From: Promethearchaeota archaeon
GTDB lineage: Archaea; Asgardarchaeota; Lokiarchaeia; Sigyniarchaeales; SOKP01
Assembly: GCA_016840085.1 (NCBI GenBank)
Contig: JAEOTA010000009.1
Coordinates: 1-42,701 of the forward strand
Reading direction: 5' to 3'
DNA length: 42,701 nucleotides
Below the pieces are notes generated by a model, which searched no databases, was not told the origin of the DNA, and saw nothing but the letters and a program-made list of their open reading frames with translations. Positions 1-42,701 of this stretch are shown here, piece after piece (positions within the stretch are counted from its first letter, which is position 1; every line of letters begins with the position of its first letter). The position numbers and the translations under genes were made by a program.

Positions 1-200
1 CTTCATATTCTTCAAAATACACCGTGAGCGTAGGATCATGTCTAAGTTTTTCTCCGCTCCATATAGGGTAATTTTGTGTTTCTAACCTGAATAGACTATC
101 AGCTATGTTAAATGAAGGATCTTGTTTTACAATATCAATGAGTGTTGATTACATTGAAGAAATTAGGAAAAATTGGTCCAGATATGGAGAAATCAATAAT
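1..200 (-). pseudogene. Probable gene remnant running off the window edge (C-terminal part of a surface-protein-like sequence)
   Basis: Minus strand 139->1 reads IDIVKQDPSFNIADSLFRLETQNYPIWSGEKLRHDPTLTVYFEEYE without a stop. Upstream (ISGPIFPNFFNVINT) continues only after a frame change near 142. No start codon and no room before the purF stop at 226. Confidence 0.35.
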
Positions 201-225
201 TTATAGCCGAAAATGCTATTAGAAA

Positions 226-1623
226 TTATTCTACACCATCCCAACAATAAGTACATATTTTTTCCTTGGGCAATCCTATAGCTTTAATCAAATCTGCAAG
301 CTTCTGATATTTTAAAGAAGTTAACCCAAGTTTTTTACGGATAACATCAACCATAGATTTATATTTATCTGATTCAGTGTCAGTATATTCAGCAGGATCT
401 TCAATATTCTTTCCAATTAACTCTTTTATAGCCCATCGTCCCGCTAAATCCAACTCAGAATGAGATCGGGAGAAATTAAGAAATTTACAGTTATTAACAA
501 GCGGAGGGCATGCAGGTCTCATATGAACTTCTTTAGCCCCAAAATCATATAGCCTTTGAATGGTTTTGCGTAGCTGGGTCCCGCGGACAATGGAATCTTC
601 ACAGAAAAGTAAACGTTTATCATCAATGAGTTCTTTAATTGGGATGAGTTTCATCTTTGCAACTTCGTCTCTTATGACTTGATCTTGAGGCATAAAGCTC
701 CGAGGCCAAGTTGGAGTGTATTTTACAAATGGTCGTGAGAATGGAATTTTAGCTTCGCTTGCATAACCTAATCCGTGCCCTGTACCTGAATCTGGAATAC
801 CTGCAACAAGATCGATCCTCACATCATCATTTTTGGCCAAGGAAGAACCACATTTATAACGAACGATTTCCACATTAATATTCTCATAATTAGATGCTGG
901 ATATCCATAATATACCCATAAAAAACCACAAATCTGCATCCGATTACCAGGTGCGATTTTCTGTTCAATTCCATTTTTACTTATAAAAATAACTTCACCT
1001 GGTCCAAGATATTTTGTTATTTTATATTTGAGGTTTGGAAATGCACAAGTTTCCATAGTAACAGCATAAGAACCAGGTTTCTCTCCTATGATGAGAGGTG
1101 TTCTACCAAGCTTATCTCTTGCCGCATAAATTCCCTCATTTGTTAGGATAAGCATAGTACATGAGCCATCAATTATATCCTGGACTTTTTGAATTCCTTC
1201 TTCAAAGGTAGCGCCTTGACTAATTATTGTTGCAACCATTTCTGTTGGGTTAATCTCTCCGCCATGCATTTCTGAAAAATGAGATCCATTTTGCAATGCA
1301 TTCTCTGCCAAAATTTTTAAATTGTTAATTTTTCCAACAGTACAAATTGCGAAAACACCTAAATGAGAGTTGATTATTAAGGGTTGATCATCAAAATCAC
1401 TGATCACACCAATCCCCTTATTTCCATGCATCTTTTTAATATCTTTCTCAAATTTTGACCTGAATTGACTGGTTGAAATATTTTTAATGTATCTTTGAAA
1501 ACCATCCGCGTTTTTTACGGCTAAACCGCCCCTAACCGTTCCTAGATGGGAATGATAATCAGTACCATAAAAAAGATCTTCAATACAATTATTATTTGAA
1601 AAGACTCCGAAGAGACCACCCAT
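226..1623 (-). CDS. purF: Amidophosphoribosyltransferase-like protein (Ntn domain + PRTase domain) lacking the N-terminal catalytic Cys
   Basis: RDKLGRTPL, GIPDSG, PRPP loop LLFCEDSIVRGT, GAKEVHMRPACPP and C-terminal CTYCW. N-terminus is MGGLFG instead of MCG. Confidence 0.85.
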   Translation of the reverse strand: MGGLFGVFSNNNCIEDLFYGTDYHSHLGTVRGGLAVKNADGFQRYIKNISTSQFRSKFEKDIKKMHGNKGIGVISDFDDQPLIINSHLGVFAICTVGKINNLKILAENALQNGSHFSEMHGGEINPTEMVATIISQGATFEEGIQKVQDIIDGSCTMLILTNEGIYAARDKLGRTPLIIGEKPGSYAVTMETCAFPNLKYKITKYLGPGEVIFISKNGIEQKIAPGNRMQICGFLWVYYGYPASNYENINVEIVRYKCGSSLAKNDDVRIDLVAGIPDSGTGHGLGYASEAKIPFSRPFVKYTPTWPRSFMPQDQVIRDEVAKMKLIPIKELIDDKRLLFCEDSIVRGTQLRKTIQRLYDFGAKEVHMRPACPPLVNNCKFLNFSRSHSELDLAGRWAIKELIGKNIEDPAEYTDTESDKYKSMVDVIRKKLGLTSLKYQKLADLIKAIGLPKEKICTYCWDGVE

Positions 1624-1695
1624 AAAAAATTCACTATGTCTTTAATTTGTACAATAATTATTAAAGAAAATTATTAATCTACTAAGATTTGAATC

Positions 1696-2325
1696 TTATT
1701 TTTTACAAAAATCTATAAAATTCTGGTAAATCTTTATACCATATTTACTAGATTTCTCTGGGTGGAATTGCGTAGCAAAAATATTATCATTTGAGATCAT
1801 TGAACAAAATTCAATTTCCCCATATCGCGTCAAACCTAATATGTTTTTTTTATTATCAGGTACACTATAAAAACTATGTACAAAGTAAAAATATGAATTA
1901 TTTGGAATTCCTTGGACTAAAAAATGATCTTTATCTTGAAAATCCACGCTATTCCATCCTATTTGTGGAACTTTATTCACTTTATTAATATCAAAAGAGA
2001 CAATATCTCCTTTAATTAACTCTAATCCCTTAAAATCTCCCATTTCAGAGCTTTTAGAAAATAAGAGTTGAAGACCTAAACAAATTCCGAGTAATGGTTT
2101 TCCTTCATTCACAACTTGATATATAGTCTTAATAAGGTTCTTTTCCTTTAGCTGTTTCATAGCGTCACCAAACCCTCCCACTCCCGGTAAAATCACTCCA
2201 TTTGAGTTTAATATAATTTCAGCTTTGGACGTTATTGAACTAGCAACCCCTAAGTATTTTAAGCATTTATGGACGCTTTTAAGATTTCCCATTTCATAGT
2301 CAAGAATAGCAATATAAAACGACAT
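1696..2325 (-). CDS. hisH: Imidazole glycerol phosphate synthase glutaminase subunit
   Basis: DYEMGNLKSV, LPGVG, LGICLGLQLL, FYFVHSF and QFHPEKS (Cys-His-Glu triad intact). Confidence 0.95.
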   Translation of the reverse strand: MSFYIAILDYEMGNLKSVHKCLKYLGVASSITSKAEIILNSNGVILPGVGGFGDAMKQLKEKNLIKTIYQVVNEGKPLLGICLGLQLLFSKSSEMGDFKGLELIKGDIVSFDINKVNKVPQIGWNSVDFQDKDHFLVQGIPNNSYFYFVHSFYSVPDNKKNILGLTRYGEIEFCSMISNDNIFATQFHPEKSSKYGIKIYQNFIDFCKK

Positions 2326-2329
2326 TTCT

Positions 2330-3145
2330 TTATAACCTCATTGATATTCCTGCTTTTTTACACTCATTTTTTACAAATTCTATAGAATATTCATTATAGT
2401 GAAAAATTGAAGCCGCTAATGCTGCATCAGCTTTACCCAGTTTGAATACATCAATAATATGCTGAGGATTTCCTGCGCCACCAGAAGCAATTATTGGAAC
2501 GTCTAATTTTTTGCTAAAAATTCTTGTTAATTCTAAATCATATCCATTTTTAGTTCCATCACAATCCATAGAAGTTAATAGAATTTCACCACTACCTAAA
2601 TTGGTTGCTTCTTTTCCCCAAAGAATAGCATCTCTCCCTGTGGGTGTTCGACCTCCATTTATGTAGACTTCCCACCAACATAATTTATTATTAACTTCTA
2701 TTAGAATTTTATTTTTTGCTTCTGGAGATGAATTAACATATACTCTTTTAGCATCGATTGCAGTAACTATGCATTGTGAACCAAATATTTTAGCTCCTTC
2801 TTTTATCAAATCAGGATTCTGAACCGCAGCAGTGTTCAAAGAAATTTTATCTGCCCCCGCTCTCAAAATTTCCTTAATATCCTTAACTGTTCTTAAACCT
2901 CCTCCCACAGTAAAGGGAATAAAGACTTGATCTCCAGTCTTTTCTACTAAATCAATTATTATTTTTCTTTTATCAGATGAAGCTGTAATATCTAAAAAAA
3001 CTAGTTCATCTGCTCCCTGTTCGTCATATAATTTTGCTAATTCTACAGCATCGCCTACATCTTTTAAATTTATGAACTTTGTACCTTTTACTACTTTACC
3101 TTGAATAACATCTAAGCACGGGATAATTCGTTTGGTTAAAACCAT
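2330..3145 (-). CDS. hisF: Imidazole glycerol phosphate synthase cyclase subunit
   Basis: [55 protein letters not shown]. Confidence 0.96.
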
Positions 3146-3201
3146 TATTATAAGGATAATTTTAGACGTTTAATTAAAACAAATTTACTTATAGTTTAAA
3201 T

Positions 3202-5610
3202 TTATTCTTTATTTGAATTATAATTTCTGAATATACCTCCAATTAACTGCCCAGTGCTTACTCCAGCATCACCAGATGGAATTAGTTCATGTTCTAAGAA
3301 TTGATATCCAGATTGATTAATTTGATCTTTTATCGATTTAGAAAAAGAATAATTATAAGCAACTCCTCCTGTTAAACCAATTTTATTTATGTTATGCTTT
3401 TTTGCAAGTTTAATCGCAATATCAGCAAATGATCTCCCTATCTCAATTTGGAATTTAGCTGCAATATCCTCTTTTTTATATTTACCATTTTCCAATAGCT
3501 CTATTATATCTGCTATTAATTCTGACGTTTTTAATTGATATTTTCCATTCTTTTTAATAGATTTAATTTCTAATGGTACATTATCTGCGTTCCCTCTTGA
3601 AGCCATCCCTTCAAGTCGCATAGCAGGTTCACCTCTATAGGTCTTAATTCTTGAAGCCTCTAATAAATATGAAACTGAATCAAAGATTCTACCGGTTGAA
3701 CTAGTCAGAGGGATATTCTGAGATGGAAAGTGGTTTTTTCCCTGCTCAAATTGGGATATTAAAATCTCTAATTCTGTGTTTTTATATTCAAGATCAAGAT
3801 ATAATTTTAATTTTTCAAATTCTTTTTTAGATTCTTCCAATTCTAAAGCATTTAAAATAATAGACGCTACCATACGAGCAGGATATTTTGTACAACGATC
3901 TCCTCCTATCATAGGTTGATATTCTAAGTGAGCTAAACGTTCATAATCATAATATGAAGATAATAATATTTCACCTCCCCAAATATTACCATCATCACCA
4001 TACCCAACCCCATCTGAAGTTATACAAATGATTTTTTCATCGATATCTACCTTATTTTCAGCCATCAATGCTAAAGCATGCGCATAATGATGTTGTATCT
4101 TGTAAATATTGCATTCGAACTGATTACTAAGTTCTCTGGCTAATTTAGATGTAATAAATTCTGGATGAGCATCGCAAGCAATGAATTTTATTTCAGAATC
4201 TGTAACTTGAAGGAGAGACTTCATATGAAATAAGGCATCCTTTAGAAATTGATATGTTTCAAGATGAGAAACATTCCCAATATGTTGTGTAGGGAAAATC
4301 CTATTTCTTCTTAAAATAGCTCCAGTTGTTGATAATAATGGGCCTGTAGCAATTGCACCAGGAATATCTACTTTAAAAGGTAAAGGTATATACTCTGGCA
4401 CATAACCTCTAGAGCGCCTAATTAGTTTCGGTTTATTATTATGAATTCTTAAAACACTATCATCAGCTCTTTGATAAATCGATCTGTTATGAAGAAGAAA
4501 AATGTCTGCAAGTTCTGTTAACTGCTCAAATATTTCCACATTATCAATAGCCATAGGAATATAAGACTTGTTCCCGCTGGTATAAACTAATGGTTTCTCT
4601 CCTATATAATCAAATAATAAATAATGTATCCCTGAATAGGGGAGCATTATGCCAACATTATTTAATCCCGGAGCTACTTGCTTACTAATTATTGAATGAT
4701 CATTTGAATTATTTCTTTCTAAGAGAACTATTGGCCTTCGAAATGAATTGAGAATCTCTCTTTCTTTCTTAGAGACTTTTAGGGTATTTTCAATAATTTT
4801 CAAATTTGGTACCATTACAGCAAATGGTTTATATTTTCTTTCACCTTTTCTTTCACGTAATTTGCTGATAACATCGTCATTGTTAGCTAAACAAATTAAA
4901 TGAACTCCTCCTATACCTTTAACTGCAGCTATGGCCCCCTTATTTATTCTTTTAGCTGTTTCAATTAATATTTCATCTATTGAATTATCTTTAATGATTT
5001 CTCGCTGGTTGTCATAAAGTTTATAATGCGGTCCACACACTTTACACACAAATGTTTGAGCGTGAAATCGTCTATTATTAAAATCTGAAAACTCCTGGAT
5101 GCAAGATTCAGGTTCAGCCTGTTTGCAAAAAGGAAACTCAACCATAGTACTGCGTTCTCTATCGTAAGGCAGATCAATTACCGTAGTGAATCTAGGGCCA
5201 CACACGGCACACGCGATAAAAGGATATTTATAGTACTTCGGAATATCTGGGTTTCTCATATCAGCTAAGCATTTATCACAAATGGCAATATCTGGAGGTA
5301 GTGTTAAACTAATGCCTCTGCCTTGCTCACTTTTTTCTATTTTTAAATTATCATATATTATATCTGTGTAAATTGCTTTTTGTGTTATAGTCTCAATGAA
5401 AGATATTTCAGGCTTCTTTTCTTTAACTTGTTTAACAAATTTTTTAATGTTTGTATTATCTCCCTGTAACATTAATCGTACTCCAGCATTTCCACGATTT
5501 AAAATATATCCATTTAAATTGTTGTCTTTTGCTAAATTAAATAAGAAAGGTCTAAAGCCTACGCCCTGAACTATACCTGTAATATTGATTTCTATGGTTT
5601 TTATAGTCAT
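3202..5610 (-). CDS. hypF: Hydrogenase maturation carbamoyltransferase HypF
   Basis: GIVQGVGFRPF acylphosphatase domain, two Zn-finger CxxC pairs, LPYDRERSTM, RRSRGYVP, QHHYAHA, DGVGYGDDG, TSSTGRIFD. Confidence 0.96.
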   Translation of the reverse strand: MTIKTIEINITGIVQGVGFRPFLFNLAKDNNLNGYILNRGNAGVRLMLQGDNTNIKKFVKQVKEKKPEISFIETITQKAIYTDIIYDNLKIEKSEQGRGISLTLPPDIAICDKCLADMRNPDIPKYYKYPFIACAVCGPRFTTVIDLPYDRERSTMVEFPFCKQAEPESCIQEFSDFNNRRFHAQTFVCKVCGPHYKLYDNQREIIKDNSIDEILIETAKRINKGAIAAVKGIGGVHLICLANNDDVISKLRERKGERKYKPFAVMVPNLKIIENTLKVSKKEREILNSFRRPIVLLERNNSNDHSIISKQVAPGLNNVGIMLPYSGIHYLLFDYIGEKPLVYTSGNKSYIPMAIDNVEIFEQLTELADIFLLHNRSIYQRADDSVLRIHNNKPKLIRRSRGYVPEYIPLPFKVDIPGAIATGPLLSTTGAILRRNRIFPTQHIGNVSHLETYQFLKDALFHMKSLLQVTDSEIKFIACDAHPEFITSKLARELSNQFECNIYKIQHHYAHALALMAENKVDIDEKIICITSDGVGYGDDGNIWGGEILLSSYYDYERLAHLEYQPMIGGDRCTKYPARMVASIILNALELEESKKEFEKLKLYLDLEYKNTELEILISQFEQGKNHFPSQNIPLTSSTGRIFDSVSYLLEASRIKTYRGEPAMRLEGMASRGNADNVPLEIKSIKKNGKYQLKTSELIADIIELLENGKYKKEDIAAKFQIEIGRSFADIAIKLAKKHNINKIGLTGGVAYNYSFSKSIKDQINQSGYQFLEHELIPSGDAGVSTGQLIGGIFRNYNSNKE

Positions 5611-5692
5611 TCAAATAAATTAAAATTCGAAAATAATATAAATCAAATGATTATTAAAATAAAATCTAAAAATAAAAATAAAAAAAAGGATA

Positions 5693-7308
5693 TTAATCTC
5701 GTTTCTTAAAAATTCTTCTTATCAAGACTATTAATATGACACCAAATAGACCACTTACAAGATAAATATTAAATCCTGGAATTCCCTTTTTACCGCAATC
5801 ATTATTCTCTATAATATTACCAATGCAATTTTCATCTACTTCAATGCATTTCCTATTACCGCGTAATATATTACCAATAATTCGATTATAATCACTAGCC
5901 TCAAGGTCAATTCCTGTTGCATCATTATTTCTAATGGTATTATCTGTAATATTGTTATAATCACTGCCGGTCAGTGATATTCCCTCATCACCGTTATGAT
6001 CTACTATATTATTAGTAACATTATTATGATCACAAGAAGTCAAACTTATTCCAGTTTCACCGTTATTATCTACTATATTTTCTGAAACGTCACAATAGCT
6101 AGTGGCAGCTAATGTTATTCCACACCAATCTTCGACATGCCCATTCGAAGATACATTATTATTTGAAATAAGAATTTTTGTAGAATCATCTACAGATATC
6201 CCAGAATAGTTGTTAAAACAAATGATATTGTCTTTTATTTCGCTATTATGAGTATCAAGTACCCATAAACCTCTATAATTATACATGACTGTATTGTTAC
6301 TAATTGTAATATAATAATTAGGAATATCAAGTCCAGGCGCCATACGAGATGACATAATTCCTTCATAATGATTACCTATGATTATATTTTCAGATATTAG
6401 AGTATTATTACATTTAGCATTTCTAATTCCAATTCCGGCATTACTTTTTACTAGATTATCTGAAATAGTTGTAGAATTGCAGAATTCTAAATGAATTCCA
6501 TCAAAATCAAAATCATCAAACTCAGACTCTACAAGATTTTTACAATTTTGTTCTATTGAGTTTTCGGAAAGTAATATATCAAAGCAATATGCTAAATGAA
6601 TCCCATGATCGTCATTATTATTAATAGTATTTCCAATAATAGTATAATTCCAGCAATATTTCAGATTTATTCCAGACCCATAATTATTATTAAAAGTATT
6701 ATCAGAAATAATATTATCAGAAATAACAGTAAAAGAAAAAGAAATTCCAATTTCACTATATAAACCATACTGAGCATTATTATTTGCAGTATTTCCAGTA
6801 ACAGTACAATTCTGAGAATGATATAGAAAAATTCCAGTTTTACAATTAGAAAAGTCGTTATCGATTAATGTTCCGTTATTTGCCCAATATAACCAAATCC
6901 CATATATATCTTTATTTCGATCAGAAGTAAAAACTGTACAGTTTTTTATGACAAAATAATCATCGTAAAACCAATAAAAATTCCAGATTGGAACTCAGAA
7001 TCAGGAAGTGGATCTAAAACGGGGGCATTAGTAGCATTGATAATGACATTTTCAATAGTATAAGGATTAGAAAATGAACCATCACCACTACACCAATCTT
7101 CCGCGACCGTTGCAGACCAATTATCAACTATATGAATATATGATAATTTATGCACTGCACTAGTGGAGGGCATTTTTACCTCATTATTGGTTTCTGGAGT
7201 TAGTGGAGTTATTCGGTGGCTATAAAAGGATATACCTATTATAACAGGGATTAAAACCCATATTCCCCAAAGAATTATTACTACATTTTGTTTACTTATG
7301 GATTTCAT
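5693..7308 (-). pseudogene. Surface right-handed beta-helix (NosD/CASH-like) protein split by a single 1-nt frameshift near 6965; N-terminal hydrophobic segment and C-terminal IPGF-TM-basic sorting tail
   Basis: ORFs 6946-7308 and 5693-6355 are one gene. The frame starting at 6964 (DDYFVIKNCTVFTSD...) is open into the 6355 ORF and is full of N-rich GIxL repeats. It ends KKGIPGFNIYLVSGLFGVILIVLIRRIFKKRD. Confidence 0.85.
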
Positions 7309-7442
7309 TTTTAAATATAATTATAATTTTAATGATTATAATTAAGTTTTGATATATTTAAAGATAATACAAATTTGGATAAATAATATTAACAAAGTGT
7401 AATATTGTTAATCTATTTTTGATAGTTTTGTAAAAAAAGTCT

Positions 7443-8543
7443 TTATTCATGATATTTATAATAAATACTGCAAGTCCCTTCCATAGAAACCATACATGGT
7501 CCAATGGGATTTAGAGGTGTGCATTCCTTTCTAAAAAGCTTGCATTCAAAAGGATATAATTTTCCAACCATTACTAGATGACAAGAACAGCCAGGAGGGA
7601 TATCTTGAGAGTTTTCAATTTGAATATCGAATTTTTTATCCGCATCGAATTCTTGATATCTTTCCCTTATGGCTAATCCTCCCTCAGATATTCTTCCTAT
7701 CCCTCTCCATGGTGACGAGACAGGTTTAAAAACTTTATCAATTATATTTTGAGCCACTTTATTTCCTTCAGGCTTTACAACTCGAGAATATTCATTTAAT
7801 GTATCATATTTTTTATCTCTCACTTGCTTTAAAAGCATTAAGAGGGATAATAAAACATCATTAGGTTCAAATCCTGATATAACGTTGGGTATTCTATAAC
7901 CTTGTGAAAAAATTTCATATGGTTTTAGTCCAATAATCGTAGAAACATGACCTGGAGAAATAAAACCGTCTATATTTAATAGTGATTGACTCATTAAAAG
8001 TTCTAAGGCCGCTGGAATTAATTTATGAGCACATATTACTGAAAAATTTGAGGGAGGATCAGATTTAAGTTCAAAACCAGTTAAAGGAGCAGTAGTTTCA
8101 AATCCTATAGCAAAAAATATGACTTCTTTATTAGGATTTTTTCTAGCAATCTTAACAGCATCATTCGGTCCATAAACAATACGAACATCAGCACCTTTAG
8201 CTTTGAGTTCAGCTAAAGAAATATTTGTAGAAGGAACCCGTATCATATCTCCGAATGTTGTTATAATTGTATCTTTCCTTTTTCCAAGCTCGATTGTTTT
8301 GTCAATATCAGCAGCAGGACATATACATACAGGACATCCAGGACCAGATAAGATTTCTATTTCTTTAGGTAAAAGAGTTCTTAATCCATACTTAGAAATT
8401 GTATGTTCATGGGTTCCGCAAACGTGCATAAATTTAACTGGTCTGTTAATCTCCTTAACAATCGAATTTATTGCTTTTATGAGTTTTTTTGTAAATTCTT
8501 TACTTCTTAAAATTTTTATTTCAGGGAGGTCCATCTTGAGCAA
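7443..8543 (-). CDS. hypD: Hydrogenase maturation protein HypD
   Basis: MHVCGTHE, SGPGCPVC, GFETTAP, PGHVS and C-terminal GPCMVSMEGTC. Start may be ATG at 8534. Confidence 0.96.
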   Translation of the reverse strand: MLKMDLPEIKILRSKEFTKKLIKAINSIVKEINRPVKFMHVCGTHEHTISKYGLRTLLPKEIEILSGPGCPVCICPAADIDKTIELGKRKDTIITTFGDMIRVPSTNISLAELKAKGADVRIVYGPNDAVKIARKNPNKEVIFFAIGFETTAPLTGFELKSDPPSNFSVICAHKLIPAALELLMSQSLLNIDGFISPGHVSTIIGLKPYEIFSQGYRIPNVISGFEPNDVLLSLLMLLKQVRDKKYDTLNEYSRVVKPEGNKVAQNIIDKVFKPVSSPWRGIGRISEGGLAIRERYQEFDADKKFDIQIENSQDIPPGCSCHLVMVGKLYPFECKLFRKECTPLNPIGPCMVSMEGTCSIYYKYHE

Positions 8544-8676
8544 TTGAAATATTAAATCATAATCTAGACCAATAAATAAATATAATTATTCAATATAATA
8601 TTAATTAATTAAATCTACTTTAGAAATATTAAGAAGCAATAAAAATTATCCTAATACAAAAAATAATTTCATAGCT

Positions 8677-8976
8677 ATGAGTAATAATCGAAGATTAACA
8701 GAAGATATTCGTAAAAAAGTTATTGAATTCCTTAAAAAACATGGAGCAAAAAAAATATCCATTTTTGGATCCTATATTAGAGGGGATGCAACACCAGAGA
8801 GTGATTTGGATGTTATCGTTGAATTTAATGAACCAAAAGGACTTATTAAATTTGTCAGCATAGAAAATGAATTATCAGAAATTTTAGGAATAAAAGTAGA
8901 TTTATTAACTGAGAAAGCTATAAGCACTTATCTTATTAACGATATTAAAAAAGAAGCAATTGTGATATATGGATGA
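8677..8976 (+). CDS. Minimal nucleotidyltransferase (MNT) antitoxin
   Basis: IFGSYIRGDATPESDLDVIV and LGIKVDLLT; 99 aa; ATGA overlap with the HEPN gene. Confidence 0.92.
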   Translation: MSNNRRLTEDIRKKVIEFLKKHGAKKISIFGSYIRGDATPESDLDVIVEFNEPKGLIKFVSIENELSEILGIKVDLLTEKAISTYLINDIKKEAIVIYG

Positions 8977-9323
8977 AAAAAGATAATCAGGTTTATTTAG
9001 AACATATTCTAGATGCGATAAACCAGATCAAAACATATATCAAAGATGTGGATTATAAAAGCTTTACTAATTCTCGACTTATTCAAGATGCCGTTATTCG
9101 AGAACTCGAAATAGTTGGTGAAGCAACTAAAAATCTGTCTGAAGAAGTTAGGAAAAAATATCCCAATATCCCATGGAAAGATATTGCGGGGATGCGAGAA
9201 AAATTAATCCATGGTTATATGGGTGTGAATTTAGAAGATGTCTGGAAAACAGCTAAAGAAGAAATATCAGATTTAGAAAAACAGCTTAAAAATTTGCTTA
9301 AGGTATTTAAATCTAAGAATTAA
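8973..9323 (+). CDS. HEPN (DUF86) ribonuclease toxin
   Basis: QDAVIRELEIVGEA, IPWKDIAGMREKLIHGY (Rx4H motif); coupled to the MNT gene. Confidence 0.92.
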   Translation: MKKDNQVYLEHILDAINQIKTYIKDVDYKSFTNSRLIQDAVIRELEIVGEATKNLSEEVRKKYPNIPWKDIAGMREKLIHGYMGVNLEDVWKTAKEEISDLEKQLKNLLKVFKSKN

Positions 9324-10372
9324 CATATTCTAGGAATAGGTTCACCTAAAGGCATATCAACAATCCGAGTACCTCCGACTATTGTCTTTAAAAGCACTCG
9401 CTTTGGATTGTCTGCTTTAACTTCACCAATAATTTGGGCATCCTTCCCTATATTTGTTTTTCTAATTTTATTTAATATAATTTCAGCTTTATTTGGATCT
9501 ACTGCTAAGAGAGCTCTCCCTTCACACGCAATATTATAAGGATCCAGACCTAACATATCACATATCGCACTAACTTCCTTTTTAACTGGGACTTTTTCTT
9601 CGTCAATCCAAATACTCACATATGATTTTTTTGCCCAATCATTTAAAGCAGCAGCAATGCCTCCACGTGTCGGATCTTTCATAGCATGAATATAATTACT
9701 TTTAATTTCAGATTTAACTTCTTCATATACTTCAAGTAAAAGTGAAATATCTGATTTTAAGTCTGTAGAAATGTTTAATCCTTCTCGAGAAGCCATCAGA
9801 GCGGTACCATGATCGCCAATACTACCAGTTATAATAATTTGATCTCCTACTTTTAGATTGCTATCTAAAATAGTTATGTTTTTATCCTTTATTCCAATAC
9901 CAGTAGTCGCTATAACTATTTCATTCAATGTTCCTCGAGGCATTACTTTTGTATCTCCCGCAATTATTGCAATATTCGCTTTTTTTGCCATATTATTCAT
10001 CGAACCTATTATTTTTTCTAATTTATTAAATCCAAAACCCTCTTCAATGATTATCATAGATGTTAAAGCTAATGGTTCAGCGCCCATCATTAAAAGATCA
10101 TTAACAGTTCCACAAATGCTTAAAATACCTAAATCTCCTCCAGGAAAAAAAAGAGGATAAATTGTATGACCGTCTGCAGTAATAACGATTTCTTTATCAT
10201 AATTATTTAAGGGAATAGTAGCTCCATCGTCTAACTCTTTAACACCAATACCGTTATTAACATTTTTAAAGGGGATGTTCTTTGTAATAAAGTCAATTAA
10301 TTCTTCCTGTAAAATTCCACCAGCCCCATGAGCCAAACGGATAACCTTAGAGCTCTCTTTTTTTTCACTCAT
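9320..10372 (-). CDS. hypE: Hydrogenase maturation protein HypE
   Basis: LAHGAGG, PLFFPGGDLG, GDTKV, MKDPTRGG and C-terminal PRIC. Start moved to ATG 10372 (MSEKK) because the upstream 33 codons are low-complexity. Confidence 0.95.
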   Translation of the reverse strand: MSEKKESSKVIRLAHGAGGILQEELIDFITKNIPFKNVNNGIGVKELDDGATIPLNNYDKEIVITADGHTIYPLFFPGGDLGILSICGTVNDLLMMGAEPLALTSMIIIEEGFGFNKLEKIIGSMNNMAKKANIAIIAGDTKVMPRGTLNEIVIATTGIGIKDKNITILDSNLKVGDQIIITGSIGDHGTALMASREGLNISTDLKSDISLLLEVYEEVKSEIKSNYIHAMKDPTRGGIAAALNDWAKKSYVSIWIDEEKVPVKKEVSAICDMLGLDPYNIACEGRALLAVDPNKAEIILNKIRKTNIGKDAQIIGEVKADNPKRVLLKTIVGGTRIVDMPLGEPIPRIC

Positions 10373-10618
10373 GATTGTAAAATAGAAACAAAAATTAAAA
10401 GAATTTAGGTTATAAAAGCAATGTTTAAAAATTTTAACGTTTAAAATTAATAATTCAAGAATTTTAAGCAAAATAGATTAAAATAAGAATCAAATTGATT
10501 TATTATAAAAATATAAAATTACCAAAAATGATACTTGTTTTTATTTAGAGTTAATGCTTCAATAATATAGAATATAAAAAAAAAGAAATTTTTTTCTTGA
10601 TTTGTTTTAACTTTTTGA

Positions 10619-10918
10619 TTACATATTTATAATCGCATCATTTTCGAATATTAAATCAATAACTTCATCAGAAGTAACTAATTTAATTTTATCAGAGATG
10701 AAATTACCTAATCCACGTAGATCTATATGTTCTTTACATGCAACTACTGTTTTATTTTGATTAAATGCTTGTGAAACCGCTTTATTAGATTTATTCGCGA
10801 AATATACAGCATTTTGGAGTAAGAAAATGGTTACGTCATCTTCATCAGTATGTTCCATTGCAAGTTCTACACCTGTAATATCCTCACTTGTAATAAAATA
10901 CAAAACTTTTTTACCCAT
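10619..10918 (-). CDS. dsrH: DsrH/TusB-family sulfur relay protein
   Basis: 99 aa; IFLLQNAVY and ACKEHIDLRGL resemble DsrH/TusB; GGAGG RBS upstream. Confidence 0.7.
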   Translation of the reverse strand: MGKKVLYFITSEDITGVELAMEHTDEDDVTIFLLQNAVYFANKSNKAVSQAFNQNKTVVACKEHIDLRGLGNFISDKIKLVTSDEVIDLIFENDAIINM

Positions 10919-10927
10919 TATTATCTA

Positions 10928-10935
10928 ACCTCCTA
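10928..10935 (-). promoter_or_regulatory. Shine-Dalgarno site for dsrH
   Basis: Minus strand TAGGAGGT about 9 nt before ATG 10918, overlapping the stop of the upstream remnant. Confidence 0.7.
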
Positions 10936-11088
10936 AAATGGTATTGTTACGGTTGAATTCTCAATCATTTTCAATATTTCCCCATGTTCTTTGACTTCAA
11001 CTTGATCAATTAAATCATCTTTTGTAAGACCACGCTCATCAAGTGATTTCTTATCAACATAAATATCTAAATCTATGTTTTTGAATAA
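10933..11088 (-). pseudogene. C-terminal remnant of a DsrF/TusC (DsrE-like) gene
   Basis: Reads LFKNIDLDIYVDKKSLDERGLTKDDLIDQVEVKEHGEILKMIENSTVTIPF*. The YVDxxSLxERGL motif fits the DsrE/F fold. In-frame TAA at 11089-11091 and no start codon ahead of the motif. Confidence 0.75.
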
Positions 11089-11239
11089 TTATTCATATCA
11101 ATTATTTAAAAAACTTGTATTAGATAATCAAAATGAATCAGAACCTTTTAATAAAGTTATGAATACACTATCTCAACTAAATATTTTAAAATTAAATTAG
11201 CTAATTTTAAAGAAAAAAATAAAAAAAATTTGATATAAA

Positions 11240-12562
11240 ATGGCAGTAAAAGTAGCATTCTGGCAAAATTCTGATTGCTGGGGTTGCCATCAATCCTTAT
11301 TAAATGCACATTTAGGGTTGTTGCCAATACTTCCAGCGTTAGATATCGTCTATTGGCCAGCTGTGGTCGATTTTAAATTTGATTCATTGAAGAATAGAAA
11401 TAACGGTGAAATTTTAGTAGGCTTTATCGAAGGGACAATTCGTACAAAAGAAGATGAAGAAGGCGTCAAATTAATGAGACAAAAATGTGCACTAATTATA
11501 GCCTTTGGAAGCTGTGCTTGCTATGGAAATGTTCATGGTTTAGCTAATCAATGGAATAAAGATGATTTGGTCAAAAGGAAATTTTCTGAAGTTGAAAGCA
11601 TAGCAGATGGAAGTGGTGGTGAACCTTCTCAACATATGCCTGGTTTCTCTGAAAAAGTAGTGAATGTTGATGATATTATACCCGTTGATGCCTATATCGC
11701 AGGATGTCCTCCAAAACCAGAGCAAATAATTAGTGCTGTAGCTTTCTTATTAGGGCAAAAGCCATTTCCAATGAATGATTTAGCATTCTGTAATGACTGC
11801 ACTATAAAGGATAATTGCTTATTAGATGCTGGAAAGTTATGTTTTGGTTCAATTACCAGTATTGGTTGTAGTTTAAAATGCACAAGTCAAGGTAATCCTT
11901 GTGTAGGATGTTTTGGACCAGCAAAAACAGTAGATTCTAGAGCGGATAAGTTAAACGATATGACAAAGAATCTCGAAACCCTAAGATCTGGAAACAAGAA
12001 AAATTTATACGAATTTTTATCATTATTCTTGAATGTCCCATTAATGGCAGGATTTGATCTTGCGGGAGATATTCTGAAACAGGTTAAAAAGACAGGAAGT
12101 CAAAAAACTCCATTAGCAAACCTTCCTCCTGATACAGAACAAATTGCTAATAATATTATGCGATACTTAAGGGATCATCGAGAGTTTCATGAAGTTTCAA
12201 ATGTATGTGATACGTGCGATAGAATTATTGGAAGCAAATCTACTATGATAAGAGTCAAGAGAGATTATGAAGGTCTTCCTAACTTAGAGGATTGTTTAAT
12301 AGAGCAAGGTTATATCTGTATGGGCCCTATTACCAGAGCTGGTTGTGGTGGTTTATGCATTAAGGTAAATGCTCCATGTACAGGATGTTATGGTCACACC
12401 AAATGGGGTGTCGACCAAGCAGAACGATTTGCTGATGAAGTAACAAAAGGCTTTAATGTAAATATTTCAAAAGAAGAATTACTTGGACAAGTAAAAGATC
12501 ATATTGGAACTTTTGAAAAATTTACTTTAGCTTCAAATCGAACATATAAAGGAGGGGTATAG
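11240..12562 (+). CDS. vhuG: F420-non-reducing [NiFe] hydrogenase small subunit (VhuG/MvhG) with a duplicated C-terminal Fe-S module
   Basis: CWGC, AFGSCACYG, IAGCPP, and two copies of a CxxC...CL..G.LC.G.IT..GC...C.....PC.GC[FY]G module. Confidence 0.9.
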   Translation: MAVKVAFWQNSDCWGCHQSLLNAHLGLLPILPALDIVYWPAVVDFKFDSLKNRNNGEILVGFIEGTIRTKEDEEGVKLMRQKCALIIAFGSCACYGNVHGLANQWNKDDLVKRKFSEVESIADGSGGEPSQHMPGFSEKVVNVDDIIPVDAYIAGCPPKPEQIISAVAFLLGQKPFPMNDLAFCNDCTIKDNCLLDAGKLCFGSITSIGCSLKCTSQGNPCVGCFGPAKTVDSRADKLNDMTKNLETLRSGNKKNLYEFLSLFLNVPLMAGFDLAGDILKQVKKTGSQKTPLANLPPDTEQIANNIMRYLRDHREFHEVSNVCDTCDRIIGSKSTMIRVKRDYEGLPNLEDCLIEQGYICMGPITRAGCGGLCIKVNAPCTGCYGHTKWGVDQAERFADEVTKGFNVNISKEELLGQVKDHIGTFEKFTLASNRTYKGGV

Positions 12563-12566
12563 AAAA

Positions 12567-13871
12567 ATGGTTAAAGAAATAGAAGTAGAACCTATTACTC
12601 GATTAGAAGGGCATGGAGGATTGAGGCTTGTTTTAGGTGATGATGGAAAAGTTCAAGATGTTCAATTTAATATTACTTCTACAAGATTTTTTGAGAAATT
12701 TGTAGAAGGCAGATATTGTGAACATATTCCTCGTATTACACCACGGATTTGTGGTATTTGTCCGATACCTCATCATCTAACACCCACAAAAGCTGTTGAA
12801 GATGCGTGGGGCGTTGAAATTCCTCCTGCTGCATATAAGTTGCGACAACTATTACAAAACGCAAAACAATATTCTTCACATCTATTACATTTTTATGCAT
12901 TAGCAGCGCCAGATTTCTTGTTAGGCCCTTTTGCAGATCCCGCATTAAGAAACGTAGTACATGTAATTAATAAAATGCCTGATGTCGGAGCAATGGCTCT
13001 TAAAATGATGGATTTTGGCCAAAAACTATGTGCAGCAATAGGAGGTAAGTCAGTTCATCCTATCAGCGCAATAGTAGGAGGTATGAAAAAACCTCTAGAT
13101 GAAGATGTCCGTGATAAATTTTTAAAAGAGATTGATGACCAAATTGAATTTACTAAAAAAACAGTTGATATCGGATTAAAAGTAGTAGAAGATTATTGGG
13201 ATGTCGTTGCAAATGTAGGAGTAGTTCCTACGTACTATGTTGGTATGACTAAAAATGGCGTTCATGATATTTATGATGGGGATATTCGTATAGTAACCCC
13301 TGATGGAAAAAAGATAGATTATACTCCTCAAAAGTATTTGGATGCTTTAGGAGAACATATTCCAGAACATTCATACGCAACTCATATGTATTATAAGCCC
13401 GCAGGATATCCAGAAGGGATATATCGAGCAAATACATTGGCAATGATCAATGCTGCAGATAAAATGGCAACACCATTGGCGGATGAGGCTTTAAAAGCCT
13501 TTAGAGCCAAAATAGGACCAATTTCACATCATACATTTGCATATCATTGGGCTAGATTAATTGAAACAGTTGAATCAATTGAAGTTATCGCAACATTACT
13601 TAAAGACCCTGATATTGTAAATCCAGATTGTAAAACTTTGGATGTAGAACCAAGAGAGGGTGATGGTGTTGGTATTACAGAAGCACCGAGAGGATTATTG
13701 CTCTACCATATCTGGTCAGATGCAGAAGGAATCTGTAAAAAAGCTAATCTCTTAGTCGCAACAAATCATAATATCGCAGGTATTGAAAAGTCTTTGATGC
13801 ATGTTGCAAAACAAGTATTTGAAGATAAGGCATTAGATGGTCTAAAATTACCAGACCCTTGGATCAAATAA
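12567..13871 (+). CDS. vhuA: F420-non-reducing hydrogenase large subunit, split type lacking the C-terminal Ni-binding motif
   Basis: EPITRLEGHG, RFFEKFVEGR, L1 motif RICGICP, EAPRGLL. Ends LPDPWIK without DPCxxCxxH. Confidence 0.93.
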   Translation: MVKEIEVEPITRLEGHGGLRLVLGDDGKVQDVQFNITSTRFFEKFVEGRYCEHIPRITPRICGICPIPHHLTPTKAVEDAWGVEIPPAAYKLRQLLQNAKQYSSHLLHFYALAAPDFLLGPFADPALRNVVHVINKMPDVGAMALKMMDFGQKLCAAIGGKSVHPISAIVGGMKKPLDEDVRDKFLKEIDDQIEFTKKTVDIGLKVVEDYWDVVANVGVVPTYYVGMTKNGVHDIYDGDIRIVTPDGKKIDYTPQKYLDALGEHIPEHSYATHMYYKPAGYPEGIYRANTLAMINAADKMATPLADEALKAFRAKIGPISHHTFAYHWARLIETVESIEVIATLLKDPDIVNPDCKTLDVEPREGDGVGITEAPRGLLLYHIWSDAEGICKKANLLVATNHNIAGIEKSLMHVAKQVFEDKALDGLKLPDPWIK

Positions 13872-13906
13872 ATATATTGAAATTAAAGGAAAAAGTGAAT
13901 AAAAAA

Positions 13907-14056
13907 ATGAGTGATGTACCTGAAGGTGTGGTAAATCTCTTAGAAATGGTAGTTCGCTGTTTTGATTGCTGACTATCGTGTGCTGCCCACATCACAGTAG
14001 TTGATGAGGAAGGCACTGAGATTTACTCTCGAAAATTGAACGTAGGCTTAGGTTGA
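13907..14056 (+). CDS. vhuU: Selenoprotein VhuU, the separately encoded C-terminal peptide of the large subunit; Sec at TGA 13970-13972
   Basis: MSDVPEGVVNLLEMVVRCFDC-U-LSCAAH-ITVVDEEGTEIYSRKLNVGLG*. The TGA sits at the first Cys position of the L2 motif that vhuA lacks, and a SECIS-like hairpin follows. Confidence 0.93.
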
Positions 14057-14112
14057 TTGTTCAATAAAAATATTAGATTGAACATGACTGCCCACGCAAG
14101 GGTTAAAGCCTA
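14043..14112 (+). promoter_or_regulatory. Eukaryote-like SECIS element of vhuU
   Basis: Helix I TAGGCTT(14043-49)/AAGCCTA(14106-12). Core TGAT(14054-57)/TGAC(14085-88) gives tandem G.A/A.G pairs. Helix II TGTTCAAT(14058-65)/ATTGAACA(14077-84) with apical loop starting AAAAA. Confidence 0.8.
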
Positions 14113-14163
14113 TAAATTTAAAAAACAAAGATGAAAAAATACAAAAAAAAGGAGAAATGAGAA

Positions 14164-14670
14164 ATGGAAATAAATTTTGAGTTTAGAAAACTGGTAATGG
14201 ACCATCATATTGAGCCTGATTTAATAAAATATTGTTATCAATGCAGTCGATGTGCCGATAATTGTCCTGTAACAGCAGTAACAGAGGATTTCTATGGTAC
14301 GACAGGATATAATCCTAGAACAAACATTCTTAGGGCTCTTTTAGGGTATAAAAATTTACTTCTTGAACAAGATGATTTGGTAATATGGGGTTGTACTGTA
14401 TGTGATACATGTGATGAAGTGTGCCCTCAGAATATTGAGCTTACAGAGATCTTTACATTCTTGAAAAATCAAAGTATTGATTTAGGGAAGGGTCCAGATT
14501 TCATTTATTCGCAAGCACAAGCGGTTTTCGACAGTGCTAAAGCAATTCCTTCACAACCGGCAATTGAAAGAAGGAGAGATCAGCTAGGTTTACCAAAAGT
14601 AGTAGCACCAGATGTAGAGGAAATACAAACATTACTAAAAAATATTGGAGCAAATAAAAAATTAAAATAA
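14164..14670 (+). CDS. hdrC: Heterodisulfide reductase subunit C
   Basis: Two ferredoxin motifs, CYQCSRCADNCP and WGCTVCDTCDEVCP; directly upstream of hdrB. Confidence 0.92.
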   Translation: MEINFEFRKLVMDHHIEPDLIKYCYQCSRCADNCPVTAVTEDFYGTTGYNPRTNILRALLGYKNLLLEQDDLVIWGCTVCDTCDEVCPQNIELTEIFTFLKNQSIDLGKGPDFIYSQAQAVFDSAKAIPSQPAIERRRDQLGLPKVVAPDVEEIQTLLKNIGANKKLK

Positions 14671-14689
14671 TTCGAGGGTAAGATAAAAA

Positions 14690-15568
14690 ATGACCGAATA
14701 TAAAATGTTTGAAGGATGTACAATTGGTAATAGAATTCCCTTTATTGAAGCTGCTTCAAGAAAAGTATTTGATAAACTTGGTGTAGAAACATCTGAAGCA
14801 CCATTTTCATGTTGTCCAGATCCAACTGGGGTAAAAAGTTTTGATAATGATGCTTGGTTAGTAATTGGAGCTCGAAATCTTTGTCTAGCTGAAGCAGAGG
14901 GGAAGAATATTGTATCTTTATGTAATGGTTGTGCTAATACTTTAAGAGGCGTGAAACATCAATTAGAGCATAATAACTTGATAAAAGAAAAGGTTAATTC
15001 AGAGCTGGCAAAAATCGGAAAGGAATTTAAAGGTTCTATAGATGTGAAACATTTTGTTGATGTACTAAAAGATGAAGTGGGTATGGATAAGATCAAAGGG
15101 GCTATTACTAAACCATTAAATAGTATAAAAGTAGCTTGTCATCCAGGATGCCATTACATGCGTCCAGCAGAATGGATGGAATCTGATGATCCTATGAGAC
15201 CTGAAAATCTAAAAAAACTGGTTGCTGCAACTGGTGCTACAGTTGTTGATTATGATGAATTAGCTCTTTGTTGTGGCTCAGCTGTCACAAACGCTTATGA
15301 AGAATATGGTTTGGCAAATTTAAAGAAGAAGATGGATAGTATTAAAAAAACTGGTGCGGATGTTATTGTTGTAAATTGTCCTTCATGTTTCCAGCAATTT
15401 GATACTATGCAACGTGACCTAGGTAAGAAATTCGATACTGAATATGGCATACCAGTGTTATATTTAACAGAGTTGTATGCTTTAGCTATGGGATTTAATC
15501 CTGATGAATTAGGATTAAAGTTCCACAGAGTTCGATTATCAGGAATTCTAGAAAAGCTTGGAATATAG
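14690..15568 (+). CDS. hdrB: Heterodisulfide reductase subunit B
   Basis: Two CCG domains: FEGC..SCCPDP..LCNGC and HPGCH..CCGS..CPSCFQQFD; C-terminal GLKFHRV. Confidence 0.95.
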   Translation: MTEYKMFEGCTIGNRIPFIEAASRKVFDKLGVETSEAPFSCCPDPTGVKSFDNDAWLVIGARNLCLAEAEGKNIVSLCNGCANTLRGVKHQLEHNNLIKEKVNSELAKIGKEFKGSIDVKHFVDVLKDEVGMDKIKGAITKPLNSIKVACHPGCHYMRPAEWMESDDPMRPENLKKLVAATGATVVDYDELALCCGSAVTNAYEEYGLANLKKKMDSIKKTGADVIVVNCPSCFQQFDTMQRDLGKKFDTEYGIPVLYLTELYALAMGFNPDELGLKFHRVRLSGILEKLGI

Positions 15569-15738
15569 ATAAAACAATCTTAAAACTTTTTTATTTTTTT
15601 TATTTTTATTATCATAAACATATTTTTTACGGTTGTAAACTTTAAATATTAAAGAATTATTTAATAAATTGGAAAACCTTAGATATTTAACTAAGGGATT
15701 ATAAGAATATAATAAGAACACCTTAATATACAACAGAG

Positions 15739-16539
15739 ATGGTAATGTATAATTTAAAGCGTGAACCTCCTTGGTTCTTCCATCAAATTGAAAATTATTA
15801 TCATATATTTTTAGACATAAGATTTAATAATAAAAATTATCATGATGAAATGATAAATTTTTCAATAGAGTTAGATGTACAAGGGTTTGAAGGATTATTA
15901 TTCTATATGTATAAACCAGATGTTAGAAAACTTAGATTTGGGCTATACAATCATTCTATTGATCAAATACATGATATCTCAGATCTTACTTACAAATTAA
16001 ATGGGGGTTCGCTTAAGAATCTGGATTTTGTTATAATTCCTTTTGGTTATTTCAAAGATGAGCATAAGTTTAGATTATTTATTAAAACTAAGAAGTTAGA
16101 ACCAAGTTATGATATCCATGCATGGACACCATCTTATCTTTTTAAAAATATCAAATCTGTTATAAAAATTGCCAATCAATATTCAGAGCTAATTCCAATT
16201 GATGATATTAAAGGGTATTATTACCAAGTAGATAGAGCTTTTAAAGGAAATGAAACGGGACGACTCTTCGATTTAATTAATTTTCTTGTCGAACTAGATA
16301 AGAGTGTAGATGAGATTTCAAATGAATCTCTTTTTGAACCTATGGATCGAGATATAAAAGCATTAGTAACTAAAAGTAATGAATTCCTATTTGAACTCAG
16401 TCAAAAATCTGTACCGTTGGGATTGAAAAATATATTAAGAGAGTTAGAAAGATTAAAATTTAACGTAGATAGTTTATCTAAGGAAGAAATATTCAATTGG
16501 CTTGACAATTTAATCGAATTTTATTCAGAAAAACCCTAA
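15739..16539 (+). CDS. Hypothetical protein
   Basis: 266-codon ORF filling the gap with typical codon use; no motif recognised. Confidence 0.7.
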   Translation: MVMYNLKREPPWFFHQIENYYHIFLDIRFNNKNYHDEMINFSIELDVQGFEGLLFYMYKPDVRKLRFGLYNHSIDQIHDISDLTYKLNGGSLKNLDFVIIPFGYFKDEHKFRLFIKTKKLEPSYDIHAWTPSYLFKNIKSVIKIANQYSELIPIDDIKGYYYQVDRAFKGNETGRLFDLINFLVELDKSVDEISNESLFEPMDRDIKALVTKSNEFLFELSQKSVPLGLKNILRELERLKFNVDSLSKEEIFNWLDNLIEFYSEKP

Positions 16540-16596
16540 AACACGAAGTAACGAAATATTAGTCATAGCATCAAGAAAATTAAAAAAAAATTTAGA

Positions 16597-17145
16597 TTAT
16601 TCATTTCGTTTTTTAATCTTGTTTAATAAGAATAGAATTGATGCTATAGCGAAATAAATAATTCCAACAAATAAAAGAATAAATTTCATTGTTGCAAAAA
16701 GTGATGCAGCAAAAGCATTTGAAGCAGCTACGGATGTTGGTGTATCAAGCATTAGAAGAAGATTAACATTTTCTATTACATCAAAGATTCCTGTGAGAAT
16801 TGTAGTTATTGACATATACAGCCCGATTTGTTGGACTTTTTCACCTGATCTTCGTGATATTAACACTATTAAACAAAAAGCTAGTGGAGCATAACCAACT
16901 ATAAATAAGAAGTCCCAATAAATTGCTATTGCTTGATTATTCATCCCCTCAACCCCCCAAGCAGTAAAAATTGTCTCTACTTTATTTTGTGTCCATGCAA
17001 ATTCGAAGTCCAAAATTCCATACGTTGAAGCTTCAATAGGCATAAAAACCAAAAATTCAATTAATAGAACTATTAAAAGACAAATTAATGCGGTTATAAT
17101 TAGAAATTTATCTTTTGGAGTTTCTTTCAATTTATTTAGGATCAT
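16597..17145 (-). CDS. Hypothetical membrane protein (about 4 TM helices)
   Basis: Hydrophobic segments with FEFAW, DFLFIVGY and FDVIENV..LL motifs. Confidence 0.8.
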   Translation of the reverse strand: MILNKLKETPKDKFLIITALICLLIVLLIEFLVFMPIEASTYGILDFEFAWTQNKVETIFTAWGVEGMNNQAIAIYWDFLFIVGYAPLAFCLIVLISRRSGEKVQQIGLYMSITTILTGIFDVIENVNLLLMLDTPTSVAASNAFAASLFATMKFILLFVGIIYFAIASILFLLNKIKKRNE

Positions 17146-17315
17146 TTTATATTTTCACTTATCAAAATCTTGAATTTATAAGGCGTATTAAATTAATTGA
17201 TTTTAATTCTATAATTCTTAATATTAAAAACTTCTCTTTTGACAAGTAATCATTAATTTTATTTATCTCATAATATTACTATAAATAATTAGTTCTAAAT
17301 TGCTAAAATATTATA

Positions 17316-17558
17316 ATGTGCCTAGCAATCCCCGGAAAAATTTTAGAAATAAATGAAAATTCAGCATTAGTAGATTTCGATGGCATTAAACAAAAAGTAA
17401 TTATCGCATTAATTCAAAATCCAGAGATAGGAAAATTTGTTATAGTGCATGCGGGGTATGCAATCGAAATGATGAATGAAAAAGACGCATTAGATGCAAT
17501 AGAACAATGGAAAGAGATGTCCGAAGAACTCGGAATGGATATTGAAGATATATTATAA
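17316..17558 (+). CDS. hypC: Hydrogenase chaperone HypC
   Basis: MCLAIPGKI and VIVHAGYAI. Confidence 0.96.
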   Translation: MCLAIPGKILEINENSALVDFDGIKQKVIIALIQNPEIGKFVIVHAGYAIEMMNEKDALDAIEQWKEMSEELGMDIEDIL

Positions 17559-18356
17559 ATCAAACAACTCATCTTTTAACTGCTTTAATTTTAAATAAAG
17601 CGATTTTATCGCACCTAATCCTTTTGAATCAGGATTAAAATCTATTGGAGATTCACCATTTAAATCGGCTTTTCCTATCTCAGAATCAAAAGGAATCGTG
17701 TGATAAAGGGGAACTCCCCAATCTTGAACTCTTTGATTTATTATTTCTAATTGTGAATCATCAAAAACCTTGTTTGCAATCAAAAAAATGTTAATTATTC
17801 CTAATTTTTTTGACAAATCAATTATCTTGGAGCATAGGTCTAATGATTTTTGAGAAGGTTCAGTTATTACTAACATTACATCTATACCTTTTGCAGTTCC
17901 TCTCCCGAGATGTTCTAATCCCGCTTCAAAATCCACAATTATAACTTCATCTCTTTTAACAAATAAGTTATATAATAGTGTTCTTATTAGCGCATTTTCA
18001 GGACATAAACATCCCGTAGCAGGTTCTTCAATAGAGCCAAGTACTAAAAGCTGTATACCATCTGGGCCCGTAACCTTATATTTATCTGGAATATCAGAAA
18101 CTTCGGGGTTAATATTATAAATTCCGGGTCCCCCTCCTTTTACAGAAACTCTCTCTTCAATGAGATTCTTCATTTCAGAAATAGGTATGATTTTCTCTTT
18201 TAATTCTTTATCAATTCCTAAAGTATAACTCAGATTCATAGCAGAATCATTATCTATTGCCAAAACATTGAATCCTTCCTTGGCAAATAACCTTGCTAAA
18301 GTTCCAGCTATTAAAGTTTTTCCAACGCCACCTTTTCCTGAAACAGCTATTTTCAT
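17553..18356 (-). CDS. cooC: CooC-family nickel-insertion ATPase
   Basis: MKIAVSGKGGVGKT, GCLCPEN (CxC), DFEAGLEHLGRGTA. ATG at 18356 preferred over TTG 18365. Confidence 0.88.
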   Translation of the reverse strand: MKIAVSGKGGVGKTLIAGTLARLFAKEGFNVLAIDNDSAMNLSYTLGIDKELKEKIIPISEMKNLIEERVSVKGGGPGIYNINPEVSDIPDKYKVTGPDGIQLLVLGSIEEPATGCLCPENALIRTLLYNLFVKRDEVIIVDFEAGLEHLGRGTAKGIDVMLVITEPSQKSLDLCSKIIDLSKKLGIINIFLIANKVFDDSQLEIINQRVQDWGVPLYHTIPFDSEIGKADLNGESPIDFNPDSKGLGAIKSLYLKLKQLKDELFDL

Positions 18357-18563
18357 TGGTATCAAAAATGAAATTTTTTGCTTAATTCATTTAGGAATTT
18401 CTTAGATATGAATTTCACGATTAATATTCAGAACTAGATTCTTTAAAATTATAACAATAATAGATTTATCAACCTAAATAATTTTTAAAAGTGTAGAACA
18501 TAATTTATACATATCATATATCGATTAATTATCTAATATTAAACTCCAAGATTATTAATTATT

Positions 18564-19391
18564 ATGACAGAATCAAGAAATAGAGGGATTAGTCCTAAAA
18601 ATGAAGTGGAACACGCATATTTCAGCGGTATGATTATCCAACGTGTGCGAGATTTCGTTAAAAATGATAATGTTAAAGAACTTATCAATTGGGGCTATGG
18701 ACCACGAAGCAAATCAACACTTGATCCTAAAACAGTAAAGATTAGAGGAGATATGGGTACAAACGGTATTTTTGCAGCATTTACTCCTACAAATATTGAT
18801 CTTTACCAATCATTCTTACCGAAACATCTCCTAATGCCTGAGCAACCTACTGTTTCCTTAGTTACAGTTGATTATAACACGGGAAATTCAGTGACTCGCT
18901 ATAATGAAGGTATGGTAATGATCAAGGGTAGATGCCCTAATGATGAAGAAACCTATTTTGTATTGGACATGCCAGTTGAGACATGGTTAATGATGGAGAT
19001 GGAAGTTGATTGGGGATTTCCAAAGCGAATTTTTGATATTAAGGTCACACGAGAAAAAACTTTAGCTTTTGATAAAGGAATTACACATTTGGCACTTGAA
19101 CTAGACCCAAATTCCCGTGAAAAAGATAGTGATATTATTATACCTCCAGGAAACGCATGGGGAATTAATAACATGGCTGTTGTTCATCCTATTAGAAAAG
19201 ATGTATTGCTTATATTTTCCTATGGTCCAATAAATGTTCAAGAAAGGATTCAAGGAATGGTTAAAGTTGATGCTGATCGAAAGCAACCCTGGGCAGGATT
19301 GATTCCTGAAGGATTACGTATTCTTGGAGTGTTCCAAAGATATGTACCTTTAGGAGATTCAGTAATAAAGAAGGTCTATTTAAATCGGTGA
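18564..19391 (+). CDS. Acetoacetate decarboxylase-fold protein
   Basis: FLPKHL, RYNEGMVMI and DWGFPK (Schiff-base Lys position of the ADC-like superfamily). Confidence 0.6.
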   Translation: MTESRNRGISPKNEVEHAYFSGMIIQRVRDFVKNDNVKELINWGYGPRSKSTLDPKTVKIRGDMGTNGIFAAFTPTNIDLYQSFLPKHLLMPEQPTVSLVTVDYNTGNSVTRYNEGMVMIKGRCPNDEETYFVLDMPVETWLMMEMEVDWGFPKRIFDIKVTREKTLAFDKGITHLALELDPNSREKDSDIIIPPGNAWGINNMAVVHPIRKDVLLIFSYGPINVQERIQGMVKVDADRKQPWAGLIPEGLRILGVFQRYVPLGDSVIKKVYLNR

Positions 19392-19398
19392 AGTAATT

Positions 19399-20478
19399 AT
19401 TTCAAAGCCTCTGAAGATAGGGTTAGTAGGTACAGGAGCAATTGCTTATGCTCACTTACCGGCTTATCTTAATTTTCCTGAGAAAGTTCGATTGGTTTCT
19501 GTCTGTGATATTAATGCGAAATCAATGAAATTATATGCAAAAAGAGCAAAAGTTGGATCTGTTTATACTGATTTCGAAAAAATGTTGAAAGAAGAAGATA
19601 TTGATGCCGTGGATATATGTACTATACACGATCAACATAAAATTCAAACAATCATGGCAGCGGAAACTGGAAGACATATATTGCTAGAGAAACCAATGGC
19701 TTGTACATTACAGGATTGTCGGGATATAGTTAGAGCTACTGAAAAAGCAGGGGTTACTTTTATGATAGCACTAGTGCTACGATATCTACCATCTTCTCAA
19801 GCAGTATTAGAACTAATACAAAATGAAGAACTCGGTTCAATTCGTGCCGTACGAGGTGATTCTATTCTTAAGCAGTCAATCATATTACCACACGACCACT
19901 GGATGTTTGATGGTAATCGTGCTGGCGGAGGAGTTTTAATTACTCTTTCAAACCATATAATAGATCTTTTACGGTATTTTTTAGGGGATGTGAAAAGAGT
20001 GAGTTGCATCTGTAAAACTATGAACTCTTTATTTATAAACGGTGCTGAAGATTTCGCTAGTGCTAGTTTAGAATTTAAAACAGGGGCGATTGGTAATATT
20101 TTCTCTAGTTTTTCAATAGGAAGGACTCCTTGGAATATAAAATACATAATCTATGGCGAATCAGGTACTATTTATTCAAATCCACCGCCAATTGAAAAAT
20201 CACACCAGCAAATTGGAAATGCGGTCATATCATCAAGAACACATGATAAAGATGGTATCACCTCTAAGAAAGGAGAATTTACACCGATAAAACCGAATTA
20301 TAAGTATATAGTAGGAGATGATCCCTTTGCAAACGAAATTATTCTTTTTGTTGATTGTTGTCAAACTTACAAAACACCTATTAGTAATGGAAAAGATAAT
20401 CTTGATACAATGAAAATTATTTTTGGTCTCTATAAATCCTCAGATTCAAATAAAGCCATCGATTTGAGTAATTTGTGA
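19399..20478 (+). CDS. Gfo/Idh/MocA-family NAD(P)-dependent oxidoreductase, probable ATT start
   Basis: Rossmann motif KIGLVGTGAIA lies in frame upstream of the called TTG 19492; HILLEKPMA and AGGGVL present. GGTGA at 19387-91 precedes ATT 19399. Confidence 0.88.
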   Translation: MSKPLKIGLVGTGAIAYAHLPAYLNFPEKVRLVSVCDINAKSMKLYAKRAKVGSVYTDFEKMLKEEDIDAVDICTIHDQHKIQTIMAAETGRHILLEKPMACTLQDCRDIVRATEKAGVTFMIALVLRYLPSSQAVLELIQNEELGSIRAVRGDSILKQSIILPHDHWMFDGNRAGGGVLITLSNHIIDLLRYFLGDVKRVSCICKTMNSLFINGAEDFASASLEFKTGAIGNIFSSFSIGRTPWNIKYIIYGESGTIYSNPPPIEKSHQQIGNAVISSRTHDKDGITSKKGEFTPIKPNYKYIVGDDPFANEIILFVDCCQTYKTPISNGKDNLDTMKIIFGLYKSSDSNKAIDLSNL

Positions 20479-20545
20479 AAAATAAATAAAAAATGTAATT
20501 AATAATTTTATTATTTCTTAATATAAATCCGACCTTTGTTTTAGA

Positions 20546-21289
20546 ATGCCAATTATACATGAGTTATTAAAAGAAAACTACTCATTTGAGGAGGCAGAGT
20601 TACTACAGGTTAAGTATTGTAATATAATTAAAAATCTGTCAGAGAATACTCAAATAAATACAATTAAGATATTCAAAACAGTTGCAGGAGTAGACATTTC
20701 ATATTATATTCAAAAAAATAAGGAATACGGTGTTGCTTGCGCAGTACTCTGGGATATAAGAGCAGAAAAAGTTATAACCCATTGCTTTGCTAGTGGAGGC
20801 ATCAAATTTCCTTATAAACCGGGATTCTTAGGATTTCGAGAATGTAGGTTGCTATCACAGGCTATTTTCCAATTACCAAAGAGACCAGATCTTATAATGT
20901 GCGATGGTCATGGGAAAATTCACCCTAAAAGGTTTGGAGAAGCAGTCCACCTTGGTTTAGCTCTAAATATTCCTAGTATAGGCATAGCTAAAAATCCATT
21001 TATTGGATTTTCTAAGTGGAATGAAATTGAGAAATTTAAAGGTAATAAAGCTCCAATCTGGGCTAAAAACCCAAAATTTACTCTTAATAAAAATTCAAAT
21101 GAACTATTAGGATACACAATATGTTTAAACGATTATTCTAAACCGATTATGATAAGTGAAGGTTATAAAGTTACTCTTGATACTGCTTTAAAAGTTTGTT
21201 TGAATGCAACTAAAGGGCACCGACAACCAGAACCATTATATTTAGCAGATTATCTTTCTAGGAATAAAGTGAAGAAGTTTGTGCCATAA
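20546..21289 (+). CDS. nfi: Endonuclease V
   Basis: VAGVDISY, FPYKPGFLGFRE, MCDGHGKIHP, SIGIAK, PEPLYLAD. Confidence 0.93.
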   Translation: MPIIHELLKENYSFEEAELLQVKYCNIIKNLSENTQINTIKIFKTVAGVDISYYIQKNKEYGVACAVLWDIRAEKVITHCFASGGIKFPYKPGFLGFRECRLLSQAIFQLPKRPDLIMCDGHGKIHPKRFGEAVHLGLALNIPSIGIAKNPFIGFSKWNEIEKFKGNKAPIWAKNPKFTLNKNSNELLGYTICLNDYSKPIMISEGYKVTLDTALKVCLNATKGHRQPEPLYLADYLSRNKVKKFVP

Positions 21290-21339
21290 CGTTTAATGTC
21301 TCAAATAAAGTTTGAGTTTAAAACGAAATGAAATTAAAG

Positions 21340-22725
21340 TTATTGAGTGATATCATTTAACATCTTAACAGCTAGTTCCCTAACATCTACATCTATATCT
21401 TTAGAGAGTTTTTTCATTAATTCTTTAAATTTCTCATCTTTTATTTCAAATTTACTAAGAGCTTTAATTAAATTGTATCTAACTAACCAATCTTGATCGT
21501 GAATCATTTCAAGAAATGCTTCATAAACCCTATCATCTTTTATTTCACTTAATATTTTTATAGCAAATCTTTTAATATCGCTGTTATTACTATTTAAATC
21601 TTTAATAAGTAAACTAATTATCGATTCTTTATCATTCTCCTCTAAAAGATAATACATTTGTTTTAAAAGAGATATCTGAAAATAATTTGGAAAATGATGA
21701 GCTATAGGTAATTTAGATTTTTCTTCTTGAAATTTTATTGAAATATTGTTTCTTAATTTGAGAACCAGATCATTGAACCGTTTATTCTCCTCTTTATATC
21801 TCGACAATTTATTTTTTAATTCTTTTAATTCTTCCTCATCAGACACTAATTTTTTAGATAAATCGTTGCTAACATCTAATTCTTCTTTTAATTTGAGAAC
21901 TAAATTATTGAGCTGCTTATTCTCATCTTGATATTGTAACAATGTTTCCTTTAAAACTTGCAATTCCTCTTCATTAGACGCTATTTCATTGGTTAAGTCA
22001 TTGCTTGCTTTTAATTCTTCTTGTAAATATTTCACAAATGTCTCAGAATCTTCTAACTCTGAAGTTAATTGTTCAATTTTTTTATTTGCTAATTTCAATT
22101 CATGTAGATTTTTTACTTCGTTACCTTCTTGGAGTTGAGTTTTTAAAGATTCAATTTCAACGCGTAACAAACCATTCTCTTCCATCAATTGAAAGTTTAG
22201 TTTTTTAACATAGACTAATTCTTCATTTTCTTCTTTTGGGGTGTCATTAATTGGTACTTCTTGTAATTCTTCTACTTCAGCTTGTAATTTTTCAATTTTT
22301 AATTTTAACTCTTCGACTTGACTTTTATCTTGTTCACTTTCTTCAGTTAATTGAATTATAAGCTTTTGAGCATTGATTAATTCTTCTTTATTTGTAGAGA
22401 TTTGATCTCCTTCTTCAAATCCTTCTAAATGTTCAGTTAATTCATCTATTCTTTCATTTAATACGTTAATTTCATCATCTCTTCTTGTTAATTCTTCCCT
22501 CTGAAAAATTATGGTATCTTTTAATATTTCAACTTCACTTGGTAAATTATCTTGATCAGTTTTTATTTGACCTTGTTGATCTTCTATTAATATTTGTTGT
22601 TCTTTTATTGTAAAATTCAATTTATTTATTTTCTCTTTTAAAGAAGTAATAGTTTCTTCTAATTCAGCCCGTGATTTTGTTTTTTCTTCAACAGAATCTA
22701 TTAAATCTTTTAAATCTCTACTCAT
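21340..22725 (-). CDS. Long coiled-coil protein with C-terminal HEAT repeats
   Basis: About 330 aa of E/K/L heptads, then DIKRFAIKIL, DWLVRYNLIKAL and DVDVRELAVKML. Confidence 0.85.
   Translation of the reverse strand: MSRDLKDLIDSVEEKTKSRAELEETITSLKEKINKLNFTIKEQQILIEDQQGQIKTDQDNLPSEVEILKDTIIFQREELTRRDDEINVLNERIDELTEHLEGFEEGDQISTNKEELINAQKLIIQLTEESEQDKSQVEELKLKIEKLQAEVEELQEVPINDTPKEENEELVYVKKLNFQLMEENGLLRVEIESLKTQLQEGNEVKNLHELKLANKKIEQLTSELEDSETFVKYLQEELKASNDLTNEIASNEEELQVLKETLLQYQDENKQLNNLVLKLKEELDVSNDLSKKLVSDEEELKELKNKLSRYKEENKRFNDLVLKLRNNISIKFQEEKSKLPIAHHFPNYFQISLLKQMYYLLEENDKESIISLLIKDLNSNNSDIKRFAIKILSEIKDDRVYEAFLEMIHDQDWLVRYNLIKALSKFEIKDEKFKELMKKLSKDIDVDVRELAVKMLNDITQ
21753..22025 (-). 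repeat. Two-copy 135-bp (45-aa) intragenic tandem repeat
   Basis: TTAATTTGAGAAC at 21753 and 21888; EELKASNDL..EEEL..LVLKL versus EELDVSNDL..EEEL..LVLKL. Confidence 0.8.
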
Positions 22726-22899
22726 GTCCTAATTATTCAATTAATTTAATTTTGCAAGATAAATACGAACTTCTATTATATTAATATCAATAATATCTAT
22801 AAATATTTAATTTCCTTATTGAACTCTGATTAACATAAAAAAAATTCTATAAAATTATATAGAAAGAAAAGAGAGTAAAAATAACTTCAAACTTAATAT

Positions 22900-23376
22900 C
22901 TACATGGGTTTTATTTCAAGAATTTTGTCTCCTTGCCTGATTGAATTAACAATATCTTGGTCTGATGCACTTATTACTTCTCCAAAAATCGTATGGGCAT
23001 TGTTAAGATGCGGTGTAGGTACATGAGTAATGAAAATCTGGGATCCATTTGTATTCGGTCCTGCATTTGCCATCGCTAAGATCCCTGGCTTATCAAATTT
23101 TCTTCCGCTTTGAAATTCATCGCCAAAAGGATAATTAATTTGTTGTCCTTGATAAGGAAAAGAACTAATACCTTTATCTCTCGGGCCACCTGTTCCACGA
23201 CCTAAAGGGCAGCCGACTTGAATCATGAAGTCTTTTATAACACGATGAAACACGATTCCATTATAAAACCCTTGATTGACTAAATGCAGAAAACTTGCAA
23301 CTGTCATCGGTGCGTCATCATCAAACAAATTAAGATTGATTTCCCCGTTATTTGTAACCATAATAATTCGCGTCAT
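22900..23376 (-). CDS. Cyclophilin-type peptidyl-prolyl isomerase
   Basis: FYNGIVFHRVIKDFMIQ, LAMANAGPNTNGSQIFIT, HTIFGEV. Confidence 0.95.
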   Translation of the reverse strand: MTRIIMVTNNGEINLNLFDDDAPMTVASFLHLVNQGFYNGIVFHRVIKDFMIQVGCPLGRGTGGPRDKGISSFPYQGQQINYPFGDEFQSGRKFDKPGILAMANAGPNTNGSQIFITHVPTPHLNNAHTIFGEVISASDQDIVNSIRQGDKILEIKPM

Positions 23377-23523
23377 ACAAGAGAAAAAGATGAAATTATT
23401 TTAATTGTTTCGCTTTTGAAATTCCCTTTTTGAATCTATTTTTCAAGCATGAAAAATTTAAAAATAATTATAACAATAAAATTTTATAAACGTTATAAAC
23501 GACAATTTATTTCAGATATAAAA

Positions 23524-25674
23524 ATGGCTAATAACGATATCTCATTTTTTTTCAATCCTAAGAGCATCGCAGTCATTGGTGCTAGTTCTACGAAAGGTAA
23601 AGTTGGTAATACTGTTTTAAACAATATAATAAACTCCGGATACAAAGGGAAGGTTTTCCCTATAAATCCAAGGGCAGATATAATTTTTGATCTTCCCTGT
23701 TTCGATAGTGTATTAAATGTTCCAGAGGATATCGATATAGCTATTTTTGTTATACCTAGTAAGTTTGTAAATGACGCAGCAGAAGATTGTGGTAAGAAAG
23801 GAGTAAAAGGATTAATTATTATATCTGCAGGTTTTAAAGAGATTGGTGGAGAAGGAGTAAAAAGAGAAGAGCAACTTATTAAAATCAGCAAAAAATACAA
23901 TATGCGAATTTTAGGCCCTAACTGCTTAGGATTTATAGGGCTTAATTATAACGGTTCATTCGCCGTTGAAACTCCAAAGAAAGGAGAAATTGCGATGATT
24001 TCGCAGTCTGGCGCAATGCTTACAGGGATGATGGATTATTCAATGACCCAAACGTTTGGATTTTCGTGTAATATAAGTTTAGGGAATAAAGCGGATTTAG
24101 GGGCAGTAGATTTTATAAAATATTTAGCAAATGATGAAAACACTAAAGTAATTCTCTGTTATTTAGAAAATATTAAGGATGGAGATTGGTTTTTAGAAAT
24201 TTTACCAGAGGCAACTCGAAAAAAACCAATAATAATATTGAAATCTGGTGTAAGTGAAGCTGGTGCGAGAGCAGCATCAAGCCACACTGGAGCATTAGCA
24301 GGTGCAGATATTGCCTATGATCTGGCATTTGAAAAATGTGGAGTTATACGAGCTAAAACTATTGAAGACCTATTCGATTATGGTGAAGTATTTTTATACC
24401 AACCTATTCCGAAAGATAACTCTTTCGCAATAATCACTAATGCTGGAGGTCCTGGAATAGTTGCTACTGATGCTTTTGAACGTGAGAAATTAAAGTTTGC
24501 TAGTTTTTCTGAACCGATTCTTCATTTATTAAGAGGAAATTTACCTATAGAAGCAGCTATCTTTAATCCTATTGATATTGTAGGAGATGCTACTCCTGCT
24601 CGGTATGAATTTACAATTAAAACAATTTTTGGAATAGATGCTGGACAAGATTTCGGGGAGATTAGAACACAGGGTGCTTTAATTATATTAACCCCACAAG
24701 CTCAAACCCAACCAACAGAAATCGCTAAGCTTGTACATAGTATTTCAAAAAATTATTTAAATGGGAAACCAGTTGTATGTTCTTTTATAGGAGGAAAAAA
24801 TATATCAGAAGGTCGAGATTATTTAAAACAGAACCACATCCCTTGTTATCACTTTCCAGACCGAGCTGCTCATGCATTAAAAACTTTAGTAAAACGACGT
24901 GAGTTTCTAACATCAACACCTTTGAATGAATTAGAAATTCCTTCATTCAAAGTAAATAAAAAAAGAGTAAAAGAAATTTTTTCTAATGTTCGCAATGATG
25001 AAAGAACTGTTTTATTAAGCTATGAAACAAGTGAAATTTTTGATTGTTACGGTATAAAATCCCCAAAATCTCGATTGGCTCAGACTCCTAAACAGGCAAT
25101 GAAATTACAATCTGAAATTGGAAAGGCTGTAATGAAGATAGTTAGTCCGCAAATAATCCACAAAACTGATGTGGGAGGAATCCTATTAAATATTGAAACT
25201 GAACAAGACGCGTTTGAAGCTTATATACAAATAGTAAATAATACGAAAAAATTTGGTCCCCAAAATGCTAAAATTTACGGTGTAGAAGTGCAAGAGATGA
25301 TAAATTTTAAAGCTAAACCAAAAGTGAATGAGATTATTATAGGGATGTCTCGGGATCCTCAATTTGGACCTCTTTTAATGTTTGGAACTGGAGGAATTTA
25401 CGCAAATTTCATTCAGGATGTTGGTTTTGCCTTATCTTATAAGTTTACCAGAGATGATGCAAAGCAATTAATTGAAAGTACTAAAATCAATAGTTTGTTG
25501 GAAGGTGTTAGAGGAGAAGCGCCTTCTGATAAACAAGCGATAATAGATGTTCTTTTGAGACTTGCACAACTGGTAAATAATTTTCCAGAAATAGTTGAAT
25601 TAGATATTAATCCACTTTTAGCTTTCGTTAAAGGCTATAGTGCTGTGGATATTAAAATTACAATAAAAAGATAA
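23524..25674 (+). CDS. ADP-forming acetate/acyl-CoA ligase, fused alpha-beta subunits
   Basis: FNPKSIAVIGAS, LGPNCLG, SQSGA, SHTGALAG (phospho-His), TNAGGPG, ATP-grasp IIHKTDVGG, ELDINPL. Start set at ATG 23524. Confidence 0.92.
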   Translation: MANNDISFFFNPKSIAVIGASSTKGKVGNTVLNNIINSGYKGKVFPINPRADIIFDLPCFDSVLNVPEDIDIAIFVIPSKFVNDAAEDCGKKGVKGLIIISAGFKEIGGEGVKREEQLIKISKKYNMRILGPNCLGFIGLNYNGSFAVETPKKGEIAMISQSGAMLTGMMDYSMTQTFGFSCNISLGNKADLGAVDFIKYLANDENTKVILCYLENIKDGDWFLEILPEATRKKPIIILKSGVSEAGARAASSHTGALAGADIAYDLAFEKCGVIRAKTIEDLFDYGEVFLYQPIPKDNSFAIITNAGGPGIVATDAFEREKLKFASFSEPILHLLRGNLPIEAAIFNPIDIVGDATPARYEFTIKTIFGIDAGQDFGEIRTQGALIILTPQAQTQPTEIAKLVHSISKNYLNGKPVVCSFIGGKNISEGRDYLKQNHIPCYHFPDRAAHALKTLVKRREFLTSTPLNELEIPSFKVNKKRVKEIFSNVRNDERTVLLSYETSEIFDCYGIKSPKSRLAQTPKQAMKLQSEIGKAVMKIVSPQIIHKTDVGGILLNIETEQDAFEAYIQIVNNTKKFGPQNAKIYGVEVQEMINFKAKPKVNEIIIGMSRDPQFGPLLMFGTGGIYANFIQDVGFALSYKFTRDDAKQLIESTKINSLLEGVRGEAPSDKQAIIDVLLRLAQLVNNFPEIVELDINPLLAFVKGYSAVDIKITIKR

Positions 25675-25742
25675 AAAAATTATAGTCATACAATAAAAAA
25701 AATTTTAAAAAAAATAAATAAAATTAAGAAAAAGTGAAAAAA

Positions 25743-26804
25743 ATGGTTAAAACATTTTATTTGTGTTCTTTGGAAGAAATAGCGGGGAAAAGTTTTCTAT
25801 CAATAGGTTTTATTCAAAAATTAAAAAAAGAAGGAAAGAAATTCGTATATTTTAAGCCGATTGGCATTCCTAAAAGTGCGTTTACAAATAAAGCAGATCC
25901 AGATGTAGGCTTCATCCTGAATACAGTTTATAAGACAGATTATCCGTATGATTTTATTTCTCCTGTATCAATTCCAGATGTATATTATGTAGATTTAATT
26001 GATGCCAATAAAAAAGAAGAATTTTTACAAAAGATCAAGAACGCTTATGAAAAAATTACTAAAGATGTTGATTATGCCATAATTGAGGGTAATCCAAGTA
26101 TTAGAAAGTTTGTTAGAGTAGGAATTGATGATGTCAGTATTGCACAAACTCTAGGAATAAATGAATTGATTTATGTTTCTACAGAATCATCAGATCGAGG
26201 AATAGACAATTTCTTTTTTACTAAAAATTATTTTGAGTTTAGGAATATTAAGATTATGGGTATCCTCTTCAACAAGATTGATTATGAATATATTACAAGG
26301 ATTAAAGAGCTTACAGAAGACCATATAAGTCGCTATAATATCCCTATTTTAGGTATTATTGAAAAAAGTGTTGAGTTATTTTCACCTCGAGTAAATGAAA
26401 TAAAAGAACAAATTGGAGGTGAATTAATAAATGAGCAAGCAGTAGCAGGTTTAAGTAATATTGTTGAAACATATCTTATCGGAGCTATGAATGCTCAAGC
26501 TGCATTAAAGTATTTAAGACAAGTTAAACGAGCAGCAGTTATTACAGGAGGAGATCGCACAGATTTAGCTATGGCTGCACTTGACCAAGAGGTTTCAACG
26601 TTGATTTTAACAGGTTTTATTCAGCCTGATATGGGGGTAATAACTGCAGCAAATGAAAAGGGAATCCCAATAATATTAAGTCCTTCTGATACGTATACTA
26701 CAATGAGAAATTTAGAGCGGATACGACCAGGGATTCAAGAAGATGAAATGGAAAAAGTTCTCAATCTGATTGAAAAAGATATAAATTGGGATTTATTATT
26801 ATAA
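25743..26804 (+). CDS. Phosphotransacetylase N-terminal-like protein (BioD-like P-loop + DRTGG domain), no Pta catalytic domain
   Basis: AGKS, YFKPIG, IIEG, VITGGDRTDL, LILTG. Confidence 0.85.
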   Translation: MVKTFYLCSLEEIAGKSFLSIGFIQKLKKEGKKFVYFKPIGIPKSAFTNKADPDVGFILNTVYKTDYPYDFISPVSIPDVYYVDLIDANKKEEFLQKIKNAYEKITKDVDYAIIEGNPSIRKFVRVGIDDVSIAQTLGINELIYVSTESSDRGIDNFFFTKNYFEFRNIKIMGILFNKIDYEYITRIKELTEDHISRYNIPILGIIEKSVELFSPRVNEIKEQIGGELINEQAVAGLSNIVETYLIGAMNAQAALKYLRQVKRAAVITGGDRTDLAMAALDQEVSTLILTGFIQPDMGVITAANEKGIPIILSPSDTYTTMRNLERIRPGIQEDEMEKVLNLIEKDINWDLLL

Positions 26805-26879
26805 AATTAAACTTGAAGTTATATCAAAATTCGTTTTCTAAAATTTTAATTTAACCTACTCAATATTAAAAATTCAATC

Positions 26880-26924
26880 TAATTTACTCCCCATTATTTC
26901 CCCTCTCTTACATGGAGTAAATTA
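26880..26924. other. 11-bp inverted repeat (hairpin or operator) in the intergenic region before ald
   Basis: TAATTTACTCC(26880-90) and GGAGTAAATTA(26914-24) with a 23-nt spacer. Confidence 0.5.
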
Positions 26925-27060
26925 AATAAATTTATTTAAAATAATCATAGAATTCATTATCGCGTACATCAATATTTAATTAGTAAGATTAATTTTATTC
27001 CAAAGTTTTATCAAAATATAGATTCAATTTTTTATATAATATAAGAGTTTTGAATAAGAA

Positions 27061-28176
27061 ATGATAATTGGAACCCCTAAAGAAATTAAACTTGGTGAAG
27101 GTAGGGTAAGTCTAACGCCTTACAATGTTGAAGAGTTAATTCATTTAGGACATGAAGTAATTATTGAAGATAATGCTGGGAATAATGCAGGTTTTACTAA
27201 TGATCAATATATTGAAGCTGGAGCTAAAATTTATGACAGCAAGAAAAAAATCTATACAGATTCGGATATTCTTGTTAAAGTTAAAGAACCTGTTTTAGAA
27301 GAATTAAACTATTTTAATCAAGGACCAATATTATTCTCATTTTTACACTTATCTGCAGTTAGAGAATTAACAAATATTTTTATGAAAGGTAAAGCAACTG
27401 CTATTGCTTTTGAATCAGTTGAATTAGATAATGGACATTTGCCTATTTTAATACCTATGTCTGAAATCGCCGGAAGGATGGCATTAATCAAAGGTGCAAA
27501 TTTACTTACTTTCCATAATAAAGGAAAAGGAGTATTATTAGGAGGAACTGCGGGAACATATAAAGGTAATGTTGTAGTATTAGGGGGAGGTACCGCAGGT
27601 TTAAATGCAGCAATGGCCGGATATGGATTAGGTGCTCATGTAATAATATTAGAAAGAAATATTGAGAGAATCAGATATTTAAAAGAGACTTTACCAACTG
27701 GAATAGATATTAGAATGTCTAATATTCGAAATATTAGAGAAAGTGTTAAACATGCTGATATTTTAATTGGTACCGTTTTAATTCCAAATGCAAAAGCTCC
27801 AAGAATTGTATCAAAAGAAATGGTTAAATCGATGAAACCAGGGTCTGTTATAGCAGATGTTTCTATTGATCAAGGAGGATGTATAGAAACTAGTAGACCA
27901 ACAACTCATGAAGATCCAATATATATTGAAGAAGATATCATTCATTATTGTGTTACAAATATGCCAGGTGCTTATCCAAGAACCGCTACAGAAGCTTTAT
28001 CTGAAAGTTTATTCCCATATTTATTGAATTTGATATCAGATGAAGATATTATAAACATTCTTAAAAATTATCCTCCTTTAAGAAGAGGAGTAAATGTTTT
28101 TAGGGGAAATATAACTATAAAAGAAATTGCAGACACCTTTAATTTTCCATATAGCCCGATAGAAGATCTAATTTAA
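27061..28176 (+). CDS. ald: Alanine dehydrogenase (AlaDH/PNT family, bacterial type)
   Basis: [46 protein letters not shown]. Confidence 0.95.
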
Positions 28177-28221
28177 ATATTCTTTTCATTAAGTTATTCA
28201 ATACAACAAAAAGTGAACTAA

Positions 28222-28367
28222 GTGTCAAAAAGAGCAAGAGACGAAGTAAAAAGTGAGAGAATAAGACTCTATTTTGATTTAACATGCTTAGGAATTTATT
28301 ATAGGATAAAGAGAAGTATTTCGACGAACAAAAACCAAAAAAGGATTTTAAACATCTAATTATATAA
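28222..28367 (+). pseudogene. Internally deleted, frameshifted paralog of the small membrane protein at 29601
   Basis: GTG-SKRARDEVKSERIRLYFDLTC versus KDEAKQERKKLYFDLIC; identical 17-mer ACTCTATTTTGATTTAA at 28266 and 29648. TM segments missing; tail KEKYFDEQKPKKDFKHLII* is in another frame. Confidence 0.7.
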
Positions 28368-28386
28368 TATTTTTACTTAAGGAAAC

Positions 28387-29568
28387 ATGAAAAGATTACA
28401 AGTTTTTGAATATGCGATTCGTGAGATTGCTACCGTTGCAGAGAAAGTTGCTAAAAGTGGTAAAAGAGTTTATCATTTGAATATTGGAGATCCTGCAAAA
28501 TATGATTTTAAGACGCCTAAAAATTTTTCGCAAGCCTTAGCTGATGCTTCCTTTGAAGGAAAAAATTTTTATGCTAATTCGTTAGGTGTTCCAGAACTTA
28601 GAGTGGAATTAAGCAATAATTTAAAACAGTTATACAATATTGATGTAAGTGCTGACAATATATTAGTGACCACAGGGGTCAGTGAAGCAATTTTCTTTCT
28701 TCTCGCAGGACTCATTGAAAATAAAAATGAAATACTTATACCAGGCCCTAGTTATCCCTTATATATAAATTATGCAAAATTCTTTGATGGAGTTCCTGTT
28801 GAATATGAATTAGATGAAGAAAATGATTGGGAACCTAATACAGATGATTTGAGGAAGAAAATATCAAATAAAACACAAGCTATTCTAATATGTTCTCCTA
28901 ATAATCCAACAGGTGTAATGTATAGTGAAAAGATGATAAAAGGTATTATTGATATTGCTGGAGAATATAATTTACCCGTTTTATCTGATGAAATTTATGA
29001 TCAAATCGTATATGATAAACCTTTTACATGTCCTGCTTCACTCAGTAAGGATGTTCCATTAATCGGTTTGAATGGGTTTTCAAAAGCTCACCTTGCTACA
29101 GGATGGAGATTAGGATATATGTATTATCATGATCCTGAAAATAAACTAGAAGAATTAAAGGAAGGAATTGCAAAACTAGCACGAGCAAGAATTTCTGCTA
29201 GTTCAATAGCACAATATGCAGCTTTAGAAATCCTACGAAATCCAGGAACACATACAAATGAAATGGTTAAAAAATTAAAGGAAAGGCGAGATTACTCATA
29301 CGATAGACTAAGAAAAATTGAAGGTATTACTTGTGTCAAACCTAATGGAGCTTTTTATTTATTTCCAAAATTTAATTTTAAAGAATTGGGAGAATGGAAG
29401 GATGATAAAGAATTTGCTATAGATTTGCTTGAAAAAACAGGTGTTTGTGGTGTATATGGATCGGGATTTGGTGAATATGGAAAAGAACATGTAAGATTTA
29501 CATTTTTAGCGAATAAAGAAATATTAGAAACTGTCTATAATCTCCTTGAAGATTTTATAAAAAAGTAG
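28387..29568 (+). CDS. Class I/II PLP aminotransferase, likely alanine aminotransferase type
   Basis: EYAIREI, LNIGDP, SPNNPTG, SDEIYD, NGFSKAHLATGWRLGY, GAFYLFP. Confidence 0.88.
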   Translation: MKRLQVFEYAIREIATVAEKVAKSGKRVYHLNIGDPAKYDFKTPKNFSQALADASFEGKNFYANSLGVPELRVELSNNLKQLYNIDVSADNILVTTGVSEAIFFLLAGLIENKNEILIPGPSYPLYINYAKFFDGVPVEYELDEENDWEPNTDDLRKKISNKTQAILICSPNNPTGVMYSEKMIKGIIDIAGEYNLPVLSDEIYDQIVYDKPFTCPASLSKDVPLIGLNGFSKAHLATGWRLGYMYYHDPENKLEELKEGIAKLARARISASSIAQYAALEILRNPGTHTNEMVKKLKERRDYSYDRLRKIEGITCVKPNGAFYLFPKFNFKELGEWKDDKEFAIDLLEKTGVCGVYGSGFGEYGKEHVRFTFLANKEILETVYNLLEDFIKK

Positions 29569-29600
29569 TAAACATACAAATTCATATACTTAAAAATTAG

Positions 29601-29897
29601 GTGATATTAATAGCTTTAAAAGATGAAGCGAAACAAGAAAGAAAAAAACTCTATTTTGATTTAATCTGCGGTACAGTCAGTGCAATATTAGCAATAGCAG
29701 GTATCATATTTTTTGCAATAGCATATGGAATTACAAATTGGGCTGGTTTTCTTACAGGACTTATTTTTTGGATATTGTATTTATTTCTTTCACTATTTCT
29801 AATTGGAGTCGGTTTATATACTAAACAACAAGAAAGAAAATATGGTATTTATACAAAAAAAAAGAAAAAAAAAGAGATAAAACCTCCTATAGTGTAA
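29601..29897 (+). CDS. Small 2-TM membrane protein with a Lys-rich tail
   Basis: Two hydrophobic helices. The called GTG lies inside an AGGTGA RBS, so the real start may be ATA 29610. Confidence 0.75.
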   Translation: MILIALKDEAKQERKKLYFDLICGTVSAILAIAGIIFFAIAYGITNWAGFLTGLIFWILYLFLSLFLIGVGLYTKQQERKYGIYTKKKKKKEIKPPIV

Positions 29898-29922
29898 TAA
29901 TAAAATAAAAAAAATTAAATTT

Positions 29923-30417
29923 TTATCTATCTGGAGCTTTTCTTCCTAACCACTTCTCATAAAACGTATCTATATCAGGTAAAAAGTTGAATATTGTTGG
30001 ATATCCTGGCGGAACAGCTTCAGTATCTAATAATGTAAAACAGTCAGGGCAATAATATTCTCTTAGTTCTTCCCATTCTGGATCTGATCCCATGTATTTA
30101 GGATAGAGCTCTTCAATCGCTTCACTTGTATCTCTAACTCTTACACGGCATTTAGTTTTCCAATTTTCTTGATAATCTCCAAATTCAAATCCACAATCGC
30201 ATTTCACAGTTCTTTGCTCATTCTTTGATACAATATAAAGGTGTTCATGTAAAGGTAAAATTATCTTTTCTTTCCACGGAACTTTTTCTTGAAGAATTTC
30301 TAACACTTTTTCAAATCTGTCAGGGTCTTTTCTTCCACTAATTATCGGTTTTAACTCATTCCAAGTTAAATCTCCATCAATTAATCTTTCTATAGTTTTT
30401 TTATCATATTTTGCCAT
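29923..30417 (-). CDS. acxC: Acetone carboxylase gamma subunit
   Basis: KDPDRF, LPLHEHLYIV, KCDCG..FGDYQENWK, REYYCPDC, PPGYP, PDIDTFYEKWLG. Confidence 0.88.
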   Translation of the reverse strand: MAKYDKKTIERLIDGDLTWNELKPIISGRKDPDRFEKVLEILQEKVPWKEKIILPLHEHLYIVSKNEQRTVKCDCGFEFGDYQENWKTKCRVRVRDTSEAIEELYPKYMGSDPEWEELREYYCPDCFTLLDTEAVPPGYPTIFNFLPDIDTFYEKWLGRKAPDR

Positions 30418-32631
30418 TTATTTCACCTCCATTTTAAAATCTTCAGGGAATTTCCAAAATTCTCGAAATTCTTTCGCCCATTTATCAGATAATTCCAAAC
30501 TTTCTGAATACATTGCATTTACATGTTCACTCAATCTATTATCTGTAATTTTTGATCTTTCTTGTTTCCAAAATTCTTCAAAAGTCATTGACTTTTCTTT
30601 TCTTTCATTTCGTAATTCTTCACGACATGTTTGAGTAGCAGTCTCATCTATAATCCATTCTCCTTTACTCTCATCATATTCTGCTACAACACCATACACT
30701 TTAAATACGATATCTTTAGTATAAATTTCATCGTCTAAGTCTTTCTTAATTAATTCAGTTTTTCTTTCTAATGGATCTCCATAACCCGGACCACCACTTT
30801 GCATATAGTAAAAAATATCAGAATTTTCAAGATTTACAGGGTAAATTGTACAATAGGGTTTACGTGTAATATCACCTTGCAAGTATTTTTCAAATTCACC
30901 ATTCTCAGGGTAAGGATCTCCCAACGGATATTCTCGTCGATTTTTAATAATCTCCTCCATATTAGTATTTTTAGCATATAAACGATAACCAGTAGCATTT
31001 GGATATCCACCATGCATACCTGCCGCACCATGAAAAACTAAACCATCTCTTGCTCCAAAAAAATCAACCTCTTTTGAATACGCTACTAAACCTATCCCTG
31101 CAAATGCAGATCCCCCTCGATATTTACCGAAACCAGCTGTATTCGGTTTTATCTTTCTTGCTAAGTAAGGAACACCTCCCTGAAAAAGCTCCCAAGTTTC
31201 TACATCACCTAGATCCGCCTCAGGATTCCACATCGCATAGCCATAATTTAATCCATCTTTCACAGCACTTGCACCCAAACCTTGCCCACTTATTTCAAAT
31301 GTTGATAATGACCATCTTTGCCCTTCAAGTGGTCCTTCAATAAAAATTCCTCCTCCTTGAATAGCATCTCCAGTTAAACCATATCCTGTAACAACTTCTT
31401 CTCGATATCCACGCGAATATACTCCATATGATAAACACTTCATCATGCCGGTGTAAGCAGGTATTAAATTTCCCCAAGGGGTCTGATATGATAAATATGG
31501 ATCTCCAGGGTTTGCCCAAGTTCCCAATGGATAATTTTTTTCAACAGCAAAATATGCTCCATCGTTTACTTTGTCACCATAGATTAAAACTTGCGTTAGC
31601 AACACCCATTGTCCACCCTCCATAGCCCCTTTACCACAATTGTATGCATTATGTTTAGCGGCATTAGCACCATCAAAAGATAAAGAAAGAGTACCATCTT
31701 CCTTAACAATAAATTCTAAGGGTTGGTTGCTAATTGCATTTATTTTGGCGATTGGTTGCCAAGCTTGTTCTTTAAAAGGAGCATCAATAAAGGATGCGGC
31801 TCTATATCTCCCAGGTATTAATCTTTCTTTCACACGTTCTAGGAAAACTCTCCTTCCCTCTTCAATCGCTTCTCTAATAAACCTTTTATAGTAATCAATT
31901 CCTTCTCTTTTAATGAAATCTATGATAGCGTCTCGTATCATTAGATCACCAGCTAATCTACATTTTTCATCTAATTCCCAATACATTGGAGTTCTGACTG
32001 ATCTTCTAGCATTTATCATATGATCTTTCCAAATTTTATCATTAGAACCAATTTTTCTACAAGTGTAATAAACACCATCGTCAAAACGTTGAATAGCCGC
32101 CACTAAGTCATGTCCAGGAGTAATTCCTCCGGTATCAATTTGATGGGTTACACCCCCTGCCCACCCAATTACTTCATCTTCCCAGAAAATAGGGATGAGT
32201 GTTTGAACATCAGTAGTATGGACATTACCACAATCTGGATCGTTATTTAGAAAAATATCACCAGGATTTATTACAGGATCATCTTCATATTCTTCACGGA
32301 TCATGAATTTAACAGCCTCACTCATGGTATGAACGTGGACTAATATCCCTGTTGATACTACTATCGAATCACCTTCAGGAGTATATAATGCAAAACATAA
32401 TTCTCCTATTTCTTTTACAATTGGCGAAGCTGCAACATGTAATGCTGTCTCTCTGGCGGAAACGAGTGCCCCTCTTAACGAAGCATAATTACGTTCAAAT
32501 CTAAAAGGATCTTCTTCTTTTAGTGTTAACTTTTCAATAGCATAATAACGTCCTGTCTCTTGAAACAATCTCTCACTTTCTTCTAACATTTCTTTTAATC
32601 TTTTTCCATTCCATCCTAATGTTTTTTCCAT
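30418..32631 (-). CDS. acxB: Acetone carboxylase alpha subunit (hydantoinase B family)
   Basis: ARETALHVAASPIV.E.GELCFALY, STGILVHVHTMS, NNDP..GNVH..D, GFGKYRGG, GGPGYGDPLER. Confidence 0.88.
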   Translation of the reverse strand: MEKTLGWNGKRLKEMLEESERLFQETGRYYAIEKLTLKEEDPFRFERNYASLRGALVSARETALHVAASPIVKEIGELCFALYTPEGDSIVVSTGILVHVHTMSEAVKFMIREEYEDDPVINPGDIFLNNDPDCGNVHTTDVQTLIPIFWEDEVIGWAGGVTHQIDTGGITPGHDLVAAIQRFDDGVYYTCRKIGSNDKIWKDHMINARRSVRTPMYWELDEKCRLAGDLMIRDAIIDFIKREGIDYYKRFIREAIEEGRRVFLERVKERLIPGRYRAASFIDAPFKEQAWQPIAKINAISNQPLEFIVKEDGTLSLSFDGANAAKHNAYNCGKGAMEGGQWVLLTQVLIYGDKVNDGAYFAVEKNYPLGTWANPGDPYLSYQTPWGNLIPAYTGMMKCLSYGVYSRGYREEVVTGYGLTGDAIQGGGIFIEGPLEGQRWSLSTFEISGQGLGASAVKDGLNYGYAMWNPEADLGDVETWELFQGGVPYLARKIKPNTAGFGKYRGGSAFAGIGLVAYSKEVDFFGARDGLVFHGAAGMHGGYPNATGYRLYAKNTNMEEIIKNRREYPLGDPYPENGEFEKYLQGDITRKPYCTIYPVNLENSDIFYYMQSGGPGYGDPLERKTELIKKDLDDEIYTKDIVFKVYGVVAEYDESKGEWIIDETATQTCREELRNERKEKSMTFEEFWKQERSKITDNRLSEHVNAMYSESLELSDKWAKEFREFWKFPEDFKMEVK

Positions 32632-32633
32632 TT

Positions 32634-34802
32634 TTATATTCCCTCCATATGGAAAATTCTATGTTTATCAAGTTTTACTCTAAAACCTGGAGGTACAACT
32701 AAAGTTGTAGCCGGTGCTTCAATAATAGCGGGACCTTGTACATGATTTCCTGAATTCAATAATTCCATCTCCCAGATTGAAGCTTCATACCACTTATTAT
32801 CCCAAAACATATTCCTTACTCCTTTAGAGGCATTACCTTTTGGATTTTTTCCACTTAGTTCATGTTGTGGTAATTTAGGTTTGGGAACAGGCACTATTCC
32901 AGTACCTATTGCTTTTGTAATATGATATCCTAGTTCAGGACTTTTTGTACCTCTTTTAAAAATTAGTTCAAAAAGATCATCATATTTCTTAGTAATTTCG
33001 TTTAACTCTGGTGAATCATAACGTTCAAGGTCAGGTGAATAGTCAATAGTTAGTTCTTCAACTGGAGATTGGACCTCTAAGTCATCTAACATACCAAAAT
33101 ATTGTAATCGCAGAGAAGGTTTGAAAATCATTTCATTAGGATCTCTCCCTTCAGCCTTAAATTCTTTAATAATATTTTCTTTTAATCCTTTCCAAGTGGA
33201 ACTGAGTATAGAAGACACAAATGCGATCATACTTCCATCAGGGGGAATAACTAGATCAACTGATTTTTCATGTCTGTATGAATGGTCTGCACATGCACAT
33301 CCGAATGCAGAAAATGCAGGAGCCCATTCTGGTATTAGAATATTCTGAAAGTTTAACCCTCTTGAATAACCAGCAACGTGGAGTGGACCCCCACCACCAA
33401 ATGAAATCAGAGTATAGTTTTTAGGAGAATATCCTAATCCCTGAATCATCCCATTTAGATGGTTTTTCATGTTAATTTCAATTAGATCTAAAGCTCCTCT
33501 AGCTGTTTTATAGGGATCAGTATTTAGAGGTTCAGCTAATTGATTTTCAATGTATCTCAAAGCCCGATCTTTATTTAATGGAATTTTTCCTCCTAGAAAG
33601 TAATCTGGATTAAGATATCCTAATATTAAACTACAATCAGTCATAGTAACAGTTTCAACACCAGACTGTTCATTACAAACTCCGATTTTATAACCAGCAC
33701 TCTCAGGTCCAAATTCAAGTCGCCCTGAAATTTCATTATATCTTACATACATCCCCGTTCCAGCACCAATGCTGTCTAAAGCAATAGCAGGAATGTTCAA
33801 AATAAACCTTCCAAGTGAACTTTCCCATTTTGTTGGTACATATCTTTCCATCACCAACCCTACATCGAAACTAGTCCCACCTACATCAGAAGAAACTAAA
33901 TTAGTTATTCCATATTTCTCAGCGATAAATTTTGTACCTATTAAACCTCCAATGGGACCAGATACCATTGTTGGTATAAGGGTTTTATGATATGGCGAGA
34001 TTGTCCCTCCATATGTAGTTAAAATTCTTAAGGGAGCCGGTATACCTTTATCTTTTAACGTTTCAGCAATCCCAATTAACTGCTTCCTTGAAGGCTCTGC
34101 TGCATATTGTTCAATTACGAGTGCATTTAACCTTGGTGTTTCACCTCGAACAGGATTATGTTCACTTGATAAAATAATAGGGATTTTATTGCCTCTTTCT
34201 TCCATTATTTGTTCAGCAATCATTCTTACTTGCAATTCGTGACTATCATTCATATATGAACATAAAAGACAAACACATATACTATCTACTCCCATATCGA
34301 GAAGTTCTTTAACAGCTTTATTAGCCTCATCTCTATAAAGAGGGATCAACTCATCACCCCAAAAATTTATCCTTCCTCTTACACCTTTTATTTGTTTCCG
34401 TGGGATAAGTGGTTCTGGATGTTCATGTTCTCTTGCATGCAATCTCCCTCCATAATCAAGCCAAATCCAACATTGTAAAGCTCGACCGAGTCTAAGTAAG
34501 TCTTCAAATCCTGCATTAATAATTACTCCTATATTGCTATTACCCTGCCGTTCTAACAGTCTGTTTACCATTGCAGTACCAGAATAGACTAATGCTTCGA
34601 TAGAATGCCCTGATTTTTCAATATTCGTATCCCATTGTTCTAAAGCGTCACTAATTGAATTTGTAATTCCTTCTGACTCATTTTCAGGAGTTGTTTGTGC
34701 TTTTCCTATTATAAAGATCCCTTCTTCATCAATAATGAACGTATCTGACATCGTTCCTCCTGTATCAAAGGCCATAGCAACTAAATTTTTTGATTTTGAC
34801 AA
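32634..34802 (-). CDS. acxA: Acetone carboxylase beta subunit (hydantoinase A family, ATP-binding)
   Basis: DTGGTMSDTF, GKAQTTP, YSGTAM.NR, SGPIGG, SDVGGTSFDV, FGGGGPLH, WAPAFSAFGCACAD. Confidence 0.88.
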   Translation of the reverse strand: MSKSKNLVAMAFDTGGTMSDTFIIDEEGIFIIGKAQTTPENESEGITNSISDALEQWDTNIEKSGHSIEALVYSGTAMVNRLLERQGNSNIGVIINAGFEDLLRLGRALQCWIWLDYGGRLHAREHEHPEPLIPRKQIKGVRGRINFWGDELIPLYRDEANKAVKELLDMGVDSICVCLLCSYMNDSHELQVRMIAEQIMEERGNKIPIILSSEHNPVRGETPRLNALVIEQYAAEPSRKQLIGIAETLKDKGIPAPLRILTTYGGTISPYHKTLIPTMVSGPIGGLIGTKFIAEKYGITNLVSSDVGGTSFDVGLVMERYVPTKWESSLGRFILNIPAIALDSIGAGTGMYVRYNEISGRLEFGPESAGYKIGVCNEQSGVETVTMTDCSLILGYLNPDYFLGGKIPLNKDRALRYIENQLAEPLNTDPYKTARGALDLIEINMKNHLNGMIQGLGYSPKNYTLISFGGGGPLHVAGYSRGLNFQNILIPEWAPAFSAFGCACADHSYRHEKSVDLVIPPDGSMIAFVSSILSSTWKGLKENIIKEFKAEGRDPNEMIFKPSLRLQYFGMLDDLEVQSPVEELTIDYSPDLERYDSPELNEITKKYDDLFELIFKRGTKSPELGYHITKAIGTGIVPVPKPKLPQHELSGKNPKGNASKGVRNMFWDNKWYEASIWEMELLNSGNHVQGPAIIEAPATTLVVPPGFRVKLDKHRIFHMEGI

Positions 34803-35016
34803 AATATCATCATCAATTTTAGTTTTTTTAAAATGTTTGATAAGTCTATTTTTTTTTAAGAGTTAATAAACCTTTTTACAATAGAATTTCGATTTATGAA
34901 AGAAATTTGAATGAAATCCGTGATGATTTTCTTAAACTCCTCAAAACCAGCCTTTTTTAAATTAAAATTCAAATTTATTTAAAATGATTTTTATCTTAAG
35001 AAGAAATGTAATAAAT

Positions 35017-36126
35017 ATGATTAACGAATTTTATGAAAAATTAGCAAACATAGCAGTAAAATATTCACTTCGCGTAAAAAAAGGACAAAGAGTATTTATT
35101 ACTGGCCCCGCATTAGCAAAAGAGCTTTTCCAGGTAATGTATATTGAAATCCTTAAAGCTGGAGGACATCCTTTCCTTCTTCCGCAAATTGAAGGTGTAC
35201 CAGAATTATATTATAAATATGCTTCTGAAGATCAATTATTATACGTAGATAAGGTCCAAAAAATGGTTATCAAGGAATTTGACCATTACATTGTAATATT
35301 GGGAGATTACAATACTCGTAAATTAAGTCAAATTAATCCTGAAATCATTTCTAAATCTCAAGGATCACCAGATAGAAGAGAACTTTTTGAAATGTTGGAA
35401 GAAAGAATGAGTAAAAAAGAGTTGGGATATCTTGTAATTCCGTTTCCAAGTAATTCTCTTGCTCAAGAAGCAAATATGGATCTATTTTCTTACATTGATT
35501 TCATAAAAAAAGCACTATTTTTAGAAAAAGTGAACCCTATTGAAGAGTGGAACAAATTACAAAAAAAACAGGATAGAATTATAGAACATCTAAATCGTAT
35601 AAAAGAAATTCATGTTATTGGAGAAGACACAGATCTTACTTTTTCTGTTGAGGGACGTATATGGAAGAATAGTGCAGGGAATGCAAATTTACCTGATGGT
35701 GAAGTATATACAAGCCCACATGAAGATTCAGCTAATGGCCATATTAGATTTACCTATCCTGGGATATTTCAAGGAAAAGAAATTGAAAATATATTCTTGA
35801 GGTTTAAAGAAGGAAAAGTTATTGAAGCAAAGGCACAAAAGGGCGAAGATTTACTTCAAGAAATCCTTAAAATTGAAAATGCAAATAAAATTGGGGAATT
35901 CGCTGTTGGCAACAACTATGGTATCACCAAATTTACTAAAAATATGTTATTTGATGAAAAAATTGGGGGAACATTACATTTCGCTCTAGGTTTGGGTTTT
36001 ATAGAATGTGGTTCTGAAAATAAATCAGCAATTCATTGGGATATTTTGAAAGATATGAAACAACCAGGATCTAAAATTTTAGCTGATGGAAAAGTCATTT
36101 ATGAAGAGGGACAATGGAAAATTTAA
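35017..36126 (+). CDS. Peptidase M29 (aminopeptidase T/II family)
   Basis: NLPDGEVYTSP, IGEFAVG, LFDEKIGGTLHFALG, NKSAIHWD. Start set at ATG 35017. Confidence 0.92.
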   Translation: MINEFYEKLANIAVKYSLRVKKGQRVFITGPALAKELFQVMYIEILKAGGHPFLLPQIEGVPELYYKYASEDQLLYVDKVQKMVIKEFDHYIVILGDYNTRKLSQINPEIISKSQGSPDRRELFEMLEERMSKKELGYLVIPFPSNSLAQEANMDLFSYIDFIKKALFLEKVNPIEEWNKLQKKQDRIIEHLNRIKEIHVIGEDTDLTFSVEGRIWKNSAGNANLPDGEVYTSPHEDSANGHIRFTYPGIFQGKEIENIFLRFKEGKVIEAKAQKGEDLLQEILKIENANKIGEFAVGNNYGITKFTKNMLFDEKIGGTLHFALGLGFIECGSENKSAIHWDILKDMKQPGSKILADGKVIYEEGQWKI

Positions 36127-36178
36127 CAATCTTTCGATTATATAAAAAAAAGTATCGCATAACCATTATATAAAAAAA

Positions 36179-36201
36179 GGAAAAGTTTTATATACACTTT
36201 T
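36179..36201 (+). promoter_or_regulatory. Candidate BRE/TATA promoter inside a short inverted repeat
   Basis: GGAAAAG followed by TTTTATATA; AAAAGT(36181-86)/ACTTTT(36196-201) bracket the TATA box. Confidence 0.4.
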
Positions 36202-36228
36202 GTCTTATTATTTCTCTGCAGTTATAAT

Positions 36229-36388
36229 TGTTTTCCCCTAAAAAATGGGGTGATATATAGACCAGAACGTATATTCACTGTATTGAAGAGGTAAATGGAT
36301 GCATTGACCTTAAAAATTAGTACATGTGATACACGAAACGGGAAAAACATCTGTTATTCCATTAAAAAAATTATTCTATTATCACCCC
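36229..36388 (+). ncRNA. Candidate structured non-coding RNA or MITE-like element, family unknown
   Basis: Several nested stems plus a 14-bp alternative pairing GGGGTGATA-T-ATAGA / TCTAT-TATCACCCC. Lies downstream of a TATA-like motif and upstream of T-runs. Confidence 0.35.
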
Positions 36389-36437
36389 TCCTAAACCAAT
36401 ATTTTTGTTTTGATTTTGAATTTTTATATGAATTATG

Positions 36438-37064
36438 TTATTTAAGAACTTTTCCAGTCTCAGAATACCATAAAAATAAGTCTAATTCATCTAAATTTAG
36501 GTTTAGTTTTTTTCCAATAGTCCTTAAAATATTTTCTATTTCTAAATATTTCCTTTTAGTAAGGGTTTTCGGCTTTTCAATTATTTTGAAATTTACTAAA
36601 GTATCAATAATATGAAAATCTAGTATAGCATAATCGGTATATCCGATATTTCTTAAGAAATGACTTGCCTCCTTATATCCAAGTCCTTTAATATTTTTAA
36701 CAATCCACTCCCTCAGTTCATTTGTGCCTATATTATCTTTTATCATTATATCTAAATCTTCTTTATGTTTTCTCGCTTCTAAAATATATTTTGCACGAAT
36801 ATTTGGAAAACGATATTTATTTTCCTTGAATTCCCGTGCCAATTGCTCTTCAGATAAAGTTAAAAATCCATCATCTATTATCTCATGGACCTCGATACAT
36901 CTCTCAGCACTACAATTCGCCGTCATGATACAAAAACACATCTCTTTGTAGATGCTATCAATTGACCCCTGCTGTAGTGTTTTAAATTCATGTAATCGTT
37001 GTGAAATTAATTCACTTATGGGACTATTCTTAAGGTGTTCAATAGTATTGAGTAAAGTTTGCAT
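36438..37064 (-). CDS. ogg: 8-oxoguanine DNA glycosylase/AP lyase (Ogg2 type)
   Basis: EMCFCIMTAN, YRFPNIRAKYI, HhH IKGLGYKEASHFLRNIG, AILDFHI, LDLFLWY.ETGKVLK. Confidence 0.93.
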   Translation of the reverse strand: MQTLLNTIEHLKNSPISELISQRLHEFKTLQQGSIDSIYKEMCFCIMTANCSAERCIEVHEIIDDGFLTLSEEQLAREFKENKYRFPNIRAKYILEARKHKEDLDIMIKDNIGTNELREWIVKNIKGLGYKEASHFLRNIGYTDYAILDFHIIDTLVNFKIIEKPKTLTKRKYLEIENILRTIGKKLNLNLDELDLFLWYSETGKVLK

Positions 37065-37177
37065 ATGTTCTTAAAAAAGTACGATTACTTATATTTGAAA
37101 TGCTTAATTTTTCTAAGGGTAAATCAAGTTAAAATCTTTAATTTAGTCAAAATTGTAAAATCGCTATTTCTATCAAC

Positions 37178-37198
37178 AAGAAGGTAAACTACCTTCTT
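37178..37198. promoter_or_regulatory. Perfect 9-3-9 palindrome, candidate transcription-factor site
   Basis: AAGAAGGTA-AAC-TACCTTCTT between divergent ogg and the 37469 ORF. Confidence 0.45.
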
Positions 37199-37468
37199 AG
37201 ATTTTTAACTTTTCTAAATGTAATGATATCTACATATTATAATAGAAAATAATATACATAAAAAAATTATAAACCAATTATCAAAAAAATTTTACACACA
37301 AATATCAATCTTTAAAAAGAATTTGATTTATAGGCTTTACGGGTATCTTATTATAAAGAAAACATATAAATGTGCGGAATACCATAACAAAAAATCGGTT
37401 AAATCAACGAATTTAAAAATAAATTTTTAGTTTAAATAATTAGGGTTTAAAAATTAGTCAACACGAAG

Positions 37469-37783
37469 ATGAAAATTAATAATAAATGCGATGAATTTGA
37501 ATTAGATTGTTATCTAAAAATTATAGATTTTTTTCAAAATAAAAACGTTAATAAAGAGAAAACAGAAATCTGGAAAAGTCATTCATTAATAGAATTGATG
37601 AACTTTTTGGACCGTTCAAAAAATAAGAATTTAGTTGCTAATGCAATAGTTTTAATTTTATCGTTATTTGAAGATATCCCTCCGGATACTTATAATAATC
37701 GTGGGGTTGATATTAATCGGATAAATGAAAAAGATCGAAGATCTTTGATCTCAGAATTAAAGGATGAATTCTTACCTAATTAA
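37469..37783 (+). CDS. Hypothetical protein
   Basis: 104-codon ATG ORF, non-overlapping, typical composition. Confidence 0.7.
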   Translation: MKINNKCDEFELDCYLKIIDFFQNKNVNKEKTEIWKSHSLIELMNFLDRSKNKNLVANAIVLILSLFEDIPPDTYNNRGVDINRINEKDRRSLISELKDEFLPN

Positions 37784-37876
37784 AATAGTAATTTTGTCGT
37801 ATATTTGGTCTTATCTATTTTTAACTCTTTTAAAATGTCACAATTATTTAAATTCATGAAATTTCATTTCTAATAC

Positions 37877-37939
37877 ATAGGTATGGGATTTAAAGAAACC
37901 GGTTCGAAAAATCAATCAGCAATTCATTGGGATATTTTT
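37877..37939 (+). pseudogene. Fragment of a second M29 aminopeptidase gene
   Basis: IGMGFKETGSKNQSAIHWDIF versus LGLGFIECGSENKSAIHWDIL; identical 25-mer at 36023-36047 and 37914-37938. Confidence 0.8.
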
Positions 37940-38018
37940 GATCATAAAATAATTATACCATTCAATTTATAACTTCTCTCCTGTTTCAACCCAAATTATA
38001 TTAAATTTTTTTTTCTCA

Positions 38019-38618
38019 ATGGAAAAGAAAAAAGATTTTAGGTTTGAATGTATTCGATGTGGAAAATGTTGCACAGATAAGAATACTTTAGTAAATCTCA
38101 CATATTTGGATATATTAAGAATCAAAAACGGTTTAAATTTAGATTTAAAGGAAGTTCTTGAAATTGTAGGATTCTATATCTATGAGAAAAAATTAACCAC
38201 TAAAGAATTAAATAGGATGGTTATTTCGCCATTAGAAACTGAAAGGGGTCCCGCTTTCATAGGGCTTATTAAAGATAAAAGAGGTTTTTGTTGTTTTTAT
38301 GACGAAAAAAATAGTAAATGTTTAATATATGCTTTAAGACCACTGTTTTGTAGAACGTTCCCTTTTTCATTTACATATTCCTCAAATGAAGAAATTAAGG
38401 AAATAGAACTATTTTATACTGAAAAAGGGAAACAGTATTGTCCAGGTATTGGCTCTGAAGCGCCTATTATCAATCTAGATGATTGGATTGAATTAGGCAA
38501 TAAAACAATTAAAGAATTAAATAAAAATTATATATTTATTGCAAAATGGAATAAATCTGTTAAAAATAGGCAGATTATTCCCTCTATTAAAACTTTTCTT
38601 CTAAATATCTTAAATTAG
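38019..38618 (+). CDS. YkgJ-family cysteine cluster protein
   Basis: FECIRCGKCC, CCFYD...CLIYALRPLFCRTFPF, CPGIG. Confidence 0.88.
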   Translation: MEKKKDFRFECIRCGKCCTDKNTLVNLTYLDILRIKNGLNLDLKEVLEIVGFYIYEKKLTTKELNRMVISPLETERGPAFIGLIKDKRGFCCFYDEKNSKCLIYALRPLFCRTFPFSFTYSSNEEIKEIELFYTEKGKQYCPGIGSEAPIINLDDWIELGNKTIKELNKNYIFIAKWNKSVKNRQIIPSIKTFLLNILN

Positions 38619-38622
38619 AAAA

Positions 38623-40329
38623 CTAAGTTTTTTCAAAATTTAAAGGAAAATAACGGGAACATGCAAATAAAGCGTAAAAAAGCATTTTTAATTCTATCTT
38701 GTATGCAAGTTTATCAGTACGCCAATTAAAATCTTGATTAGCATTTTCTAATTCAAAGAACTGGGAAGAGTTCATAATAGAATCTAATAGTTGACTACAC
38801 AAAACAGCTTCTTGTTCTTTTAACTCCAACAAGTCAAAAATTAATAAAGATTTTGCCATAGTTGTTATTAGAACACTTGTTGTTTCTTTCGAAGTTAAAT
38901 TTCTTTTTAATTCAGCTACATATGGTTCAATTATCCTTGTAATATTCAAAGTATCATCTAATAATTTAATTGAGGTTAGCTTATGAAATATGTCCAAAAT
39001 TGGTTTAAATTTTTCCAAGTTAGCTAATTTTAGATTTAAAATAGAACTTAATAATAATTCTTTTTTATCACCAATAACGTCAAATTTTCCTAATAATTTT
39101 AAGCATAAAAGCGAATAGAAATTTAATTCTAATTTTTCTGGTACGAATAGTTCTAGCTCAGATTTAATAAATTTTTCAATATTAAAAAGATCTATAATAC
39201 TTGTATTTTTTAATAGATTTAATTCTGAGATAACGGAAAGACCATAAAAATTATTGATAGGATCCGGAATATTATTCTTAGAAGAACTAAATATCGTATT
39301 ATTGACATAATTCTTAATAATTTCTAAGATTTCAATTGAAGTAAAAGGAGAATCAATATTTAACATTTTTAAGATAGAGACATAATAAAATAGGCATTCT
39401 AAATCGATAAAATCAGGATTTTTAACTCTTGAGTTAGTGAAGTTTATAGTATTTATTTTGAATTTGTTAATTAAATCAGGATGAATAGAAGGGAAATTTC
39501 CAAAGTAATCTAAAAAAGTTTTTATATTAATATCAGTTTTTTTGAGATGAATCGAAGATTTTTGTTCATGAGTTTTAATATCAGGCCGTTTTATTTTTTC
39601 AAATGATTTTTCTAATGGAATAAGTGACGGTTTCATAAATTCTTTTTTTGGTACTTTAAGAGTTTCAATAATATCCTCTTTTGCTGTTCTTAATTGAGCT
39701 AAAATGTCTGATTGTGTACCAACTTGTTCTTTGGGAATACCTGAACTTACCTTGGGGGGGATTGTTGGCTTTCCTCTATCTTTTTTAATAGAAACGTTTG
39801 AAAAATCTATTAAGGATTCTAAGTTTGTTTTCTTCAATTCTTCTTTAATTTCTTTTGATGTTAAATATTTCTCTTTAAAATTGTTTAAACTTGTTATAAC
39901 ATTCTGAGGTAATAATTCAAATAAATTTAAGGTTTCAATTTTTTTTGTATTCACATCAATTAAATATTCGATTAAAATCTCAAATAAAATTTTATCAAGA
40001 TAAAGTTCTTTATATAAATTAAAATAAGACTCATAATTCTGAAGATGCTCCCTTTTACTACTTACTGTTTTCATAAAGTATTTTTGAGTTTTTGATAATG
40101 TTTTCATTGATACTCCTATGGTATTCAAACCTGTTTTTATAGCCTTTACCATTCTTTCAAGTGTATCTTTAATCGTTGCCTCGTTTTCAGTTGAAATTGT
40201 TTTATTTAAATTAATATTCTTATACGAGATAAGATCTTTTAGATAAAAATAAGTATTGTTATAGTACTCTAAAATATCCTCTTTCAATATAGATACAAAT
40301 TCAGTTAATAGATTTAAGGCATCTTCCAT
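38623..40329 (-). CDS. Hypothetical protein: two helical domains joined by a low-complexity linker
   Basis: 568-codon ORF; the C-terminal half is weakly reminiscent of alpha/alpha-barrel repeats. Confidence 0.75.
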   Translation of the reverse strand: MEDALNLLTEFVSILKEDILEYYNNTYFYLKDLISYKNINLNKTISTENEATIKDTLERMVKAIKTGLNTIGVSMKTLSKTQKYFMKTVSSKREHLQNYESYFNLYKELYLDKILFEILIEYLIDVNTKKIETLNLFELLPQNVITSLNNFKEKYLTSKEIKEELKKTNLESLIDFSNVSIKKDRGKPTIPPKVSSGIPKEQVGTQSDILAQLRTAKEDIIETLKVPKKEFMKPSLIPLEKSFEKIKRPDIKTHEQKSSIHLKKTDINIKTFLDYFGNFPSIHPDLINKFKINTINFTNSRVKNPDFIDLECLFYYVSILKMLNIDSPFTSIEILEIIKNYVNNTIFSSSKNNIPDPINNFYGLSVISELNLLKNTSIIDLFNIEKFIKSELELFVPEKLELNFYSLLCLKLLGKFDVIGDKKELLLSSILNLKLANLEKFKPILDIFHKLTSIKLLDDTLNITRIIEPYVAELKRNLTSKETTSVLITTMAKSLLIFDLLELKEQEAVLCSQLLDSIMNSSQFFELENANQDFNWRTDKLAYKIELKMLFYALFACSRYFPLNFEKT

Positions 40330-40442
40330 GTTTCTATATTCTTAATTAATCAATAATATATATTGAAAGTTATATATCAATATTATTATTATTATTTTAT
40401 ATTTTATAATCAATATTATATGTATTATTTTTTTTTCCGGTT

Positions 40443-41189
40443 ATGGAGGGTTATAATTTTAATAAAATTGCCAAAGATTACCATTCAAAAAGAAGAAAAC
40501 CTTGGAGACCGCTTGAATTTTTTCTAAACCATTTGATAAAAAGGGGGCATTTATTTACAGGAATTAATTTAGATTTAGGATGCGCAAATGGGAGAAATTT
40601 TAAAATTTTAGGAACACACCCGAGAAAACTAATTGGAATAGACCTTTCTCTTGAATTTTTGAAAATAGCTCAAGAGAGTTTAATAGATAAAAGCCAATAT
40701 TCTAAGTCAGAATCAAATTTTATTCAAATAATATTAGGGGATATCAAATATTTGCCAGTAAGGTTTAATTCTATTGATAATATATTTTCAATCGCAACAA
40801 TCCATCATATCAAAAATAAATTTGAGAGAAAAAAAACATTGATGCAATTCAACAAATCCATGAAAAAAAAAGGGTATTTAATAATAACTGTATGGCGTAA
40901 ATGGCAAAAAGAATATAGGGGTTATTTTTTTTTAGATTGGTTAAAAAGAAATCTTAGTCGAAAACATAAAAGAGAAAAAAAAAATAATGGTTTAGACGAG
41001 TATGGAGATAAATATGTTCCATGGACCGATTCACAAGAAAAGGAAACTTACAATAGATTTTATCACTTTTTTTCTAAACATGAAATAAAAAAATTATTAA
41101 AGATTTTTGAAATTAAAGATTTTAAAATAATGGGAGGGCCAGGAAACCGCGATAACTTTTTCATACTTGCTCAAAAAAGAAATTCTTAA
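40443..41189 (+). CDS. Class I SAM methyltransferase, Trm9/ALKBH8-like
   Basis: IAKDY..KRRKPW, LDLGCANGRN, SIATIHHI, ITVW, VPW, RFYHFF. Confidence 0.8.
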   Translation: MEGYNFNKIAKDYHSKRRKPWRPLEFFLNHLIKRGHLFTGINLDLGCANGRNFKILGTHPRKLIGIDLSLEFLKIAQESLIDKSQYSKSESNFIQIILGDIKYLPVRFNSIDNIFSIATIHHIKNKFERKKTLMQFNKSMKKKGYLIITVWRKWQKEYRGYFFLDWLKRNLSRKHKREKKNNGLDEYGDKYVPWTDSQEKETYNRFYHFFSKHEIKKLLKIFEIKDFKIMGGPGNRDNFFILAQKRNS

Positions 41190-41677
41190 TGACAAATTAT
41201 AGAATTATATGATTTTAAAATAAATGGCTTAAAGTTTTCATAGAATTCTGCTAACATATTAGTATGAAAATTAAATAATTTTTCAGAGACATCACAATAA
41301 AAAATACAATGAATTGCTCTTTCAGTATAAAATCTTTTCCTTATCATTTTATTTCGATGTCCATACCAGAAGACAATTTCGTGGCTCATTAACCAATCTT
41401 TTTCTTTTTCTGTCACAACAAGACCAATTGCGTTATATACATCAATACTATTTTGTGCTTCTTTATAAAATAAGAGATTTAACCTATCTTTCTTTTCCCA
41501 ATTTATCTCCATTTTAGAGTTTGGACCCCAAATTTCATCATATTCATCTTCAGAATGTAAGATTATAGATCCTTGGTCCTCATCGCCTTCGTATTCTATT
41601 TCCCTTAACCAAATTGGCATTTTATTAATTGTTATATTGCATTCTGGCTTGTTATAAATGTAATAATTGTATTCCAT
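41186..41677 (-). CDS. Hypothetical protein
   Basis: 163-codon ATG ORF convergent on the methyltransferase with overlapping stops. Confidence 0.75.
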   Translation of the reverse strand: MEYNYYIYNKPECNITINKMPIWLREIEYEGDEDQGSIILHSEDEYDEIWGPNSKMEINWEKKDRLNLLFYKEAQNSIDVYNAIGLVVTEKEKDWLMSHEIVFWYGHRNKMIRKRFYTERAIHCIFYCDVSEKLFNFHTNMLAEFYENFKPFILKSYNSIICH

Positions 41678-41822
41678 ATTATACCGTGCCCTTTTTAATT
41701 TTATTTAAATCAAGGAGAGTTATTTCTAAAATAAATTTAATATATTTAAAAGTTCTGATATAAAAAAAAGAAAGAATATTGAATTAATATAAAGTAATAA
41801 GCTAATTTTAGAAGATATTGAA

Positions 41823-42431
41823 TTATTTAAGTATTTCTTTCCCTTCTTCAATCCATTTCTTAAGTCTTGAAACTGAAACTCCCTTAATTAAAGCAGCTAA
41901 TTCATCAGGATTTTCTTTGCATAATTCTTCTACATTATTTACCCCCAATTCAACAAACTTTTTTGCTGTGGTAGCGCCTAATCCAGATAATTCTATTAGG
42001 GGTATTCCTTTTTCTTCAATTTTAACTTTCTCAATTTTTTCAAGTTTCACTTCTTTCTTCTTTATTGCTTTTGGCTTTTTTGGGGCTGGTGTAACTGGTA
42101 CTTTTTTAGCAGCTTTTTCAATAATCTTACGGGGCTTAACTCTTGGTTTCTCTTTCTTAGGTTTAAAAGGCGTTTTCTTTCTCTCTTTTTTAACAAAAGG
42201 TTCTCTTTTTTTTCCTTTTTTCTTAGGAACTTCAATTTTTTTCAATTTTTCAATGTTTTCAGTATATACAGATTTTCTGAAATAGTCGATTTTAATATTC
42301 AAATCCTTCAATAACTTAACTGTTATTCCCGCTTGTTTAATCTCATTTAAAGAAAAACCTTCACTTTCTCTTAAATGAGCATCCTTTGAGGGACTTTTTA
42401 CTATAGCAATGAGTTTTTCTTTGCTTTCCAT
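41823..42431 (-). CDS. rpl13e: Ribosomal protein L13e-like domain fused through a Lys/Pro-rich linker to a helix-hairpin-helix domain
   Basis: AIVKSP..R.SEGFSLNEIKQAGI..LNIKID.FRKS...ENIE.L resembles archaeal L13e; LIELSGLGATTAKKF..LG is an HhH motif. Confidence 0.7.
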   Translation of the reverse strand: MESKEKLIAIVKSPSKDAHLRESEGFSLNEIKQAGITVKLLKDLNIKIDYFRKSVYTENIEKLKKIEVPKKKGKKREPFVKKERKKTPFKPKKEKPRVKPRKIIEKAAKKVPVTPAPKKPKAIKKKEVKLEKIEKVKIEEKGIPLIELSGLGATTAKKFVELGVNNVEELCKENPDELAALIKGVSVSRLKKWIEEGKEILK

Positions 42432-42648
42432 GATAGAATCATTTAATTTTAAAGTGTAATTTTGATAGATCTTTAAAACATTTAATTTTTTCTATTTAGA
42501 GGGATAATTTTTAATTTACCTTCATCGACAAAAATATTTATAGCTTTTGGAGGCTTAATTAAATCACGTTTTTTCTAAACGACAGACTTAAATTCGCCTA
42601 ATCCTCTATTTTAATTAATGAATTAATTAAATATAAAGGAGGAGTTAT

Positions 42649-42701
42649 ATGATAGTAGATTTTTATCCAGTCCAAGTGGGCTGGGGAGACGAGGTTTCGA
42701 C
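42649..42701 (+). CDS. Probable start of a CDS truncated by the window end
   Basis: AAGGAGGAG RBS then ATG 42649: MIVDFYPVQVGWGDEVS, open to the edge. Confidence 0.45.
   Translation, partial: MIVDFYPVQVGWGDEVS

Follow-up and report, generated by a model that had tools for sequence, protein, structure and literature searches.

The short open reading frame at positions 13907-14056 on the plus strand of the window, the 42,701-nucleotide stretch of Lokiarchaeia DNA under analysis, is very probably vhuU, the gene for a small selenocysteine-bearing subunit of a split group-3c (Vhu/Mvh-type) hydrogenase: VhuA and VhuU together would build the metal site of this [NiFeSe] enzyme, an in-frame UGA would be recoded as selenocysteine (Sec) under the direction of a SECIS element, and Cys18 and Cys21 would be ordinary residues encoded by TGY and typical of the lineage. 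The gene belongs to the Asgard VhuU family already in the literature and has its orthologue in the VhuA/VhuU pair of methanococci. A 2016 publication described this gene family with its SECIS and the overlap between SECIS and stop codon, and a survey across Asgard archaea followed in 2024; a detail that may be unreported is the clade-wide cysteine in place of proline beside the Sec, which is not peculiar to this window. Gene finders overlook vhuU because one of its codons is a UGA decoded as Sec, and without these 49 codons the only Vhu-type hydrogenase of the genome, an enzyme thought to serve syntrophic hydrogen metabolism in cultured Asgard archaea, would appear broken. A first-pass annotation of this DNA had proposed that a VhuU selenoprotein makes up the missing part of a split [NiFeSe] hydrogenase, and the proposal is borne out by the conservation of the TGA, the SECIS, the Sec machinery of the genome, and a VhuA without the C-terminal motif.

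From comparison with the family, the Ni-Fe site would have four ligands, two from VhuA (C62 and C65) and two from VhuU, with Sec22 at the place of the terminal nickel ligand and Cys25 at the bridging place, and His28 would mark the point at which an endopeptidase removes the 21-residue tail. At the UGA of 13970-72, EFSec and Sec-tRNA(Sec) would insert Sec under the control of a eukaryote-like SECIS that lies 84 nt further downstream. The second UGA (14054-56) is expected to act as a stop, not as Sec, because it lies inside the SECIS core; in the minimal-distance model, a UGA within the SECIS signal is read as a stop (PMC4989117). Cys21 most likely tunes the surroundings of the Sec ligand and would be neither a ligand nor a recoding site, and Cys18 would occupy a freely variable helix position.

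The vhuU reading frame and the split large subunit

Translated with TGA as U, positions 13907-14056 give 49 codons and a stop, with the motif R17-C18-F19-D20-C21-U22-L-S-C25-A-A-H28; the peptide as it was first read (EMVVRCFDC-TGA-LSCAAH and a 21-amino acid tail) is matched exactly. The codon for R17 lies at 13955-57, followed by those for Cys18 (TGT, a variable position) at 13958-60 and Cys21 (TGC, which stands for the canonical proline right before Sec) at 13967-69. The TGA for U22, at the position of the terminal nickel ligand, is at 13970-72, and the codons for C25 and H28 are at 13979-81 and 13988-90, respectively. The 21-residue tail, presumably removed on maturation, is encoded at 13991-14053 and is followed by the stop codon TGA at 14054-56, all on the plus strand.

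When C is substituted for U in the query, the best NCBIfam match of the peptide is VhuU (NF041786) at 52.5 bits against a cut-off of 70, with residues 5-42 aligned to positions 4-41 of the 45 in the profile; the equivalog cut-offs for VhuU, VhuA, and VhuG are tuned on methanococci, and all three genes of the window score below them. In the alignment to the solved VhuU chain 9sfi_M (27 residues), the X that denotes Sec in that chain falls on the TGA. The peptide also aligns to the C-termini of fused large subunits of solved structure, and in large subunits of known structure the residue opposite the TGA is the first Cys of DPCxxCxxH. Both vhuU and vhuA are present as a single copy in the genome.

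The large-subunit gene vhuA (12567-13871, plus strand, 434 aa) matches Pfam NiFeSe_Hases in its N-terminal part only. Its translation has the N-terminal nickel motif RxCGxC (C62, C65), and no C-terminal DxCxxCxxH was found in the 434 residues; the ORF ends at 13871, which confirms the earlier statement that vhuA lacks the C-terminal metal-binding motif. The arrangement of a vhuA without the ligand motif and then a separate vhuU ORF (13871 to 13907) is the same in relatives. Over its full length VhuA can be aligned to 9sfi_g, a split VhuA chain of solved structure (418 aa), at 429 bits, a better match than the fused MvhA chains 5odc_F and 9sw2_F, and its best NCBIfam match is VhuA (NF041785) at 477 bits (cut-off 800).

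The window corresponds to contig C41 in a metagenome-assembled genome of 4.68 Mb, with 89 contigs and 29.5% GC, and the hydrogenase-Hdr gene set within it consists of vhuG, vhuA, vhuU, and hdrC-like and hdrB-like genes. The vhuG-like small subunit (11240-12562, plus strand, 440 aa, Pfam Oxidored_q6) has VhuG (NF045875) as its best NCBIfam match at 235 bits (cut-off 450), over residues 3-239 only; the last 200 residues form an additional, Cys-rich portion outside the match to the 286-position VhuG profile. The hdrC-like (14164-14670) and hdrB-like (14690-15568) genes, both on the plus strand, have Pfam Fer4/CCG domains and HdrC and HdrB, respectively, as best NCBIfam matches below the cut-offs. 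Neither hdrA nor vhuD is present in the window. Twelve genes with MvhD/FlpD domains are found elsewhere in the genome, and four of these have two in-frame TGAs (on contigs C82, C24, C44, and C9). Three maturation genes on the minus strand of the window match their NCBIfam equivalogs above cut-off, namely hypF (3202-5610, 765 bits), hypD (7443-8543, 482 bits), and hypE (9320-10471, 393 bits), and they are interspersed with unrelated genes. Among the latter are a gene for a Loki-CTERM protein (5693-6355), which is in keeping with descent from Lokiarchaeia, and, between hypD and hypE, a MntA/HepT-like toxin-antitoxin pair (8677-9323) for which both scores are below the cut-offs. A gene for a hydrogenase maturation endopeptidase is present in the genome (58 bits, cut-off 47).

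VhuU selenoproteins are known in Lokiarchaeota (Mariotti et al. 2016, PMC4989117), as the first-pass annotation stated, in Asgard archaea (Huang et al. 2024, PMC11227280), and in Atabeyarchaeia and Freyarchaeia (PMC11291895). Nothing essential differs between the published Asgard VhuU and the present one: each has about 50 residues and a single Sec, is encoded after vhuA, and comes with a lokiSECIS, a core UGA that is the stop codon (as in Loki VhuU.1), and a tRNA-Sec with a 31-nt T-loop intron, although the 5' SECIS core here is UUGA, not AUGA. The likeness to Methanococcales VhuA and VhuU (9sfi, 9t1s; NF041785, NF041786) extends to the split large subunit, Sec at the first C-terminal ligand, the U-x-x-C-x-x-H pattern, and a homologous tail. 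However, the methanococcal motif is R-A-Y-D-P-U where the present one is R-C-F-D-C-U, and the methanococcal SECIS is of the GAA_A archaeal type whereas this one is Loki-type. Gene order also differs, being vhuDGAUB in M. maripaludis (PMC11097638) and vhuG-A-U-hdrC-B without vhuD here, and the scores are below the equivalog cut-offs. A literature search found no paper on the 9sfi structure. The fused Cys-type MvhA (5odc, 9sw2) and other group-3 large subunits (7t2r, 3zfs) have the same fold and ligand pattern, but in each the chain is undivided, with Cys where Sec stands here and with Pro before the first ligand.

Codon 22 and the cysteines around it

For 13850-14150, the comparison covered contigs of four metagenome runs on marine sediments, drawn from three studies. 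At 13970-72, no other letters are reported in the contigs of the three studies, at summed depths of about 500-1000; reads with TGC or TGT at this codon, which would have spoken against a Sec codon, have no counterpart in these contigs. Within the vhuU ORF, 17 of 19 variable sites are third codon positions, among them all nine on the 3' side of the TGA, and synonymous variation flanks the invariant TGA on both sides.

The same pattern is seen at greater distance. A vhuU peptide with exactly one in-frame TGA is present in 53 of 61 related genomes, and the pattern R-x-[FY]-D-x-TGA-x-x-C-x-x-H has matches in 210 of 400 Asgard genomes, with two control matches among these. The TGA at codon 22 is retained in about 200 relatives, and L-S-C-[AS]-A-H on its 3' side is preserved through many synonymous codons. 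One conserved TGA, together with residues kept by means of synonymous codons, therefore points to selection at the protein level on a frame that runs across the TGA. In one relative (L034, G012:C49), a TAA six codons past the His shortens the tail, and the SECIS is still in place.

Codon 22 is replaced in two Cys paralogues, by TGT in G039 and by TGC in the fused gene of G053. These Cys-type paralogues are extra genes that read D-C-C (L064/L087, G039:C117; L067/L086, G053:C211); one is split and one is fused into a 493-aa large subunit, and no SECIS was found behind either. They look like Vhc-type back-ups. No D-C-C Cys-type paralogue was found in the genome to which the window belongs.

The canonical D-P before the first ligand is D-C in this VhuU, and the motif was initially described as unusual. 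Within the lineage it is not: a phylum-wide motif count gave 143 + 59 = 202 true matches among those listed, after removal of eight chance matches, and 198 of these 202 have D-C-U (GAY-TGY-TGA), with both Cys codons in use. The Lokiarchaeia motif is R-[C/I/N/S/G]-[FY]-D-[C, rarely P/N/F]-U; in other classes the motif is R-C-Y-D-C-U (f9 and f31), R-A-Y-D-C-U (f20), or R-[SA]-Y-D-C-U (f21), and the consensus for Asgard VhuU across several classes is R-C-[FY]-D-C-U. For comparison with the wider family, an exhaustive search with the fused Asgard paralogue was used to collect the 150 nearest representatives, of which 84 retain the C-terminal motif. In these 84 non-Asgard-type representatives, the residue before the first ligand is Pro in 82, Leu in two, and Cys in none, and position 18 is Cys in 12. 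All solved chains among the alignments listed are D-P-C or D-P-U. A word-based protein search with the fused D-C-C paralogue returned one cluster only, and a literature search for the D-C-U motif strings found no mention, including in those Asgard VhuU papers that are searchable. Across the sequences compared, D-C-U is a true clade signature of Asgard VhuU, and as a clade variant it gives no ground for exclusion.

The replacement of Pro by Cys21 is a clade-specific change in the first shell of a hydrogenase active site, and Cys21 could bear on the oxygen tolerance or the maturation of the enzyme. Cys21 is replaced in seven VhuU genes, by P (G046, G042), N (G056), or F (G231, G039, G045, G043), and only one vhuU was found in G046, G042, G056, G231, G045, and G043. 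Since it has been replaced in lineages without a second vhuU, Cys21 is selected but dispensable. No VhuA cysteine that tracks Cys21 was found in 39 sequences from several classes.

The redox centre of mammalian thioredoxin reductase is Gly-Cys-Sec-Gly, and the vicinal Cys-Sec dipeptide is shared with the present VhuU, but the likeness is a chemical analogy only; the protein is unrelated and its Sec is not a metal ligand. By such analogy, Cys21 and Sec22 might form a vicinal redox pair, in which a reversible selenenylsulfide guards the Sec from over-oxidation or holds it before nickel is inserted. The prevalence of Cys21 in the listed Asgard matches by way of both synonymous codons, its retention in the D-C-C paralogues, and its displacement of an otherwise near-invariant Pro would all suit a redox pair, as would the Se-S bonded states known in oxidised Desulfovibrio [NiFeSe] hydrogenase. 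However, the seven VhuU genes with P, N, or F in this place come mostly from genomes with a single vhuU, and adjacent side chains generally face opposite ways, so the pair is rather unlikely. If it were true, the Cys-Sec pair would be a built-in switch for protection or maturation that is absent from the [NiFeSe] enzymes of methanogens and bacteria.

A further suggestion of the first-pass annotation, that codons 18 and 21 are evolutionary Sec/Cys exchange positions, has as its sole basis the Cys/Sec replacements seen at codon 22, and it is wholly improbable given that both codons are TGY in every relative with Cys there and never TGA in about 200 VhuU matches from at least nine families, and that position 18 may be C, A, S, N, I, or G in relatives while position 21 alternates with P, N, and F. 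The alternation of TGA with TGY that was to be looked for at codons 18, 21, and 22 is thus found at codon 22 (TGA versus TGT/TGC) but not at the other two.

The preferred reading is still that Cys21 tunes the environment of the Sec ligand and that position 18 is free to vary. A pairing of Cys18 with Cys390 of VhuA, as a possible inter-subunit disulfide, was considered and rejected. The two cysteines track each other in 12/12 and 7/8 cases in 20 Lokiarchaeia sequences, but the link is broken in 39 sequences, which include R-C with I/L390 (f9, f31) and R-S/A with C390 (f21); with this wider sampling, the apparent link is a phylogenetic artefact.

Some database large subunits among P0009, P0033, P0020, P0042, and P0101 stop exactly before the first ligand. 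Those that end in ...RAYDP probably represent fused Sec enzymes for which gene callers stopped at the TGA. Two database large subunits end in ...RCFGW or ...RCFNW, which may reflect additional variation at the position just before Sec.

The SECIS element and the Sec machinery

A Loki-type SECIS (eukaryote-like, type I) was located at 14053-14087 on the plus strand by sequence inspection and script. It consists of a 5' core U-UGA (14053-56), the UGA of which is the vhuU stop codon, an upper stem with strands of 9 nt (14057-65 with 14077-85), an 11-nt loop AAAAAUAUUAG (14066-76), and a 3' core GA (14086-87). This build agrees with the lokiSECIS, which has been described as a 9-bp stem capped by an A-rich loop of 11 nt with AG at its end (Mariotti et al. 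2016, PMC4989117), and in Loki VhuU.1 the core UGA likewise doubles as the stop codon (PMC4989117). The first position of the 5' core, U here instead of the usual A, is A, C, G, or U in relatives. The first stem pair is U.U, as it is in two relatives (L035 and L036), and the distance from the Sec codon to the SECIS core is 84 nt in most relatives.

The SECIS is part of a larger fold. A lower helix (14042-49 with 14106-13), with its 5' strand within the last vhuU codons, and a GC side hairpin (CCC/GGG, 14090-14103) form a three-way junction with the SECIS over 14042-14113, which has a minimum free energy of -21.4 kcal/mol and a z-score of -3.74. The CCC/GGG side hairpin is nearly invariant in 35 relatives. 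Covariation was counted pair by pair across 35 aligned homologous regions, with 500 shuffles and slid versions as controls. Compensatory changes on both sides are seen in every one of the nine pairs of the upper stem and in four of the eight pairs of the lower helix, for example GUAGGCUU/AAGCCUAC versus GUUGGUUU/AAACCAAC in the lower helix. The number of cells changed on both sides is 64, compared with 22 in shuffles; none of the 500 shuffles is as high, and the slid controls fall sharply. The frhA-type Asgard SECIS elements have a lower stem of the type [U/C]GG_C[C/U][A/G] (Huang et al. 2024, PMC11227280).

A SECIS of the same build lies behind three of the four vhuD-type genes with two in-frame TGAs in this genome, and the loop of one of these Sec-containing vhuD genes is identical to that of vhuU. 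A naive genome-wide SECIS pattern gave 75 matches and is too noisy at 29.5% GC; it was applied only beside known Sec genes. At the gathering threshold, Rfam gave no match within the window. An SRE-like hairpin directly 3' of the Sec codon was also considered and rejected: the local fold in the window has a z-score of -1.1, and in 46 Lokiarchaeia sequences 76.6% of cells are paired against 74.3% in shuffles and the slid controls yield equally many compensatory cells.

The genome contains the machinery that Sec insertion would need, as had been proposed for checking. A search of the genome found genes for SepSecS (391 bits), a PSTK-like protein (138 bits, best match), and an EFSec-like protein (236 bits), as well as two tandem selD genes (G000:C78:5990-8158), each with an in-frame TGA, and a tRNA-Sec. 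The two selD genes and the four MvhD/FlpD-domain genes with two TGAs imply a sizeable selenoproteome. The tRNA-Sec has the anticodon UCA and a 31-nt T-loop insert and is located next to the SepSecS gene, some 5 kb away from the gene for EFSec; its position and insert agree with the published Loki tRNA-Sec, which has a 31-nt T-loop intron and lies near the EFSec gene.

That the TGA of vhuU instead terminates translation, or is an error of assembly or the lesion of a pseudogene, leaving a truncated or dead hydrogenase, has practically no probability left: gene finders do end there and no Rfam family flags the SECIS, but the TGA is invariant in the contigs from three studies, LSC[AS]AH is conserved downstream with synonymous change only, the SECIS covaries, the Sec machinery of the genome is complete, and this is the sole vhuA/vhuU copy in a genome that has hypFDE beside it.

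The tRNA-Sec was not detected by ARAGORN or by a whole-genome Rfam search, which it escaped because of its inserts, and came to light only in a search around the EFSec gene. The locus (G000:C32:24374-24526; L071 16375-16527) has an Rfam score of only 25.9 bits. A perfect 9-bp acceptor partner for the 3' strand, GGCCCUUGA, lies 27 nt upstream of the start of the Rfam model, and a 7-bp D-stem candidate (GAGAUCA/UGGUCUC) encloses about 20 nt. These features suggest one or two further small inserts beyond the published 31-nt T-loop intron.

Follow-up and report, generated by a model that had tools for sequence, protein, structure and literature searches.

The closest described counterparts of the element studied here are the lokiSECIS of Lokiarchaeota VhuU.1 (Mariotti 2016, PMC4989117) and the Asgard type I SECIS (Huang 2024, PMC11227280). 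The first of these studies reported that the vhuU stop codon overlaps the SECIS core and stated the rule that recoding fails where a UGA lies too near its SECIS; the second called such overlaps frequent, described a lower stem, and noted no conserved nucleotides around the core. The use of a stop codon as SECIS core, together with most of the inference drawn from it, has been known since 2016, and what we add on this point is that the overlap is widespread in Asgard vhuU, probably ancestral there, and dispensable. The published Asgard models cover only the core, the upper stem, and the loop, and neither a side hairpin beside the core nor a closing pair is mentioned in the texts of the two papers, figures apart. 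We find that the Asgard SECIS has three arms, an architecture that refines the published model. If the working element includes this conserved third arm with its sequence-conserved loop, then the RNA used so far in binding assays, in heterologous tests, and by SECIS search programs is incomplete, and the architecture bears on how archaea recognize a SECIS without SBP2.

The window, by which we mean the whole stretch of 42,701 nucleotides that was analyzed, is one contig (C41) of a 4.68-Mb draft genome whose nearest relatives are Promethearchaeota (Loki-type Asgard archaea). It carries on one strand the operon vhuG-vhuA-vhuU-hdrC-hdrB (11240–15568; table 1). The product of the 49-codon ORF in this operon has no Pfam family; it matches the C-terminal metal-binding stretch of MvhA/VhuA, which are [NiFe] hydrogenase large subunits, and also the 27-aa subunit of the solved F420-non-reducing hydrogenase (9sfi chain M). 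Because the metal-binding stretch is matched there and is missing from the VhuA encoded upstream, we identify the ORF as vhuU. The Sec position reads TGA in 152 orthologous loci and TGT in 4, and vhuU carries Sec in place of a metal-binding Cys. The metal-binding motif (13964–13972) is D-C-U rather than the usual D-P-C/U, so that a Cys adjoins the Sec; in other Asgard lineages this residue is P, N, or F. The gene run contains neither hdrA nor vhuD, whereas contigs C9 and C44 harbor two hdrA-vhuD pairs that include Sec codons. There is also a second gene order, in which vhuU follows an hdrB-like gene and not vhuA; it occurs in the close relatives L026, L043, L044, L049, L055, L074, L096, L101–L103, and L109.

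Table 1. Features of the vhuU operon and of the SECIS at the vhuU 3' end, in window coordinates.
Feature	Position	Strand	Remarks
vhuG	11240..12562	+	hydrogenase small subunit; stop TAG
vhuA	12567..13871	+	hydrogenase large subunit without C-terminal motif; stop TAA (13869–13871)
vhuU	13907..14056	+	49 aa; ATG at 13907, in-frame TGA at 13970–13972, TGA stop at 14054–14056; Sec-bearing C-terminal piece of split [NiFeSe] hydrogenase large subunit
Sec codon UGA	13970..13972	+	codon 22; motif D-C-U-L-S-C-A-A-H
SRE-like coding-region hairpin	13980..14016	+	starts 7 nt past the Sec codon
C-terminal extension past His28	13991..14053	+	codons 29–49; end carries the SECIS 5' strand
Lower helix, 5' strand	14043..14049	+	codons Val46–Leu48
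Kink-turn 5' side	14051..14057	+	closing G14051, 3-nt bulge 14052–14054, G14055-A14056; UGA 14054–14056 is the stop
Upper helix (8 bp) with its A-rich apical loop (11 nt, last bases AG)	14058..14084	+	
Kink-turn 3' side UGAC	14085..14088	+	C14088 pairs with G14051
Side hairpin (third arm)	14090..14103	+	4 bp; loop with YGC
Lower helix, 3' strand	14106..14112	+	3' UTR
hdrC and hdrB	14164..15568	+	3' of vhuU, same strand

The reading that prompted this work, a eukaryote-like SECIS whose core UGA is the vhuU stop codon, is borne out, and the element belongs to Asgard type I. The elements listed in the earlier note, namely a UGAU/UGAC core (14054–57 and 14085–88), an 8-bp upper helix, an A-rich loop, and a 7-bp lower helix, are all present in sequence and fold. 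Its other details need adjustment: the tandem G.A pairs fit the sequence, but RNAfold pairs those bases otherwise, so that they are inferred from sequence only; the lower helix, which it placed in coding sequence, lies there with its 5' strand but has its 3' strand in the 3' UTR; and the distance of about 82 nt between Sec codon and core is 84 nt from start to start, with 81 nt between. The upper helix (14058–65/14077–84) together with a U.U pair corresponds to the 9-bp stem of Mariotti, and the apical loop (14066–76, 11 nt) has five leading A and AG at its end. The likeness to the lokiSECIS and to Asgard type I extends to the gene, the use of its stop as the core UGA, the 9-position stem, the loop length with its leading A run and final AG, the GA past the stem, and a lower stem with UGG/CCA-type pairs. 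The strict lokiSECIS description of 2016 always has AUGA before the stem, whereas the sequence here is UUGA, which occurs in 10 of 152 orthologous elements, against 137 with AUGA; its remaining features are all found (9-bp stem, 11-nt loop, five A, last base G after A, then GA/AA). Since the element is an ortholog of the VhuU.1 element with one changed base, we file it under the 2024 definition. The type I core, 5'-GA...[G/A]A-3', is present as G14055-A14056 and G14086-A14087; the stem, defined as 7–15 bp with at most two mismatches, has 8 bp plus the U.U pair; the loop, defined as 8–20 nt without ministem, has 11 nt; and the element stands at the 3' end of a selenoprotein gene, with SelB and SelD representing the Sec machinery in the genome (tRNA-Sec was not found in the draft).

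The fold as a whole is more stable than expected from shuffled sequences (z -2.9; 1 of 200 shuffles equally good), as is the upper helix with its loop alone (z -3.7), and all three arms have pair probabilities of 0.8–1.0 in a 301-nt context; the side hairpin by itself is not significant (z -1.4). The closing pair G14051-C14088 completes a standard kink-turn with a 3-nt bulge, and its position holds a standard pair in 151 of the 152 elements (G-C in 140, C-G in 9, U-G in 1, U-A in 1). A2b is present in 150/152 elements and an A.A combination occupies the second sheared pair in 39/152, whereas A1n was required by the element parser, so that its conservation is no independent test. A strict pattern search of the 4.68-Mb genome gave five matches, all behind UGA-containing ORFs; with the pattern fixed at 9/11/9, indels of 1–2 nt caused roughly half of the true elements to be missed. 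A covariance model built from the 72 close relatives detected no significant second SECIS in the window (next E 0.27), and in the same window there was no Rfam match at the gathering threshold and promoter and terminator scans stayed at shuffle level. Some orthologs have a damaged core: AUGC in L114 and L117, where the upper stem and side hairpin are kept, and likewise L131, whose layout is also unusual.

With the eukaryotic type I SECIS the element shares the UGA/GA tandem G.A core, the unpaired A run in the loop, and a predicted action from downstream. It differs in its shorter upper helix, in the third arm that stands in place of a plain internal loop, in its coding overlap, and in the lack of an SBP2 among the L7Ae-family proteins found and of an Rfam match; the canonical eukaryotic arrangement of two helices with a plain internal loop, matched by Rfam, is replaced here by a three-way junction. 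The predicted fold also lacks the unpaired GAA/A bulge between stems of the methanococcal eaSECIS.

Compensatory changes in orthologs, which the earlier note had called for, are present in the lower as well as the upper helix. Among 72 close vhuU orthologs aligned without reference to structure, 96.7% of the cells pair and 9 of the 19 pairs show two-sided changes. The distant Asgard set, which was aligned to the model and thus leans towards it, shows such changes in 17 of 19 pairs, and in both sets the covariation exceeds that of all 500 shuffles and all slid controls. Two-sided changes affect 7 of the 8 upper-helix pairs in close kin and all 8 in distant kin. The compensatory changes of the lower helix fall at 14044 and 14047 (in 19 and 31 of the 72 sequences), which are synonymous third positions of Val46 and Gly47. 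Four Cys-vhuU loci, one of them from the same genus, give no match to the covariance model, and three of the four end in TAA. The presence of the SECIS thus appears to track Sec in vhuU.

The side hairpin (GCCC-ACGCAA-GGGT), which the earlier note described as forming a three-way junction, is real: the covarying lower helix encloses it, and each of the seven SECIS elements that we found in this genome (those of vhuU, two hdrA-vhuD, two selD, and two unnamed ORFs) has such a hairpin, with differing stem sequences. It is not a peculiarity of vhuU and is common to Asgard SECIS elements generally. Nearly all vhuU elements have it 0–5 nt past the 3' core, overlapping the stop or not, and most of the 23 background matches in the genome have no stable hairpin at this position. 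The 110 distinct side-hairpin segments have a mean z of -1.7 against shuffles, with a slight bias from 11 segments that were picked by folding, and in 105 of the 110 a G precedes C or U within the loop or at its closing bases. Within vhuU the stem is conserved and weakly covarying, with no two-sided changes in close kin and such changes in two of four pairs in the distant set; the other genes of the genome, with their differing stems, support it more strongly. On our preferred reading the side hairpin serves Asgard SECIS elements at large as a structural or binding arm and has no relation to the overlap.

The stop codon is the core UGA in 130 of the 152 Sec-vhuU loci and in 9 of 11 families; these overlap labels were assigned partly by eye, and L001–L080 were joined to the family of the window by similarity. 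The earlier note's expectation that the stop is always a TGA at the core holds only in part: in 21 of the 152 loci, from at least five lineages, the stop is separate and the SECIS is kept, the stops being 15 TAA, 5 TAG, and 1 TGA. The four close kin that lost the overlap all have an insertion of 2 nt, which puts a TAG 5 nt ahead of the core; four other families have the SECIS 9–34 nt past the stop. The losses are counted as at least five, and the ancestry is parsimonious only, because the VhuA+VhuU tree is unrooted, resolves close kin poorly, and covers only loci where vhuA is adjacent. On this reading the overlap is probably the ancestral state in Asgard vhuU, and the stop/core overlap is widespread but dispensable: as the SECIS persists in 21 loci whose stop lies elsewhere, the two UGAs can be distinguished without exact overlap. 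The one remaining locus, L097, has a premature TAA 39 nt past the Sec codon, in the tail that is probably cleaved, with an intact SECIS; this TAA is either a sequencing error or a tolerated truncation.

The gene directly upstream of a Sec-vhuU ends in TGA at only 1 of 145 loci (L147); at the Cys-vhuU locus L180 the upstream gene also ends in TGA. In the GC-rich Thor-like family TGA ends 1 of 33 upstream genes versus 15 of 31 neighboring genes, although kin are not independent and these stop-codon statistics are overstated. Avoidance of this kind would be expected if distant upstream UGAs were at risk and a close one were not, and it fits a SECIS that can reach distant upstream UGAs of its transcript but leaves the near one alone.

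On contig C32 the genome encodes an archaeal-type SelB of 472 aa with the archaeal domain III and no Pfam match to the mRNA-binding winged helices of bacterial SelB, and two selD genes, each with an in-frame TGA. Neither ARAGORN nor RF01852 found tRNA-Sec in the draft, where ARAGORN at default settings gave only 8 tRNAs and at a lowered threshold only noise. The L7Ae family is represented by two short proteins on contigs C69 and C4 (124- and 129-aa frames), which are L7Ae- and eL30-like, and SBP2 is absent among the L7Ae-family proteins found. That the Asgard vhuU SECIS directs Sec insertion is predicted, the one and indirect sign of it being its absence from the four Cys-vhuU loci.

We consider it likely that the SECIS recodes UGA 22 and is unwound at UGA 50, such that the overlap is an extreme case of the published distance rule. 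When a ribosome stands at Sec codon 22, the SECIS, which starts 70 nt ahead, would be folded; the size of the ribosome footprint puts an element at this distance outside the ribosome. The folded SECIS would then recruit the archaeal SelB/Sec-tRNA complex through a putative adaptor. As the ribosome moves on, it would unwind the lower helix and the core, and at codon 50, with the core UGA in the A site, the SECIS could not fold as a matter of geometry and the UGA would be read as stop, in keeping with the rule that a UGA too near its SECIS is not recoded. The earlier idea that a ribosome reaching this UGA must melt the SECIS is thus logically true but calls for no dedicated switch beyond that rule. 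The overlap would cost the protein little, as the codons involved specify a tail that is probably lost by cleavage: the residues past His28 are probably removed by the maturation protease, which is encoded in this genome, and mature VhuU of M. voltae has 26 aa (published). It would persist because UAA or UAG in place of the stop would destroy the core, so that only an insertion can separate the two roles. Against this account, the overlap has lasted through 9 families, which is longer than one would readily ascribe to chance alone, and a Loki vhuU SECIS was inactive in M. maripaludis (published), which also separates the element from the methanococcal system. The failure to find tRNA-Sec in the draft and the weak covariation of the side hairpin within vhuU count against it as well.

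That long retention, which in 9 of 11 families concerns one and the same codon, could instead mean that the overlap is a selected device, in which melting separates the stop-UGA from the Sec-UGA and may throttle Sec insertion by a ribosome 28 codons behind. Where stop and core have separated, 20 of 21 stops are TAA or TAG, as such a device would have it; the single TGA among 21 is weak evidence, however, because TGA makes up only 13.5% of the stops in this genome and the cases are not independent. Moreover, at least five lineages manage without the overlap, conservation of the TGA follows from its double constraint alone, and TGA stops do occur near a separate core, 20 nt before it in L137 and 4 nt before it in the vhuD of this genome (contig C44). 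We regard selection for such a device as rather unlikely. It strikes us as barely credible that the core UGA now and then serves as a second Sec codon and yields a longer VhuU: the frame does stay open for 25 more codons in the window, but among orthologs it runs for 2–99 codons, for 3 codons in 30 of them, and is unconserved, and the SECIS must be unfolded at the very moment of decoding. Read-through of the core UGA was rejected on the same lack of conservation, and since the downstream frames vary so widely in length, we take this UGA to be the true stop.

Other alternatives concern which RNA does the work. The side hairpin is GC-rich, folds insignificantly by itself, and shows few compensatory changes within vhuU, as might a separate element (a terminator, a nuclease block, or a device coupling translation to hdrC) or mere conserved sequence. 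Its enclosure by the covarying lower helix, its constant place 0–5 nt past the 3' core in 7/7 genome SECIS despite differing stems, and the fact that it moves with the SECIS away from the stop make this improbable, nor did the terminator scan call it. The hairpin directly past the Sec codon (13980–14016) raises another question, as it is strong, partly conserved, and placed, 7 nt past the Sec UGA, where a bacterial SECIS would be. Its folding energy is -16.1 kcal/mol, compared with -7.8 for synonymous recodings (p 0.001), none of 76 control stretches from the operon folds as strongly, and it is conserved in three families; two Cys copies lack it and one other Cys copy folds strongly. We nevertheless think it very unlikely that this hairpin is the true, bacterial-style SECIS and the 3' element secondary, given that several families with the 3' element show it weakly or not at all, that the 3' element is common to all selenoprotein genes found, and that SelB has the archaeal domain III in place of a recognizable winged-helix match. 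In position the hairpin resembles the SRE (Sec redefinition element) of eukaryotic SELENON, a stem-loop within coding sequence that follows the Sec UGA after a few bases; it is not universal among Asgard vhuU.

Returning to the preferred reading of the side hairpin as an arm of the SECIS, its secondary structure resembles that of a k-junction, a kink-turn with a third helix on the non-bulged strand (Wang 2014, PMC4005666; Li 2023, PMC10573300). The bulge here lies on the 5' strand and the side hairpin on the 3' strand, and A.A is tolerated at the second sheared pair (in the 39 of 152 elements given above; 21.5% in TPP riboswitches, published), whereas the branch here lies one or two pairs beyond the bulge. 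The k-junction type is further marked by conserved A1n and A2b with tandem G.A/A.G or A.A pairs, by cross-strand hydrogen bonds, by coaxial C and T helices, and by folding that ions induce and L7Ae does not. Two k-junctions put to the test were not folded by L7Ae (published), which would bear on what stands in for SBP2. It is conceivable, and we put it forward tentatively, that the Asgard SECIS is a k-junction and not a plain kink-turn hairpin, that its third arm blocks binding of the L7Ae/SBP2 type as in known k-junctions, and that the YGC loop is the docking site of a putative adaptor replacing SBP2. On this view the eukaryotic SECIS would descend from such an element that shed its arm as SBP2 appeared, and in vhuU the element would work together with the SRE-like hairpin, each terminating ribosome briefly switching the SECIS off. 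If true, this proposal predicts that L7Ae does not bind.

Several further loci carry elements of this kind. In L126 (1914–1993) the vhuU 3' end and its SECIS recur some 290 nt past the first copy with no vhuU ORF before them, as an orphan duplicate. The two selD genes lie in tandem (L176 and L177; contig C78:5990–8158), each with a Sec TGA and a separate type II SECIS that has the side hairpin. On contig C82 (L195:1257–1493) there is a 78-aa ORF with a single membrane helix, one in-frame TGA, no Pfam family, and a three-armed SECIS behind it, which makes it a candidate selenoprotein. Contig C19 (L198:716–1189) holds a frame of 157 codons with Cys-TGA-TGA and a three-armed SECIS 11 nt past its TAA, a candidate tandem-Sec protein.
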